Notes: generated by a model from the letters alone, not told the origin. Positions 1 through 64,000 are shown, numbered from the stretch's first letter. The stretch is 64,000 bases of DNA from Roseibacillus sp. (GCA_965242925.1 CBDEUM010000014.1:96001-160000), one strand, 5' to 3'. A program made the numbers and translations.

Positions 1-995
1 GTGTGGATATTAGCGTGGTTGTCCCAGTTGTTGGTCGGTCCGCCGGCGCCACTCCAGATTTGCACGAAGCGCACGTCGCGTTCGAGCAGACGCCGTCCGA
101 TCATGCAGCGCCGGGCAAAATCTGAGGTTTTTTTGTTCCCCAAACCGTAGAGATCTTTGGTGGATTGGGATTCCTTGGATAAATCAAACACCTCTGGGGC
201 ACTGAGTTGCATGCGTGCGGCGAGTTCGTAGGATTCGATGCGCGCCTCGAGCTGGCTGTCGTGCGGGAAGCGTTGCGCGTAGTTTTGGTTGAGCGACTTG
301 AGAAGTTCCAGCCCGTCGGTTTCGCTCTGCGGGGTGATGTGTTTCGCCTCCTTGGGAGGGAACAGGAAATTGATCGGCGTATCGCCTTTGACCCTGATGA
401 CGGTGCCCTGGTGTTTCGCCGGCAGGAAGCCGGCGGTGAAATTGCCGAGGTTGTTGTAGGGCAGGCCATTCGGGTCGGGGAGCACGACAAACTCTGGGAG
501 GTTCTTGTTGATCCGGCCGAGCCCGTAGCTGATCCACGCGCCCATGCACGGGAACCCCGGCAAGGTGAATCCGGTATTCTGCATGTAGCTGCCGAGGCCG
601 TGCACGTTGGTCGTGGACGTCATCGAGGTGAGGAATGCCAGCTCGTCGGCGATCCCTGCCATGTGCGGGAACACGCTGCTGACCCAGCGGCCGCACTGGC
701 CGTGTTGGCGGAACTCGAAGGGGCTGGGGAGCACTTTGAAGCCGGGGGAATTGGTGACTGACTCGACCAGCTGGCCGGCGCCGGGATCGAAGGGTTTGCC
801 GTCGAGTTCTTTCAGCCGGGGCTTGGGATCGAAGGTGTCCATCTGGCTGACGCCGCCGTTCATGAACAGCTGGATCACGCGCTTCGCTCTTGGCGCATGG
901 TGGCAGGTGGAGCCGAGCACCTGCGAAAGCGCGAGCCCACCAAACCCGCCGCCGGTTCGGAGTAGAAACGCTCGTCTGTTGATCGCCGGGCTCAT
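1..995 (-). CDS. DUF1501 domain-containing protein (Tat-type signal), 3' end runs off the window
   Basis: Manual translation from ATG at 995: MSPAINRRAFLLRTGGGFGGLAL...AKRVIQLFMNGGVSQMDTFDPK...ARIESYELAARMQ...RRLLERDVRFVQI...WDNH. Absent from ORF track because there is no stop in the window. Starts 8 bp after the stop of the upstream PSD1 gene. Confidence 0.9.
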   Translation of the reverse strand, partial: MSPAINRRAFLLRTGGGFGGLALSQVLGSTCHHAPRAKRVIQLFMNGGVSQMDTFDPKPRLKELDGKPFDPGAGQLVESVTNSPGFKVLPSPFEFRQHGQCGRWVSSVFPHMAGIADELAFLTSMTSTTNVHGLGSYMQNTGFTLPGFPCMGAWISYGLGRINKNLPEFVVLPDPNGLPYNNLGNFTAGFLPAKHQGTVIRVKGDTPINFLFPPKEAKHITPQSETDGLELLKSLNQNYAQRFPHDSQLEARIESYELAARMQLSAPEVFDLSKESQSTKDLYGLGNKKTSDFARRCMIGRRLLERDVRFVQIWSGAGGPTNNWDNHANIH

Positions 996-1003
996 CTTGG
1001 TGT

Positions 1004-3628
1004 TTAGTGGACGAAGAGGAATTCGCTGCTGTTGAGGATGATCCGGCAGGCGTTTGCGAGCCCGTGTTCGGTGGTGTAGTTGGCGATCTGTTCGGTTTCT
1101 GCCGGGCTAGCGGGCCGACCGTAGGCGCGCAGGAATAGCTCGTTGATCTGTGCGGACAGATCGGGGTGGCTCGTCTTCAGATTGGTGGCGATGTGCTCAG
1201 ATTGACGCACGAGGAAACGATTGTTCAACATCGCCAGCGCCTGGAGGGCTGTCGCTGAGGTCTCGCGGCGCGGGGCGAGCTGCGAGGCGTCGGGGCAATC
1301 GAGCGCCTGCATCAGCGGATCGGGGACGGTGCGGAATACAAAACGGTAGACGCTGCGGCGCAGGTTGGCTGGGGCGTCGGGATCGAATCCGAGGTAATCC
1401 ACATTTGGCGTGATGTGCACGCCTTTGCTGGAATGGAACTGGCGGGCGGATGGGCCGCCCATCTTGAGATCGAGCCTGCCGGACAGGCTGAGCACGGTGT
1501 CGTGGATCGACTCGGCATCGAGGCGTTGACGGTTCATTCGCCACAGTAGTCGGTTGTCGGCATCTGCAGTAAGGCACTCCTGCCGGTCGGCGGCCGATTG
1601 TCGGTAGGTGTCACTGAGCACGATGGTTTTGTGCAGCCACTTGAGGCTGCCACCGCGTTCGCGGAATTCGAATGCGAGCCAATCCAGCAGTTCCGGGTGT
1701 GTCGGCTGCTCCCCCATCTTGCCGAAGTCGTTCGGTGTCGAGACGATACCGCGACCGAAATGGTAGTGCCACACGCGGTTCACGATCGATCGCCAGGTGA
1801 GGACGTTGTCGCGGTCGACTAGCCAGTCGGCCAGTGCCGCGCGGCGTGCGCCCTCGTCATTTGCATCCCCGAGTTCGAAGCGGTCAGGCAATCCGGGCAG
1901 GCAGGCCAGCGCGCCGGGGCTTGCGACTTCCCTGGGTGAATGGATGTCGCCGCGGTGGAGGACGTGAACTTCGCGTGCCTGGCCAGCGGGCTTGAAATTT
2001 CCGATGGCTTTGAACTGGCTGGCGACGGCAAAAATCTTGCCTGCCTCCGGCAAGGTCGCAAGGTCGCGGGCGTACTTTTCTTTCAGATGGCGACGCGCAA
2101 GACTGCGCCGCTGCTCGGTGGTGCGCTTGGTTTCAGGTGTGGAAAGAATCGCTTCGATCTCGGCAGAGAGAGCAATTCCCAGGGCGGGTTCTTCTTCGCC
2201 AGTGAGCGAAATTCTTGGCCGCCCGATGAGGTGGCTGCCGCCGTGAAGTTGTTCGAGGACGATCTCGATGTTCGTGTCCGGCGTCAGGTGCACCGCCTCC
2301 TTGAAAATGAAAATCGCACGGTGGGGCTTTCCCTCTTGTGGGTGGATTCCCCAAGCACTTGCCTTATTCCCGTCGATCGCCTTGTGCACCTCCCATTCGG
2401 CCTGATCAAAATCGGCCATAGCACGGGCAATTGGGACCGGTTTCCCTCCGATATTCACCCTGATTTCTGAAAGGTGGAGATTCCCGTTGGGGGCGCGGCC
2501 TGGACCTTTCACGGGGAACGAATCGTCTGTGAGCACCTCAACTTGCACGGCGGTGAGGCGTTTGATTTTGGACGTGCCGGTGACCTTGTAGGTGTCTTTT
2601 TCTGGAGCTGTGCCGGCGAACAGGATCGATCCGTCTGACTGGACCCGGTGCGGCGTGCCGCTGGTCGAGATCACATTTCCGGGCACGAGCGTCGTCCACT
2701 TCCCCACGCTTTCCTCGAGGTTTTTCACCCATGTGGAAATCTCTTCCCGCAGCGTCGGGTCATCGATCTGTGATTCGAGATCTCGCTGGCCGGCGAGCAG
2801 CCTGGCGCGCTTGCGCGCGATGACTGGATCGAGATCGAAAGGGCGATCGACCTTGTCGATGCCGGCGAAAACGGCTTGCAGCGCGTAGTAGTCTTCGAGC
2901 GAGACCGGATCGAATTTGTGATCGTGACAGCGCGCGCAATGGACGGTGGTGCTGGTGAATGTCGACATGGTCGCGCTGAGCATGTCATCGCGGTCGAGGT
3001 ATTGGGCGATCTTCTTGTCGATCGTGCCGTCCTGGATCCCCATCTGCGAGCTCGAATCCCACGGGCCACAGGCGAGGAATCCGGTGGCCGCGGTAGCCCA
3101 CGGGTCGTTGGCAGCGATGACATCGCCGGCGATCTGTTCGCGGACGAAATCTGCGTAGGGTTTGTCGTTGTTCAGAGCGTTGATGATCCAGTCGCGATAA
3201 GGCCAGGCGTTGTCGCGGATGGCGTCTTCGTCGTGGCCATGTGTTTCGGCGTAGCGCACGGTATCCATCCAGTGCCGTGCCCAGCGTTCTCCGTGGCGCT
3301 TGCTAGCGAGAAGGCGGTCGACGATGCGCTGTTCTGCATCGGGTTGGGTGTCATTGAGGAAGGCGTTGAGCTCCTGCGGAGAAGGTGGCAACCCGATGAG
3401 GTTGAAGTGGACGCGTCGCAGCCAGGTGCGTTTCTCGGATGGTGGTGACATCGACAGGTCGGCAGTTTCTAAGCGCGCGGCGATGAAGGCGTCGATGGCG
3501 GAGGGGAAGTCGCTGCTGGGAACGGCCGGGCGCTCTAGCGGCGTCAGGCTCCAGTGTCCCTCTTCTTCTGCATGCGCGACGGCGATGCAGATAGAGCAGG
3601 CGAGGAAACTGGTGAGCTTGCACAGCAC
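1004..3628 (-). CDS. DUF1549/DUF1553 (PSD1-type) protein with central CxxCH and probable carbohydrate-binding-like insert
   Basis: Signal peptide; [83 protein letters not shown]. No N-terminal cytochrome c CxxCH. Confidence 0.9.
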
Positions 3629-3814
3629 AGGGGTATGATACGCGGCTCGGTGGCTGCGCGCCTAGCGGATTTTAGGGTGGATCGGCCCGGTAGCCTGAAG
3701 CTCCAGCTTCGGTTAAATGACTGGAAACCGGCGTTCTGCAGCCCCGCCTTCCCCGGTTCCTCAGGCTCCAGGAAGACCGACCTGAGAAAGTAATTTACTA
3801 ACAATAATCAAAAT

Positions 3815-4720
3815 CTATTCGTGTTCATTTGCCTTCGGCTTTCTGCGCGGTGCTCCGAATGTGGTTCGCCTTTCACAGAGCGATAGGATGCGCTCGCTTA
3901 GCTCCAGGTAGGCCTTGCTGCTGAGATGGCCGTTGTTATCGGTCCAGGCCCAGGCCTTGAAGTTCTTCTCCTTGGAGCCGAGGTCGAGGTCGAGCAGGTG
4001 GGCGTTGGGATCGTCCTTGCTGACGTCGACCTGCGCCTGGAGGATGGGTTCGAAGCTCGCGTCCCCGTGCTGGAAGAGATGCTTCCTGACGAAGATCGGC
4101 AGATCCGCGATCCCGGTGTCCTCCCGGAACGCGGCGAAGACCGCCCGCAGGTTCTTGCCATACTCCTGCCCCTTTGGCCGATCGGATTCGCCCTGGTCCC
4201 AGTAGAGCCCGATGACGCTGACATTCTTGTAGCGCTTCTTCAGGTCCGCCATGGCACCGTCGAGTTGGCCTTTGAAGTTCTTGTAGTCCGGACCGACACC
4301 CGCCTTCCACTGGGCATACAAGTTGTGGCCGCCGGGCCCGTGCTTGATGAAGAACTTGTCGGCATCCGGATACCTTTTTTCTAACAGCATTGCCATGGGG
4401 AGTTCGATGCCGTGGCGCCACGGGTCGCGGTATCCGCCCTTCAGGTTCTTGCCAGGTGCAAACCGCTCGAACCTGCCCCCCGCCCAGATGTTGCTCCGTG
4501 GATAGGCCTCCATGGTGGTAGGGATCCCCACCTCCTCTGCTGTCGAGCCGGGGATCGTCGGGTGCTTCCTCGCCATGCCCGACTTCTCGTTGCTCTCCGG
4601 CGAGAACGCAGCAACGCCGCCGGCGTTCGACTGGCCGGCGATGAGAAAAACAAGGGCGCTGGTTTCCCCGGCGAGCGACGAAAGGGAAAGAAGGCACAGA
4701 AGGAGGATGACGGTTTTCAT
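3815..4720 (-). CDS. SGNH carbohydrate esterase (sialate O-acetylesterase/CE6-like, SASA domain), secreted
   Basis: Start reassigned to ATG 4720 (MKTVILLLCLLSLSSLA signal). Motifs IAGQSN, YWDQGESD, DNNGHL. Confidence 0.8.
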   Translation of the reverse strand: MKTVILLLCLLSLSSLAGETSALVFLIAGQSNAGGVAAFSPESNEKSGMARKHPTIPGSTAEEVGIPTTMEAYPRSNIWAGGRFERFAPGKNLKGGYRDPWRHGIELPMAMLLEKRYPDADKFFIKHGPGGHNLYAQWKAGVGPDYKNFKGQLDGAMADLKKRYKNVSVIGLYWDQGESDRPKGQEYGKNLRAVFAAFREDTGIADLPIFVRKHLFQHGDASFEPILQAQVDVSKDDPNAHLLDLDLGSKEKNFKAWAWTDNNGHLSSKAYLELSERILSLCERRTTFGAPRRKPKANEHE

Positions 4721-4941
4721 GGTTTGGGGGGATAATCGTAAAAGAGGAACCCCGGGGTGGTGGAGTTCACCTTGTTGCGTTTGATGCTGCCGTCCCTGCT
4801 GCAGGTGATGACGGGGTTCCGCCACCAGTTGCAGACCGCGCTGCCACGCATGATGAGGAAATCGAGCATCAGGTGGGGGATGAACAGCGGCACGCCATTG
4901 TTGTGTCTGTCCCTCCAGTTCTTGTCGTAGAAATTCTGCGT
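4717..4941 (-). pseudogene. Remnant 3' end of an unidentified gene
   Basis: 74 stop-free codons with strong GC3 bias (TQNFYDKNWRDRHNNGVPLF...FYDYPPKP*). Its TGA overlaps the esterase ATG (ATGA), and there is no start codon at its 5' end. Confidence 0.5.
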
Positions 4942-6357
4942 TCATCCCAGGATGGGCTCCACGACGTGACCGGCTACATCGGTGAGGCGAAAATCGCGGC
5001 CCTGGCTTCGGAAGATGAGCTTGCGGTGATCGATCCCGAGGAGATGGAGAATGGTGGCGTGGAGGTCGTTGGGGTGCACGGGATTCTCGATGGCGTGATA
5101 GCCGAATTCGTCGGTGGCTCCGTAGGTGAGACCGGGCTTGGTGCCTCCGCCGGCGAGCCACATGGTGAAGCCGTGGGGATGGTGATCGCGACCCCAGGTC
5201 TTGCCCACGACTTGAGCGACCGGGGTGCGGCCGAATTCGCCGCCCCAGATCACGAGGGTATCGTCGAGGAGACCGCGCTGCGCGAGGTCGGTGAGGAGCG
5301 CGGCCGTGGGTTGGTCCGCGGCACCGCACTGGCGGCGGTGTTCGCGGTCGATGTCGGTGTGGGAGTCCCACCCACGGTCGTAGAGCTGCACAAATCGCAC
5401 CCCACGTTCGACGAGGCGGCGGGCCAGCAGGCAGTTGCGCGCGAAGGACGGCTTGGCGGGATCGACTCCGTAGAGATCCAGCATGTGCTTCGGTTCGTCG
5501 TCGAGATCGGCAAGCTGCGGCACGCTGGTCTGCATGCGGAAGGCCATTTCGTAGGAGGCGATGCGGGAGGCGATCTCGGGGTCTCCTAGCGCATCGAGCT
5601 GGCGGCGGCTCATCCATTGGATGAGATCGAGTTCGCGTCGTCGGTCGGCGGAATCGACGCCGGGTGCATTGGAGAGATGCAGGACGGGTGCCCCGGTGTT
5701 GCGGAACGGCACCCCGGCATGGCGGGAGTCGAGGAACCCGTTGCCCCAGAAGCTCTGCAGGAGCGGCTGGCCGTCGCTCACGCCGGAGGTCAGCACGATG
5801 TAGGAGGGCAGGTCGTCGTTCTCGGAGCTGAGGCCGTAGGAGAGCCAGGCGCCGAGGGTGGGGCGGTCGCCCAGGAGCGTCCCGCAATTCATGAAGTTCA
5901 CCCCGGGATCATGGACATTGGTCTCGGTGTGCATGGAGCGGATCACCGTCAGCTTGTCCGCCACCCTGGCCAGATTCGGGAGCAGTTCGGAGACAACCGT
6001 GCCCGATTGACCGCGCGGCTGAAAATTGTAGGGCGACTTCTTGAAATTGGGCGTCCCGCGAATCAGCGCGAACTGCTGGTGGTTTTTGAGAAGCTCGTTC
6101 GGGATCGGTTTGCCGTCGAGCGCGTTGAGATTTGGTTTCGGATCGAAGAGATCGACGTGCGATGGCCCGCCGGCCATGAAGAGAAAGATGACCCGCTTCG
6201 CCTTCGGGGCTGCGTGCAATCCGGAAAGGTTACCGGTGCCGGCAAAGAGGTCGTTTCTCAGGAGAGAGGCCAGGGCCACCGATCCGATGCCGGCCGCCGA
6301 ACGCCCGAGAAAGGCGCGACGCATCATGGCATTGGGTAGCGAGGGCGTATTCATCAT
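4942..6357 (-). CDS. DUF1501 domain-containing protein (Tat signal)
   Basis: RRAFLG signal, AKRVIFLFMAGGPSHVDLFDPKP, ARRLVERGVRFVQL, WDSH, IWGGEFGRTP, GRDHHP, FRLTDV. ATG 6357 overlaps the upstream stop (ATGA). Confidence 0.92.
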   Translation of the reverse strand: MMNTPSLPNAMMRRAFLGRSAAGIGSVALASLLRNDLFAGTGNLSGLHAAPKAKRVIFLFMAGGPSHVDLFDPKPNLNALDGKPIPNELLKNHQQFALIRGTPNFKKSPYNFQPRGQSGTVVSELLPNLARVADKLTVIRSMHTETNVHDPGVNFMNCGTLLGDRPTLGAWLSYGLSSENDDLPSYIVLTSGVSDGQPLLQSFWGNGFLDSRHAGVPFRNTGAPVLHLSNAPGVDSADRRRELDLIQWMSRRQLDALGDPEIASRIASYEMAFRMQTSVPQLADLDDEPKHMLDLYGVDPAKPSFARNCLLARRLVERGVRFVQLYDRGWDSHTDIDREHRRQCGAADQPTAALLTDLAQRGLLDDTLVIWGGEFGRTPVAQVVGKTWGRDHHPHGFTMWLAGGGTKPGLTYGATDEFGYHAIENPVHPNDLHATILHLLGIDHRKLIFRSQGRDFRLTDVAGHVVEPILG

Positions 6358-9350
6358 GGCCTTGTGATGGTCTCGTCGAGGTTCAGGAGAATCGTGGCGA
6401 CGCTGGTCCACGCCGCCAGGGTGGGATCATCGCTGCCAGTAAGCTTTCGCGTGGCGGATTGGTCGCCGGCATAACGGGTGGTTCGGTCCTTGAGAAAGGC
6501 CAGGAAGCGGGCACGTTCTTCGACGCTGGGCGCACGGCCCAGGCAGAGGCGGAAGGAGAAGTCAACCCGTCCCGACTCATCGGCAGGGATTTCGTTCACG
6601 ACTCGCCTGGCGAGATGGCGGGCGGCCTCCACGAAGATCGGGTCATTGAGGGTGACGAGAGCCTGGGTGGGCAGGTTAGAGGTATTGCGCCGCACCGCAC
6701 ACACGGCCCGGCCGGGCGCGTCGAGCAGTTCCAGGGTGGGGTGCAGGGCCATCCGACGCCAATAGATGTAGAGGCTCTTGCGATGCAGCTCGTCGCCCTT
6801 GCTGGCGGTCCACTTTCCGGGGAGGTCGCGCTCCTCCCAGTAGCCTTGCGGTTGGGGAGGGAAGACACTCGGACCGCCGGCAACGGGCTTCAGAAGTCCG
6901 CTGATTGCGAGGGCCTGGTCGCGAATCTGTTCGGCCGGCAGTCGCACGCGAGGCATACGCGCCAGGAGGAGGTTGTTGGGATCACGCCGTTGGAGTTCCG
7001 GGGAGGTGCGGGCTGACTGCCGGTAGGTGGAGGAGGTGACGATGAGCCGGTTCAGGTGTTTCATGTCCCATCCGCTGGACATGAATTCGCACGCCAGCCA
7101 ATCGAGCAATCCCGGGTGGGTGGGAGCGGCGCCCTGTGCCCCGAAGTCGTCCGGGGTGCGCACCAGGCCGTGTCCGAAGTAGGTCTGCCAAATGCGGTTG
7201 ACCACTACTCGCGCAACGAGCGGATTGTTTCCATTGACCAGCCAGCGGGCAAACTCGAGCCGGTTCTGCGGCTGCAATTCCCCCGGGGAAGCTAGCACGG
7301 CCAACGCTGCGGGGGAAACCTTGTCGCCGCGACTGAGAAAGTTTCCGCGCACGTGAATGAAGGTGTCGCGGGGCTTGGCCCTCTCCTTCATGACGGGCAC
7401 TGCAGAGACCTCGCCCGCCCCGGCACCCTGCTCTTGCTCGAGCTTGTGAAGCGCCGCCTGCAACTGTTGCACCTTCGCGCCACCCCTGCCGCCGCTCAAT
7501 TCCGCACCCAGCGCCCGGCCATAAAGACGCACTCCCGTGAGGGAGCCTTCAAAGCGATAGGCAGTCGCTTCGGGCGTTGCGTTGTAGCCGGCACCGATCG
7601 CGAGGCGGCGGTCAGACACCGCGATCGAGCCCGGCACCTTGCCGATGACCCGCGCCGCATTATCTTCAATCCCATCGACAAACAGCCGGACTGCCTTGTC
7701 GGCTTTGAACACGATCGCGACATCGTGATTGCGACCATCATTGACCGCCCGGCTGCCGTGGATCTCCACACCCTGGTAGGGATCGGTCTGGGACGACACC
7801 CAGAAGAAAAGATGTCCGGGCACGCCGTTCTTGTCTCCCTCCCCACCGATTCCAAAGACGTAGCTCCGTTGCTTGCCACGCCAGTCGTACTTCGAAGCGA
7901 TGTTTGCGACCGGCTGCTTGGTGCGGATCCTGGCGGTGATGGTCAGGTCACCGGTGACGCTGAACTTCCCGGCGTCCGCGGCGACGTGCGGGCCATCCCA
8001 GTTGCCGAGCAGGCCGTCCTCGCCAAGTGGCCTGGGCGGAGACAATCCCTTGCGGGCGCCGGCGAGCTCGGTCTCGAGGCGGGCCCGTTCGGCTTCGAAT
8101 TTGCCTTTCGACCCGGCCGGCCGGTAGCGGTACTTCATGGTCGGTCCGCCCTGGCCGAAACCCTTTCCCTGGTGCTCGGTGTTGTTGAAGATCGCAAAGA
8201 GGGAATAGTAATCGCGCTGGCTGATCGGATCGAACTTGTGGTCGTGGCACTCGGCACAATCCATGGTGAGGCCCAGCCAGACGCGGCCGGTGGTATTGAC
8301 GCGATCGGTCACGCCCTTGAGGCGGTACTCTTCCACCGGATACGTCTGCCCCCGGGCTTGCGGGGCGTTGCGGTGGAAGCCGGTGGCGAGTCGCTGCTCG
8401 TCCGTGGCACCGGGGAGCATGTCGCCGGCCAGTTGCTCAACGGTGAACTGATCAAACGGCATGTTGCGGTGGAGGGCGCGAACGACCCAGTCGCGGTAGG
8501 GCCAGATGTTGCGGGTCTTGTCGTCGGCAAAGCCCCGCGTGTCGGCATAGCGCGCGAGATCGAGCCAGTCCTGCGCCCGGCGTTCGGCGTAGTCGCGGGA
8601 AGCCATGAGTCGATCCACGAGGTGTGCACAGGCATCCGGGGATTGGTCCTTCAGGAACGCTTCGAGTTCGGCCGGGGTTGGTGGCAATCCTGTTAAATCC
8701 AGGGTCGCTCTTCGCATCAGCACGGAACGGGCGGCCTCGGGTGATGGCGCGAGGCTTTCCTGTTCAAGCCCAGCCAGGACGAAGCGATCGATCGGATTGC
8801 GCACCCAGTCCTTCTTCTTCACCTCCGGCAGCTCCGATTTGCGTGGGGGAAGGAACGCCCAATGGGGTTGATACGCGGCGCCCTCCGCGATCCAGCGACG
8901 AAGCAGGTCCTTCTGTGCCGTGCTGAGCTGCTTGTTGCTCTCCGGCGGCGGCATGAGGTCGTCGCGATCGGTCGCGAAGATGCGCCGCACCAGTTCACTG
9001 CGGCCGGGATGGCGTGGCGCCACCGCCACCTTTCCCGACTTCGCGGGCTGCAGGGCCTGTTCGCGCCCATCGAGGCGCAGCTCCGACTTGCGAGCTTCCT
9101 CGTCGGGCCCATGACACTGAAAGCAATTGTCCGAGAGAAGCGGACGGATATCCCGGTTGAACTGCAGGGAGCCAGGCTTTGCCCACGCGCCCGGCACGAG
9201 CAGAAGCACCCCCGCCGCGAGGACAAGTTTGCAGGAGACGAAACGGGAGCTGATTTCTCGGGGCACGTTGACTGGCAGGTATTTGCTCTTTGGGTGCGGT
9301 GCTGCGGGATGCTGTTGAGAGGATCGGAGAAGGTCGTGCAATTTATTCAT
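6354..9350 (-). CDS. PSD1 + planctomycete cytochrome c domain protein (DUF1549/DUF1553) with LamG-like insert
   Basis: [31 protein letters not shown], LamG-like segment (HDVAIVF...VRLFVDG...FEGSLTGVRLYGRAL), PTHPGLLDWLA, LLNLDETIT. True start may be up to ~30 codons downstream. Confidence 0.9.
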   Translation of the reverse strand: MNKLHDLLRSSQQHPAAPHPKSKYLPVNVPREISSRFVSCKLVLAAGVLLLVPGAWAKPGSLQFNRDIRPLLSDNCFQCHGPDEEARKSELRLDGREQALQPAKSGKVAVAPRHPGRSELVRRIFATDRDDLMPPPESNKQLSTAQKDLLRRWIAEGAAYQPHWAFLPPRKSELPEVKKKDWVRNPIDRFVLAGLEQESLAPSPEAARSVLMRRATLDLTGLPPTPAELEAFLKDQSPDACAHLVDRLMASRDYAERRAQDWLDLARYADTRGFADDKTRNIWPYRDWVVRALHRNMPFDQFTVEQLAGDMLPGATDEQRLATGFHRNAPQARGQTYPVEEYRLKGVTDRVNTTGRVWLGLTMDCAECHDHKFDPISQRDYYSLFAIFNNTEHQGKGFGQGGPTMKYRYRPAGSKGKFEAERARLETELAGARKGLSPPRPLGEDGLLGNWDGPHVAADAGKFSVTGDLTITARIRTKQPVANIASKYDWRGKQRSYVFGIGGEGDKNGVPGHLFFWVSSQTDPYQGVEIHGSRAVNDGRNHDVAIVFKADKAVRLFVDGIEDNAARVIGKVPGSIAVSDRRLAIGAGYNATPEATAYRFEGSLTGVRLYGRALGAELSGGRGGAKVQQLQAALHKLEQEQGAGAGEVSAVPVMKERAKPRDTFIHVRGNFLSRGDKVSPAALAVLASPGELQPQNRLEFARWLVNGNNPLVARVVVNRIWQTYFGHGLVRTPDDFGAQGAAPTHPGLLDWLACEFMSSGWDMKHLNRLIVTSSTYRQSARTSPELQRRDPNNLLLARMPRVRLPAEQIRDQALAISGLLKPVAGGPSVFPPQPQGYWEERDLPGKWTASKGDELHRKSLYIYWRRMALHPTLELLDAPGRAVCAVRRNTSNLPTQALVTLNDPIFVEAARHLARRVVNEIPADESGRVDFSFRLCLGRAPSVEERARFLAFLKDRTTRYAGDQSATRKLTGSDDPTLAAWTSVATILLNLDETITRP

Positions 9351-9359
9351 TTCCCTGAC

Positions 9360-9482
9360 TCACCCGGAATTGGAGTGGATCCCTGGAGGTCGACAGGACG
9401 CCCCTCCGGCAGCCGCCGCTGATATTGCGATCCCGATCATCAGCGTGATCACAAGTGATGCATGTTTGATCGCGGGATTCAT
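9360..9482 (-). pseudogene. Signal-peptide-only stub (40 aa)
   Basis: MNPAIKHASLVITLMIGIAISAAAAGGASCRPPGIHSNSG*: a typical Sec signal followed almost immediately by a stop, 9 bp before the PSD1 ORF. Confidence 0.4.
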
Positions 9483-9664
9483 GAGTCAGTCGTTCTTGGA
9501 TCTCGGGATCGTATTATCAGAAAAGGCCTCCGGTCGACAACCTCCCGCCGACCATTGCCAGAACTCACAAAGGATACAGCCACACAGAGGTCGACATGGG
9601 TGACTTTAGTTTTAGCTACAGTCTTATTTCAATCAGAAAACGCCGTAACTCACTGACTGTCAAC

Positions 9665-9690
9665 TGTCGGACAGGATGGAAGTTGAGCCC
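9665..9690 (-). repeat. Degenerate copy of tRNA-Ser 3' end (att-like)
   Basis: tgtcggacaggatggaagttgagccc vs 15879-15904 tggcggacagggtgggattcgaaccc: 20/26 identical, same orientation. Confidence 0.6.
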
Positions 9691-9711
9691 TCTGTCCGGA
9701 AACACTGGTGC

Positions 9712-9736
9712 CGTCCGCTTCCGTCGAAAGCGGACG
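9712..9736. repeat. Perfect 9-bp inverted repeat (REP-like hairpin)
   Basis: cgtccgctt-ccgtcga-aagcggacg; no U-tract. Confidence 0.5.
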
Positions 9737-9814
9737 TCGTCTTTCCATCCCAACCAACACCGGGTCCGAAAGGGCTGGGAAAAACGGGGCTGAGGAAGCA
9801 ATATTCTGGCAATA

Positions 9815-10960
9815 GTGAACTTGCTTCGATCCGCGCCTAGTATCTTTCTGTTTCTTGTCGGATCGTCGTCCGCATGCCGTGCCGACGATTTGCTGGCTCC
9901 ATTCTTAGGCACTCCCCTCTTCGACAAACAGCGCCTGTTCGATGATCAGCGCTACCCGAACGTAGTTGTCACAACCAAGGGAACGGTGCTGGCCGTCTGG
10001 GGCAACGACGGTGTGGTCGTGCGCAGAAGCGAAGACGGAGGCAAGTCGTGGGGGAGACGCATCCCGGTGGCGAAAGCCGGATACCATGGGGGAGGCACGA
10101 CCGTGGATGCCAACTCCGGCGACCTTCTGGTCTTTGTCGAAGATCGGCAACCGCCTGCGCCGCTGACGCTCTACCGCAGCCAGGACGACGGCAAGTCGTG
10201 GCAAGCGCAGTCCACGACAATCGAGAAAGACGACAACGGCAATTCTCCCTCCATGCATATGAACGAACACGGCGTCACGCTCCTGCGCGGTCCCCACAAG
10301 GGACGCCTGCTTCGGCCGTCACGATACTACGGGCCGAAAGGCGGCGAAGCGGAGTGGCCTCTGCAATACACCAATGCCATCTACAGTGACGATGGTGGCA
10401 AATCCTGGATGACCAGCAAGCCCTTCCCCGAAAACGGAACGGGCGAAGCCGCTCTGGTCGAGCTTGCCGACGGGCGCATCTATTACAACTCGCGTGTTCA
10501 CTGGTCTAAACGACCGCGCAATCGACGTCGACGAGAAGCCTGGAGCGACGATGGTGGTGCATCGTGGAAGAACTGGCGAATCATTGGCGTGCTGCCGGAC
10601 GGGGACCAAGGTCGAACCTACGGCTGCATGGGGGGACTGACCCGGCTACCCTTGAATGACCGCGACATCTTGATCTTCAGCAACCTCGATACCGACGCCT
10701 CGCACCGCGAATGTGTGACCGTATGGGCGAGTTTTGACGGCGGCAAAACTTGGCCTATCAAGCGACTGGCCGACGCTGGTCGGAGCGGATACTCGTCACT
10801 CGCGGTCGGTCGACAGGATACGCCCAGTGCGGGTTGGATCTACCTGCACTATGAGCACGATCCGATCAAGGGAGCCTACATGGCTCGATTCAACTTGGCT
10901 TGGGTGCTTGGCGGCGAACCCACTGGAGATGGACAAGCGCCAAAGTTGAATCTCAAGTAG
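9815..10960 (+). CDS. Exo-alpha-sialidase-like (GH33/BNR repeat) glycoside hydrolase
   Basis: RYPN (RIP-like) motif, five Asp-boxes (SEDGGKSW, SQDDGKSW, SDDGGKSW, SDDGGASW, SFDGGKTW), GYSSL, LHYE; N-terminal signal. Confidence 0.85.
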   Translation: MNLLRSAPSIFLFLVGSSSACRADDLLAPFLGTPLFDKQRLFDDQRYPNVVVTTKGTVLAVWGNDGVVVRRSEDGGKSWGRRIPVAKAGYHGGGTTVDANSGDLLVFVEDRQPPAPLTLYRSQDDGKSWQAQSTTIEKDDNGNSPSMHMNEHGVTLLRGPHKGRLLRPSRYYGPKGGEAEWPLQYTNAIYSDDGGKSWMTSKPFPENGTGEAALVELADGRIYYNSRVHWSKRPRNRRRREAWSDDGGASWKNWRIIGVLPDGDQGRTYGCMGGLTRLPLNDRDILIFSNLDTDASHRECVTVWASFDGGKTWPIKRLADAGRSGYSSLAVGRQDTPSAGWIYLHYEHDPIKGAYMARFNLAWVLGGEPTGDGQAPKLNLK

Positions 10961-11157
10961 AGCACGGCAGGACCAACTCGGGTCGAGGCAGACTGACCCT
11001 GCAGAGTGCTTCGCCACATGAAAATCCTCCTTTCTTTCCCTGTCGCCGATCCTGCGGTTAATGAGTTTTGGGGATCTCGCCGATAGGCGGGAATCTCGAT
11101 GCAACCCGAGGCGGCCAGGCGGAGTATTGTAATCGACGGCCTCACCCGGAAGGGGAC

Positions 11158-11265
11158 CTACAGGTGCAAGGCCTCGATCTCGTTTCGCACCACCTTGATG
11201 AAGACGTCGTCGAGGTCCTTGCCTTCGAAGCGTTGCTTGATCTCCTCGGCGGGCCCTGAGACCAG
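11158..11265 (-). pseudogene. C-terminal remnant resembling an ABC transporter ATP-binding subunit tail
   Basis: LVSGPAEEIKQRFEGKDLDDVFIKVVRNEIEALHL* with GC-rich codons. Resembles the G(T/P)PEEL...LEDVFI tail of ABC-2 ATPases; no upstream Walker motifs. Confidence 0.45.
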
Positions 11266-11351
11266 CTGAGGTTCGTGAGACCCATCGCCCGCATCGCCTT
11301 GGATGCCTTGTCCCAGTCCGCCTGCATTAAGGCGTCGCAGATAAAGCAGAA

Positions 11352-11396
11352 CCCAGAAACCGGACTCTTTAAGTTCATCTCTCAAAGAATGGCGGA
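11352..11396. repeat. Direct repeat of the tRNA-Ser 3' junction (att-like)
   Basis: 11361-11396 cggactctttaagttcatctctcaaagaatggcgga vs 15850-15885 cggacccttcaagttcgtctctcagatagtggcgga: 30/36 identical (37/45 when extended left). Ends in tggcgga, the last 7 nt of the tRNA. Confidence 0.8.
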
Positions 11397-11429
11397 GCGA
11401 AAGTCTCGAATCGAACTGTCGTCTCTGTA

Positions 11430-11577
11430 TTCCCTGTTTCCGCCGATTTACAGGGTCTTTGGGCCAAAATTGGCGGATTTCAGGGATCTCGGCGGGTCTT
11501 AATATCTCCGGATTCCCATTTCCCCGGGCTTTTTGGCGTGAATTCCCAAGTTCCCTGTTAGCCAAATTATCAGGGAA
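11430..11577. promoter_or_regulatory. Clustered CCCTG/CAGGG inverted motifs (putative recombinase arm/accessory sites)
   Basis: ttccctg 11430 / caggg 11451; caggga 11481; ttccctg 11551 / cagggaa 11571 (perfect 7-bp inverted repeat, 13-nt spacer), all immediately inside the att-like repeat. Confidence 0.5.
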
Positions 11578-11827
11578 TTCCATTCGACTTGAGTTGCTAG
11601 AATTGTTCACCGGAGAAGCACGGGGCCCGGTAGCACTAGGCGGTGATCAAGAGGAAGTGAGACCCATATCAGTAGCCGCCAAACCGATGAGTGTGTTTGT
11701 TTTAAAAAGAATCCTATCCACGATCATGGCGCCCAGCTTGGGTCAATTGAGTCGGCTGGAATTGAATGCTCTACTTTTTTTTTGCAGATTGTACGTCCAA
11801 ATTGCCCTACGTTGGGAGTGACAGAAT

Positions 11828-13087
11828 ATGAGATCGATTCAAAAACGGAAGGGTTCTCCAAGGAACCGGCGAGATGTTTTGAAGTCCGCGGGTTGCATAT
11901 TGATGTTGCCTGCTTTGGAAAGCTTCGGTCAAGAGGCCAAGGGCGATGATGCCGTGAAGGCGAATCGCCTGTTTTGTATGAATATCGGCAACGGCATGTG
12001 TTCTGACAACTTCCCGACGTCGACGGGCAACGACTATCAGAGCTCTTCTACTTTCCAGCCGCTGGAAAAATTGAAGGATGATTTCACTCTCTGTACGAAT
12101 TTAAGGAACTACGGGAATCATGAAAGCACGATGTACGCTTTTGCTGAATACTCTGACCACACAAATCCCCAGTTGATTCAAGATTCAGTTGATGAAATTG
12201 CGGCTTCTCACATTGGCAATGACACGCGCATTAGGAATTTGGTCGTCGAACAGAGGCACTCCTATGGCATCTCCTGGAAGGGTGGATTGCCAGTTTCTCC
12301 AATCACGAATGGAGAGATTTTGTTCGAAACCATATTCGGCAAAGTCGACAAGAAAAAGCGTGCCGAGTTGCTGGCGCTCAAGAAATCGATGTTGGATGCG
12401 ACCAGGGAGGAAGCTAAGAGCATGATGCGTAAAGTTTCTGAGACAGACCGGGTCAAATTGGATGAGTACTTTTCCAGTTTGCGTGAATCTGAAAAGTCGA
12501 TCCAGAGATCTGAGCGCTGGTTGAGCGAAAAACACGTAGACGTGCCATTCCCTGAAAACGTAGCGTTCAAAACGGATGGTCTTACCGAGTATCTGCAAAA
12601 GATTCTAAAATGCACCTACTTCAATGAACGTTCCACTTATTTGGATTTACTCTTTCTGGCATTCAAATTCGACATCACTCGAGTGGCCAATGTGTATGGT
12701 GAATGGAATTGGCTTGGTCACCATACAGATTCCCACGCGGTTAAAACCGAAGAAGGATTTATTAAGAACATCGAGGCGGACCAAGCCTACATGATGCAGA
12801 CGGCTCGTTTCTTGGACAAACTCAAATCGACTAAGACAAAAGCGGGTGGAACCTTACTGGATCAAACGGTTTGCTTGATCACCAGTTCCCTGAGTATTAG
12901 CAAAGAAGAGGGCCCTCACGGCATGAAGAATAACCCCGTGATTGTCGCTGGTGGCGGCTTTGAACATGGTAAACATATTAAGTTCAACGGTACGGATAAC
13001 CGTAACGACGTCTACCTCGCAGCCTTGCAGCAGCTGGGTCTCGAAACCGAACGTTTTGGCACCAGTAGTAGGAGTGCCAAGCTCTAA
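11828..13087 (+). CDS. DUF1552 domain-containing protein (Tat signal)
   Basis: NRRDVLKSAG..LMLPALES, FQPLEKLKDDFT, DRVKLDEYFSSLRE, LAFKFDITRV, GTLLDQT, NPVIVAGGGFEHG, ERFGTS; paired with a DUF1592 gene. Confidence 0.85.
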   Translation: MRSIQKRKGSPRNRRDVLKSAGCILMLPALESFGQEAKGDDAVKANRLFCMNIGNGMCSDNFPTSTGNDYQSSSTFQPLEKLKDDFTLCTNLRNYGNHESTMYAFAEYSDHTNPQLIQDSVDEIAASHIGNDTRIRNLVVEQRHSYGISWKGGLPVSPITNGEILFETIFGKVDKKKRAELLALKKSMLDATREEAKSMMRKVSETDRVKLDEYFSSLRESEKSIQRSERWLSEKHVDVPFPENVAFKTDGLTEYLQKILKCTYFNERSTYLDLLFLAFKFDITRVANVYGEWNWLGHHTDSHAVKTEEGFIKNIEADQAYMMQTARFLDKLKSTKTKAGGTLLDQTVCLITSSLSISKEEGPHGMKNNPVIVAGGGFEHGKHIKFNGTDNRNDVYLAALQQLGLETERFGTSSRSAKL

Positions 13088-13132
13088 ACGACGCGGGGAC
13101 AGTCACTTCGTAATGGAAAAAGGATAGGTGCC

Positions 13133-15682
13133 ATGAGATCCGTTTCCTCCCTTACGTTTTTGATGGTCGTGGCTCTAGGGAGTGCCCCTGCGGTTGGTGC
13201 TGAAAAACACTTTCCTGAGCTCGACCAAAGCAAAGCCTTCTTGAACGCCCATTGCGTGAGCTGTCATGGCAATGAAAAGAGCAAGGGCGATCATAATTTC
13301 GAAAAGTTCGATGGCAAAGATTGGGCCAATCACGAACTGCTGAATGACGTCTTGACGGTTTTAAAAGAAAGGGAAATGCCGCCCAAGAAAGCTAAGAGCA
13401 AACCCTCGGCGAAGGAGCTGGCAGCCTTTGAAAAACTCTTGGGCGAGCAGTATTTCTCGATCAAAGCAAAGTTGCCCGGGGTAATCACGCGTTTGAACCG
13501 CGCGGAATATGAAAACACGATCAACGATTCTTTTTTCTCCAAGTTAGAAGTCAAAAACTACTTGCCGGTAGACAACACCAGAGATGGCTTTGACAACGAA
13601 GGCGATAAACTCGTTATGTCACCCTATGCCATGGATAGCTATTTTCGAGTTGCCTCAGGAATAGCCGAGAAGGTCGTGGGAGGCATGCCCGGTCCTTCTA
13701 CAACCGTTTATACGTACAAGAATTCCAAAGTGCGCAGATTAGGCAGCAAAGGATTTGCGTACTATGAGGATACTAATGACGGTTTGACTACAGAGGGGTT
13801 TTATTACAGAGATTATTCTCGTGGAGTTGGATTCGCGTATGACGTGAGATTGCCAGGCTACTACGATGTGAAGATCAATGGGCATTTCACGTTTTATGAT
13901 CGTTCCATTAAGCACCAGGAACGTGATTTAAATTTCAAGGTCGACCCGGGTAAAAAAAATGAACGGTTGAGAATCACAACCAATGTAGACCCTAAGATCA
14001 GTAGAGAACCACTTAAGACCCATGAGTTTTTATTAAACGATACAGTGCGGGTCTATTTGGAGCCTGGGCAGAATCTTGTTCTTTATAGTCACAACTATGC
14101 TTATCCGTTGCCCAAGGATCTCAGCAAACTCACGCGGATCCCCCCGCTGCCGAAAGATAAGAAGCTAGCCGAACTGCCAAGGACGAGCTTGCACTTCATC
14201 TCGGCTGAAGTTACCGGCCCCTTCTATGATAGCTGGCCTCCCAAAAATGATTTTTACAACACGTACTATGAAGGTCTGAAGGGCAACGATCCACACGAAA
14301 TATACCAGCAATTCATTAGGGAGTTGGCCATTAAACTCTTCCGCCGACCTGTGAGTGACAAGGAATTGAATCGCTATTTCGATGTTGCAAAAAAGAGCTA
14401 TGAAAGGGATGAAAATGTCTTCAATGCCGTGCAAGCGGCCTTGACGATGATGCTCTGCTCACCAAATTTTCTGTATAAGGATGAAGGTGCTTCTCTGGAT
14501 CTCGACGACTATGCGATTGCGTCCAGGTTGTCTTACTTTTTGTGGAATTCACTTCCCGACGACCGTTTGATCAAGCTGGCTTCTGAGGGGAAGTTAATGG
14601 ATTCAAGCGTTCGTTCCGCGGAGGCCTTAAGGATGCTGCAAGACCCTAAAGCTCGGCGTTTTATTAGTAATTTTACAGAGCAGTGGCTTGAGCTTCACAA
14701 AATAGACATCGTGAATGTTCAGGCGGACATCCTCGCGCATACGTTTGGGGATAGGCTTGGTGAAAAAACAGCAAAACTGAAACCCTTCTTGGTGCAGGAA
14801 AGCATTGAGTTCTTCAAGGTGATCTTGAATGAGAACCTGAGTCTCCTGAGTTTTATTGATTCTGATTTCGTGGTGATCAACAGACCGTTGAATGACATTT
14901 ATCAATTAGAACTCCCTGAAGAAGAGGAATTGCCAAACAAAGCCGATCAAAAAGACTCTAAGTTGATAGTGAACGACAAAAAGTTGCGGCGCCAAAGGGC
15001 CTTTCAAAAAGTCATGCTCGATAAAGAGTCGCTGCGTGGTGGCCTACTAACACAGGCTGGTGTCTTGATGATGACCACCAATGGCGAATTCACGAATCCT
15101 TTCTATCGGGGCGCCTGGGTGGCTAAAAATGTCTATGGGCTGGAGTTGAAACTTCCTGCCAATCTTGAAGTAGAAGCCCTGAAAGCGCCCACGGAAACAT
15201 TCACGATTAAAGACAGTATTAATGAGCATCGTAACGACCCTGCCTGTGCCTCTTGCCACAGCAAGATGGATCCCTTTGGTTTGGCCATGGAGAATTTCGA
15301 TGTTTTGGGTCGGTATCGCGAGACTTACCGGAAGTTTGTCGTGACCAAAATACCCGAAGAGAAGAAAGAAGGAAAAGTGGTGAAGAAAGAACGCATCACT
15401 CGCGAGTATGTTGACACGACCAAGGTCGAGTCTGACGCTGTTCATCGTGATGGTCGTACCATCGATGGCATGGAAGGTCTTAAGAGAATCCTCTTAGAAG
15501 ACAAAGATAAGATTGCCAGGAATTTGCTCACCAAGCTTTCTGAATATGCGATGGGAAGAGAAATGAATTATGCCGATTCTGAGATGATTCACCGGCTCTT
15601 AGAAGCATCGAAGAAGAATGATTATAAGTTGCGTGATTTGATGCTTAGCATCATTGCTGACGATTCATTCACAGAACGATAA
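13133..15682 (+). CDS. DUF1592/DUF1588/DUF1587/DUF1595/DUF1585 cytochrome c domain protein
   Basis: N-terminal CVSCH, RLNRAEYENTI, FRRPV, SPNFLY, ASRLSYFLWNSLPD, RGGLLTQAG, CASCHSKMDPFGLAMENFD, YAMGR. Confidence 0.9.
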   Translation: MRSVSSLTFLMVVALGSAPAVGAEKHFPELDQSKAFLNAHCVSCHGNEKSKGDHNFEKFDGKDWANHELLNDVLTVLKEREMPPKKAKSKPSAKELAAFEKLLGEQYFSIKAKLPGVITRLNRAEYENTINDSFFSKLEVKNYLPVDNTRDGFDNEGDKLVMSPYAMDSYFRVASGIAEKVVGGMPGPSTTVYTYKNSKVRRLGSKGFAYYEDTNDGLTTEGFYYRDYSRGVGFAYDVRLPGYYDVKINGHFTFYDRSIKHQERDLNFKVDPGKKNERLRITTNVDPKISREPLKTHEFLLNDTVRVYLEPGQNLVLYSHNYAYPLPKDLSKLTRIPPLPKDKKLAELPRTSLHFISAEVTGPFYDSWPPKNDFYNTYYEGLKGNDPHEIYQQFIRELAIKLFRRPVSDKELNRYFDVAKKSYERDENVFNAVQAALTMMLCSPNFLYKDEGASLDLDDYAIASRLSYFLWNSLPDDRLIKLASEGKLMDSSVRSAEALRMLQDPKARRFISNFTEQWLELHKIDIVNVQADILAHTFGDRLGEKTAKLKPFLVQESIEFFKVILNENLSLLSFIDSDFVVINRPLNDIYQLELPEEEELPNKADQKDSKLIVNDKKLRRQRAFQKVMLDKESLRGGLLTQAGVLMMTTNGEFTNPFYRGAWVAKNVYGLELKLPANLEVEALKAPTETFTIKDSINEHRNDPACASCHSKMDPFGLAMENFDVLGRYRETYRKFVVTKIPEEKKEGKVVKKERITREYVDTTKVESDAVHRDGRTIDGMEGLKRILLEDKDKIARNLLTKLSEYAMGREMNYADSEMIHRLLEASKKNDYKLRDLMLSIIADDSFTER

Positions 15683-15878
15683 TATAGGTCCGGCATCAAT
15701 ATCTCACGGATCTCAGATTCGGACCTTCGACCTGAATCAGTTTGAGAGAGTGCGGATCAAATCCGACCCACAGGGCCGAAATGCGGGCGAGCGAATGAAA
15801 CAGAGAGACCAGAAATCGCCCTATTCTGTGGGGATCCGGGCCCAGATATCGGACCCTTCAAGTTCGTCTCTCAGATAG

Positions 15879-15968
15879 TGGCGGACAGGGTGGGATTCGA
15901 ACCCACGGTACCCTTTCGAGTACACGCGCTTTCCAGGCGCGCCCATTCGACCACTCTGGCACCTGTCC
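15879..15968 (-). tRNA. tRNA-Ser (anticodon GGA), CCA encoded
   Basis: Reverse complement GGACAGGTGCCAGAGTGGTCGAATGGGCGCGCCT-GGA-AAGCGCGTGTACTCGAAAGGGTACCGTGGGTTCGAATCCCACCCTGTCCGCCA: long variable arm, T-loop GTTCGAATC. Confidence 0.97.
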
Positions 15969-16055
15969 TGATGTGCAATCGCAATTGCGAGCGGGGGGAG
16001 CGGACCCTACTGGGCCCGGGGCCCATTGACAACGGGAATAATCACGGCCGCCACC

Positions 16056-17786
16056 CTAGAAGGAGGCCGTCAGACCCACGTGGCCCCGCGGGCCGTCGTC
16101 CCCTTCCAGCGGCACGCCAACATCGGCGCGCAGGTTGAGGTGGCGGCCTATCTGCGCCCGCAGGCCGGCCCCCACGCTGGTGAGGCTTTCCTGGTCCTCC
16201 CGTCCCGGTGTGATTTCATCCCGCCAGCCCCCGCCGTGATCCAGGAAGCCGAGGAACTGAACCTGGACCGGAAAGTGCTCCCCGGTGGGCAGAGTCACCG
16301 GCGGGGTGCGGACCTCGGCCGAAAGGAGGTAACCGCGGTCGGACAGGAAATCGCGCTCCTCAAACCCGCGTACGGTGGAGTGTCCACCGAGGCTGAGTTG
16401 CTCGGTGGGCAGGAGTGCTCCACTCCCGATCTGGAATTGTCCTCTCGCACGCAACGTCCACGCCCCGGGGAGCCGCTGCGTCCAGACAGCCCGGGCTCGT
16501 CCGTAAAGGTAGTTGGCTTCCGCCCCCGCCCGAAAATTCTGGAAATCACTCGTCGAATTCTTCCCCCCGAGTTCCCCGGGGCTGCCCACCACCGAGGCGT
16601 TCAGCTCGAGACTGCCCCGGTTCGCGAACTGACGGCGGGCCCGGTAGTCGGCGCGGAACTGAACCAGCTCCACTCCCGCGCCGGCACTGCCATCAAACCC
16701 TCCAAAGACGAGGAAATTGTCGGAGGACTTGTACTCCACCCCCACGCTGAGCTCCTGCCGGAAGTCGTTCCAGCGATTCAGCTGCATGCCATAGGACGCC
16801 CCGACCTGCCAGCTTGTCCCGGCCGAGTCGACCAGGACACCCGCCAGATAATCCTGGGTGGAGATTTCCGCCCAGCTGCCCGTCAGGCGCACGAAGTGAT
16901 GCCGGGAGTGGATGGGAATCTCCCAGCTCACGGCATGCGCCAGGAGTTCATCAAGCGAATCACCGGTGGTGAACTGGTAACTGATCGACTGATCGAGGCC
17001 AAAGGCATTCCCCCAGTTGAATCCCGCGAGGAAACGGTTTTCCCCGGACACCTCGGCTCCGCTGTTCTCATAGCCGGCATAACCGCGCCAGGGGCGCCGC
17101 TCGCTGAAGGCAAAGACCAGATCTGCCTCTCCTGCCCCCGCGCCGGGTGCGGCGTAGAGGGAGGCCGGGCGAAACGGGTTGCGATTGAACCAGTCGAGAT
17201 GACGCTGCAGTTCGCTGGTCAGGAGAACCTCTCCATCCTGCAGTCGGACCGCTCCCGCCAGCAGCTCCTCGTTGAAGATTCCACCCACCTGCATCCCCAC
17301 CGTGCCCACCAGCCCGTCGATGACCATGAGTTCGATGCTCCCTTCGCCGAGCTCCTGATCGGGCGCATAAATGTCGGTAACCGGGCGATCGTGCAGTTCG
17401 TAATAGCGCAGGAGGGTTTCGATCAACCGGTCGAGTCCGCTCTCGGTGAGGGGCTCTCCCAGAAAGGGTCGCAGCGTCCCGGCCAGCCCCTCGTGATTGA
17501 TGGTGAGACCCAAGGCCTCCACCCGTCCACCCTGCGGAAAGCCATGGTTGAATTCCGGCCCCTGCCCGGACCCGGTCAGTTTGATCGTCTCCAGGTGGGC
17601 CATCAGAACAGCCGACTCGTCGACCTCCCCGCGCACGACTGGTTCGCGCTTTCCGAAGGGCAGACGCCCCTCCGTTTCACCTTCCACCCCGCGGGGGGCC
17701 AACTCGCTGCCCTCCTGCCCGTGGAGCGGAACCGGCAGGTGCAGCCAGAAAAAAAAAGCGGCGATAATGGTGAAGATTCTGCCCAT
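16056..17786 (-). CDS. ShlB/FhaC/HecB family (TpsB) outer-membrane transporter
   Basis: Start ATG 17786 with signal (MGRIFTIIAAFFF...). POTRA-like segments, WFNRNPFR, ENSG, EQLSLGGHSTVRGFEE (VRG motif), C-terminal Phe. Confidence 0.85.
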   Translation of the reverse strand: MGRIFTIIAAFFFWLHLPVPLHGQEGSELAPRGVEGETEGRLPFGKREPVVRGEVDESAVLMAHLETIKLTGSGQGPEFNHGFPQGGRVEALGLTINHEGLAGTLRPFLGEPLTESGLDRLIETLLRYYELHDRPVTDIYAPDQELGEGSIELMVIDGLVGTVGMQVGGIFNEELLAGAVRLQDGEVLLTSELQRHLDWFNRNPFRPASLYAAPGAGAGEADLVFAFSERRPWRGYAGYENSGAEVSGENRFLAGFNWGNAFGLDQSISYQFTTGDSLDELLAHAVSWEIPIHSRHHFVRLTGSWAEISTQDYLAGVLVDSAGTSWQVGASYGMQLNRWNDFRQELSVGVEYKSSDNFLVFGGFDGSAGAGVELVQFRADYRARRQFANRGSLELNASVVGSPGELGGKNSTSDFQNFRAGAEANYLYGRARAVWTQRLPGAWTLRARGQFQIGSGALLPTEQLSLGGHSTVRGFEERDFLSDRGYLLSAEVRTPPVTLPTGEHFPVQVQFLGFLDHGGGWRDEITPGREDQESLTSVGAGLRAQIGRHLNLRADVGVPLEGDDGPRGHVGLTASF

Positions 17787-18078
17787 CCGTATTGACCAGA
17801 CCGAGTATCCTGCGATTGACCCTCCGCCTTGGAAAGACCTTTCCCCGACCGTCAGAGGATTCCCGGAGGGAAGGTTTCCTTTTGCTTTTCCTGGAGCAAA
17901 GGCACCCTCGCGATTCACCGACCCGAGAGGCGGCTTGAAAACTCTTCCCATGACGCCCTATCCTTTGCTTTGCTGGGCCGAAACCAAACCCCGCTCCTTC
18001 CCCTGCAGAGAATCTCCAGAAAAATCCACATTCGCTGAAAATGGTCCCGGTCCGCATCCGGTTGGAACCAGACAACAG

Positions 18079-21000
18079 ATGATTGCTGCAACTCGCCGCG
18101 CCCTCCTGTCGCTCACGATTATCGTCGTGGGCCTGACCGCTGCCGTACAGGCCGACCTCCTGCGTTACCGGACTGCGATCAGGAGCTTGGCCGAGGGACA
18201 GGCGAATTTCCGAACGGTCGAGGCCCTCCCCGCCCGGGATGCCACAAACCCCGCCCGTGCATTTGCCGGAGGATCATTCACCGGACGATTCAGAATCGGA
18301 TTCGATCCCACTATCACCGTGTCGAGTCTGAATGAGCAGGACGGCAACCTCGTTGGGTTCACTCGCAGCCTGGACAACAAGGACTGGAACGTCGATTGGG
18401 TCCTCTCTGTCGGATGTGAACCGGGGAACGCCGTCATCAATGACGTCGCCATCCGGCCCGATGGGCTGTTGCTGGCAGGCGGCACCTTTGAGGACAAGGC
18501 CACCTTCGATCGGCGGCAGCAACCCCCCGTGGAACTCACCACGCCAGGCCGAGTGGCAAGTTTCATTGCCCTTGCCGACCCCTCGGGTGCCTGGATCGAC
18601 GCCTGGGTCATTCCCGGGATGGAGTTGCAGAGCATGGCTGTTGATGACGAAGGCGAGGTCTTCGTAACCGGGCCCGGCACCCTGGCTCGCCGCTACACTG
18701 CAAACCTTCAGGAGGTTTGGGATATCCAGCCCCCAGCAGGCATCCTCTCTCTTGATCATATCTCCGTAGGCATCGGCAGGAACCAACCGTTTGTCTATGT
18801 CCAGGGGACCTCGACCCGCCCGGGAGGCAATGATCAGGACGTCTTTGTGGTTCAGTTGGAGAAGCCCGCGGGAGTCAGGCGCTGGAACACCGTAATCAAT
18901 TCCCGGGGCGGCGAGGAACATGCGGGTGGAATCGGAGTCGGCCCCCTGGGCGACCTGCGGGTGGCAGTCTCCTCCGATGGCACTGATCTCTCGGTAGCCA
19001 ACAGCGTGGTCCGTGACAATCCCACCACGCCGGCTCGCCACGGATACCTCCTGTTTCTCGACGCGACCAGTGGCAAGCTCCTCAACGACCGGCTCCTCGG
19101 CAGGGCCACTGAGGCACAGGGCATTCTCGAAACGCACAATCTCGACATTGACTACGCTGGGAACACTTACGTCTCGGCAAGCTTCACGGGCTCCTACCAG
19201 TTCATCGGTCTCGATCAAAAGGGACAGGAAGACGCCGCGGTCGTAGTGGTGGATGCTCTGGGAGTCCCCATGCGATTCATGGATTCCAGCGGCGAGGCAC
19301 GGGCATCCGGTCTCGACGTGGCCGCCGCCGGCCGGGATCTCCAGGTTCTCGTGGGTGCTGTTCAGGGCACCACTGACGAGTTATTCGGGGAGAGTCCGGT
19401 CGCTGCATCACAGGACAACAAAGCCTATATCGCCGTCCTTGATAAACCGGATGACCAGCAGTCCTATCTCATCACTCCGCCTAATCCCGACCAGGGGCTG
19501 GGCCTTCTGGTTCAGGACATCAACCAGCTGGAAGGCGAAATCTATCGCATCATCGACAACCCCCAACTCAACATCCGCCTGGTATCCGCCTATCTCACCC
19601 CGGAACAAGTCAACAACCTCCAACAGCAGGGTGCCAGGGTGGAGCAGGATCGCGAACTGGTCCCTCCTGGCGTGGATGGCCTCCTGTGGGAGGAGCTGCA
19701 GAACGGTGAGCTGATCCTGGGCCTCCCGGACCTCCCGGACCTCCCGGACCTCCCGGACCTCCCGGACCTCCCGGACCTCCCGGACCTCCCGCAGAAAGGC
19801 CTCAACGGCGCGGGCCTCCCCGCTGGTTGGGCCCTCGAGACTCTCAACAAGGCTCCCAGCCCTCAAAACGAGGTCTATTGCTACCCCGAGACTTGCCGGG
19901 AAACATTACTCTACCTCATTGACACCGGAATTGACACCTCCAGCGGTGTTTTCGCCAGCAATCCCAATCTTGAAATCAGTGAGTCCATCGTGATCCGTGC
20001 AACGGGAGATCCCCTCGAGCCTCTCAGCGAGTATGATCCAACAATCTTCGAACACGGGACCGAGATGCTCAGCATGATCGCCGGGACCGGCTATGGGGCA
20101 GCCCAGGGAACACCCATCAAGGTGATTAACTATAACATCTATCCCGATGGCAATACTACCACCATCAGCGCACTCATCGAGGCAATCATCCGGGCCAGCA
20201 CCCACAAGAACCTCCACCACCCCTACGACCCCGCGGCCTTTTGTATCGCGAGTAGCGCGGACACGCCCGGGGCCAGCCCAGCCAGCCTGGAGAGCGCCAT
20301 CGACTCCACTCTCGACAATGTCTATGCCACCGTCCTCGTGTCGGCGGGCAACACCGACGGCCTGGCCTCGAATTACACCCCATCCGATCTCGGTAGTAAA
20401 AAGGGGGTGATTTGCGTGGGAGCCATCGATGCCAGCGCTCTGCCCCAGCAGGTCGAGAATACCCGCGGAGGCAAGGGGGTGGATCTCTGGGCCCCAGGTG
20501 AGATGGTGGCCGCTGCGGACGTAGACGGAAACCCCACCACCATGACCGGGACGAGCGCCTCCACCGCCCTCGCCACCGGGGCAGCCCTGATCTACCTCAG
20601 CGCCAATCCGGTCCTCACTCCCTCCCAGATTGAGTGTGCCATGGTCGACAGCGCACAGGAGGTCGTTCCGAGCCCGAAGAAGATCGTTCACGTCCCCGAT
20701 CCCACAGACGCTTCCGTGGCAAACGACCTCAATCACATGGTCTACGCAGACTGGGCCGCCTGGTATGAACTTGATCCGGAGGCAGGACCGGACGAGGACC
20801 CCGACAACGATGACTGGAGTAACGAGCAGGAGTATGTCTGGGGGTTCGACCCGCGAAGCCACAATTATGAAGCCTCTATCCTGACCATGGACTACGATCC
20901 GGATACCGGGACCGCCACCTTCGAGTTTCCCCTGTCCTGTTTCCTGTACCAGCCGTCAGCCCTCGCCAGTCCCTTCACCTTGCGGGACGGTTCCAGTCTG

Positions 21001-21165
21001 ACCATCGAACGAAGCGACGATCTCACTCCTGGACACTGGATCGACTGCACCAGCGAGGTCCTGAACCTGGATGAGGAGGGCCACGAAAGTAATGTCGTGA
21101 CCATCAGTTTCGACGTCGAGGCAACGAAATCCCGATGTTTCTACCGAATTCGTGTCCACCAGTAG
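18079..21165 (+). CDS. Secreted S8 (subtilase) serine protease with N-terminal beta-propeller, internal I9-like prodomain and (LPD)n linker
   Basis: Start ATG 18079 (MIAATRRALLSL...). Triad LIDTG, EHGTEM, MTGTSAST; oxyanion VSAGN; GVDLWAPG; C-terminal DPDNDDWSNEQEYVWGFDP module typical of verrucomicrobial exported proteins. Confidence 0.85.
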   Translation: MIAATRRALLSLTIIVVGLTAAVQADLLRYRTAIRSLAEGQANFRTVEALPARDATNPARAFAGGSFTGRFRIGFDPTITVSSLNEQDGNLVGFTRSLDNKDWNVDWVLSVGCEPGNAVINDVAIRPDGLLLAGGTFEDKATFDRRQQPPVELTTPGRVASFIALADPSGAWIDAWVIPGMELQSMAVDDEGEVFVTGPGTLARRYTANLQEVWDIQPPAGILSLDHISVGIGRNQPFVYVQGTSTRPGGNDQDVFVVQLEKPAGVRRWNTVINSRGGEEHAGGIGVGPLGDLRVAVSSDGTDLSVANSVVRDNPTTPARHGYLLFLDATSGKLLNDRLLGRATEAQGILETHNLDIDYAGNTYVSASFTGSYQFIGLDQKGQEDAAVVVVDALGVPMRFMDSSGEARASGLDVAAAGRDLQVLVGAVQGTTDELFGESPVAASQDNKAYIAVLDKPDDQQSYLITPPNPDQGLGLLVQDINQLEGEIYRIIDNPQLNIRLVSAYLTPEQVNNLQQQGARVEQDRELVPPGVDGLLWEELQNGELILGLPDLPDLPDLPDLPDLPDLPDLPQKGLNGAGLPAGWALETLNKAPSPQNEVYCYPETCRETLLYLIDTGIDTSSGVFASNPNLEISESIVIRATGDPLEPLSEYDPTIFEHGTEMLSMIAGTGYGAAQGTPIKVINYNIYPDGNTTTISALIEAIIRASTHKNLHHPYDPAAFCIASSADTPGASPASLESAIDSTLDNVYATVLVSAGNTDGLASNYTPSDLGSKKGVICVGAIDASALPQQVENTRGGKGVDLWAPGEMVAAADVDGNPTTMTGTSASTALATGAALIYLSANPVLTPSQIECAMVDSAQEVVPSPKKIVHVPDPTDASVANDLNHMVYADWAAWYELDPEAGPDEDPDNDDWSNEQEYVWGFDPRSHNYEASILTMDYDPDTGTATFEFPLSCFLYQPSALASPFTLRDGSSLTIERSDDLTPGHWIDCTSEVLNLDEEGHESNVVTISFDVEATKSRCFYRIRVHQ
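19722..19791 (+). repeat. Perfect in-frame 9-bp tandem repeat (cctcccgga)x7 + 7 bp
   Basis: Read directly from the sequence; encodes LPDLPDLPDLPDLPDLPDLPDLP. Confidence 0.97.
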
Positions 21166-21215
21166 GACCCTGCATCCGGGAAATCCTCGCGACGTTACGC
21201 AGGACACTCCCGGTG

Positions 21216-24152
21216 ATGATTGCGGTCCTGGCCACCCCTTACACCCTGGACGCACAGGCAGAGGAACCGCCCGGCGTGGAGGAGCTTCTCGCCCAGGGCC
21301 GGTTCGAGGAAGCCCTGCCCACTCTCGTCCGGTTGGAACAGGAATGGAGTCGGGAAGTCCACGACAACGACACGAAGGAGACTCGCCTGAATTGGGCTCT
21401 TTCTCTACAGGGCCGCGGGAGCGCGGAGGCCCGGCTCCAGCAATTTGACGCGGCTCTCGACCACCTCCGGCATGCACGCGACCTGGCCGTCGAGGGGCAA
21501 TTCGGCCCCGAGTTCCTGGCCGGGATCCTCGATGAACTCGGACGAACCGAGGGCAAGGCCGGCTCCTACGAGGAAGCCGGACAGTCCCTCCTCCAGGCCA
21601 TCGAGCAACACCGGAAACTCGATCCGGTCGACCGGGAACCATGGCTCTCTGCCAGCCAGAACCACCTGGGACTCGTCTACCTCACCACCGGTCGCTACGA
21701 GGAGGCGGGGCGAATTTTCCACGAAACCCTCGGCCAGGCTGGTGAGAACGAGGAAGCCCTTCGTTTCCAACACGAGTGCCTCGGCAGGTACTTTTACGTG
21801 ATGCGGAGCTACGCCAAGGCCGCCGAGCATCTCGAGGAGGCCCGGGAGCATGCCCTCGGCATCGAGGGCAGGAGAAAGGAGCACCCGGAGATCGTCAGTC
21901 TCACTGGTCAGATCGGCCTCGCGCTCCTGCGCCTCGGTCCTGAATCCCGCGATCTGGCCCGCCGCTACCTCCTGGAGGCGGCCAATCTCACCAGGGAACT
22001 GCAGAGCTCGCGGGTGAACCGCCTGGCCCTCGCTTCGCACCTCTCCAATCTCGGCTCCCTTGAACTGGAGGCTGAAGACAATGAGAAAGCCCGCGGACTC
22101 TTCCGGGAGGCACTCGGCATCTCCCGGGAGCTGCTGGGAGCCGACGCGCCCTCGCTGGCCCCCTACTACACCAACCTGGGCTTCGCGAACCAGCAACTGG
22201 GGGACTACCCGGAGGCCCGCAGGTCCTACCGAAGATCCGCGGATCTCTACCGCGCTTCCGTCGGCACCCGGCACCAGGCCTACGTCGAAGCTGAACTCAA
22301 CTATCTCGAGAGCCTCTTCCTCTCGACCTCCTCTACCGAAGAAACTGCGACCGAGACCAGGAAGCTCACCGCCCAGGCCCTCCAACTCTTCGATGACATC
22401 ATCGCCTTCGGCACCGAGCGCCAGCGTCTGAACTGGCTGCGCGAAAACCACCTTCTCACTCTTCCCTGCTCGCTGGGAAATGATCCCGCCTTCATTGCCG
22501 ACACCGTCCTGCGGACCAAGGCCCGCATTATCGACAGCCTCCTCTCCGAACAGCAGGACGCCGCCCGGGATCCCGAACTCAACCGGCTGAGCACCAGATT
22601 CGAGAGGAAACAGCGGGAACTCGACGACCTCCTCTTTCGCAATGAGGACCCGGACAAGATCAGCGCTGTCCACGAAGAGATCACCACCCTCGAAGGCAGG
22701 CTTCGAAGCGCCCGGCGCGGAGCAGCAGGAACCACCGTCAGGACCACCTGGAAAGATGTGCAGGATACCCTGCCGCCCGGAGCCGCCTTTGTCGACTACG
22801 TGCGCTACACCGACCTCACCAAGCCCGGAACAAGCAGCCTCTCCTACGGAGCGATCCTTATCCTGCCGGAAGGCGGGCCCAAGTGGATTCCCCTCGGCAC
22901 CGATAAGGATCTCACCATCTGGCTCGGCGTCCTCAAGGATCGCCTGCAATACCGCAGCTACCTCCTCAGTTCGACCGGTTCCGCCTCTCCTCCGGCCCTG
23001 CGCATGAGCTCTGCTCTCCACCGCCTGCACGACCTTTTCTGGGACCCGGTCGCCGCCCAGTTTCCCGAGGGAACGGACACGGTCGGAATCTCCCCGGATG
23101 CCGGCCTCAACTTCATCTCCTTCGCCGTCCTTCTCGACGACGAGGGACGATTCCTCGCCGAGAAATTCCAGCAGTTGGTTTACTACGCCAGCGCTCGGGA
23201 TCTCCTGCTCCGGAACGAGCGCCCCTCTTTGCAGGACGGTCCCTGGGCTGTCATTGCCGTGCCCGAGTTCGAAGAGCATGAGCAGGCGTCGGAGAGAGAA
23301 CGGGAGACGGCCGATGAGCTCAGCAAGATCGTACTGCAGAGTATCGAGGGCTTTGCCGACATCCCCGGGGTGCGGGAGGAAATGAAACTTCTCCGGAAGA
23401 TCATGCCGGCCCATTCCGGCGAAACCAGAATGATCAACGCCAACGAGGAAGATGTCCGCGGATTATCAGACAGCCCCGTTGTCCTTCACCTCGCCACCCA
23501 CGCTTTTCTCCTGCCTCCGGCGGAGGAAACAGCCTCCAACGAATTGCAGGACTACCACCAGGCACCCGATCACTTCTACCGCAGCGGCTTGGTCCTCACC
23601 GAGGCCAAGCGGGCCCACTCCGCCCGCGCCCGCGGTGTCGAAATCCCCTTCGACCGGGATGGCGTCCTCTTCTCCAATGAAGTAAAGAACCTCCCCCTCC
23701 GCAACACCCGTCTGGTCACCCTCTCCTCCTGCGATTCCGGCCTGGGTGAATCCGTGCGGGGCGATGGAGTGCTGGGACTCCGCCGGGGATTCACCCTCGC
23801 GGGCAGCTCCGCCATCCTCCTCAGCCTCTGGCCCGTTTCGGATGACAGCACTCCCGATTTCATGAAACACATGTACCAACTCTCTCTCGCCACCGACCGC
23901 ATCGGACAATCGCTCTGGGAAACCCAGCGACGCAGCCTGGCCGGGGTCGATCCTACCGACGATGCAGCCATGGAGGAAGCCGTCCTCCGCTATGGCTGCT
24001 TTGTCCTGTGCCAGCGTGGACCCCTGCAGACGGCGATCGAGATGCCGGAGATCAGGGAGCCCTCCAGGATCAGGTGGGCCCTCGCCCTGGCGGTGGCCGG
24101 CCTGCTCATCCTGGTGGCGACCAGAAAATGGAGAAAAAGCCAACCGGCATGA
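21216..24152 (+). CDS. TPR-CHAT (caspase-like) domain protein with C-terminal transmembrane anchor
   Basis: TPR-like repeats (NHLGLVYLTTGRYEEA, SNLGSL, TNLGFA), ISPDAGLNFISFAVL, VLHLATHA, LVTLSSCDSGLG, GLRRGF, LSLWPVSD, then WALALAVAGLLILVA-TRKWRK. Start uncertain (21135-21216). Confidence 0.88.
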   Translation: MIAVLATPYTLDAQAEEPPGVEELLAQGRFEEALPTLVRLEQEWSREVHDNDTKETRLNWALSLQGRGSAEARLQQFDAALDHLRHARDLAVEGQFGPEFLAGILDELGRTEGKAGSYEEAGQSLLQAIEQHRKLDPVDREPWLSASQNHLGLVYLTTGRYEEAGRIFHETLGQAGENEEALRFQHECLGRYFYVMRSYAKAAEHLEEAREHALGIEGRRKEHPEIVSLTGQIGLALLRLGPESRDLARRYLLEAANLTRELQSSRVNRLALASHLSNLGSLELEAEDNEKARGLFREALGISRELLGADAPSLAPYYTNLGFANQQLGDYPEARRSYRRSADLYRASVGTRHQAYVEAELNYLESLFLSTSSTEETATETRKLTAQALQLFDDIIAFGTERQRLNWLRENHLLTLPCSLGNDPAFIADTVLRTKARIIDSLLSEQQDAARDPELNRLSTRFERKQRELDDLLFRNEDPDKISAVHEEITTLEGRLRSARRGAAGTTVRTTWKDVQDTLPPGAAFVDYVRYTDLTKPGTSSLSYGAILILPEGGPKWIPLGTDKDLTIWLGVLKDRLQYRSYLLSSTGSASPPALRMSSALHRLHDLFWDPVAAQFPEGTDTVGISPDAGLNFISFAVLLDDEGRFLAEKFQQLVYYASARDLLLRNERPSLQDGPWAVIAVPEFEEHEQASERERETADELSKIVLQSIEGFADIPGVREEMKLLRKIMPAHSGETRMINANEEDVRGLSDSPVVLHLATHAFLLPPAEETASNELQDYHQAPDHFYRSGLVLTEAKRAHSARARGVEIPFDRDGVLFSNEVKNLPLRNTRLVTLSSCDSGLGESVRGDGVLGLRRGFTLAGSSAILLSLWPVSDDSTPDFMKHMYQLSLATDRIGQSLWETQRRSLAGVDPTDDAAMEEAVLRYGCFVLCQRGPLQTAIEMPEIREPSRIRWALALAVAGLLILVATRKWRKSQPA

Positions 24153-24238
24153 GGTGCGGGAAATTCGAATGCGGACCCCCGGTCCACGGCGACCAACCGG
24201 AACTTGAAACCTGAAACCGGAAGCAGGAGACTGCCGCC

Positions 24239-25096
24239 ATGTTCCGTCTCTATCGAACCGCTTCCGGAATCTACCTTGAACACGAAGGTGAGCAGCGTAC
24301 TGCCAGCCTCTCCCTCGACGACGTCTTCCGCGCACCCGAACCCGTCACCCTCCTCCAACAGGCCTGGGACGCCGGCACCGCCTCCACAGTTCACCCGGAA
24401 TCACGGACTGCTGCTCCCGATCCACTGCTTCCCCCTCTCGGTTCCCAGGAAGTCTGGGCCGCGGGAGTGACCTATTACCGCAGCCGCACCGCCCGCATGG
24501 AGGAGAGCGAACAGGCCGGGGGCGACCGGTTCTACGATCTTGTCTACGACGCCGAACGCCCCGAGCTCTTTTTCAAGGCCACCTCCCGCCGTGTTCGGGG
24601 GCCCGGCGAAGCCGTCGGAATCCGCTCCGATTCAAACTGGGATGTCCCGGAACCGGAGCTCACCCTCGCCATTAACCGCGATGGCCAGGTCTTCGGAGCC
24701 ACCGTCGGCAACGACATGAGTTCGCGCTCCATCGAAGGGGAGAACCCCCTCTACCTCCCCCAGGCCAAGGTCTACACCGGCTCGACCGCTCTCGGCCCCT
24801 GCCTCCTCGTCGGCAGCCTTCCCGGACCAGAGGACGAGATCGTGCTCAGCATTTCGAGGGACGGCGACGAGGTCTTCAGGGGATCAACCGCCCTCTCACA
24901 ACTCAAGCGCAGCTATGATGAACTGGCTGACTTCCTCTTCCGTGAGAACGATTTTCCCGACGGAGCCTTCCTCATGACCGGGACCGGCATCGTCCCCGAT
25001 CATCCTTTCACGCTCCGGACGGGCGATGTCGTCCGGATCTCGATCGACGGAATCGGGACCTTGGAGAACCCGGTTGCCCTCGCCAACACCCTTTAA
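24239..25096 (+). CDS. Fumarylacetoacetate hydrolase family protein, 2-keto-3-deoxy-pentonate dehydratase (XylX/KdaD)-like
   Basis: [56 protein letters not shown]; aggag RBS; next to a xylonate dehydratase. Confidence 0.8.
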
Positions 25097-25334
25097 TCAT
25101 GAAGGGTAGAGATGGGTGGCTATTTGTCAGCCATTCGTGCACATTAGGGCCGGAGGCCCCACCACTTGGCTTCGTCACCGTGAAGACCGGGTGGAGGGGC
25201 ACAAATCCTCCCCCCACAGATCCATCACATTCCCCAGGAGGATTCACCACTCCGACCTTGCCGTGACGAGGCGAGGCAGAAACAAGGCCTTCTCGCTTTC
25301 AACTTCCTTACCTTCGACTTGCCGACTCTTTTCC

Positions 25335-27239
25335 ATGCCCCATCCCATCCTTGATTCCTCCTCGGCGGATATTTTCACCATCCGGACCACCGCCTCCGGT
25401 CCCACGGGGGCACTTCCCTTCACCGGATCATTCCTGCAGGACTCTCCAAGCGGGGATGTTTTCGGTTGGACGCAGGACGCCGGAATGGGATGGGACCCCT
25501 CCGAGCTGGGCAGTCCCGAATTCCTCATGCTCTCTACCTCGGGAGGCATCCGCAATCCCGACGGCACCCCCGTCGCACTCGGCCTGCATACCGGGCACTG
25601 GGAAGTGTCCCTGCTCATGGAAGAGGCTGCAGGTGTCTTCAAGGCCAACGGCGCAGTCCCCTTCGCGGTCTTCTGCAGCGATCCCTGCGACGGTCGCTCG
25701 CAGGGCACAACCGGCATGTTCGATTCCCTTGCCTATCGCAATGACGCCGCGACTGTTCTGCGGCGCCTCACCCGCTCGCTGCCCACCGCCAGGGGCATGA
25801 TGGGAGTGGCAACCTGCGACAAGGGCCTGCCCGCCATGATGATGGCCCTGGCTGGAAATGGCCATCTGCCCGGAATCCTCGTCCCCGGTGGGGTGACCCT
25901 GCTCTCCGAGGAGGGAGAAGACCTTGCCAAGGTGCAGTCGGTGGGCGCTCGTTTCGCACACAGCGAAATCGATCTCCAGACGGCCTCCGAGACCGCCTGC
26001 CGGTCGTGCGGGTCACCGGGCGGAGGCTGCCAGTTCCTGGGAACGGCCGCCACCACCCAGGTGGTGGCTGAAGCGCTGGGCATGACCCTCCCCCACGCCG
26101 CTCTCGCACCCAGCGGATCGAACGCCTGGCGCGACATGGCCCGCCGCTCTGCCCTCGCTCTGATGGAGATGACCCGCAACAGGATTCCGCTGTCCTCCAT
26201 CCTGACCGAGGCCTCCCTCCACAACGCCCTCGTCCTGCACGCCGCCTTCGGTGGATCGACCAACCTCATCCTCCACATTCCCGCCATTGCTCATGCCGCA
26301 GGCTTGCCCAGGCCCAACGTGGACGACTGGCAACGCATCAACCGGAAAGTACCGCGCCTTGTGGACGCCCTGCCCAACGGTCCCCACGGCTACGCCACCG
26401 TGCAGGTGTTCCTCGCCGGGGGAGTCCCCGAGGTCATGCTCCACCTCCGCGATCACGGACTGCTCGAACTCGATGCGCCCACCGTGTCGGGGCAGACCAT
26501 CGGAGAGAACCTGGCCTGGTGGGAACAGTCTGAACGCCGCCGCCTCTTCCGGGACAAGCTGACCGCTCTCGACGGAATCGATCCCCACGATGTCATCCGG
26601 CCCCCGGAGGATGCCTTTCCCAGCACGGTCACCTTCATCCAGGGCAACCTCGTTCCCGATGGAGCAGTGGTGAAGAGCACCGCCATCGATCCCGATCTGC
26701 TGGACGACGAGGGGATCTTTCTCCACGAGGGACCGGCCCGCGTCTTCGTCTCCGAGGAAGCCGCCATCGCGGCCTTGAAATCAACGGGTGATGACCGGGT
26801 GCAGGGGGGCGAAGTGCTCGTCCTCGCCGGACTCGGTCCCCTCGGGGCCGGCATGCCGGAGACCTACCAGGTCACCTCCACCCTCCGTTATGCCTCGGTC
26901 GGGAAAAACCTGGCCGTCCTCACCGATGCCCGCTTCTCCGGGGTTTCCACCGGTCCCTGCCTCGGACATGCCTCGCCGGAGGCCCTCGCCGGAGGTCCCT
27001 TGGGCAAGCTCCGCGATGGAGATCCCATCCGGATTCACATCGACACCCGGAAGCTGGTGGGCACCGCTGAATTTGTCGGCGACCTCGAGAAATTCCTCGA
27101 CCGGCCTATTCATCCCGACCTCGCCCCCGATCCCCGTCTTCCCGATGACACGAGACTCTGGGCCGCTCTCCAGAACGCCTCAGGCGGTTCCTGGGGCGGC
27201 TGCGTCTATGACGTGGACGAGATTATCAAGCGCCTCTGA
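25335..27239 (+). CDS. yjhG: YjhG/YagF family D-xylonate dehydratase (IlvD/Edd family)
   Basis: [78 protein letters not shown]. Start reassigned to ATG 25335. Confidence 0.85.
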
Positions 27240-27271
27240 GCGACAACCCGGACAGGCGGCAGCCCGGGCAA

Positions 27272-27529
27272 TCATTTGCCATCGGTCCCGGCAGGCCGAT
27301 AGAACCAACTGGGAAAGGGCGCACTCTTCCAACCATCGATCCTGCGGTGATGGAACTGCCGTCCCCGGTCCTCCAGCAGCGGAATGGACATCCCTGCCGT
27401 CGCCGCCAACTGGGCAAAGAGACGCTTGTTCATCTCCTCCACCTCCACGGCCGTCACATCCCCGGGAATGAGCACGAAGCCACCCAGGAGGCCGACAAAA
27501 ACCATGGAAATCCTGTAAGTTGAACGCAT
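27272..27529 (-). pseudogene. 85-aa ORF: signal peptide fused to a sulfatase-like C-terminal tail (probable internal deletion)
   Basis: Signal MRSTYRISMVFVGLLGGFVLIPGDVTA, then EEMNKRLFAQLAATAGMSIPLLEDRGRQ..., which resembles from memory the tail of a PVC sulfatase subfamily. gtggag-gtggag direct repeat at the junction. Confidence 0.45.
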
Positions 27530-27544
27530 ATCCGGACCAAATCC

Positions 27545-28513
27545 TCACTTCTTTGCCCACACCTTCCACCCTTTCTCGATCCTCTCCTTGTCGGGCTTCC
27601 CGTTACTCACCGTCAGCAGGTAGGACTCTACGATTTGCTCTCCCGGCTTGATTTCCCAGGCCTTCTCCTGGGCCGGAACTACATTAAAGAAAATCGCACC
27701 ATTGTGGCTGCTGGGCGGCCAGGTCCGCAGGCGCTGGGGAAAATCACGATTCCCGGGATGCATCATCACGGTCAGGGTGACCGGACCCTTGCTGGTTGCA
27801 CCCCACATCGCCACCCACCTGGCCCGGGTGGCGTGACTGTTGGTGCGATCCAGTCCCTCCGAGGTGAGATAGTCGCTGTTGGTCTTGTCCCAGTGGTGCG
27901 GTGCGCGGTAGGCGAGTCCTCCCCCGTAGCGATAGGCCGGAAGGACCAGGATCTCGCTGCTCACGTTGGTCTGCTTGATACGGTATCCCACCCGGTTCTC
28001 GCCATTCACGAACTCCGCCCTGATCCCAAACTGCTCCTTCAGGACAACTGTCTCCTTCCGGTCCGACCCCTTGTAGGCCACCTGCTCCTGCTCCACGACA
28101 AAACCAACCGACGGGTCCCTCTCCGAGCCCTTGTGCAATTCGATCGTCTTGGCGTAACGCACCCGCCCCGTCCTGCCCCGCAGGTTCCAGAAATCAGGCG
28201 TGTCCTTCCCATGCTTGGTCTTCACCCAGGCATGCCAGAGCCCAAGGTGGTGATAATGATCGGCAGGATGAATCCCGGTCACCGGTTCCCCATTCGGGGC
28301 GCAGAGAGGATGGATGAATCCACTCCGTTTGTAGATGGGATCCGCCTTCTCGGGCGGCGGCACCTCCGCCTTGTGATAGGTCAACACCGGCACCTCCCCC
28401 CGCGTGATCGTGATGGCCTTCTCGGTCTCGGTCACCTGCAACTCCCCCGCTGCGAAGAGCGGGCCGATCAGGAAAAAGACAAGGATGGAGAGCAGGACAT
28501 ACCGGACCTTCAT
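27545..28513 (-). CDS. DUF6807/'PmoA'-named Pfam family secreted protein (not methane monooxygenase)
   Basis: Signal peptide; RSGFIHPL, HPADHYHHLGLW, YRYGGGLAYR; soluble, beta-rich. Confidence 0.75.
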   Translation of the reverse strand: MKVRYVLLSILVFFLIGPLFAAGELQVTETEKAITITRGEVPVLTYHKAEVPPPEKADPIYKRSGFIHPLCAPNGEPVTGIHPADHYHHLGLWHAWVKTKHGKDTPDFWNLRGRTGRVRYAKTIELHKGSERDPSVGFVVEQEQVAYKGSDRKETVVLKEQFGIRAEFVNGENRVGYRIKQTNVSSEILVLPAYRYGGGLAYRAPHHWDKTNSDYLTSEGLDRTNSHATRARWVAMWGATSKGPVTLTVMMHPGNRDFPQRLRTWPPSSHNGAIFFNVVPAQEKAWEIKPGEQIVESYLLTVSNGKPDKERIEKGWKVWAKK

Positions 28514-28735
28514 GATCCCCTACCGAAACCAATTCCTCTCCCTTCGTCAATCATGCTGCATCCCCATGGTCATCTCTCCGGTCCACATCCCTCCCGGACA
28601 ACTCATTTCGCTGAACCGACCTCTGCCTGATCCATGCCTCCAGACCACGGAAATGCGGCTTGATCCTGATCAGGGGCGGACCTAGCGTCGACAAAGCTGC
28701 CCGGAGTTATCCGAAGCAGACTGGATCGAAGACAC

Positions 28736-28808
<73 letters not shown>

Positions 28809-28947
28809 GTCTTCCTCCAGCCCATCAGTGGAAGAGCCCCCTGGACCCGACCAAGTCAGGAACGAGGCGGGAGCGCTCAGCTCCCTCGCCGGGCAACCGG
28901 CCCTCCGCCATTGCCTCCCTCTCCGAAGGCATTACCATCTCCCCCCC

Positions 28948-29916
28948 ATGGAGATCCTGATCGTGTCCCCGGCCGCCTCCGTGCCGAACGGGAACTCGCA
29001 CACCGCCAAGTGGTGGGTCTCCGAGCTCTCGATCCTCGGGCACAAGGTGCGGATTTCTGCGGGTGCGGACGATGGTCCCGCCGATCTCCTCATCGCCCTC
29101 CACGCCGAGAAGAGCCACGAGGCCCTGATCCGCTTTCACACGAACCACGAGGAAGCCAGCACCGTCGTTGCGCTCACTGGAACCGACCTGTATCCGGAGC
29201 TCTCCTCAACCTCGCTCGCCTCCCTGGAGATGGCTGACCGCATCGTGGTCCTGCAGGGCAAGGCTCTGGCACGAATCCCGGACGAGTACCGCTCCAAGGC
29301 CCGGATCATCCACCTCTCCGCTTCTCCCCACCCCTCCCCCGGGGAGAAGGAGGACCCACAGGACGGGTTCACGGTCTGTGTGGTGGGTCATCTCCGGACA
29401 GTGAAGGATCCCATGCGCACCGCCCGGGCCGCGCGGCTTCTTCCGCCCGGATCCAGCCTCCGGGTTCTGCACGCTGGAGCCATCCTGGAAGAAAAGTTCG
29501 AGGAGGAGGTTGAACACGAGGAGAAGGGCAATCCACGCTACCGGTGGCTTGGAAGCCTGGACCAGGACGACGCCGACCGGCTCATTGCCTCCAGCGACCT
29601 CCTCGCCCTCACCTCCTCCCAGGAAGGAGGCGGTTGTGTCCTGAACGAAGCGATCGCAGCCAGGACGCCTATCGTGGCCAGCCGGAATGATGCAACCACC
29701 AGCCTGCTGGGAGACGACTATCCCGGACTCTTCACCTTTGGCGAGACCGGGGAACTCACGACCCTGCTCCATCGCTGCGAATCCGATCCCTCCTTCCGCT
29801 CCCAACTACTGGAAGCCGCGCAATCTCATCTGGATGCGTGCAGTGCAACACGGGAACGGGAGAACTGGAGCGCTCTTCTCCACGAACTGTTCCCAAAGCC
29901 CCCTGCCGGACAATGA
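28948..29916 (+). CDS. senB: Selenosugar synthase SenB-like GT-B glycosyltransferase (TIGR04348 type)
   Basis: ILIVSPA..NGN..TA..W, LIALHA.KS, VALTGTDLY, VGHLRTVKDP, QEGG..VLNEA; ATGA-coupled to an EgtB/SenA homolog. Confidence 0.8.
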   Translation: MEILIVSPAASVPNGNSHTAKWWVSELSILGHKVRISAGADDGPADLLIALHAEKSHEALIRFHTNHEEASTVVALTGTDLYPELSSTSLASLEMADRIVVLQGKALARIPDEYRSKARIIHLSASPHPSPGEKEDPQDGFTVCVVGHLRTVKDPMRTARAARLLPPGSSLRVLHAGAILEEKFEEEVEHEEKGNPRYRWLGSLDQDDADRLIASSDLLALTSSQEGGGCVLNEAIAARTPIVASRNDATTSLLGDDYPGLFTFGETGELTTLLHRCESDPSFRSQLLEAAQSHLDACSATRERENWSALLHELFPKPPAGQ

Positions 29917-31202
29917 AGACCAGGAAAGAACTTCGCAGCGAACTGGACAACACCGATCGCCGGACCCGCGCCCTCCTCGACGACCTGAGCGAAGAGCAAC
30001 TGGACGTCCCCTATCACCGCGGAATCAACCCGCCCATCTGGGAACTGGGCCACTCCGCCTTCTTTTACGAGTACTTCCTCCTCAGAGAACTCGACCAGTC
30101 CGCCCCCCGCATGCCGGGCTACGACGAAATCTGGGACTCCTTCGAGATCCAGCACCGCAACCGCTGGCAGAAGAACGTCATCCCCGACCACGGGACCACG
30201 CAGGCCTACTACCAGCGCATCCTCGATGAGGTGCGCCAACGGCTCGAGGCGGAATCCCTCGAACCCCGGGAGCACTACCTGTGCCACTACTGCATCGCGC
30301 ACCAGAACATGCACATCGAATCGCTCCTCTGGGCCCGGCAGACCCTCGGCTACCCCGCTCCCTCCTCCGTTTGCCCCGTCGAACAGGCACCTCCCGCCCC
30401 GGGGAACACCGGAGACGCCGAGCTCGAGGGCGGCATTTACCCGATCGGGAGACCGGCCGGATCTCCCGGGTCCGCAACCAGTGAGTTCAGCTTCGACAAC
30501 GAACGGCCCGGGTTCGAGATCAGGCTGGAACCCTTTGCCATCTCCAGGACCCTGGTCTCCAATCGTGACTTCCTCTCCTTCGTGGCGGACGACGGATACC
30601 AGCGCCCCGAGTTGTGGAGTTACGGAGGAAAGTGGTGGCTCCAGGAAGAAGGCCCCTCCTGCCCCCTCTACTGGCGGGAAGAAAACGGGCAGTGGCAGGC
30701 TCGCCGCTTTGGCCAATGGGTCGAGCTGCCGCTCGAGGCCCCGGCCCTCCATCTGAGCTACTGGGAAGCGGAAGCATGGTGCATCTGGGCAAACCGCCGA
30801 CTGCCCACCGAGTATGAATGGGAAGCGGCCGCCCGGGGAACGAACGGACGGCTTTTCCCGTGGGGTGACTCCATGGAACCAGGAAGAGCCGACCTCGATG
30901 CCGGCCCGATGGCCACCGCCCCGGTGGATGCCCTCCCGGAGGGCGCATCCGAATGCGGCTGCCTGCAGATGGTGGGGACGGCCTGGGAGTGGACCAGCAA
31001 TCAGTACCTGCCCTACGCCGGCTTCGAGGTGGATATGTATCCCTACATGTCCACTCTCCAGTTCGGCGACCACAAGACCACGAGGGGTGGATCCTGTGCC
31101 ACCTCGTCCTGCCTCATCCGCAACACCTACCGTCAGGCCTACCTGCCGGGACGGCGCGACGTTTTCACTGGCTTTCGCACCTGCGCAGGGTCATCCATCT
31201 AA
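29913..31202 (+). CDS. senA: Selenoneine synthase SenA-like (EgtB homolog: DinB + FGE-sulfatase domains)
   Basis: INPPIWELGH, HQNMH metal motif, FDNERP, RRLPTEYEWE, AWEWT, RGGSCAT, FTGFRTC. ATG 29913 overlaps the senB stop. Confidence 0.75.
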   Translation: MKTRKELRSELDNTDRRTRALLDDLSEEQLDVPYHRGINPPIWELGHSAFFYEYFLLRELDQSAPRMPGYDEIWDSFEIQHRNRWQKNVIPDHGTTQAYYQRILDEVRQRLEAESLEPREHYLCHYCIAHQNMHIESLLWARQTLGYPAPSSVCPVEQAPPAPGNTGDAELEGGIYPIGRPAGSPGSATSEFSFDNERPGFEIRLEPFAISRTLVSNRDFLSFVADDGYQRPELWSYGGKWWLQEEGPSCPLYWREENGQWQARRFGQWVELPLEAPALHLSYWEAEAWCIWANRRLPTEYEWEAAARGTNGRLFPWGDSMEPGRADLDAGPMATAPVDALPEGASECGCLQMVGTAWEWTSNQYLPYAGFEVDMYPYMSTLQFGDHKTTRGGSCATSSCLIRNTYRQAYLPGRRDVFTGFRTCAGSSI

Positions 31203-32704
31203 TTGCCGGAAAACCCCTCCCGCTCCGCCTCCAGCAGACGCTGGTAGGCCTGCACCACATCCTCATCGGCTATCTTCTCAAGGTTGACGGCATAGGCCAC
31301 GTTCTCAAAAATACGCACGAAACGCCGCCAGTTGGCATACTCACGCGAGAGCTCAAGTTCGCGGTCGTTCAGCTTCCCCCGCTCCTGTTTGAGCCGGTTC
31401 CATTCCGAGTACCTGGGATGCTCTTCCACCGCCACCACGAACTCAGCCTGCAGCTTCTCCTCACTGAGCAGGCGCACCGCACCCGAACTATGCCTGTTCT
31501 CGAGATCAGGCCAGCGGTAGAGTATCGTCCGCCCGATGACCGTCCGGACGCCATCCAGCTTCTTCTTCTGCTCCTTCTTCTCCCCCTCCACTTTCTGGAT
31601 TTCCTTGCCGAGCTTGGAAGCCTTTTCATGCGCGAATGTTCCGCGCTTCTTCCCTTCCAGCTCGAGGCGGGCGGAAAGTCCCTCCAGCACCGCCTTGTCC
31701 ACCGGGCCGGCCCGCTCCAGAATCTCGGCATAGGGAGTCTCCCGTCCAAGAAGTTCGCGATCCTCCTTCTTCTCCGAACGCAGGCGGCTGTGAACCCGCA
31801 GGAAAGCACCACTGGTCCTGACCGGGATATCGATGTTGCGCGAGGTCAGAATGGCGTAGGCATGCGCCTCTTCAAAGGACACCCTCCCGTCCCCGTCGTA
31901 ATCGCAATCGGTGATCTCCTTTTCCATGCGCGTCCTGCCACGCAACGCCGCCCAGAAGTGGCTGCTGAACTCATCGTAGTTCTCCTCGTTGACATCCGGA
32001 GTACACCCGGCCGCCTCCCGATCGCACACGGTTGCATAGAACCCGCAGATACTCCGGGTCGCACCCTCCTTCTTCTGGTTGTTTTCCTCGAAGATAAGAT
32101 GGGAGAACCCCCCGGAGAAACACTGGACCATCACCGTCATGACCTTCACTCCCTCCGGCAGGCCGGCAAGAAAGCCCGCCAGCCGGGAAGCCTCCAATGA
32201 CTTGCGATCCCACATCCAGATCTTCGTGTTATACTTGTTGCCCTTGCTTCCGCTGCGCCCCCCATGAGCCGTCACGTAGAGAACCAGCCGATCACCCGCC
32301 GCCAGCTTGGGTCCTTCCTCCTGGAACCATTTCTCAAGGGCCGCCGGACTGGAAATGTCCCGCACGCCCTTCAGCACATTGTTGCGATAGTGATTCGCGA
32401 GGTTCTTCTCTGATCCGAAGAGACCGGCCATCAACAGATTGGCCCGGGGCACTTCCTCCCCCTCGCGTCGAAACTGGAGATCGGGGCGGGGCGAAGTTCC
32501 ATCCGCAAAGTAGAGGTCGTGGGAGGTGCCATCCGGCAGCTTCTCGGCACGCAACTTCTCGAAGAAGAGCACGTTGCGCTCCAGCGAAACCTGATTGCCA
32601 GCCGGGGAATACCCGCCCCCGATGGTGAGAACGTGATCGCGGGCGTAAAGAGTGCCCCCCAAAAGAAGGAGGAGGGTGGGAAGATGAAGGAGGTGTAACC
32701 GCAT
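31199..32704 (-). CDS. Secreted hypothetical protein with caspase/legumain-like (clan CD) His-Cys motifs and coiled-coil C-terminus
   Basis: Start ATG 32704 with signal; LVLYVTAHGG...VMVQCFSGGF; EF-hand-like DYDGDGRVSFEE; K/E-rich helical tail. Confidence 0.65.
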   Translation of the reverse strand: MRLHLLHLPTLLLLLGGTLYARDHVLTIGGGYSPAGNQVSLERNVLFFEKLRAEKLPDGTSHDLYFADGTSPRPDLQFRREGEEVPRANLLMAGLFGSEKNLANHYRNNVLKGVRDISSPAALEKWFQEEGPKLAAGDRLVLYVTAHGGRSGSKGNKYNTKIWMWDRKSLEASRLAGFLAGLPEGVKVMTVMVQCFSGGFSHLIFEENNQKKEGATRSICGFYATVCDREAAGCTPDVNEENYDEFSSHFWAALRGRTRMEKEITDCDYDGDGRVSFEEAHAYAILTSRNIDIPVRTSGAFLRVHSRLRSEKKEDRELLGRETPYAEILERAGPVDKAVLEGLSARLELEGKKRGTFAHEKASKLGKEIQKVEGEKKEQKKKLDGVRTVIGRTILYRWPDLENRHSSGAVRLLSEEKLQAEFVVAVEEHPRYSEWNRLKQERGKLNDRELELSREYANWRRFVRIFENVAYAVNLEKIADEDVVQAYQRLLEAEREGFSGN

Positions 32705-32964
32705 AATTAATCTACGTAGCTCGGCGCGAACTTCTTTGCATCTGAATTGGGAGGACCCCGGGAGACTCCCTGGGAAGATTCTGTCCTGCAATCCCACCAC
32801 AATCCAAGCACGGGCATTGTCTGGATTGTGGGCAAGTCCCCTCCGGACCGATCCGCAGGCGCGACGATTACGGGCTCCGTCCTCCGCTACAGGGCCGAAA
32901 CCGCGGCCCATCTGACATCATCCCGGACGTGTGTATGCGGCTGAACCAAACCATCCCGATACCA

Positions 32965-34518
32965 TCAACCAGCCGCCGGCTTCGGTTTCTTGTTCTTGTT
33001 GTTCTTCTTGGGTCGCCGAGGTCCGGGGCGTTCCTCCGACGCAGGAAGTTTGTAGTCCGTGCGAAGACGCTCCATCTCCTTTTTCAAGGTCGCCTCAACG
33101 TCGGAATAACTTGAGTTCCCATAGACGCTCTTGAGTTCTTCCGGATCCTTTTTCAGGTCAAAGAGCTCCCACTCGTCCTTGTGATAGAAGTGGATGAGCT
33201 TGTGCTCACCGGTGGTCACGCCGAAGTGCCGCGCCACACTGTGTGCGCCGGGAAACTCGTAATAGTGGTAGTAGAATGACTTGCGCCAGTCATCCGGCGT
33301 TTTTCCCTTCAGAACGGACACGAGACTGCGCCCCTGCATATCCTCTGGAACCTTCACTCCCGCGGCATCAAGGAAAGTTTCCGCGAAGTCGAGATTCGAG
33401 ACGATGTCATTGTTGATGGATCCCGCCTTGGCCACTCCCGGCCACCGCACGAGGAGAGGTGTCTTGAGCGACTCCTCGTACATCCAGCGCTTATCGAACC
33501 AGCCGTGTTCCCCGAGGTACCACCCCTGGTCCGAGGAGTAGATCACAATCGTATTCTTTGCCAGTCCACTTTCTTCCAGGTAATCAAGGATTCGGCCGAT
33601 CCCGTCGTCCACCGACTTTACGCAGCGGAGGTAGTCCTTCACGTAGCGCTGGTATTTCCACTGGATGATCTCCTTCTCGCTCATGTCCGGCTCGGCCTTC
33701 CTGAAGGCCTCATTCCTGGGACCATATGCCGCATTCCACTTCGCTGCCTGTTCAGGATTGAGGCCGCGGGGCGGTCCCAGCTTGAGGTCGTTGGCATTGA
33801 GATGCTTTCGGATTGTCATGGTCTGCTCGGAGGCTGCCGAAGTACGTCCCTTGTAGTCGTCCCAGAGAGTCTCCGGTTCCGGGATGGTCTTGCCGTCAAG
33901 CCAGTTGAGATACTTCGGACCCGGTTGCCAGTTGCGGTGCGGGGCCTTGTGCTGGGTCATGAGCATGAAGGGCTTGCTCTTGTCCCGGGTCTTCTTGAGC
34001 CAATCCAGGGTGAGGTCTACGATGATATCCGTGGTGTAGCCGGTATGCTTGTGCTGGGCTGGTGTCCCGTCCTTCTGCCTGTACTTCATGGGCGGGTTGT
34101 AGTAAGGGCCCTGCCCGATCAGGACTTCATAATGGTCAAACCCGGTAGGAGTCGACCTGAGATGCCATTTCCCCAGCATGGCGGTCGTGTAGCCCGCCTT
34201 CTGAAGAAGCTTGGGGAAGGTCTGCTGCGATCCGTTGAAGGTGTTGCCGTTGCGGATAAAGCCGTTCAGGTGGCTGTACTTACCGGTCAGAATCACCGCA
34301 CGGCTCGGACCACAGATCGAGTTGGTCACGTAGCAACGATTGAAACGCATGCCCTCCTTGGCGATGCGGTCCATGTGGGGCGTGGTAATCCGCGCCGAAT
34401 CGTAGGCACTGAGAGCCTGTTCACAGTGATCATCAGTGAAGATCAGGAGGATGTTCGGACGATCGGCGGCACAGAGCGGCAGGGAGACCACAAGAAGCAA
34501 GGGCAGGAAACCTTTCAT
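32965..34518 (-). CDS. Sulfatase (formylglycine-dependent, GlcNAc-6-sulfatase-like)
   Basis: [27 protein letters not shown] (CxPxR), [39 protein letters not shown]; signal from ATG 34518. Confidence 0.93.
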
Positions 34519-34790
34519 GGCGTCCACAACGCCAGTCCCCACTTGAAAAGTCAAAGGTCAAATAGGGGGCACCCCGCCACTCCGATAACGCCCTGCAGAA
34601 CTGTAAGACCGGTGCTGCCGGCTTGGCCCGGGCCAGGACCGCGTGCTTCACCGAACGCGGCAGACAGGTGCAGGTGACGTGCGTCCTGCCATCGCTACTC
34701 CGAATCACGGCGGGATAGAAAGGTTCCCCTTATTACCCTCCAGGGTCTGGTTTTCGTTCTCGGTCACCGGGAAGGAACACAGGCCATTGC

Positions 34791-37700
34791 CTAAAGTCCC
34801 CCCTCCGACTGGAATTTGGCGGGGGAGTTGGGCGGAGTCGTGAGTTCAACTCGCAGCCCCATGCCTTTGCGCAGATCACGCCGGATGGCGAAGGTCAGGG
34901 AGTGCCGTCCCTCGGCAAGGTCAAGAGGAGCATCCAGTTTGTCGATGTTCTGACCGTCCATCCAGAGCTGGAGACCTGTGCTGTCATTAAGCAATAAATC
35001 GACAGGGCCCGCTACTTGTACCTGCACGAAGCCGCGGGCGTAGACCAGCGGCTCCTGACCAAGGTCGGAGTCAGAAAGATGGCCATCAACCATGCTGTAA
35101 ACCCGCATCCATGGGGCCTTGTCAACAGGCAGTTTATTGGCGCTTCCCGGGGAGATCTGCCACCTGCGGATGATGGGGCTCTCGTTGTTGGCATAAGGGC
35201 CGGGCCGCCCCAGCAGGGAAACGAATCGTGCCAGATCGAGAAATTCCTGCCGGGTTTGCAGCTGATCGATCAGGCCGGCAGGCATCAGAGAGGGCATGGG
35301 CTTGATCTTCCTGATTGTGTCCGTTGCTATCCTGATCTCCCGGCCCGCCTGGGCTGAGTCCCGGATCATGATGCTCTTTTCACCCTTGTAGGTAATGGCT
35401 CCCATACGGATGGTACCGTCTGCGAGGGTAATCAACCGGTTCTCGTAATGCTGGGCGATAGTTTTGTTCGGTTCCAGAATGGCTTCTATAATGTAGTCGG
35501 TCTGGGCGGCTGCTCCCGCAGCCACCAGGTTGGGGCCAATATGCGAACCCACAGGACCGATGGCATGGCAACTGAAGCAGGCTAGTTCCCTGCGTCGAAA
35601 TATTTTTTCACCCTCAACGGGATTGCCCGACTTCACTACTGCGGAGGTGAGTGCTTTTTTGTTTTCCTTGATAAGCAGCGCTGTCAGGGACCTGGGAAGG
35701 GGGAGGGCGAAGATTTCAGCGAGGGCCTTGGGCAACTGGCCTGTCCTCCGATGATAATCGGAGAGACTGTTGATTACCCCTGAATGCAGCTTTTCCCTGC
35801 CGAGAGCCCTGACCAGCGCTGTTGCGCCGCCGGAGCGGCGGGTGAAGGCCTGCACGAGGCTGACCGGGTCAGATTGCCCGGGATCCAAAACGAGCAGTTC
35901 GGCTGCAGCCTCGGCGGCATCGTGAATATCAGTCTCTACGAGGCCAAAGACCGCGAGATAACGCTTTGCAGTTTCACCCTCGAAGGCGAGTGTCCTCAGG
36001 GTCTTTGCGATCCCGGGTCCGCGCAGTTGCCCGAGGGAGGTGGCGGCAGCCCGTCGGACGGAGGTGGCGCGGTTGCTGTCGTGAAGGATAGCGGAGAGGT
36101 CGGGATCGGAACCCTTGAGTTGCCAGGCCCCGAGATTGGCCGCAGCGGCGGCAGCCACGGAGTCGTCGGGGTGACGAAGCAGTTTCTTCAGCGGGTTAAT
36201 GCGCTGCCCGAGAGAGAAGGCTCCCCCCCGACCGATTTGTTCGAGGCCCTTGAGCATGATCAGTGAAACCTCGGGATTGGCTTCGGGTGTCTTCTTGGCG
36301 ACCGCATCAACCACCATCCTGGTTTGCTTGACGGTGGGTCGGGAGATCAGACGTTCGATGACACTGCGAGTCTCAGCAACACCGGAAGATTTTTTGCTCA
36401 GGTAGGATTTCAGGCGGGATTCAAACCCGATGCCTGCCTGCTGCTCGGCGAAATCGCGATGGGTTTCCTTGGCGAAGTCCAATCTGCCGGCATCAAGGGC
36501 CGGACGCCAGTAGGGCTCAAGGGCGGTGATCATCTGCGGCAGAGCGATGTCAATGAAGGAGTCGCGCGGATGATCAAGTGCCCCAAGGGCCGCGGTGAAA
36601 GCCTTTGCCTGCGGAACGAATCCGGCGGAGAGAACAGCTTCCATGCGCACACGGGGGAACGGGTCCCTGGCCGCTTTTGCAATCAAAGCCACCGGGTCAC
36701 TCAGCGAATCATGCCAGTAACGCAGAACCCGTGCTCCGGCAGCACGGGCACGCCCGTCTCCTGTCTCAAGAACGCGCTTCAAAATATCTTCACTGGGGCG
36801 CTCTATATTCTGGCATGCCCACATGGCCTCGACCAGGTGATGATCGTGCTCCGCATCCTTTGGATCCAGGCCTTTCACCCACCTTTCCAAGGCTTCAGCC
36901 GCCTTATCGCGGTCACGTTCGCTGAGGATGGAACAGGCCTGGTGACGGGTCCAACCATCAGGGCTCTTCAGATGATTGAGCAGTGCCGTGAGATCAGCAT
37001 TGATGAGGTTCGGTTTCTTCGCCAGGGGGCGGTCCTTTGCCGTGATGCGCCACACCCGCCCGTGTTCATGGTCCCGGCGGGGATCACGGAAGTCGTGCTT
37101 GGCGTGGTTGATAATAGAGTTGTACCAGTCCGCGACATAAAGTGCCCCATCGGGGCCAACCTTGCAGTCCACGGGACGGAAGTTCGGGTGACGCGATGAG
37201 ATGAGAGGTGGCAGGACATTAGCACTGAACCCGGCTCCCTTCTCTATAAACTCGTACCGCACAATGGCCCTGCTTTTGAAACGGCAGGTCAGCAATTGGC
37301 CCTGTATCTCCTCCGGCAGATGACTGCCGGAAGCAATGTCGCCTCCGCACTGCTTCTCGGTAGTGATCAAGTTCGCCAAGCGGACGCGCTGTCCGCTGTT
37401 GCCGGTGGCGGGAGAGAGGTAACTGATACGGGGGTTGTCGACAAAGAATGACTGCCCCCAGCGATCAAAAACATGCCCCCATGGATTGCCGACCCCGATC
37501 CTGGCAAACATGCGCAATTTCTGCGTTCGCGGATTAAACTGGTAGACTCCACCATTGTAGTTACGCACAACCCCGTGGATCGTCTCCACTTGGGAATGGA
37601 GGAAGATGCCCTCCTGAAAATAAAGCCATCCTCCGGGACCTCGCCGCCAGGCGCTGATGGAGTGGTGGCTGTCCTCGATCCCGAAGCCGGTCAACGGCAG

Positions 37701-38186
37701 TTGCTTCACATCAGCGACATCATCCCCGTCCGTGTCCCTGAAGAAGAAGACATCAGGGGTCTGGGCGACGTAGCATCCGCCGTTTGCCAGTGCGATGCCC
37801 GTAGGCATGTAAAGACCGTCAGCGAACACGGTCGATTTGTCGGCTCTGCCGTCATTGTCACTGTCTTCAAGGATAATTATCTTGTCGTTGGCTTTGTCTC
37901 CGGGCTTCAACTGCGGGTAGGCCCAGGAGCAGGCCACCCACAGGCGACCGCGGGCATCCCAGGTCATGTGGATCGGGTTGGACAGCATCGGCTCAGCGGC
38001 GAACAGGTTGACCTCGTAACCGGGCAACAGAGAGAAGTTGGCCTGCTCTACCCCCGGGTCATGGTTGCCCATCAGGCTGGTGTCGGAATTAGCCAGGTTC
38101 TTCTTACTGATGCCATCTGCCTCCTGGCCCGCAGCAGTAGTTGCCGAGAACAAAGCCAGGCTGATAAAGGTTAAGCTGCGTTGCAT
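34791..38186 (-). CDS. PVC-type haem-binding CxxCH protein (dehydrogenase-like beta-propeller + HEAT repeats + cytochrome c)
   Basis: YEVNLFAAEP, WDARGRLWV, LEDSDNDGRADK..VFAD, NFRPVD...GPDGALYVADWYN, HGRVWRI, HEAT-like helices, CFSCH...IGPNL, SLMPAGL. Confidence 0.88.
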   Translation of the reverse strand: MQRSLTFISLALFSATTAAGQEADGISKKNLANSDTSLMGNHDPGVEQANFSLLPGYEVNLFAAEPMLSNPIHMTWDARGRLWVACSWAYPQLKPGDKANDKIIILEDSDNDGRADKSTVFADGLYMPTGIALANGGCYVAQTPDVFFFRDTDGDDVADVKQLPLTGFGIEDSHHSISAWRRGPGGWLYFQEGIFLHSQVETIHGVVRNYNGGVYQFNPRTQKLRMFARIGVGNPWGHVFDRWGQSFFVDNPRISYLSPATGNSGQRVRLANLITTEKQCGGDIASGSHLPEEIQGQLLTCRFKSRAIVRYEFIEKGAGFSANVLPPLISSRHPNFRPVDCKVGPDGALYVADWYNSIINHAKHDFRDPRRDHEHGRVWRITAKDRPLAKKPNLINADLTALLNHLKSPDGWTRHQACSILSERDRDKAAEALERWVKGLDPKDAEHDHHLVEAMWACQNIERPSEDILKRVLETGDGRARAAGARVLRYWHDSLSDPVALIAKAARDPFPRVRMEAVLSAGFVPQAKAFTAALGALDHPRDSFIDIALPQMITALEPYWRPALDAGRLDFAKETHRDFAEQQAGIGFESRLKSYLSKKSSGVAETRSVIERLISRPTVKQTRMVVDAVAKKTPEANPEVSLIMLKGLEQIGRGGAFSLGQRINPLKKLLRHPDDSVAAAAAANLGAWQLKGSDPDLSAILHDSNRATSVRRAAATSLGQLRGPGIAKTLRTLAFEGETAKRYLAVFGLVETDIHDAAEAAAELLVLDPGQSDPVSLVQAFTRRSGGATALVRALGREKLHSGVINSLSDYHRRTGQLPKALAEIFALPLPRSLTALLIKENKKALTSAVVKSGNPVEGEKIFRRRELACFSCHAIGPVGSHIGPNLVAAGAAAQTDYIIEAILEPNKTIAQHYENRLITLADGTIRMGAITYKGEKSIMIRDSAQAGREIRIATDTIRKIKPMPSLMPAGLIDQLQTRQEFLDLARFVSLLGRPGPYANNESPIIRRWQISPGSANKLPVDKAPWMRVYSMVDGHLSDSDLGQEPLVYARGFVQVQVAGPVDLLLNDSTGLQLWMDGQNIDKLDAPLDLAEGRHSLTFAIRRDLRKGMGLRVELTTPPNSPAKFQSEGGL

Positions 38187-38189
38187 GGG

Positions 38190-39416
38190 CTATTCTGGCA
38201 CCAGGATCCATTCACTGGTCCTGGGCTTGATTGTGATGCCGAGTTTTTTTTCCTTCCCGGTTGCCAGTTCATTGAACTCGATGATCTCGGCGGGCAGAGA
38301 ACGTCCGCTGGGTGAGGCCTTGCGTTCACCGACAATGTGCACCTGGTTCAGGGCCTTCCAGCTGTAGGTGAATTGCAGGTTCTTGTCGTTAACCCTTTCA
38401 CGATAGTCTTCAAGTTGCAGGTGAGCGGGCGATGAATCGACGGGGACACCCTCGGCCCATCGTTGGTGGCTTCCCTCGGCGACTGGTTGTCCGTCCACGG
38501 TGAGGAGGTATTGGCCGGGGACGAGGTTGGACACGACCAAGGTGTCGCGGGTGGTGGCGAGGTTGTCGTGGATCTTGCCCTCGGCGGGAGGCGACAAACT
38601 GGGAGGCGAGCCCTCTTCCACGCTGAAGCGTAGGCCCCTGCCCTGCTGCCTGACCCCCGAGATCTTGGCTCCGCGGGCAGTTGCCTTGAGCGACTTGGCG
38701 TCCACGCTGAACCACCAGGTGGGTTGTCCGGGGAGGAGCTTGTCGGCCACCATGCGGCCGGTGGCCCAGTAGCCGTAGGCATTCAAGTGGATGCCCTGCT
38801 CTGTCAACTTGGAGGAGTCCTCGTTACCCATGAGATAGAGCGTGGGGGCATAGAGGTCGACGAAGGGGACGTCCTCGGCGGAGGCGACCTGTTGCATGGC
38901 CCCGACGTAGTCGGCGAGGTCCTTGTTGCGCTGCTTGCGGTTGCGGGAGAGCTCGCCGTGGTCCTCGTGGGCGATGGGAGACACCAGCGCGATGCGCACC
39001 ATGGACTCGCCGTTGTACTTCTTCCCCTTGTGGGCTGCGATAATGCGTTCCAAGTGGCCGCGGAAGTCGCTCAACCCTGCTTTGCCGGCGTAGGACTCGC
39101 CCATGCCGAAGCAAATGACGATGACGTCGGTCTTGTGAGCGAGAAGGGCTGACTCTTCGCTGGGGAAATTGGTGGGGCGCTCGCGGATTGAGAGAGTGTC
39201 CCCTCCCCATCCCAGATTGCGGATGGATACCGGATTCCCCTGAGTGCGCTGCCGCAGGAGGGTCTCCAGGTAGCCGTGGATGCGCAACTGATCGGCATAA
39301 GTATTGCCGATAATGGCGATGTGATCACCCGGTCGTATGGCCGGCTCAGCACCGGCGATGCTGATGCCAATCGGCACCAGTGAAACAAGCAATGCCCATG
39401 CTCCCGGACACCTCAT
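38190..39416 (-). CDS. SGNH/GDSL hydrolase-fold protein
   Basis: IAIIGNTYAD, RNLGWGGD, FGMGES, VPFVDL, GIHLN; ATGA-coupled to the ThuA-like gene. Confidence 0.75.
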   Translation of the reverse strand: MRCPGAWALLVSLVPIGISIAGAEPAIRPGDHIAIIGNTYADQLRIHGYLETLLRQRTQGNPVSIRNLGWGGDTLSIRERPTNFPSEESALLAHKTDVIVICFGMGESYAGKAGLSDFRGHLERIIAAHKGKKYNGESMVRIALVSPIAHEDHGELSRNRKQRNKDLADYVGAMQQVASAEDVPFVDLYAPTLYLMGNEDSSKLTEQGIHLNAYGYWATGRMVADKLLPGQPTWWFSVDAKSLKATARGAKISGVRQQGRGLRFSVEEGSPPSLSPPAEGKIHDNLATTRDTLVVSNLVPGQYLLTVDGQPVAEGSHQRWAEGVPVDSSPAHLQLEDYRERVNDKNLQFTYSWKALNQVHIVGERKASPSGRSLPAEIIEFNELATGKEKKLGITIKPRTSEWILVPE

Positions 39417-40291
39417 TTTTTCTTCTTGTCAGCTCGTTGAATGTTCCAGGTCGCGATTTCCTCCTCAGCCCCTGGCAGGGGCTTGTCGACTGCCCAGCAG
39501 ATGCCGTTTACCAGCATTCGGGTGAAGGCCTCCTCGGCGAAATCACCGGGATGGCCCAGAGTGGTGCCGAATACCCTGGCCCCCCATTCGTTCTCCCATG
39601 CCCACGCCACGATGTCCGCCTCATGTTCGTTGACTTGAATCGTGCCGAATGGCCTTTCAACCAGACGACTTCTTCCTGTGCCAGTGCCTGTTGCCAGCGG
39701 CAAACAACCGCCTTCCAGACGAGTCAGGTAAAGAGTGCCCGGTGAGGTCCATCTGGTTTTCATGATATTGCTCATGATCGGGTGGGCCTTGTATTTTGGC
39801 ACTGCCTGGATTTCCGTCGTTCCTCCCTGATGAACAATGTAGGGGGTTCCCAGCGCGCGTCGGCCAAAGCCGTCATTCCACGCGAAACGGGGGTGGTCTT
39901 TCGCGTATTTAAAGGAGTGATTGGCCGTGCGTAGTCCGATGACCGGCTTGCCTGACTTGAGGTAGTCCTCAATTGGCTGCCATTCCGCGTCAGGAAGTTT
40001 CAGGAAACGCATAAAGAAGATCACCACGTCAGCCTTCGCCAGTATATCGATTCCGGGCAGGACATCTTTTGTCTTCTTCTCGGGATCACCTGCCCCCATG
40101 ACAATCGTGGTGGAAAACCCGAGTCGATCCAGCTCCTTTGCCAAAGCGGGCATGGTCAACTCTGGCGAGTAATGCAGGGTACCCACCACGATTACCGCAT
40201 GGGGCTTTTCGGAGGCCCCGAGCGAACCCATGCCGGCAAGAAGGGCCATGCATGCCGGAACGGCAGCGAGAAGTTTGTAGAGGGAAGTCAT
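39413..40291 (-). CDS. ThuA-like (class I glutamine amidotransferase-fold) domain protein
   Basis: Signal; LPGIDILAKADV..FMRF, SGKPVIGLRTANHSF, RVFGTTLGHPGDF, LVNGICWA. Confidence 0.8.
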   Translation of the reverse strand: MTSLYKLLAAVPACMALLAGMGSLGASEKPHAVIVVGTLHYSPELTMPALAKELDRLGFSTTIVMGAGDPEKKTKDVLPGIDILAKADVVIFFMRFLKLPDAEWQPIEDYLKSGKPVIGLRTANHSFKYAKDHPRFAWNDGFGRRALGTPYIVHQGGTTEIQAVPKYKAHPIMSNIMKTRWTSPGTLYLTRLEGGCLPLATGTGTGRSRLVERPFGTIQVNEHEADIVAWAWENEWGARVFGTTLGHPGDFAEEAFTRMLVNGICWAVDKPLPGAEEEIATWNIQRADKKKK

Positions 40292-40320
40292 TGCGCTTTA
40301 TTTTGCCAGGATCCCATGGT

Positions 40321-41412
40321 CTAGAACTTTGTGGGATCCACGACAACGTGCTTTATGGACCGGCGACGATAGGTGTAGGTGATGTGCACCTTGCCATCGC
40401 TGCCCTGGATCACGGCGGGATAGGAATGTTCCCCCTTCTCACGCTCCACGGTCATGACCACATCCCATTGCTCACCATCCTTTGAAACAGCTACGTTCAA
40501 CATCTCCCGTCCCCGCGGATTCGATCGGCGGGTGGTATGGTTGTAGACCAGTAATTGCCGGCCATCCTTCAGTGTTACCCCGTCCGTTCCTGCATTGGGA
40601 TTGGGAAGGACCGTCGCCTTCATCCTGCTCCACGTCTTCCCCCCGTCTTTGGACCAGCTTTGGGTGATCATGCCCTGCTGGCTCCGGCACAGGATCTGCA
40701 TCCGCCCGTCCCCATAGGTGAGGACACTGGGCTGGATGGCGCCAAACTCCCTGCCATCATTGATGGGGCCGATCACTTCCCAGGTCCTGCCAAGATCCCT
40801 GGTGTGTTCAAAGTGCACCCGCCAGCCATCGTGCTCCGAACTGCTTCCGCACAGAATCGATCCATCCTGCAACTGGATCGGCTTGTTCTTCACCGGGCCC
40901 AACAGGTGCCCGACCTTGGAATCCTTCCCCAGCTTGCGGCGGTTCTCCCACGTCTTGCCGTCATCAGGTGAACTCATCATCACCCCCCACCAGCGACTCG
41001 GGCTGGGCCCCACCTTGTAGAAGAGGAGAAGCGGGCTTTCCCCCGGAGCCCGCACCTTGAAAAGGACCGGATTCCAGCAGGGGTATTCCCTGTCCTGCCC
41101 CTCCGCTCCGCTGGCCACCTTGACCGGTTTCCCCCAGCCCTTTCCCTCGTTACGCGAGATCCAGATCCCGACATCCGTATTCTTCTCGTGCTTGCCACCA
41201 AACCAGGCGGCCACCAGGCCGCTCCCGGTTTCTGCGATGGTGGAGGCATGGCATTGCGGGGTGGGGGTCTCATCCAGCGGGTAGATGAGTTCCGCAGAGA
41301 GGAACGCGCCTGTTCCGGGCACAGCCACCGCCGGAACCTCCTCGGCGTGCATGATGGCGACAGGGAGGGGGGTCAGGAAAATGGCGGCAAGAAGGCGTTT
41401 CATCACTCTCAC
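40321..41412 (-). CDS. Sialidase-family (BNR repeat) protein
   Basis: CHASTIAET, AWFGG..E, CWNPVLF, SPDDGKTW, LLGPVKNKP, TRDLGRTW, IQPS, SKDGGKTW, LPNPNAG, SYPAVIQ. Confidence 0.85.
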   Translation of the reverse strand: MRVMKRLLAAIFLTPLPVAIMHAEEVPAVAVPGTGAFLSAELIYPLDETPTPQCHASTIAETGSGLVAAWFGGKHEKNTDVGIWISRNEGKGWGKPVKVASGAEGQDREYPCWNPVLFKVRAPGESPLLLFYKVGPSPSRWWGVMMSSPDDGKTWENRRKLGKDSKVGHLLGPVKNKPIQLQDGSILCGSSSEHDGWRVHFEHTRDLGRTWEVIGPINDGREFGAIQPSVLTYGDGRMQILCRSQQGMITQSWSKDGGKTWSRMKATVLPNPNAGTDGVTLKDGRQLLVYNHTTRRSNPRGREMLNVAVSKDGEQWDVVMTVEREKGEHSYPAVIQGSDGKVHITYTYRRRSIKHVVVDPTKF

Positions 41413-41514
41413 AACCTTCCAGATCCATCCCGTCTTGTAAACTTCTCAGCGCCTGATCGTCCGCTGCAGCATCTTCGCCACGCCCGGATACCCTCGACCC
41501 CCGGGCCCAACCAT

Positions 41515-41547
41515 AAAAAACTCCCCGGTCGCTCGCGACCGGGGAGT
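41515..41547 (-). terminator. Rho-independent terminator
   Basis: aaaaaa-ctccccggtcgc-tc-gcgaccggggag-t: on the minus strand a GC-rich hairpin followed by U6, ~25 bp after the stop of the Cys-rich gene. Confidence 0.85.
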
Positions 41548-41572
41548 CTTAAAATCAGTTCCGTGGGTAAAA

Positions 41573-41947
41573 TCAGGAATCCTTCTTCTCAGGCTTCTCG
41601 GTCTTGGCGATCTTGGCGAGATACTTCTTGGGAGCCTTCTCGACCTTGCCCTTGCAACCCTTGCAGCAGACCGCCACCGAAATGGTGGAGGTGGCGTCTT
41701 CATCGACGTCGCGACCACTGACTGGACACTTGCCCTCTGCAGTCTTCGCTACCTTGGCGAGGAGGGCCAGAGGGTCCTTGTCGAATTTGGCCTGACACTT
41801 CCCGCAACAGAAAGCAACCTTCACCTCCGCAGCAGTACTGCCGTCGACAGCCTTCCCCTTCACCGGACAGTTCTTGTTCACGGGGCCAGCGAAGGCCGAG
41901 GAAAGCGTCAGCATGAGCGCACAAGCAATAAGAGAAATAATTTTCAT
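41573..41947 (-). CDS. Small secreted Cys-rich protein with two YHS/TRASH-like metal-binding repeats
   Basis: Signal (...SSAFA), then CPVKG...FCCGKC and CPVSG...VCCKGC; own terminator. Confidence 0.8.
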   Translation of the reverse strand: MKIISLIACALMLTLSSAFAGPVNKNCPVKGKAVDGSTAAEVKVAFCCGKCQAKFDKDPLALLAKVAKTAEGKCPVSGRDVDEDATSTISVAVCCKGCKGKVEKAPKKYLAKIAKTEKPEKKDS

Positions 41948-42109
41948 GAGTTTCTTATAGGATTACGTTCGTAATTTGAACATCAGAAATCCTGCCAAGA
42001 TCTCATTCATTGTCAATATTTCGTGCAGCTATTCGGTTCACTTGCGCATCTCCTACGCTTTCCCGAAGAAAGCAGCCCGAAACACCCGACTTGCCGGGGT
42101 CTTCCCTTC

Positions 42110-43414
42110 TCACGGCTTCGCTACAAAGGCGTTGCGCTTCTCCCCGCTCTCCGTGTTGAAAATCGCGACCCTCCCATCCAGGGTGCCCACCGCCAGCCAC
42201 GAGCCATGAGAGGCGCAGGAAGATACCGTGGGAGCTTCGGCGCCCTCGCGTGGCTCGATCCTGAATTCACGCAAGCGTTGCTGACCTTCCGGATCGAACT
42301 GTACCACCATTCCTCCGGGAGCACTCGCAAAGAGCCCAGATCCTGCCTTGAGGAGACGCAGGACCGGCCCCTCGAACTTCGCGCGATCGGCAGACTTCTT
42401 GCCATCCTTGATTCGCCAGAGAAAAAAGTGTCCGTGATCCCCAGAAGAGAGAATCTCCTCGCCATTCGGATGAAAGGCTGCACCCCGCACGGCCCCGGGG
42501 TGACCTGAGAAGGCACTCAGTTTCTTCCCACTGGTAACGTCATAAACCTTGGAAATCTTGTCCCGGCTCGCCGTGACCAGACGTTTGCCATCCTGGTGCC
42601 AGCTCACTGCCGTGATCCAATCAGAGTGCGAAGCCAGGGCCAGCGACTGACGCCACGTATTCGTCTCAACGATACGTAGCTTCCCGTCCACACCCCCGAA
42701 AGCAAGCCGCTTGCCGCCCGGACCAAAAGCCACGGTCAGGACAGTGTCGTCACCACGAAAGGGCGTGACCTCCACCCGACCTGTCCGGCTCTGGAAGATC
42801 CTCACTTCTCCCGTCTGGCCCGGAGCCCCCGTGGCAGCCGCGAGCCGGGCACCGTCCGGCGAAAGGGCCAGTCCGTAGGTGCGCTGACCGTTGTTGGGAA
42901 TTCGCTCCAGGAGGCTCCCCTCCTCGGGATTCCAGACCAGGATCTCGTGGTAGCCTCCGGTATAGAGTTTCCGGCCCTCCCTGCCGAACACCATGGCGGT
43001 CACCCCGAGTGGGCGCGGGTAGGATTCAGGAGCAGCCGGATGATCCTCCATCGGAATGATGACAGCGAGCAGGGCCGCCGGATCCTCCCCATCGTATTGT
43101 GCCCCCTCCGAGATCCATTTCCGGATCACATCGATCTCCGCCCCGGCAAGCGGATCAGCCTTCCCCGGCATCCGTTCTTCTTCATCTTCCGTGGTGATAC
43201 GGAAGAAGAGTTCGCTCTCGAGATCACCCGGTTCGAGTTCCTTGCGAAGCTGCTCGTAGGTATCAAGGCGGTACTTCCCCTTGGCCTTTCCTTCCTTGTG
43301 ACATGCCACACAGTGACGCTGCAGAATGGGGGCGACATCGCGCGAAAAACTGACGCCCTCGGCAGAGGTCAGCGACCCGGAAAGAACGAGCAGCAGTGTG
43401 ATCCAGCACTTCAT
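42110..43414 (-). CDS. Planctomycete cytochrome c domain + WD40 repeat protein
   Basis: Start ATG 43414; SFSRDVAPILQRHCVACH, RMP, WISEGA; WD40-like repeats (SHSDWITAVSW, GHPGAVRGAAF). Confidence 0.85.
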   Translation of the reverse strand: MKCWITLLLVLSGSLTSAEGVSFSRDVAPILQRHCVACHKEGKAKGKYRLDTYEQLRKELEPGDLESELFFRITTEDEEERMPGKADPLAGAEIDVIRKWISEGAQYDGEDPAALLAVIIPMEDHPAAPESYPRPLGVTAMVFGREGRKLYTGGYHEILVWNPEEGSLLERIPNNGQRTYGLALSPDGARLAAATGAPGQTGEVRIFQSRTGRVEVTPFRGDDTVLTVAFGPGGKRLAFGGVDGKLRIVETNTWRQSLALASHSDWITAVSWHQDGKRLVTASRDKISKVYDVTSGKKLSAFSGHPGAVRGAAFHPNGEEILSSGDHGHFFLWRIKDGKKSADRAKFEGPVLRLLKAGSGLFASAPGGMVVQFDPEGQQRLREFRIEPREGAEAPTVSSCASHGSWLAVGTLDGRVAIFNTESGEKRNAFVAKP

Positions 43415-43419
43415 TAATT

Positions 43420-45846
43420 CTAGTGCTGAAACAGGAATTCGCTCTTGTTCAACACGATCCATAGCGTGTCCTCCAGAGCCTCTTGGGGATTCCCCGCCTG
43501 CCGGATGTAATCCAGGTGCAGAGCCAACTCCTGCTCACGGGGAGCGCGGCAAAGGGCAGCGAGATAGAGCCGTTTCACGATTTCTTCCTCGCCTACCTTC
43601 TCCCGAATCCACCTGTGCAGGTGTCCATCACCTGCCGTGATCATGCCGTGCAGGAGTCGCCCGTTATACATTTCGAGAGCCTGCCCCAGGCTTGAGTCGT
43701 CCCCACGCTCGCACTCGCAGATTGTCTGCCGTTCTGGTTGTCCGAAGACTTTCATGAACTCAATCTCCCCGATCCGACCACGATTATGCGGTTTGAGATC
43801 GGGAGCCGGAAGCTGGGTCGCTTTCATGCTGGCCGGCACCCCCACGAACTTCATGGGCCACCCGGTCACCTTGCCGAGGGCGTCGACCAGTTGCTCCGCG
43901 GTCAGCATGCGCGGCTGGTAATGCGAAAAATAGCGGCGATCTTCTTTGTTAAAACGAGTTGTCCGGGAGGTGGCCTGGTAGGTGTTGCTGTTGAGGATGG
44001 CCCGCAGGAGATGGCGGCGATCATAGCCACTTCTGCGAAAGTCCTCGGCCAGAGCGTCCAGCAGGGGAGGGTTGGTGGGCGGATTGGTATCTCGAAAATC
44101 ATCAAAGGGTTCCACAATTCCCCGCCCCATCAGATACGACCAGATCCGGTTGGTTTCCACCCGGGCAAAGAAGGGGTTGTTCTGTCCAGTCAACCACTCG
44201 GTGAAGGCATCTCTCCTGTCCAGCGGGGCGGCCACTTCCATCACACCCGCCTTCGGAGCCCAGGGGCTCATTTTTTCCCCGGTGGCAGGATGAGTGATTT
44301 CGCCATCCTTCTTGGCGTAGACGATCAACTCGTCTCCTTTCCCCGTCTTCTTGCGTTCTATCCGGCTGAAGAACGCTGCCAAACCGTAGTAGTTGTCCTG
44401 GGTCCAGCGCTCGAAAGGGTGATTATGGCACTTGGCGCATTGGATTCGGGATCCGAGGAAAAGCTGGGCCGAAGTCTCCATCGCATCAAACGTATTCCCC
44501 GCGGATCGATAGTAGTTGGCAGCGGGATGCACCAAGCTGCTTCCGCGGGCAGTCAGGATCTCACGGGTAAACTGGTCGTAGGGCATGTTGGACGCCACCG
44601 CATTCACCAGCCAGCGGTTGAACTTGAACACAGCTCCCTGGCCGATCTGTTTCTTGGATACCCGCAGGAGATCCCCCCACTTTTGCGCCCAGAAGGCTGC
44701 GTGTTCCTCACTCTCAAGAAGACGGTCAATGAGTTTCGCGCGCTTCTGCTGATCCTGATCCTCCACGAAGGTCTCAACCACCTCCAGTCCGGGAAGTTGG
44801 CCGGTCACGTCAAGATGGACGCGCCGAAGGAATGCTCGATCCCCGGAACGCTGCGCGGGTTCGAACTGCAACTGGCGCAGCTTCCGATAGACCAGTTCGT
44901 CAATGTAGTTGGCCGGAGCGGGATCATTCCACTGGAATCCCTCGATCTCCCGCACATAGGTCAGGTTCGTGCTCTCTATGAATTCGAGATAGCGCACGAT
45001 AATGGCAACCCCGCCACGTTCCACGCCGCTTACCAGCCCCCCGCGCGAAACATCTGCCACCTTGGTGTTAGAGCTCTCGAATACGGCCAGATCCGTCACA
45101 TCCCGGCGCTTACCATCGCTGAATTTCGCATGCACCGAGATTTGCTGCGTCGCCTGCGGGAAGTGAAGCACCCGGGCTGTGGAGGGATGGATTTCGACTC
45201 CCACACAGGCTGCCTCCCTCTCCCGTCGAAGGGGCGCCCCTTCTGCGATCCAGCTACGCAGGAGAGCATACTCCGCACTTTCCTTCTCCAGCTTTTTGCC
45301 TCCTTCGTGGCTGACCTGGGTCGTAGGTTTGAGGAGGAGCAGGCTCTTGTCCGGTTCGATCGGATTGGTGCGGCGCCCCAGCTCCTCGCTCACCAGGGTC
45401 AGTGCATCGAGCGAGGGATCGGAGGCTCGCAGGGACAACCGGAAGCTCCCCTTCCCGTGCGGAGAACCATGACAGGATCCCGCGCTGCATCCCAACCGCG
45501 AAAGCACCGGCAACGTTTCATGCCGGAAAGACACGGGATTCGGGAGGTCCACGGCGGTCACCGTGACCAACACACTCTGGTCCCCGATCCTGATCCTGCT
45601 CCTCCCGTTTGCCAGTGGCCGCACCACACCCTCCTTCGAAACGAAAACGATGGCAGGGTCTTCTACCTGGTAGGCTATTTCCCGCGTGCCATCCGACACC
45701 CGATCACCTTCCCGCCGGGTGACAACCAACTGAAGGGATTCGCGTTTGCCGACCAGAGTAAATTCCGGAGGGTAGACTTCCAGGGCGGTCTGCCCCCAGG
45801 CCGCCATCAGATGGAGGGCGCAAATTGTGGCCACCAACGTTCTCAT
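43420..45846 (-). CDS. DUF1549/DUF1553 protein with Ig-like (Big_2) domains
   Basis: CSAGSCHG, FRLSLR, SLLLLKPT, FESSN..VADV, NYIDELV, FLRRVHLDVTG, CAKCHNHPFERW, CECER, KSEFLFQH. Confidence 0.88.
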   Translation of the reverse strand: MRTLVATICALHLMAAWGQTALEVYPPEFTLVGKRESLQLVVTRREGDRVSDGTREIAYQVEDPAIVFVSKEGVVRPLANGRSRIRIGDQSVLVTVTAVDLPNPVSFRHETLPVLSRLGCSAGSCHGSPHGKGSFRLSLRASDPSLDALTLVSEELGRRTNPIEPDKSLLLLKPTTQVSHEGGKKLEKESAEYALLRSWIAEGAPLRREREAACVGVEIHPSTARVLHFPQATQQISVHAKFSDGKRRDVTDLAVFESSNTKVADVSRGGLVSGVERGGVAIIVRYLEFIESTNLTYVREIEGFQWNDPAPANYIDELVYRKLRQLQFEPAQRSGDRAFLRRVHLDVTGQLPGLEVVETFVEDQDQQKRAKLIDRLLESEEHAAFWAQKWGDLLRVSKKQIGQGAVFKFNRWLVNAVASNMPYDQFTREILTARGSSLVHPAANYYRSAGNTFDAMETSAQLFLGSRIQCAKCHNHPFERWTQDNYYGLAAFFSRIERKKTGKGDELIVYAKKDGEITHPATGEKMSPWAPKAGVMEVAAPLDRRDAFTEWLTGQNNPFFARVETNRIWSYLMGRGIVEPFDDFRDTNPPTNPPLLDALAEDFRRSGYDRRHLLRAILNSNTYQATSRTTRFNKEDRRYFSHYQPRMLTAEQLVDALGKVTGWPMKFVGVPASMKATQLPAPDLKPHNRGRIGEIEFMKVFGQPERQTICECERGDDSSLGQALEMYNGRLLHGMITAGDGHLHRWIREKVGEEEIVKRLYLAALCRAPREQELALHLDYIRQAGNPQEALEDTLWIVLNKSEFLFQH

Positions 45847-47621
45847 TGCTGCTTCTCCCTGAGTTTCACTATGAACGGACTACTTTCCACCCGCAACGGT
45901 TGCCGATGGAAATCCACCTCCACCTCCACCACCAGATTCACCAGCTCGTTTTCCCTGGGACTGTCGACCTTCAACTCCAGCTCCAGGGAGTCCGTCTTGT
46001 CGTTGAGTCCCTTCTCTCCACAGTGCACACCTTCTGGCAATCCGTTGATTCGCAACTTGGTATTGAACCTACGCTTGCCCTCCGGCCACGCCAGCTTGAC
46101 CGGGATCTTCACGGTGCTCCCCTTCTCAATCTCCCCAGGCACATCCACTTCAATCCCAAAGGGCGGGGCCATCACCCGGAGTGCAAGCACGCCATTGGCA
46201 GCTTCAGGGATCTGGGCCGCGGCATCCCGCTCGCGGAGCACCTGCCTGGTTTCCAGCCTTGCGCCATAGGACCGATCCCCCAGGTCGGCGACACCCCAAA
46301 CCCGAAGATCGTGCAGGGATCCCGGTGTTGCATCCGCCGGAAGGCGCAACCTCAGCCCGGCGCTCCCCTGGTTTTCTGCGATCAGGGCCTGCTCTGCCCG
46401 GCAGGACAGGGATGATTCCAACTTGAGACCGATTGCAGGCGTGAACTGCTTTCGCTGGCATTGCACTGGAATCAAGAATACTCCCCCCGGCACCGCCACG
46501 AACTTGTCCAACAACGGATGCTTCTTGTCCTTCTGACCCGGAATCGAAAGCGCAAAAGGCGGCTTGCTGAAATGGATCGCCAACTCGAACCGCTGGTCCT
46601 GGCCCCGGCGCCCAAAGGCATCATGAACCTGAATCTGGTAGCTCCCTGCCTCCACCCAGAGTTGCAGTTCGCGCTCCTCGAATACGTCTGAAGGGACTTC
46701 GGCCACCACCTCGCCATCAGCCTTCAGGAAGCGGAGACGCGGAATGGCTGGCGAACGAAGTTTACGCGCGGCAGCCATGAGAGTAACAAAACGCCGCTCT
46801 TCCAGAGCGAGAGGTATCCGAACAAATCCTTCCCTGCCGTCGATCACATGTTCGGAAACCAGATCTTTCTCACTATCCTCCACCAGGACTTCCTCCGAAA
46901 TCCCGGAGGGGGGAGTTACATTGGGATCGGCCCCACCCCGATGCGACGGACCTTCGAGAACAAGTTGATATGCCTTCCCCCCCCGGTATTGCGAATCCAT
47001 CAACTCCAGCAGGTAATCCCCTTCCGAGGGCGCGGTGAACTCGATTCTCGGATCGAACCCGTCAATCTGGCTGTCGTCCGCCTGCGCAAGACGCTTCCCC
47101 GTATCCGATCGCAAGGTGAGGACTCCATCAAAATCGGATCCACGTGATTCCGCCCGTAGGATCATCACCTGTCCCTTACTAGCCCTGAACCGGAAGAAAT
47201 GCGACCCGAGACTCGGCGAACTCCCCTCGATGGAGGCGGGAATCTCGATCGCCTGTGCCCCGGCAGCCGTACTCTTGTTCTGGGAAGTGACCACGGGACG
47301 TTCCCCATCGGTCACGGTCAGATATACAAGGTTACTCACTCCATGCTCACTGTGGACACGCAGGGCTCCCGCACCAATTTGATCGGTAGAGAGGCGAAAC
47401 CTCGGGGCCTTCTCGTCAATCCGCTCCACCTTGGCAGGAAAGCTGGTCCAGAGCACGACACCCTCCAACCCTCCACCGTGAAGCCGGATTTCGGTGGGAA
47501 CCCCGGATCGAATGACTGTCGGCTCGCAACGGTCCAGCCTGACATGCTGGGCCAGACTACCCAGAGGGCAGGCCACCAGCGCGAATCCTGCGCCTCGGCA
47601 CAGCCATGGAGCAACGTGCAT
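45843..47621 (-). CDS. PPC (pre-peptidase C-terminal) domain-containing protein
   Basis: GVSN, FFRFRASKGQ, FDGVLTL...DPRIEFTAPSEGDYLLEL.D..YRGG repeats; coupled to both neighbours. Confidence 0.75.
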   Translation of the reverse strand: MHVAPWLCRGAGFALVACPLGSLAQHVRLDRCEPTVIRSGVPTEIRLHGGGLEGVVLWTSFPAKVERIDEKAPRFRLSTDQIGAGALRVHSEHGVSNLVYLTVTDGERPVVTSQNKSTAAGAQAIEIPASIEGSSPSLGSHFFRFRASKGQVMILRAESRGSDFDGVLTLRSDTGKRLAQADDSQIDGFDPRIEFTAPSEGDYLLELMDSQYRGGKAYQLVLEGPSHRGGADPNVTPPSGISEEVLVEDSEKDLVSEHVIDGREGFVRIPLALEERRFVTLMAAARKLRSPAIPRLRFLKADGEVVAEVPSDVFEERELQLWVEAGSYQIQVHDAFGRRGQDQRFELAIHFSKPPFALSIPGQKDKKHPLLDKFVAVPGGVFLIPVQCQRKQFTPAIGLKLESSLSCRAEQALIAENQGSAGLRLRLPADATPGSLHDLRVWGVADLGDRSYGARLETRQVLRERDAAAQIPEAANGVLALRVMAPPFGIEVDVPGEIEKGSTVKIPVKLAWPEGKRRFNTKLRINGLPEGVHCGEKGLNDKTDSLELELKVDSPRENELVNLVVEVEVDFHRQPLRVESSPFIVKLREKQQ

Positions 47622-48589
47622 CAAGAACCGGTGTCTGCTACTGGTTTCCCGGCAGCGCCCTGTTCTGCCTCCGGCACCTCGTGGAGATACAGGTCAAAGC
47701 GCCCCCCTTTTTCCGAGACGATCACAACATGCTGCCCGTCCGGGTGCCAGGCCGGGTAGTCGTCCCGGTCCAACCCGCGTGTCAAGATACGCACGTTGCT
47801 GCCATCGATGTTCATGACGTAGATGTTGTAGCCACCGTCCCGCGTACTGGTGAAGGCAATCTGCTTGCCGTCCGGGGAAATGGCGGGGCGGATGTCCATG
47901 ATAGTGTTGTTCGTAAGCCGTTTTTCGTCGGAGCCATCTGCACTCATCGAGTAGATCTCATAGTTGTTCTCCCGCGAGTTGCTGAAAACGATGGTTTCGC
48001 CATCAGGCGTAAAGCTCGGCCAGTTGCTTACTCCCTGGGACTGGGTCAGCTGCTTCTTGTCCTTGCCGTCCACCTGGACAGACCAGAGTTGCTGCGGTCC
48101 GGTCTCCGCAAAGGCGTAGACCACGCGCTGGCTGTCAGGAGTAAAGACCGGACTTCGCGTTCCGCCCCGTCCGGAGTGGGTGATGTACACGTCTTTCCTC
48201 GTTTCCAGGTTCCGGATGACCAGCTTGGCGGTCAGGTTGCCGGTACACTCGGTCACCGACAGGAACTTGCCATCAGGGGAGAGCTTGGGCTCGATGTGAT
48301 GCTTGTCGCCCACATCCGGGACAAACGGCTCGGTTTTGCCGGTTTCGAGGTTGAGTTTGAGCACCCGGACGAGGTCATCCTGCTCATCGTAGCCGAAGAG
48401 AAGGGCCTTGCCACCTTCCACGAAATGAGGATCGCGCTTCAGGATGCCGTCGTTGGTAAGCTGCCTGGGTTCGCCCCCACACGCGCCCTGGAAAATGAGC
48501 AATGCCAGGCCGAGAAAGACCATGCGAGTCCTTCGATCCAGCCTTGGAACCATAGGAGGGAAAAAGCAGGTCTGGCTAGAGAAGATCAT
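47621..48589 (-). CDS. TolB-like PD40 beta-propeller protein
   Basis: Repeats SPDGK, FTPDS, PSFTPDG..IVFSNSRENNYEIY, PAISPDGKQIAFTSTRDG, PAWHPDG. Start may be downstream. Confidence 0.85.
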   Translation of the reverse strand: MIFSSQTCFFPPMVPRLDRRTRMVFLGLALLIFQGACGGEPRQLTNDGILKRDPHFVEGGKALLFGYDEQDDLVRVLKLNLETGKTEPFVPDVGDKHHIEPKLSPDGKFLSVTECTGNLTAKLVIRNLETRKDVYITHSGRGGTRSPVFTPDSQRVVYAFAETGPQQLWSVQVDGKDKKQLTQSQGVSNWPSFTPDGETIVFSNSRENNYEIYSMSADGSDEKRLTNNTIMDIRPAISPDGKQIAFTSTRDGGYNIYVMNIDGSNVRILTRGLDRDDYPAWHPDGQHVVIVSEKGGRFDLYLHEVPEAEQGAAGKPVADTGS

Positions 48590-49919
48590 GAATCATCTGC
48601 CCTCCATCCAGAACTTTCATTTCCGCCCGCTGCTGGGCTCCCACCCCGCAGAGCTCCGCAATGGTCGTGCCGGCCATGAGGGGTGTGATCGGCGCCGTGA
48701 CAGGATGCTCCGCCCTTGCATCACTCTCACCGATCGTGCGCCCCGGCTGCACCCCGGCACCCGCCCAGATGGAGAAATAACAATGCTGATGGTGCTCGCG
48801 GGACGCCCGTTTGCTGATCTTGGGTGTCCGCCCGAACTCCCCCATTGCGACTACCAGGGTATCCTCCATCATTCCCCGGTCATCAAGGTCATCAAGGAGG
48901 GCCGAAAAGGACCGGTCAAAGATCGGGCAGTGCCGATCCTGCAGAAGTTCGAAGTTGTAGATGTGGGTGTCCCAGCCCCAGTCGCCATTCGGGGTGAAGG
49001 TCTCCACATACTCCGACCAGTTGACCTGGATGTAGGGCACGCCCACCTGCGCCAGCCGGCGGGCAAGCAGGCAGCTCTGTCCGAAGGCCGTCTGCCCGTA
49101 GCCTTCGCGGGTCTTCTCCTTCTCCCGCGTCAGGTCAAAGGCATTCTTGGCCTTCGGGTCAGTCAGCAGCCCATAGGCAGCCTGATGGGTCTTCTCCCAG
49201 TCTTCAATGTGCGCTCCATCGAGCGTGCGATGGGCCGCGTCCAGCTTATCGAAGAGCTGCCTGCGGTCCTGAATGCGGTTGGGCGTGATCCCATCCAGCA
49301 TCTTGAGCGTGGGAATATTCACCTCGCCGTGCTGGGAACAGCTCACCAGGAACGGATCGTAGGCCTTACCCAGGGTTCCGCCCCCGTAGCCCTCGATGCG
49401 CCGCGGCAGATCACGTGGAATTCCCCGTCCGAGGTAGAAAAAAGGAGGAAGCGTGCCGGTGTCTCCCCGGTGCTTTGCGATGATCGCCCCGAAGTTGGGA
49501 TGAACGGTGGGGGACTCCTTGAAGCCGGTTACACCGATCGTCCCCGCACCGGGATGCCCGCCGTCAGTGGTCACCATCGAACGGATCAGCGAAAACTTGT
49601 CATTACGCTGCGCAAGACGCGGCAGCATCTCGGTGAAGTGCACGCCGGGAATCTTTGTCCTGATCGTCCCGAACGGTCCCCGATACTCCATGGGAGCGTC
49701 CGGCTTGGGGTCAAACGTATCAATGTGACTGGGGCCACCCCAGAGCCAGAGCAGAATTACCGACTTGGCCCGTGCCCGTTCCTGCGCAGCCTGCACCTCT
49801 AACAGACTGGGCAACCCCGCCCCCATTGCGAAGGGGACCGCAGCTGCCGTCTTCAGAAAAGAACGCCGCGACACGCCATTGCAATCGTTAGCCTTGAAAT
49901 CACCGACTCCGATCATCAC
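48576..49919 (-). CDS. DUF1501 domain-containing protein (Tat signal)
   Basis: CNGVSRRSFLK, AKSVILLWLWGGPSHIDTFDPKP, FGQSCLLARRL, WDTH, AMGEFGRTPK, REHH. Confidence 0.92.
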   Translation of the reverse strand: MMIGVGDFKANDCNGVSRRSFLKTAAAVPFAMGAGLPSLLEVQAAQERARAKSVILLWLWGGPSHIDTFDPKPDAPMEYRGPFGTIRTKIPGVHFTEMLPRLAQRNDKFSLIRSMVTTDGGHPGAGTIGVTGFKESPTVHPNFGAIIAKHRGDTGTLPPFFYLGRGIPRDLPRRIEGYGGGTLGKAYDPFLVSCSQHGEVNIPTLKMLDGITPNRIQDRRQLFDKLDAAHRTLDGAHIEDWEKTHQAAYGLLTDPKAKNAFDLTREKEKTREGYGQTAFGQSCLLARRLAQVGVPYIQVNWSEYVETFTPNGDWGWDTHIYNFELLQDRHCPIFDRSFSALLDDLDDRGMMEDTLVVAMGEFGRTPKISKRASREHHQHCYFSIWAGAGVQPGRTIGESDARAEHPVTAPITPLMAGTTIAELCGVGAQQRAEMKVLDGGQMIHDLL

Positions 49920-50049
49920 TCAAACGTATTCCAAGAGTGTTCATGTTATCCGAAAAGAAAAGGAAATACGCGCCCCTGCAGGGGATGAGCCGCTCCTCCC
50001 TCCAATTTAGGATTTGGAGTTTCGCACTCCGCCCCTACGGTCCGCCACC

Positions 50050-51465
50050 TTGGCGTTCAACAGCTACCTCTTCTGGCTCTTCTTCGCGGTGGTCATCGGG
50101 CTCTACCGCCTGTTGCCCCACCGCGGCCAGAATCGCATGTTGCTGGTGGCGAGCTACGTCTTCTATGGTGCCTGGGACGCGCGGTTCCTGCTCCTTATCG
50201 CGATCTCCACCCTGGTCGATTTCCTTGTAGCACAACGCATCACGGCCGCCCCGAACCGCACCCTGGCCAGACGCTGGTGTGCCCTTTCCATCACGGTCAA
50301 TCTGGGAATCCTCGGAGTCTTCAAGTACTTCGACTTCTTTACCACCAGCTTCGCCAGCTTTCTCGAGTCCTTCTTCAACTACCAGACCGACCCGATCACC
50401 CTGAACGTCATCCTTCCGGTCGGCATCTCCTTCTACACCTTCCAGACCCTGAGCTACACCATCGATGTCTACCGCGGTCACACCAGTCCCGCCACCAACC
50501 TGCTCGACTTCGCGCTCTACGTCGCCTTTTTCCCCCAGTTGGTGGCTGGTCCCATCGAACGCTCCCATCGCCTCCTTCCCCAGATTGTCAACCCCCGCAA
50601 ATCGCGGGAGGGGGCCTTCTCCAAAGGGCTCTACCTCATCATCACCGGACTCTTTGCCAAGATCGTCATCGCCGACAACATGGCCTTCATCTGCAACGGC
50701 ATCTTCGCTGCGCCAGTGGGTGAAGCGGGCGGGGTCGATCGCCTGGTTGGAATCTACGCCTTCGCCTTCCAGATCTATGGTGACTTCTACGGTTATTCGT
50801 CCATTGCCCGCGGCATCGCCCTCTGGATGGGAATAGACCTCATGGCCAATTTCCGCATGCCCTACTTCGCCCGGTCCCCGGGCGATTTCTGGCAGCGCTG
50901 GCACATCAGTCTTTCGAGCTGGCTGCGCGACTATCTCTACATTCCGCTTGGCGGCAATCGCGGTGGCCGGTGGCTGACCTACCGCAATCTCATGATCACC
51001 ATGCTGCTGGGTGGCCTCTGGCACGGTGCAGGATGGACCTTCGTGCTGTGGGGCCTCTACCAGGGGCTCCTGCTCTGTATCTACCGTCCCTTTGAAAGCC
51101 GCATCCGTCAATCGGATCCCTCCCTCCTCCGCCGGCTGGTGGAAACCTTCCTCTTCTTCAACCTCATCTGTCTCGGCTGGCTCTTCTTCCGTGCCGAGTC
51201 CATTACTCAAGTCTGGTTCTTTCTCCAGGAGATCCTTTTCACCAACTTCAACGCCACCTTCCTCACCACCTACGGGCTGGGTTCCATCCTCGTCCTCACC
51301 GGTCCCTTCCTGCTCCTCGAAGTATGGCTGTCCCGGCGAGGCGACCTCCTGGCCCTCACCAGAGTGGCATGGGGATGGCGTGCGGCCGCCTACGTCTACG
51401 CCCTCTTCATGCTCCTGATCTACCAACCACATCGAAGCAGTGAATTCATCTACTTCCAGTTCTAA
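50050..51465 (+). CDS. MBOAT family O-acyltransferase (AlgI/PatA/DltB-like)
   Basis: ASYVFYGAWD, FKYFDFF, LPVGISFYTFQ, FFPQLVAGPIER, QIYGDF.GYS, FWQRWHISLSSWLRDYLYIPLGG, GLWHGA, FIYFQF. Probable TTG start at 50050. Confidence 0.93.
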   Translation: MAFNSYLFWLFFAVVIGLYRLLPHRGQNRMLLVASYVFYGAWDARFLLLIAISTLVDFLVAQRITAAPNRTLARRWCALSITVNLGILGVFKYFDFFTTSFASFLESFFNYQTDPITLNVILPVGISFYTFQTLSYTIDVYRGHTSPATNLLDFALYVAFFPQLVAGPIERSHRLLPQIVNPRKSREGAFSKGLYLIITGLFAKIVIADNMAFICNGIFAAPVGEAGGVDRLVGIYAFAFQIYGDFYGYSSIARGIALWMGIDLMANFRMPYFARSPGDFWQRWHISLSSWLRDYLYIPLGGNRGGRWLTYRNLMITMLLGGLWHGAGWTFVLWGLYQGLLLCIYRPFESRIRQSDPSLLRRLVETFLFFNLICLGWLFFRAESITQVWFFLQEILFTNFNATFLTTYGLGSILVLTGPFLLLEVWLSRRGDLLALTRVAWGWRAAAYVYALFMLLIYQPHRSSEFIYFQF

Positions 51466-52423
51466 GAACGCCGAGTGGAAGGTGGTCGCCATCTTCGTCA
51501 CGGCCTTCCTGCTCTTCGAAATCGTGGCGCGCATCCTTGCACCCACACTCGATTACGACCGCGTGCATATCCACGCCCTACCCGGGATCGTGGAAGAGAT
51601 GGGCGACGACAAGAGGCCCCGCGTCGTGCTCCTGGGGAATTCCCTCCTCATGCACGGGGCTGACGGAGAACTCCTTGAGGAGGAAATCTCACGCGCCATC
51701 TCGGGTCCCTGCAGTATCACCAAGATCACCCCGGTGGGCACCGCCATCCGGGACTGGAACTACCTCTACGATACTTACTTCACCGAGAAGAACACCCATC
51801 CCGACGTGGTGGTGGTGGGCTTCGTGGCACACCACATCCCCGACCAGTGCGAACTCAAGATGCGCCGACTGGCGCGCCATTTCTGCTCGCTTAGCAATCT
51901 CTGGGACTGCCTGCAACAGGAAGGCCCAACCTTTGACGATAGGGCAGTCGGCGCGCTCTCCCACTTCTCGGCACTTTACGGCGACCAAGCGGAACACCAC
52001 TGGGGAGCCAGTTCCTTCACCGTTCCGGAATTCGGACGAGGGACAAGAAAGATCAATAACATCCTGGACGGAGAGGCCAGGCGAAAGGCACGGAAGAAAG
52101 CGGAGCCGAATTCCTCTCCTGCCCCGCCGCCCAGAACCTACCAGAAACTCGCCCACCTTATCGAGACCTTCAGGAAGCACGGGGTGAAGGCCTGCTTCGT
52201 CCCCATGCCGCAACCGGAGAGCTGGGAATTCGATCCTGCTGCCACGGAAGTGATTGTCGATAATGGCGCCACCCTGATCGACGGCCGGGCCATCGCCGGC
52301 ATGAAGCAGGCCGACTTCCTGGATGGCTACCATCTCGGGGAAACGGGCACAAAACGCTTCACACACTTTCTAGCGAAGGCCCTGGCGAAGGAACTCTCGG
52401 CCGGAACTGCGCTGTCACCGTGA
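51440..52423 (+). CDS. SGNH-like membrane-anchored partner of the MBOAT (AlgJ/PatB/DltD-like)
   Basis: N-terminal TM helix, LLGNSL, FLDGYHL (DxxH); overlaps the MBOAT 3' end. Confidence 0.7.
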   Translation: MNSSTSSSKNAEWKVVAIFVTAFLLFEIVARILAPTLDYDRVHIHALPGIVEEMGDDKRPRVVLLGNSLLMHGADGELLEEEISRAISGPCSITKITPVGTAIRDWNYLYDTYFTEKNTHPDVVVVGFVAHHIPDQCELKMRRLARHFCSLSNLWDCLQQEGPTFDDRAVGALSHFSALYGDQAEHHWGASSFTVPEFGRGTRKINNILDGEARRKARKKAEPNSSPAPPPRTYQKLAHLIETFRKHGVKACFVPMPQPESWEFDPAATEVIVDNGATLIDGRAIAGMKQADFLDGYHLGETGTKRFTHFLAKALAKELSAGTALSP

Positions 52424-52466
52424 TCCGCCATTGACGCTGCGGGGTCCACCTCCCCATCGTCGTGGC

Positions 52467-54020
52467 ATGCTGGCCTCCGGTCTTCCGCGAACCCTCGTCC
52501 TGCTCTTCAGCCTTTCGATTGTCTCCTCCCTCAACTGCCATGCGGAGCGAGCCCTCTCGGTCGCCGCAGTATTCGGTGATCATGCGGTCCTCCAGCGGGG
52601 CGTGCAGGTCCCCATCTGGGGCACGGCAAATACGGGAAGTCAGATTGAAGTCGACTTTGCGGGCCAGCAGCAAACAGCGGTGGCGGACAAGGGAGGACAT
52701 TGGACGGCCTGGCTGGAAGCAATGAAAGAGAGCGCCAGGGGACGGGATCTGGTGGTTCGTTGCGCAGAGCACTCCCTCACCTTCAAGAACGTGGTGGTGG
52801 GCGAAGTCTGGTTGGCGAGCGGACAATCAAACATGCAGTTCTCCCTCAGGGCCTGCGCCCGCCGACTCAAGAACGTGCAGGTGGCCATGGAGGAACAGAC
52901 CCGTCACAACATCCGCCTGTTGCGCATCGGACCGCCCGACAGCTACCAATTCAGGGAGCTCGACCGCATGAATGTCCGCTGGCAGACCGACTCGCCCACC
53001 ACCCGACCCAACCAGTCCGCTGTGGCCTTCTTTTTCGCGCGGAAGCTGGCCCGGGATCTCGCTGTGCCCATCGGAGTGATCGAGTCCTCGTGGGGGGGAA
53101 AGCCCATTGAGGGATTCATCCCGGAAGAGGAATTCGCAAGCGATGCCGCCTTACGACCGATCGCCGCCCTGGCCCGCGAGAACAGACTGGAAGAACTCAA
53201 GCAACTGAAAGGCGGAGTCATAATCCGCAACACCGCGGGGATGCCCGGGCGCATCTTCAACAGCCGAATTGCTCCGGTCGCGCCCTATGCAGTGGCAGGC
53301 GCCATCTGGTATCAGGGCGAGTCAAACGCCGGAACGGGCGAGGACCCGCGTAACTACCGGATCAAGATGGAGGCCCTTATCAGGGGCTGGCGTAAGACCT
53401 TCAAACAACCACGGATGCCCTTCTACTTCGTCCAACTCCCCGCCTTCCGGGATGAGTCCTTCGGCTGGGTCCGGCTGCGCGAGGAACAGCGCCTCAGCCT
53501 CACCGTTCCGCACACCGGCATGGCGGTGACCATCGACCTTCGCGACACCGACATTCATCCTGCCAACAAGATCGATGTGGGCGAGCGACTGGCCCACTGG
53601 CCGCTGGCCAGACAATATGGGAAGCGGGAGATCGTTCCCGGAGGCCCTCTCTTCAAGTCGGCCCGGATTGACGGCACGACCGTGCGAGTGAGCTTTGACC
53701 ACCTGGGGGGCGGTCTCATGATCGCGCGGAAGGAGGGGTTGACCCCGCCCAGGGAGACGCCCGCCACCGCCCTCGAACACTTCGAAATCGCGGCAGCAGA
53801 CGGCACCTGGCATCCCGCCCAGGCCGAGATCGAGAGTCAGGAAGTGGTGATCCGTGCGAATGCAGTGCCCAAACCGGTGGCAGTTCGTTACGCCTGCCGC
53901 GGAGCGCCGGCAAATCCCAACCTCTACAATCGCGCCGGACTCCCAGCCTCTCCCTTCTGCTCCCGCCTCGAGTTCCTTCCCTGGGCTCCCCCCGGGAAGA
54001 ACTCCAGCCCGGAAAAATAA
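52467..54020 (+). CDS. Sialate O-acetylesterase family protein
   Basis: FGDHAVLQR, VGEVWLASGQSNM, SAVAFFF, SSWGG, IWYQGESN, FVQLP, DIHP.NK.DVGERL, NLYNRAGLPASPF. Confidence 0.9.
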   Translation: MLASGLPRTLVLLFSLSIVSSLNCHAERALSVAAVFGDHAVLQRGVQVPIWGTANTGSQIEVDFAGQQQTAVADKGGHWTAWLEAMKESARGRDLVVRCAEHSLTFKNVVVGEVWLASGQSNMQFSLRACARRLKNVQVAMEEQTRHNIRLLRIGPPDSYQFRELDRMNVRWQTDSPTTRPNQSAVAFFFARKLARDLAVPIGVIESSWGGKPIEGFIPEEEFASDAALRPIAALARENRLEELKQLKGGVIIRNTAGMPGRIFNSRIAPVAPYAVAGAIWYQGESNAGTGEDPRNYRIKMEALIRGWRKTFKQPRMPFYFVQLPAFRDESFGWVRLREEQRLSLTVPHTGMAVTIDLRDTDIHPANKIDVGERLAHWPLARQYGKREIVPGGPLFKSARIDGTTVRVSFDHLGGGLMIARKEGLTPPRETPATALEHFEIAAADGTWHPAQAEIESQEVVIRANAVPKPVAVRYACRGAPANPNLYNRAGLPASPFCSRLEFLPWAPPGKNSSPEK

Positions 54021-54026
54021 TTCATC

Positions 54027-54320
54027 ATGAAAATCGGCCTCCTCGACACCCTGATCTTCATCGCTTTCATCGCACGGGTGATCGCGGTCTCGGTCTACGC
54101 CTCCCGGCGGGAATGAACCGACCAAGACTACTTTCTCTCAGGCCGCAACCTGAAGCGGTGGATCATCGGGATCTCGCTCATCGCGTCCTGCCTTTCCACC
54201 GAACAGCTGGCGGGCATGAACGGGCAGGCCTCTGGCGGGGTGGGCCTGGCAGTCGCCGCGTGGACCTTGCTCGCCCCAGTCACGGTGGGAGTGATCGCAG
54301 TGACAATGGTCTACCGGTAA
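54027..54320 (+). pseudogene. Sodium:solute symporter (SSS) pseudogene, N-terminal fragment
   Basis: MKIGLLDTLIFIAFI...SRRE*TDQDYFLSGRNL..WIIGISLIAS.LSTEQ..GMNGQ...GLAVAAW...*: SSS N-terminal signature with an in-frame TGA (54114) and a stop after 97 codons. Confidence 0.8.
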
Positions 54321-54338
54321 AGCCGGTTCATTCCCCTC

Positions 54339-55784
54339 CTACTGGGCCGTGCCGGGCAGGAAGCGGTAGTAAACTTCCAGCATCAGGGTCGTCAGGCAGG
54401 TCACGTAGTGCACATTACCCAGACCGTGACCTGTGTTGGCGGGAAGAGGCCAGGAACCGTCCTTGTTCTGGGCTGCCAGGGTTGCATCCCGGAAAAGCTC
54501 ATTGTAATCCTTCCAGAACTTGCCGCCGTAGTTGATCATGGCCTGAGACGCATAGTAATGACCGTAGAGGTCGGTGTCCTTGCCCTTCCAGTCGAACTTG
54601 ATGTTCTTGTTGATCACCTTGCAGGCCTTGCGGGGCACGGAGTGGGCTTCCTTGCCCCAGAGCTGGAAACAGAGCGCTCCGGCAGCAGAAAGAGTCGTGC
54701 CGTCACCTCGCGGGTTGGGACCGGTGTAGCCGATCGCTCCACTGGCGTGCTGGTTGCTGGCGAAGGCATCCAGGCCATCCCGTGCACACTTCGCCAAGTT
54801 GCGAAATTCGATCCCGGTATGCTTGCAGGCCTTGAGAGCCTGAAGGCACCATCCCATGACCGAGCTGTCATTACGACGGTCCTCCGTAAAGCGGTAAGTC
54901 CATCCTCCGGCGGCATTCTGACCATCGATAATGGTCTGCCCTCCCAGCTGCACGGCCTCATGGAGACCGGGCAGGTTCACTCCGAGCTGGCTGCAGAAGG
55001 TATAGGCTTCCGCAATGGCGTAGGTTGCGATCGCGTGTTCGTAAACCCACTGATTGGATTGCAGGTCACTTCCCATGCGGCCCTTGTTCTTCGTGCTCTG
55101 GTTCACCAGGTAAGTGATGGCATTGGTCACCGTTTCACCGTACTTTTCGGAGAGTGGGGTTTCGCAGTGCCCGAGATAGGCCAGGAGTGCCAGTCCGGTA
55201 TAAGCGACCTTGTAGCCGCCACCCCATGATCCGTCACCCGCCTGCGTGGTCTGCAACCAGTCGAGGGATTTTACCACCGCAGTCTCACATTCTTCACTTC
55301 CCCCGTTTTCCTTGAGGCGCTGCATGCGGTCCTGAGGCGAACAACGCTTCCGCATCACGGCTGGGATGTTGCCGAAGCCGCCCCCTCCGCCATCTCCACC
55401 GCTTCCCCAGCCCTGGCCGAAGTCATCCCCGCTACCAAAGTCCAGATTTGGTTCTGCTTCGGTTTCCGGAACCGGTACTGCAGTGGGAGAGGGGGTGGTG
55501 GATGCGATCACCTTGGCCATCGAGGAAGAGGGCGCGGACGGCTTGCGCTGTATCTGTGGATTCACCTCCTTCTGATCCATGGTGTCCTCCTCAGGCGCCC
55601 CAGCCTGATAGGTCACGATGGTCGGCGATTTGATAAAGAGATTCGGGAGGAGGATGAACAGAAGAATGAGGACCACGAGAGCGATCACCAGCAAGGCGAT
55701 CACAATGCTGGTGATGACGGAATTTCTCCGCTGCGCTTCGAGGCGGGCCTCTGCTTCAGGACTTAATTGGGCGTGCAGGCTCAT
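54339..55784 (-). CDS. Prenyltransferase/squalene oxidase (QW-like) repeat protein, membrane-anchored
   Basis: Start ATG 55784; TM helix, Pro/Gly-rich linker, LDWL..TQ..DGSW, TGLALLAYLG, YEHAIATYA, Q...GGWTY, Q.KDGSW, LEVYYR. Confidence 0.8.
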   Translation of the reverse strand: MSLHAQLSPEAEARLEAQRRNSVITSIVIALLVIALVVLILLFILLPNLFIKSPTIVTYQAGAPEEDTMDQKEVNPQIQRKPSAPSSSMAKVIASTTPSPTAVPVPETEAEPNLDFGSGDDFGQGWGSGGDGGGGGFGNIPAVMRKRCSPQDRMQRLKENGGSEECETAVVKSLDWLQTTQAGDGSWGGGYKVAYTGLALLAYLGHCETPLSEKYGETVTNAITYLVNQSTKNKGRMGSDLQSNQWVYEHAIATYAIAEAYTFCSQLGVNLPGLHEAVQLGGQTIIDGQNAAGGWTYRFTEDRRNDSSVMGWCLQALKACKHTGIEFRNLAKCARDGLDAFASNQHASGAIGYTGPNPRGDGTTLSAAGALCFQLWGKEAHSVPRKACKVINKNIKFDWKGKDTDLYGHYYASQAMINYGGKFWKDYNELFRDATLAAQNKDGSWPLPANTGHGLGNVHYVTCLTTLMLEVYYRFLPGTAQ

Positions 55785-56115
55785 ACCGGGTCGGATTGAG
55801 GGGATTTTATGGGTTGCTCGAACCCGTTCGAAAAGACAATTCCCTGATAGCTTACCCCTTCTGGATGGAAAATCCGCTCTAAAATCTCTGAAAATAAGGG
55901 AGCCCACCCCGCCAGACCCTACCCCGTTAGGAGGAGAGGACGAGGGAAACCCGGCTCTGCCGTCTTCCACGCAGGCCGCGCCAGCTCCCGGGCCTTCCTA
56001 CGGAATCACCCCTTCCAGGAGGCTTATTGACCTATCTCCGGACCCCACCCTGCCCCGATCACAGATCGGCAGAAGGTGTGTCACCCCGCCTGATCAGAGT
56101 CGCCCCAACCCCGGA

Positions 56116-56937
56116 TCACTCCGCACCAGGTTCCACATTGGGATCATCATCCGGATCGCGGGACCAGACGATGGAGGTGCCCGGTGCCTGGTCCTCCGGA
56201 GTGATGATTTCACCGGAGGCCTTGATCAGCTCGGGAACCCGGCGCACCTCGGTGTGACCGTCCACGAAGAGCAGCACGCCCTTCTGGTTATGGCGGGCGG
56301 CAAAGGCCCGCGGGTTGGCCTTGGGCGAGCCGTTGAACTTCCGCTGGGCCTTCGATTGCTTCTTGTCCTTGGGAAGTCCGCGTTCCAGGAAAATGACCGT
56401 GCTCACCGGTTGCTGAATGGAGGCCAGCGTCCCGGGATCCTTGTAGCCATCCGGCGCACGCCTCTGGAGTCGGCTGTTCATCCCGATCGCAAAGTAGGGA
56501 CGCTCCAGTTTCTTTTCACTCTTGAAGTAGGGAGCCCCTCCCAGGTAGGTCGGATAGCTGCCCTCGTAGAAGGTTCCCGGCGCATTATCCTCCCCCAGCT
56601 GTGCCACCGTCCGGTATCCCATCCGGTCGGGCAGAACATTATACCACGCCTCCTCAGCTTCCTCGCTCGCCGCTACGATCCAGTCCTCGTCGCCACCCGA
56701 AATGTTGGGAATGTCCGCATTCTCCAGAGGAAGACGCCCACCATGATCACTCGTATAATCCACGAAGGCCTGCCCCAGATCCTTGATCTTCTGGGTAGCA
56801 CGCGTGAGGTTTGCACTTTGAACCATGTTGGTGAAACCCTGAAAGGTGATCGACGCCAGGACGATCACGATCGCCACAGCCACGAGCAACTCAAGCAGAG
56901 TAAAGCCTGCCGCCTTTCGAGTGCACCTCCGGTTCAT
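56116..56937 (-). CDS. Prepilin-type N-terminal cleavage/methylation protein with H-X9-DG motif
   Basis: KAAG|FTLLELLVAVAIV; RHNQKGVLLFVDGH near the C-terminus. Confidence 0.88.
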   Translation of the reverse strand: MNRRCTRKAAGFTLLELLVAVAIVIVLASITFQGFTNMVQSANLTRATQKIKDLGQAFVDYTSDHGGRLPLENADIPNISGGDEDWIVAASEEAEEAWYNVLPDRMGYRTVAQLGEDNAPGTFYEGSYPTYLGGAPYFKSEKKLERPYFAIGMNSRLQRRAPDGYKDPGTLASIQQPVSTVIFLERGLPKDKKQSKAQRKFNGSPKANPRAFAARHNQKGVLLFVDGHTEVRRVPELIKASGEIITPEDQAPGTSIVWSRDPDDDPNVEPGAE

Positions 56938-56943
56938 GGGTTT

Positions 56944-57666
56944 CTAGCTGTCAAAGCTCCTCTGGGTCGATGTCAGGATCACGCGATTATTCCCTGAGGC
57001 AACCTGAAGCTTCTCCATAAAATCGGCTATTTTGGCCCCTGATTTCAAGAGAATTCCCCACCGAAGTTCCGTCATCATGCCCGCCTGGATCGATTCCACG
57101 CTGATAAGCTCCGTGGCATCAGCGAATTCCTCGAAAATTGGGCCAAACATCTGATCATACTGAATATCGTTATTCACGCGGATTCTGAGGTTGTGCGAGG
57201 CCCGTTTGGGGGCAAAAGCCTCCTTTTTCGAGAGGATGTAGACGGCAGCCACCATCACGATGGTAGTGGCCACGGCTGTTGGATAGAGGCGCGCGCCCAC
57301 CACCATGCCGGTCATCATGGAAAACAGAATGAAGGCCAGGTCCCGGGCCTGTCCAAGGTTGCGGCGGAACCGGATCATGGCAAAGGCCGCGAACATCCCG
57401 AAGCCGATCGCCGAGGCGTTCGGATGACTGCCGACCACCAGGATGAGAATGGTGGTCACGGTTCCCACGATCACAAGAGTGTGGACATAATCCTGCGAAT
57501 AGCGTGTCCCCCGGTAGGTCGCCTTATAGAGCGTTCCGATAATCAGGTTGAGCCCGAAGCTCACGCCAAGAGCGAAGACCACCTCGACAAACCCGGGGAT
57601 GACAAGATCGAATCCGAGTTTTTCCAGGATGTTTTCATAAACGTCGATAAAGGCCAGGGAGGTCAT
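56944..57666 (-). CDS. DUF4956 membrane protein
   Basis: Multi-TM; YSQDYVHTL, IGFGMFAAFAMIRFRR, ARDLAFILFSM..GM..G, ACT-like C-terminus; directly downstream of the VTC gene. Start ATG 57666. Confidence 0.85.
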   Translation of the reverse strand: MTSLAFIDVYENILEKLGFDLVIPGFVEVVFALGVSFGLNLIIGTLYKATYRGTRYSQDYVHTLVIVGTVTTILILVVGSHPNASAIGFGMFAAFAMIRFRRNLGQARDLAFILFSMMTGMVVGARLYPTAVATTIVMVAAVYILSKKEAFAPKRASHNLRIRVNNDIQYDQMFGPIFEEFADATELISVESIQAGMMTELRWGILLKSGAKIADFMEKLQVASGNNRVILTSTQRSFDS

Positions 57667-57700
57667 GATTTTGGTAGGGATAGTTTTATAAGAAGACGAG

Positions 57701-58471
57701 TCATGCTGCCGACCCCCGCCGTGCCCGCGCCCCTTCAAGCTGGGCACCCAGAACGGGGTCATGTTTTTCAAGGGATGTGCAGTACTTGCTGAAACTCCGC
57801 CGGCTCAACCCGGTCTCCCCGGCCCGCTGCCGCAGCCAGTAGGGAACCGGCCCGATGGACTTGATCTCCATGATGGAGTCTCCCTCGGGAATGATGAACC
57901 TGCTGAAGTTCTGATCGTCCGGGAGGAGCTTGGGGAACTCAGGACGGCAGCGCAGAAGATTGTCGAACGTGATCCGCAGATGACCGTCCGGCGAACTGAA
58001 GGCATCCCGATCATAGCGAATCTGCATGGAGGGCGCATGTCCCGCTGACCGCATCCCGAGGACTTCGTCGATCACGATACGACCAGCGCGGCCCACCTCG
58101 CTGCGGAGCCCGCGCAAAACATCGTCATTCCCAAGGCCGAATTCCTGGGCGGCCTCAATCGACATGGGCAGGCGGCGCTTCACCCCCAGCCCCTGCAACT
58201 TGTGCTTCACTTCAAGGAATCCCGCAGGAGGAATCTTGGCTGTCTCCGAACCATAAATGCGCAGACGGATCTTGCGGCGACTCTTGAAGCGACGCTGCTT
58301 CTCCCAGTAGCAGTCGCGCTCTGCGGTGTCGTAATACTGCGAGAGAATTGGGTAGTTCCCCGAGTTCCCCGGATTTTGGTCCACAGCAAGACGCTGCGAG
58401 ATCTCATCTTTCCATTGATGATACTGCGCCGCGCTGATCAGAAATTTGTATTCGGTCCTGCTTATACTCAC
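57701..58471 (-). CDS. VTC-domain polyphosphate polymerase (CYTH/triphosphate tunnel fold)
   Basis: RTEYKF, SQYYDT, RRKIRLRIY, FLEVKHK, KRR, YDRDAF, RITFD, IMEIK, FSKYC. Confidence 0.88.
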   Translation of the reverse strand: MSISRTEYKFLISAAQYHQWKDEISQRLAVDQNPGNSGNYPILSQYYDTAERDCYWEKQRRFKSRRKIRLRIYGSETAKIPPAGFLEVKHKLQGLGVKRRLPMSIEAAQEFGLGNDDVLRGLRSEVGRAGRIVIDEVLGMRSAGHAPSMQIRYDRDAFSSPDGHLRITFDNLLRCRPEFPKLLPDDQNFSRFIIPEGDSIMEIKSIGPVPYWLRQRAGETGLSRRSFSKYCTSLEKHDPVLGAQLEGARARRGSAA

Positions 58472-58841
58472 TACTGCCCTGAAAGGCAGGGAAAAGGGTT
58501 TACGCTGCTCAAGGAGGATTCGTCACAAATTAAGTTTTAGCCAATAAGAGACAGGACGACAACTCCCGATTCTGCCGCCCATTGATCCGTAAATCCCCTG
58601 AATGAGTCACGGTCACTCCCCTCCCGCCTCTTGCAGCCCGGGCAGAAGCCGGCTTTCAATTATTCGGAATCAACTGAACCTGAAGCAACCTCGTCTGCTT
58701 GTCTGATGGATTCGAACACCTGCTAACCCTTCCGGGGGGCCTTCCGGACGCTCGCTCAGGCCTATCACCTTGTGCCTCTCTCAGAACATTTTATGCTCAA
58801 TCTACCACCCCCTCCTTCTGCAACGCATTCCCTCACAGCCC

Positions 58842-61800
58842 ATGTCCTCCCCCTTCCGTGCATGCTGGTTCCTTCCGGGCCTCCTCCTGCTGACTGCCTC
58901 CCCCTCCCTTCCAGCTGCCGACATCATCTGGATCACCGAAAACACGGACCAGAACAATCCCCCGTCACCCGACGACTCCGGTTGGACGGATCTGCTCACC
59001 AGTGCAGGCCACACCGTCAACCGGTTGACGGTGACCAGCCTCGACTCCGATCCCGACAGCCTCGACCGGATGAACGCTAGCGACCTCGTGATCGTCAGCC
59101 GGGATACGAACAGCGGCACCTATGCCAGCAACACCTCCGAGGTCACCGCGTGGAATGATATAGCCACACCCCTGATCCAGATGAGTGCCTACCTTGTGCG
59201 CTCCAACCGCTGGAAGTGGCTCAACAACACCGGCACTCCGATCGCCTCCGGTCCGGATCTCCAGATCCGGGATCCTGCTCATCCGATCTTCGCAGGGATC
59301 ACCCCGGACGACCGCAACCAGTTCGTTCTGCTCACGAACGGAACCGTGAATGTCACTAACCAGTCGAACGCCGGGAACGGAACGGTCCTTGCCACCGACC
59401 CGGGAACCGGAAATCTCTGGATCGCATTCTGGGAACCTGCCACGGAATTCTATGCCGGATCAGGTCAAACGCCAGCAGCTCCGCGGCTCTGGTTTGCCGG
59501 AGGGGAGAGCGCCAACAACCCCAAGGGTGGCGAGAACTTCTCCTCCGCGGGCGAAACGGTTTTCCTGAACGCCGTCAACTGGATGGCCGACGTAACTGTC
59601 GATCCGCCCACCGTGATTAACGGTAGCGGCCAGGAGATCTCCACCAGAACCGCCACTGTGACGGGAGAAGTGACTGACACCGGGGGCGCCCCTCCCAATG
59701 TGACGGTTTACTACGGCAACAACAACGGAGGCACCGATCCGGACGCCTGGAATGCCGGTATCGAAGCTGGCGTCCAGGCGGGAATCTTCTCCACCGCCCT
59801 GACCGGACTCACCCCGGGCACCACCTACTACTACCGCTCCTTTGCAAGCAATTCCGGCGGAGACGACTGGGCCGATTCAAGCACCTCATTTACCACCCTC
59901 ACCCCGCCCACCCCCCCGACGGTGGTCAACTCCCCCGCCAGCAATGTGGGCTTCGCCTCCGCCGAGATCGGCGGGCAGGTCACCGCCACTGGCGGAGAAA
60001 ACCCCACCGTGCTCATCTACTGGGGCGACAACAACGGCGGCACCACCCCGGAATCGTGGGACCAGTTCAACGACCTCTCCACTCAGGATGGGGCCTTCGT
60101 GGACGCCCTTGCCAACCTCACCGACGGGGTCACCTACTACTTCCGCTGCTTCGCCTCCAACTCGGGTGGCTCCGCCTGGGCGGCTTCCACCGGGAGCTTC
60201 ACCACCCTGACCTTCGGTCTCGCCTCCCTCACCAACTCCGCCGCGACCAACGTCGCGGGCGTCTCAGCGCAAATCAATGGCACCGTCACCGCCACCGGTG
60301 GTGACAGCCCGGTGGTCGAGATCCACTACGGCACCACCAACGGAGGCACGAACCCGGGATCCTGGGACTCCTCCGTGACCATCGGCACCCAGTCGGGCTC
60401 CTTTTCCACCGCGCTCAACTCCCTCGCCGCCAGCACCACCTACTTCTTCACCGCTTCAGGAACCAACATCGCCGGACAAGGGTGGGCCACACCCTCGCTC
60501 AGCTTCACCACCCCTGAGATCTCCGACCTCGTCATCAACGAATTCATGGCATCCAACGGGGGCGGCACTCCGGCTCCGAACCAGGTGCCCGGCGCCACTG
60601 AGGACTGGATCGAGATTCACAACCGGGGTAACACCACCGTCAGCCTCGCCGGCTGGCACCTTACCGACAGCGCAGGGAACCTGAACAAGTGGACCTTTCC
60701 CCCGGGAATCACCCTAGCGATGGGCGATTTCCTGGTGGTCTTCGCCTCCGGCAACAACGCGCCGGACGCCAATGGCAACCTGCACACCAACTTCAGTTTG
60801 AGCGCAGGCGGCGAGTACGTCGCGCTGGTCCGCCCCTCGCTCACCGTGGCCAGCGAGTTCGGACCCAGCGCCATGAACTACCCCTCGCAGCAATCCGACA
60901 TCTCCTACGGACTCCATCCCAGCACCCTGGAGTCGGTCTACTTCCAGACCCCCACCCCCGACGCTCCCAACGATGCCGGCGGACAACTGCTGGTCGAGGA
61001 CACCCAGTTCAGCCACAAGCGCGGCTACTACACCTCGGCCATCAACCTCTCCCTCACCACCAACACCCCCGGTGCCACGATCCGCTACACCCTGGATGGG
61101 ACCGTGCCCACCCAATCCACCAACGGCAGCACCTACTCCAGAGCGATCCCGATCAACACCACCACCGTGCTGCGCGTGCGGGCCTTCAAGAGAGGCCTGC
61201 AGGAGACCAAGGTGGACACCCAGAGCTACATCTTTCCAAGCTCAGTGGGCACCCAAACCCGGCCTTCCGGTTACCCGACGAGGTGGGGAAGTGAGCCCAC
61301 CGCCGACTACAACGTGGACATTCAGATCACCCAGTCGCGCCAGTACCGTGCCCGCTTCCTGGAAGGGCTGCGGGACATTCCCACTCTCTCGGTCACCGGC
61401 GAGGAGGACGACTTCTTTGGTTCGAACGGGATCTACGTCGACACCCAGGACCGCAATATCGAAGCCGCCGTCTCCGCCGAATACTTCCATCCCGGCCCCG
61501 TGACCGACGGCGTCAACATCGAGAACGGGTTCCAGATCGACTGCGGATGCAAGCTGCAGGGCGGTGCCAGCCGCACTCCGAGCAAGGCGATCAAGCACTC
61601 CTTCAGCCTGCGCTTCCGCGACCTCTACGGGGCCGGGAAACTCAACTACCCGGTCTTCGATGGGACCACTGTCACTACTTTCGACAGCATCCACCTGCGA
61701 GCCATGTACAACAACTCGTGGATCCACAGCAACAGCGGCCAGCGCGCCCGTGCCACCATGATCCGCGACCAGTGGGCACGTGACTGCATGATCGACATGG

Positions 61801-64000
61801 GCAATGCCGACGGTGGGCAGGGGCACTTCGTGCACTTCTACATCAACGGCATCTACTGGGGCGTCTTCAACCTCCACGAGCGCCTCGAAAACGACCACTA
61901 CGCAGCCTACAACAACTATGAAGACGACGAAGTGCTCGGGCTGAATCCGGGCAGAATCACCTCGGAGGAGAACAGTTCCTTCAATGCCATGAAAGCGGTC
62001 GTCACGAATTCTCGCAGCCCCTGGTCCCGGATCCAGACCGTCCTCGACGTCGACAATTACATCGACTTCGTCATCACCGAGTACTTTGGCCGCAACGCCG
62101 ATTTGAAATCCAACGACAACTGGCGCGCGGCGGGCGGAGGCAGCGCCAACGCCCCCTGGCGCTTCTACTGCTGGGACACCGAGAGAATCCTTGAGGACCA
62201 TACCTCCACCAGCGCCCCCAGCAACAGCGGATCCCTCGACGGAGCCCTTATCTTCGATAATCTCGAGGACCACCGCGAGTTCCGGGTCCGCTTCGCCGAT
62301 CGTGCCTACAAGCACCTCTTCCATGGCGGAGCCCTCACCAACCTTGAGAACCGCGGCCGCTTTCAGAATTACGCCGACCAGATCGACACCGCGATCGTGT
62401 GCGAGTCCGCCCGCTGGGGCGACGACCGGAGCGGAGGGGGATTCAGTGCCAACTACGCACGCAACGAAAACTGGACTCGTGCAGTGTACGGAACTCCAGG
62501 CGGACCGGGCACGAGCCCGAGCAACGGCGTGCTGGGCTCCTGGTTCCCGACTTCAGGAACCAACCGTACCGACCGCATGATCAGCGCCTGGCAATCGAAA
62601 AGATTTTCGGGCAGCTCCGACACCTACCTCGGGACCATCACGGCACCTCTCTTCACCGTCAACGGGGGGAACCAGCACGGCGGTGAAATCCCCGGCGCCG
62701 GAACGCTCTCCGCCACCGCGCCCTCCGGATCGATCTACTACACCACCGATGGGACTGATCCGCGCCTCGAAGGCGGCAGTCTCGCGCCCGGGGCGATCCT
62801 CCTCTCCGGCGGGATGACCTTGCCCGCCAGTGGACTGGTCCGCATGAGGGCCCGGGTGGGCCGCGCCGATTCGTGGTCACCGCTGAGCGAGGCCATCTTC
62901 TATCTCGAACGCCGCGCCACCGCCTCCGATCTGCGCATCACCGAGATCAATTACAATGCAGCCCGCGCCAACGCAGTGGAAGCCGAAGCCGGGGCGAATC
63001 TGGCGACTCCCCGCCTCTTCACCGGTGGGGATTTCGAGTTCATCGAGATCTGCAATGTCAGCACCACTGCCGTCAACCTTGATGGGGTGAAGTTCACAAA
63101 CGGGCTCACCTTCACCTTCCCCGTCACCAACCTTCCCGCGGGTGGATACGTGGTGGTGGTCGAAGACCTGGAAGCATTTGAAGTGCGCTACGGCAAGGAC
63201 CCCACGGTGGCAGGACAGTTTGCCGGCACCCTCGAAAACGATGGCGAACGCATTGCCTTCGCGATCTGGAACGGCACCGGTGGCCAGGACTTCACCTTCG
63301 ACGACGGAGGAACCTGGCCGGGACGAGCCGACGGATTCGGATCCTCACTTGAAATCATCGACACTGCCGGCGACTACGGAAACTCGGAGAACTGGCGTTC
63401 CAGTTGCCAATACAATGGCTCACCGGGTGCTCTCGGAGCCGGCCTCGACGGTCGCATCGTAGTCAACGAGGTCCTCACTAACACCAATCTCCCCGCCGTC
63501 GATCGCATCGAACTTCACAACACCACCGGGGCCTCGATCCCGGTGGCCAATTGGTACCTCTCCGATGCCAATACCAACTACCGGAAGTTCCGTATTTCCT
63601 CCGGCAGCATTCCCGCCGGGGGCTACCTGGATTGGGACGAGAGCGACTTCAATGCCAACCAGAATATCGCCCTTTCTTCCTATTCCGGCACCATTGCGGC
63701 CACTCCCACCACGGTCTCCGATGCCGCACACGGCCTGTCGACGGGAGACGTCATCACGATCTCGGGATACGGCGGAATAGGGGGCTACAACAACACTTTC
63801 GAGGTAACGGTCCTCAATGCCGACAGCTTCACCATTCCGGTTCCCTTCCTTGACAATCACAGCACCAAGGGAACTTACACCAGCGGCGAACCCTTCGCGC
63901 TTTCCTCGCAGGGTGATGACCTCTGGTTGCTCGAGGCGGACGGCGCGGGCAAGTTGCTCAAGTTTGTTGACGCCGTCGAATTCGCGGCTGCCCGCAGCAG
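58842..64000 (+). CDS. Large secreted CotH-family kinase with 3 FN3-like repeats, lamin-tail domains and CHB_HEX_C-like domains; 3' end runs off the window (>1700 aa)
   Basis: Manual translation from ATG 58842 (signal MSSPFRACWFLPGLLLLTASPSLPA); same frame at the window end. TYYYRSFASN repeats, LVINEFMASN..EDWIEIHN, IRYTLDG, QGGASR..KHSFSLRFR, IRDQW, YINGIYWGVFNLHER, WRFYCWDTE. Confidence 0.88.
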   Translation, partial: MSSPFRACWFLPGLLLLTASPSLPAADIIWITENTDQNNPPSPDDSGWTDLLTSAGHTVNRLTVTSLDSDPDSLDRMNASDLVIVSRDTNSGTYASNTSEVTAWNDIATPLIQMSAYLVRSNRWKWLNNTGTPIASGPDLQIRDPAHPIFAGITPDDRNQFVLLTNGTVNVTNQSNAGNGTVLATDPGTGNLWIAFWEPATEFYAGSGQTPAAPRLWFAGGESANNPKGGENFSSAGETVFLNAVNWMADVTVDPPTVINGSGQEISTRTATVTGEVTDTGGAPPNVTVYYGNNNGGTDPDAWNAGIEAGVQAGIFSTALTGLTPGTTYYYRSFASNSGGDDWADSSTSFTTLTPPTPPTVVNSPASNVGFASAEIGGQVTATGGENPTVLIYWGDNNGGTTPESWDQFNDLSTQDGAFVDALANLTDGVTYYFRCFASNSGGSAWAASTGSFTTLTFGLASLTNSAATNVAGVSAQINGTVTATGGDSPVVEIHYGTTNGGTNPGSWDSSVTIGTQSGSFSTALNSLAASTTYFFTASGTNIAGQGWATPSLSFTTPEISDLVINEFMASNGGGTPAPNQVPGATEDWIEIHNRGNTTVSLAGWHLTDSAGNLNKWTFPPGITLAMGDFLVVFASGNNAPDANGNLHTNFSLSAGGEYVALVRPSLTVASEFGPSAMNYPSQQSDISYGLHPSTLESVYFQTPTPDAPNDAGGQLLVEDTQFSHKRGYYTSAINLSLTTNTPGATIRYTLDGTVPTQSTNGSTYSRAIPINTTTVLRVRAFKRGLQETKVDTQSYIFPSSVGTQTRPSGYPTRWGSEPTADYNVDIQITQSRQYRARFLEGLRDIPTLSVTGEEDDFFGSNGIYVDTQDRNIEAAVSAEYFHPGPVTDGVNIENGFQIDCGCKLQGGASRTPSKAIKHSFSLRFRDLYGAGKLNYPVFDGTTVTTFDSIHLRAMYNNSWIHSNSGQRARATMIRDQWARDCMIDMGNADGGQGHFVHFYINGIYWGVFNLHERLENDHYAAYNNYEDDEVLGLNPGRITSEENSSFNAMKAVVTNSRSPWSRIQTVLDVDNYIDFVITEYFGRNADLKSNDNWRAAGGGSANAPWRFYCWDTERILEDHTSTSAPSNSGSLDGALIFDNLEDHREFRVRFADRAYKHLFHGGALTNLENRGRFQNYADQIDTAIVCESARWGDDRSGGGFSANYARNENWTRAVYGTPGGPGTSPSNGVLGSWFPTSGTNRTDRMISAWQSKRFSGSSDTYLGTITAPLFTVNGGNQHGGEIPGAGTLSATAPSGSIYYTTDGTDPRLEGGSLAPGAILLSGGMTLPASGLVRMRARVGRADSWSPLSEAIFYLERRATASDLRITEINYNAARANAVEAEAGANLATPRLFTGGDFEFIEICNVSTTAVNLDGVKFTNGLTFTFPVTNLPAGGYVVVVEDLEAFEVRYGKDPTVAGQFAGTLENDGERIAFAIWNGTGGQDFTFDDGGTWPGRADGFGSSLEIIDTAGDYGNSENWRSSCQYNGSPGALGAGLDGRIVVNEVLTNTNLPAVDRIELHNTTGASIPVANWYLSDANTNYRKFRISSGSIPAGGYLDWDESDFNANQNIALSSYSGTIAATPTTVSDAAHGLSTGDVITISGYGGIGGYNNTFEVTVLNADSFTIPVPFLDNHSTKGTYTSGEPFALSSQGDDLWLLEADGAGKLLKFVDAVEFAAARS
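59605..60514 (+). repeat. Three diverged ~100-aa FN3-like coding repeats
   Basis: Each has G.VT.TGG..P.V..Y(Y/W)G..NGGT.P..W...F...L..L...TYY(Y/F)...SFTT; boundaries approximate. Confidence 0.8.

Follow-up and report, generated by a model that had tools for sequence, protein, structure and literature searches.

Genes encoding a CotH protein, a poly-phosphate polymerase and a DUF4956 protein have been described, in the accessible text of the work, as accessory to the pel loci of Gram-positive bacteria (10.1101/768473), and S. intermedius SIR_1592-1594 constitute the same three-family set (10.1101/2024.04.20.589940). According to the accessible part of the latter report, deletion of the three genes left Pel production intact in S. 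intermedius, the set was not found outside pel operons, and its polyphosphate (polyP) is suggested to stay in the cytoplasm (10.1101/2024.04.20.589940). The locus analyzed here, in Roseibacillus sp., has in common with the pel accessory set a secreted CotH protein with FN3 modules, a cytoplasmic VTC-like enzyme with catalytic residues and an MgtC-like membrane protein with an ACT domain. It differs from that set in belonging to a double-membraned marine verrucomicrobium, in its divergent CotH gene, whose 2051-aa product is one of 42 in the genome, and in the prepilin gene that follows the pair. Furthermore, the pel set is co-oriented and contiguous with pelDEAFG, whereas no pel-like gene was detected here among the flanking proteins scanned (50014-56937; by Pfam, MBOAT, an unannotated protein, SASA, a cyclase-like protein and the prepilin).

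Organization of the locus

In the analyzed window, a stretch of 64,000 nucleotides, ORF calls place the VTC, DUF4956 and prepilin genes on the minus strand, divergent to an exported CotH gene on the plus strand. The VTC-family triphosphate tunnel enzyme (57701-58471, minus strand) is a stand-alone protein of 256 aa with a GTG start (PF09359; E value 1.6e-36). Its gene is followed after 34 bp by that of a 240-aa DUF4956 inner-membrane protein starting with an ATG at 57666 (56944-57666, minus strand; PF16316; 1.7e-15) and, after a further 6 bp, by that of a 273-aa prepilin-type protein (56116-56937, minus strand; Pfam N_methyl, 2.4e-6, with TIGR02532 over its cut-off). The prepilin presents a class III signal (G|FTLLE) and, at its C-terminus, an H-X9-DG-like motif. 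An intergenic region of 370 bp, defined by the ORF boundaries (58472-58841), separates these genes from the ATG of the CotH-family protein at 58842. The gene for this exported multidomain protein occupies the remainder of the window (58842-64000, plus strand), and on the genome contig its ORF ends at window coordinate 64997. ORF and Pfam analyses hence recovered the complete gene set, spacings and divergent arrangement of the preliminary description. The 370-bp gap contained no sigma-70-like promoter, the promoter and terminator scan remaining at chance level. RNA contigs from four runs overlap parts of all four genes, with one spanning prepilin-DUF4956 and another DUF4956-VTC, such contigs not amounting to proof of transcription, strand or level.

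The CotH protein encompasses a signal-like N-terminus, FN3-like repeats, an LTD, CHB_HEX_C/Fn3_assoc modules, the CotH domain, further LTDs and a shared C-terminal domain. We assessed the signal peptide visually and with our own hydrophobicity heuristic. Its earlier depiction as a protein of more than 1700 aa with FN3-like, lamin-tail and CHB_HEX_C-like modules agrees with Pfam for CotH, LTD (three matches) and CHB_HEX_C_1/Fn3_assoc (two matches); fn3 stayed under its cut-off. The kinase domain (61587-62435, plus strand; Pfam E value 3.3e-17) carries D1087, W1111 and D1112. A single-sequence PDB search with this domain returned no meaningful match and a profile was needed; the only PDB match of the CotH family profile was 5JD9 (E 1e-34). 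Residue roles were taken from the accessible part of a review (PMC12189002) and from our own alignment, assuming a one-residue offset for 5JD9. On this basis D1087 and D1112 align to the catalytic aspartates of B. cereus CotH, equivalents of PKA D166 and D184, the column of PKA N171 corresponds to D1092 in one alignment and N1093 in another, and W1111 aligns to the adenine-sandwich residue W245. Its conservation is as expected for an ATP-using CotH and counts against a polyP donor. A polyP-type change was also sought at the other side of the adenine sandwich, Y142, a column that falls in an alignment gap in the locus CotH. The locus protein thus shares both catalytic aspartates and the aligned W245 with B. 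cereus CotH (5JD9/5JDA; PMC12189002, as accessible), but, unlike it, is exported, giant, multidomain and present among 42 copies. Among the CotH paralogues of the genome the two aspartates are kept in 35/40 and 39/40. Of 20 CotH domains adjacent to VTC, six carry N or S in place of the first aspartate by our alignment.

The VTC-family enzyme and its DUF4956 partner

Genome-wide profile searches returned one match each for VTC and DUF4956 in Roseibacillus, and VTC is single-copy in all 55 VTC-bearing genomes of the family. A single-sequence PDB search with VTC gave nothing meaningful and again a profile was needed, which matched Vtc4 (3G3Q, E 3e-16). The structure model (pLDDT 95.6) has its closest folds in Vtc4/Vtc3/Vtc2 (E 1e-14 to 8e-12), with hydrolases at 1.8e-7 or weaker. 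Counted on the profile alignment, with Vtc4 numbered as in 8I6V chain E, VTC R5, K9, R69, R71, K89, K98, R100, Y153, R155, E202, K204 and K229 correspond to Vtc4 R196, K200, R264, R266, K281, K294, R296, Y359, R361, E426, K428 and K458, respectively. Across 129 distant representatives, none of these 12 positions is conserved in fewer than 122. K200 and K281 count among the catalytic residues of Vtc4. R264, R266, E426 and K458 are catalytic according to the accessible text of PMC9911596 and PMC4641920. The predicted conservation of a Vtc4-type active site, together with the modelled fold, supports the initial identification of this enzyme.

The yeast VTC complex (Vtc4/Vtc3/Vtc1; 3G3Q, 7YTJ, 8I6V; PMC9911596, as accessible) hence shares with the Roseibacillus pair the tunnel fold, the Vtc4 catalytic residues and an obligate small membrane partner with conserved basic residues at its predicted cytoplasmic face. 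Unlike the yeast enzyme, VTC presents neither an SPX nor a fused membrane domain, Pfam and the model outlining a VTC domain alone, its partner shows no Vtc1/DUF202 likeness, and E7 replaces T198. A weak search among 2548 candidates identified no VTC-DUF4956 fusion, the one longer-form match lacking the membrane part. E7, kept in 123/129 representatives, is half of the hydrolase ExExK motif, and with K9 and the metal ligand E202 it is shared, like the tunnel fold, with acidic-patch TTM enzymes (AtTTM3, YgiF, class IV adenylate cyclase; PMC4641920, as accessible). Unlike these enzymes, whose folds score some seven orders weaker than Vtc4, VTC is basic at three of four sites in the patch that marks hydrolases (R5, R100 and K204), on a mapping to AtTTM3 drawn from the motif.

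In the DUF4956 model, five predicted membrane helices (residues 26-147) precede an ACT-like domain at the C-terminus (154-239). R99 and R101, both invariant, follow the third helix, at a helix end on the predicted cytoplasmic face. By model and conservation, no basic residue lies within the predicted helices, and the cationic pore sought in this protein could not be demonstrated. The ACT domain matches MgtC C-terminal domains (7QA5, Z 8.4, rmsd 3.5, 89 aligned; 2LQJ, Z 8.0, rmsd 2.9, 86 aligned), at a level with many other ACT folds. DUF4956 shares with the MgtC/SapB family the order of N-terminal membrane domain and C-terminal ACT domain; it differs in lacking a match to MgtC in Pfam at E<=0.01, where only DUF4956 was found, and in being strictly paired with a VTC enzyme. 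Neither Pfam nor PDB profiles matched it to Vtc1/DUF202, the PDB profile search came back empty, Foldseek returned no structure at E<=0.001, and an Atlas search yielded DUF4956 clusters only. Hits to the ACT domain took up a wide Foldseek search, which hardly probed the membrane part.

Modelling of the VTC-DUF4956 complex scored 0.42 against 0.00 for the best control, with no interface given, a result graded as weak. One of the three runs scored 0.00, the runs share at least 0% of contacts, and the pLDDT of the partner is at least 71. The calibration mark was reached by 116/157 solved complexes and 2/215 mismatches; 18/157 solved complexes and both mismatches reached it at scores of 0.60 or less. 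The notion of a split VTC synthase/translocase is consistent with the Vtc4-type active site and the near-invariant pairing of the genes; support from modelled binding is weak, and DUF4956 has no sequence likeness to Vtc1/DUF202.

Distribution of the three families

Co-occurrence was analyzed in a 251-genome phylum sample and in a family sample of 121 genomes (55 with VTC, 66 without). The contig scan covered the Verrucomicrobiota only, and other phyla were represented by six plasmid-collection records, 14 control genomes and published papers; two rows below cut-off with internal stops (G052 for DUF4956, G177 for CotH) were left out of the counts. DUF4956 follows VTC in 77/80 related loci, the other three stopping at a contig edge, and directly follows it in all six Bacillota/Actinomycetota records. 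It is present in 54/55 VTC genomes of the family and 36/36 of the phylum sample. DUF4956 without VTC was detected in 4/58 genomes of the family, in one case at the end of a contig, and in 1/37 of the phylum sample; in genomes lacking VTC, a second type of DUF4956 adjoins CotH or another kinase-like lipoprotein.

CotH is present in 53/55 (family) and 36/36 (phylum) VTC genomes, against 8/66 and 17/215 VTC-less ones, and VTC and CotH are concordant in 60/66 genomes of six mixed genera. Genome size confounds this association in genera g5 and g16, but not in g13. Adjacency is partial, with CotH near VTC in 21/39 phylum loci from other families, whose genomes carry few CotH genes, in 4/6 Gram-positive records, and in 9/37 own-family and 14/80 related loci, many of them on short contigs. 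VTC-DUF4956-CotH operons occur at 13 phylum loci. At seven VTC loci in genus g8, no CotH lies closer than ~9 kb even though the genomes carry 4-11 CotH, so that linkage alone fails to explain the co-occurrence. Conversely, CotH beside VTC in Roseibacillus is by itself weak evidence, given the 42 CotH ORFs in its 4.58-Mb genome; in the family, CotH candidates number from 1 to 58. The expectation that the three families co-occur non-randomly is supported, also inside single genera and for unlinked genes. The recurring neighbourhood proposed for the triad applies to VTC-DUF4956 and only in part to CotH, and the pair, presented at first as partner of the locus CotH, is linked to the CotH family as a whole.

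CotH was found without the pair in 17 phylum-sample and five family-sample genomes, one of them a single-contig genome, and more sensitive profiles, with a positive control for the VTC profile only, detected neither VTC nor DUF4956 in five CotH-only genomes. The CotH proteins of genomes without the pair have mostly signal-like N-termini, and both aspartates are kept in 21/21 domains from VTC-less genomes, for which reason the idea that these are dead kinases was rejected. Exported CotH hence does not strictly need the pair. B. subtilis, whose CotH acts in the spore coat, has neither VTC nor DUF4956; three other control genomes carry all three families.

The slot after DUF4956 is variable. In 38 phylum loci it contains an HlyD-type adaptor (18, of which 12 with an OEP/TolC gene), CotH (13) or Porin_O_P (3), and in 38 family loci a porin (14), a prepilin (14) or CotH (1). 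The prepilin, recurrent in many Verrucomicrobiae, follows in 27/77 related loci; an apparent DUF4956-prepilin fusion (L079) was discarded because its stop codon includes an ambiguous base. HlyD/TolC-type ducts function in export, and OprO/OprP are uptake porins. In the Roseibacillus genome the adaptor has no orthologue (best E 7e-8, true members scoring 1e-61 or better), and the porin homologue is unlinked to the VTC locus. Porins do not track VTC across genomes, the family being present in 108/121 family genomes. The porin profile had no PDB match, OprO/OprP included, and phosphate selectivity is putative. The triad also sits in glycosyltransferase loci, and in Paenibacillus and Acetoanaerobium a Cthe_2159 carbohydrate-binding lipoprotein and a PLD/cardiolipin-synthase-like gene, respectively, follow the pair in place of CotH.

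Candidate roles of the VTC-DUF4956 pair

Our leading reading, to which we assign a probability of roughly 40%, is that VTC-DUF4956 constitutes a membrane-coupled polyP synthesis and export module serving exported CotH enzymes. The two proteins would form one inner-membrane machine, in which cytoplasmic VTC would polymerize the gamma-phosphate of ATP into polyP, like yeast Vtc4, while docked on a DUF4956 oligomer through which the polymer would leave the cytoplasm. This membrane subunit would have no relation to yeast Vtc1, and the onward route in relatives would lie through an HlyD/TolC duct or a member of the phosphate-porin family, as interchangeable outer-membrane outlets. PolyP would then serve the exported CotH-fold enzymes collectively, most simply as the source of phosphoryl groups for surface proteins or glycans in ATP-poor surroundings. 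The pair is probably a route by which activated phosphate leaves the cytoplasm, and phosphorylation on the cell surface might draw on it. It looks like a shared utility and not a private partner of the locus kinase, because one VTC and one DUF4956 gene stand against 42 CotH genes. That outward-threaded polyP is the phosphoryl donor for the whole exported CotH family appears doubtful. We infer VTC polymerase activity, transport and its direction, CotH as a polyP user and the identity of the acceptor, and VTC-DUF4956 binding is weakly modelled. Points against this explanation are the CotH genes without the pair, VTC E7, the absence of a Vtc1 match for DUF4956 and of an HlyD-type adaptor here, and the intact Pel production after the three-gene deletion in S. 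intermedius (10.1101/2024.04.20.589940, as accessible).

PolyP could instead be exported as a surface polyanion, for cation binding or the attachment or assembly of envelope glycans, with CotH in the same pathway but using ATP, or binding or processing the polymer. This would fit the genes replacing CotH in Paenibacillus and Acetoanaerobium, triads in glycosyltransferase loci and after pel operons, adjacent CotH domains without the first aspartate and CotH without the pair. We consider it unlikely: no VTC genome among the 36 of the phylum sample lacks CotH, in one of the two CotH-less VTC genomes of the family a stop interrupts the DUF4956 match, and most CotH paralogues here keep their aspartates. 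Rather unlikely, too, is that DUF4956 is the real partner of the exported kinases, through ATP/ADP export or exchange or as an MgtC-like sensor, with VTC as an accessory nucleotide-binding or triphosphatase subunit. The MgtC-like layout with an ACT domain, E7 in VTC and W245 in CotH are in line with such a role, as are the second-type DUF4956 beside CotH in G011 and G014, both without VTC, and DUF4956 of this second type beside a 698-aa kinase-like lipoprotein and a metallophosphoesterase in G094 and G102, the former without VTC. Yet VTC keeps polymerase-type basic positions and K458, unneeded in a passive subunit, DUF4956 rarely occurs without VTC, and five small helices would be few for an ATP carrier.

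The CotH neighbour could also reflect chance among 42 genes, VTC being a cytoplasmic polyP or regulatory enzyme and DUF4956 an unrelated MgtC-like stress protein. Partial adjacency in the family and the cytoplasmic polyP suggested in the accessible text of 10.1101/2024.04.20.589940 favour this improbable reading; concordance within genera, the 13 operons, the Gram-positive records and the envelope conduit genes after DUF4956 argue against it. So does PPK1, also present in Roseibacillus, as it would make a second polymerase dispensable for cytoplasmic storage. Very improbable is an inward module, in which pyro- or polyphosphate would enter through the phosphate-porin-family protein and DUF4956 for VTC to hydrolyse or convert into ATP. 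Porin_O_P directly after DUF4956, the uptake function of OprO/OprP and E7 would be compatible with it, but export genes occupy the same slot, the porin profile does not match OprO/OprP, and no Pst, PhoU or phosphatase gene was recognised by eye, from ORF starts only, around ten porin loci. The CotH link would also be left without explanation.

In the accessible part of the literature the triad has already been published as a set of genes accessory to pel, with no export or donor mechanism attached, and no proposal of polyP export or of a donor role for CotH was found in the mostly non-subscription literature searched, both pel preprints without their supplements included. New with respect to the printed triad are the 1:42 ratio, the exchangeable slot downstream and a dependence that runs one way, VTC implying CotH but CotH not implying VTC. 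No functional test of bacterial VTC-domain proteins was found in the searchable, mostly non-subscription literature; VTC, DUF4956 and CotH are, as domains, small enough for direct assay. The system bears on how a kinase could work in the ATP-poor space beyond the bacterial cytoplasm. If the module for polyP synthesis and export operates as proposed, it would represent a third bacterial polyP route, coupled to export, together with a kinase-fold enzyme using polyP, and would explain the dozens of giant exported CotH proteins in some marine Verrucomicrobia.

Gene content and surroundings of the locus

ORF reading placed the genes encoding the VTC protein (57701-58471), the DUF4956 membrane protein (56944-57666, 34 bp from VTC) and a prepilin-type protein (56116-56937, 6 bp from DUF4956) on the reverse strand, separated by a 370-bp gap from a forward-strand CotH gene that starts at 58842, ends beyond the window (window coordinate 64997) and encodes 2051 aa. 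Positions, strands and gaps are those of the preliminary description, and Pfam bears out its domain assignments (VTC, DUF4956, N_methyl, CotH, lamin-tail and CHB_HEX_C), except for fn3, which in the CotH protein stays below the Pfam cut-off. Besides CotH, this large protein presents three lamin-tail and two CHB_HEX_C/Fn3_assoc domains; its CotH domain, at about residues 840-1260, holds the aspartates D1087 and D1112. The closest named relatives carry the labels Akkermansiaceae or Roseibacillus.

The product of the reverse-strand gene directly after the prepilin gene (54339-55970) is anchored in the membrane and shows a weak domain of the squalene-cyclase/prenyltransferase-like kind; such a gene also follows the prepilin gene in L079, another locus. 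Two prepilin paralogues of the genome (C28:17130-17945 and C14:294081-294998, 57% and 39% identical) lie away from VTC and DUF4956. The forward-strand genes at 50014-54020, encoding by Pfam an MBOAT acyltransferase, a 327-aa protein without annotation and a SASA esterase, look like a surface-polysaccharide O-acetylation set.

Distribution of VTC, DUF4956 and CotH

Among the 121 Akkermansiaceae genomes, VTC was detected in 55, DUF4956 in 58 and CotH in 61, with VTC and CotH together in 53, VTC without CotH in 2, CotH without VTC in 8 and neither in 58. In six genera of varying content, 60 of 66 genomes, which as kin are dependent, were concordant for VTC and CotH, with genome size a confounder in some genera. 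In the phylum sample (251 genomes), DUF4956 and CotH were present in 36/36 VTC genomes, and 17 genomes carried CotH alone, with one or two matches each. All three families occurred in three of 14 control genomes, and B. subtilis encoded CotH only. C. glutamicum, B. thetaiotaomicron and cultured Luteolibacter/Haloferula are named as tractable carriers of the full triad. VTC hence implies CotH, and CotH does not imply VTC. VTC is single-copy in 55/55 family genomes; CotH candidates number 1 to 58.

In one of the only two family genomes with VTC and without CotH (L068, G113:C9), the DUF4956 match contains a stop, and a porin gene nearby is split; this possibly reflects decay after CotH loss or an assembly error.

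Of all results, the occurrence of CotH without VTC argues most strongly against a donor supply that is obligatory. Most of 20 stretches taken from CotH-only genomes code for large proteins whose N-termini are signal-like, and both aspartates are retained in 21/21 CotH domains from VTC-less genomes; G055 is one VTC-less genome with CotH. Sensitive profiles, of which the VTC one alone was backed by a positive control, detected neither VTC nor DUF4956 in five CotH-only genomes. These CotH genes may be relics or users of another donor.

The genome of the window (89.9% complete) encodes one VTC, one DUF4956 and 42 CotH ORFs (44 CotH matches), an expansion of giant CotH proteins seen, for example, on contigs C14, C34 and C12. 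Our own crude signal-peptide heuristic was passed by 33 of the 42, several of the failing ORFs looking truncated. A C-terminal domain whose last strand is F/Y-x-R-L-like is common to 38/42 and ends 57 ORFs in the genome, a partly circular count, since the profile was built from CotH ends; it is a candidate surface-sorting signal. Two aspartate columns are retained in 35/40 and 39/40 aligned paralogues. Because CotH paralogues are so numerous, a CotH neighbour at the locus alone proves little. CotH lies within ~9 kb of VTC in 9/37 hand-picked loci of the family, and near VTC in 14/80 loci retrieved by scanning a collection, where short contigs are frequent.

In print, the triad appears as an accessory set in pel operons of Gram-positive bacteria (10.1101/768473). 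A later preprint assigns the same folds, suggests that polyP stays cytoplasmic, does not find the triad outside pel operons and reports triad knockouts without loss of Pel (10.1101/2024.04.20.589940). PMC11677781 mentions a locus of C. perfringens that carries VTC-domain and CotH genes; in PMC10434189 and PMC13454231, DUF4956 is only an entry in expression tables. In the part of the literature covered, no proposal of polyP export or of a polyP-using CotH was found. The VTC-DUF4956-CotH association is real, non-random and already in print; the mechanism discussed below is putative.

Genes adjacent to DUF4956

Among 38 DUF4956 loci from other families of the phylum, 18 have the gene for an HlyD-type adaptor next (12 of them with an OEP/TolC gene in the same stretch), 13 a CotH gene and 3 a gene of the Porin_O_P family. 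In the 38 loci of the Akkermansiaceae, porin and prepilin genes take this place 14 times each and a CotH gene once, the others presenting housekeeping genes or contig ends. In locus L053 the genes for CotH, VTC, DUF4956 and a porin stand one after another, and prepilin genes also follow DUF4956 in records labelled Chthoniobacter and Prosthecobacter. The genes in this slot point to a product of VTC-DUF4956 that crosses the envelope. The HlyD-type adaptor is absent from the genome of the window, where the porin homologue is unlinked; the porin family occurs in 108/121 family genomes, and its profile did not hit OprO/OprP in the PDB. The order VTC-DUF4956-CotH in one operon was observed at 13 loci of other families (L212-L224).

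VTC is followed by DUF4956 in 6/6 Gram-positive records. Four of them have CotH near VTC, two of these among glycosyltransferases; in the other two, the gene after VTC-DUF4956 is that of a Cthe_2159 lipoprotein or of PLD type. In 3/6 (L185, L186, L187), VTC-DUF4956 is flanked by a histidine kinase paired with an OmpR-type response regulator.

Putative activities and competing explanations

The VTC family profile matches yeast Vtc4 (3G3Q, E 3e-16), and the VTC model (pLDDT 95.6) finds its best fold matches in Vtc4, Vtc3 and Vtc2 (E 1e-14 to 8e-12), hydrolases and cyclases matching no better than E 1.8e-7. Counted along the profile alignment, R69, R71, E202 and K229, each retained in at least 126/129 representatives, correspond to R264, R266, E426 and K458, described as catalytic in Vtc4 (PMC9911596; PMC4641920). 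What sets hydrolases apart, according to PMC4641920, is an acidic patch made up of four glutamates. With positions assigned by motif, the protein has basic residues at three of the four (R5, R100, K204) and the invariant glutamate E7 at the other. This fits the Vtc4-like enzyme initially proposed, and a polymerase is the best reading of sequence and model, leaving room for a hybrid activity. The genome also encodes PPK1. In one 481-aa protein (P0001) a complete VTC domain is preceded by 228 N-terminal residues that are basic in character and match no Pfam family.

Compared with the yeast VTC complex, the module is alike in its enzyme and lies outside that complex by architecture. DUF4956 showed no sequence match to Vtc1 in Pfam and PDB profile searches. 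Its conserved basic residues (K48, R52, R55, R99, R101, R102, R108) lie at helix ends, none mid-membrane, on the side predicted to be cytoplasmic; since the yeast channel has basic residues at its cytoplasmic entrance (PMC9911596), this layout is compatible by analogy with a channel, without proving one. A complex model of VTC with three DUF4956 copies, a number fixed by the size limit, scored 0.42 (runs 0.42, 0.00, 0.50; best control 0.00). The complex-model mark is reached by 116/157 solved complexes and 2/215 mismatches, and scores of at most 0.60 comprise only 18 of the 157 and both mismatches; agreement between runs covers at least 0% of contacts, the pLDDT of the partner is at least 71, and no interface is given. 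The proposed VTC-DUF4956 pairing is weakly favoured by this model.

DUF4956 also occurs apart from VTC. A second type directly follows CotH in G011 (L064:9197-11450) and G014 (L065:7810-10003), and in G102 (L152:5543-10712) and G094 (L067:7416-13021) a PepSY-like/DUF4956 fusion of this type has a metallophosphoesterase on one side and a 698-aa lipoprotein on the other. The lipoprotein carries a D-x-K-x-x-N motif that is kinase-like and belongs to no Pfam family; its nearest named Atlas families, Fam20C (0.85) and HipA kinases (0.84), are leads only. These three genes possibly form an exported kinase-phosphatase set. No VTC was found in G011, G014 or G094. This favours the reading that exported kinases have DUF4956 as their constant partner, and it sustains the alternative that DUF4956 is a nucleotide (ATP) carrier or sensor, which we regard as doubtful. 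In G025 (L161:7776-11725), a second DUF4956 copy directly follows a gene for a 1082-aa secreted lamin-tail protein without CotH match.

PolyP might instead be exported to serve as a polyanion at the surface, CotH having some other role. This reading would suit the replacement of the first catalytic aspartate by N or S in 6/20 VTC-adjacent CotH domains (our alignment), and is opposed by the presence of CotH in all 36 VTC genomes of the phylum sample; we deem it unlikely. Unrelated functions for the three families appear improbable, and a module running as uptake more so. The claim that VTC-DUF4956 makes and exports polyP specifically as the CotH phosphoryl donor is tentative. We assign a probability of about 0.4 to the broader reading of the module, all of whose activities we infer from genes, residues, folds and distributions: VTC would polymerise polyP, DUF4956 would carry it over the inner membrane, and the exported CotH enzymes, as a group, would use it, most simply as donor.
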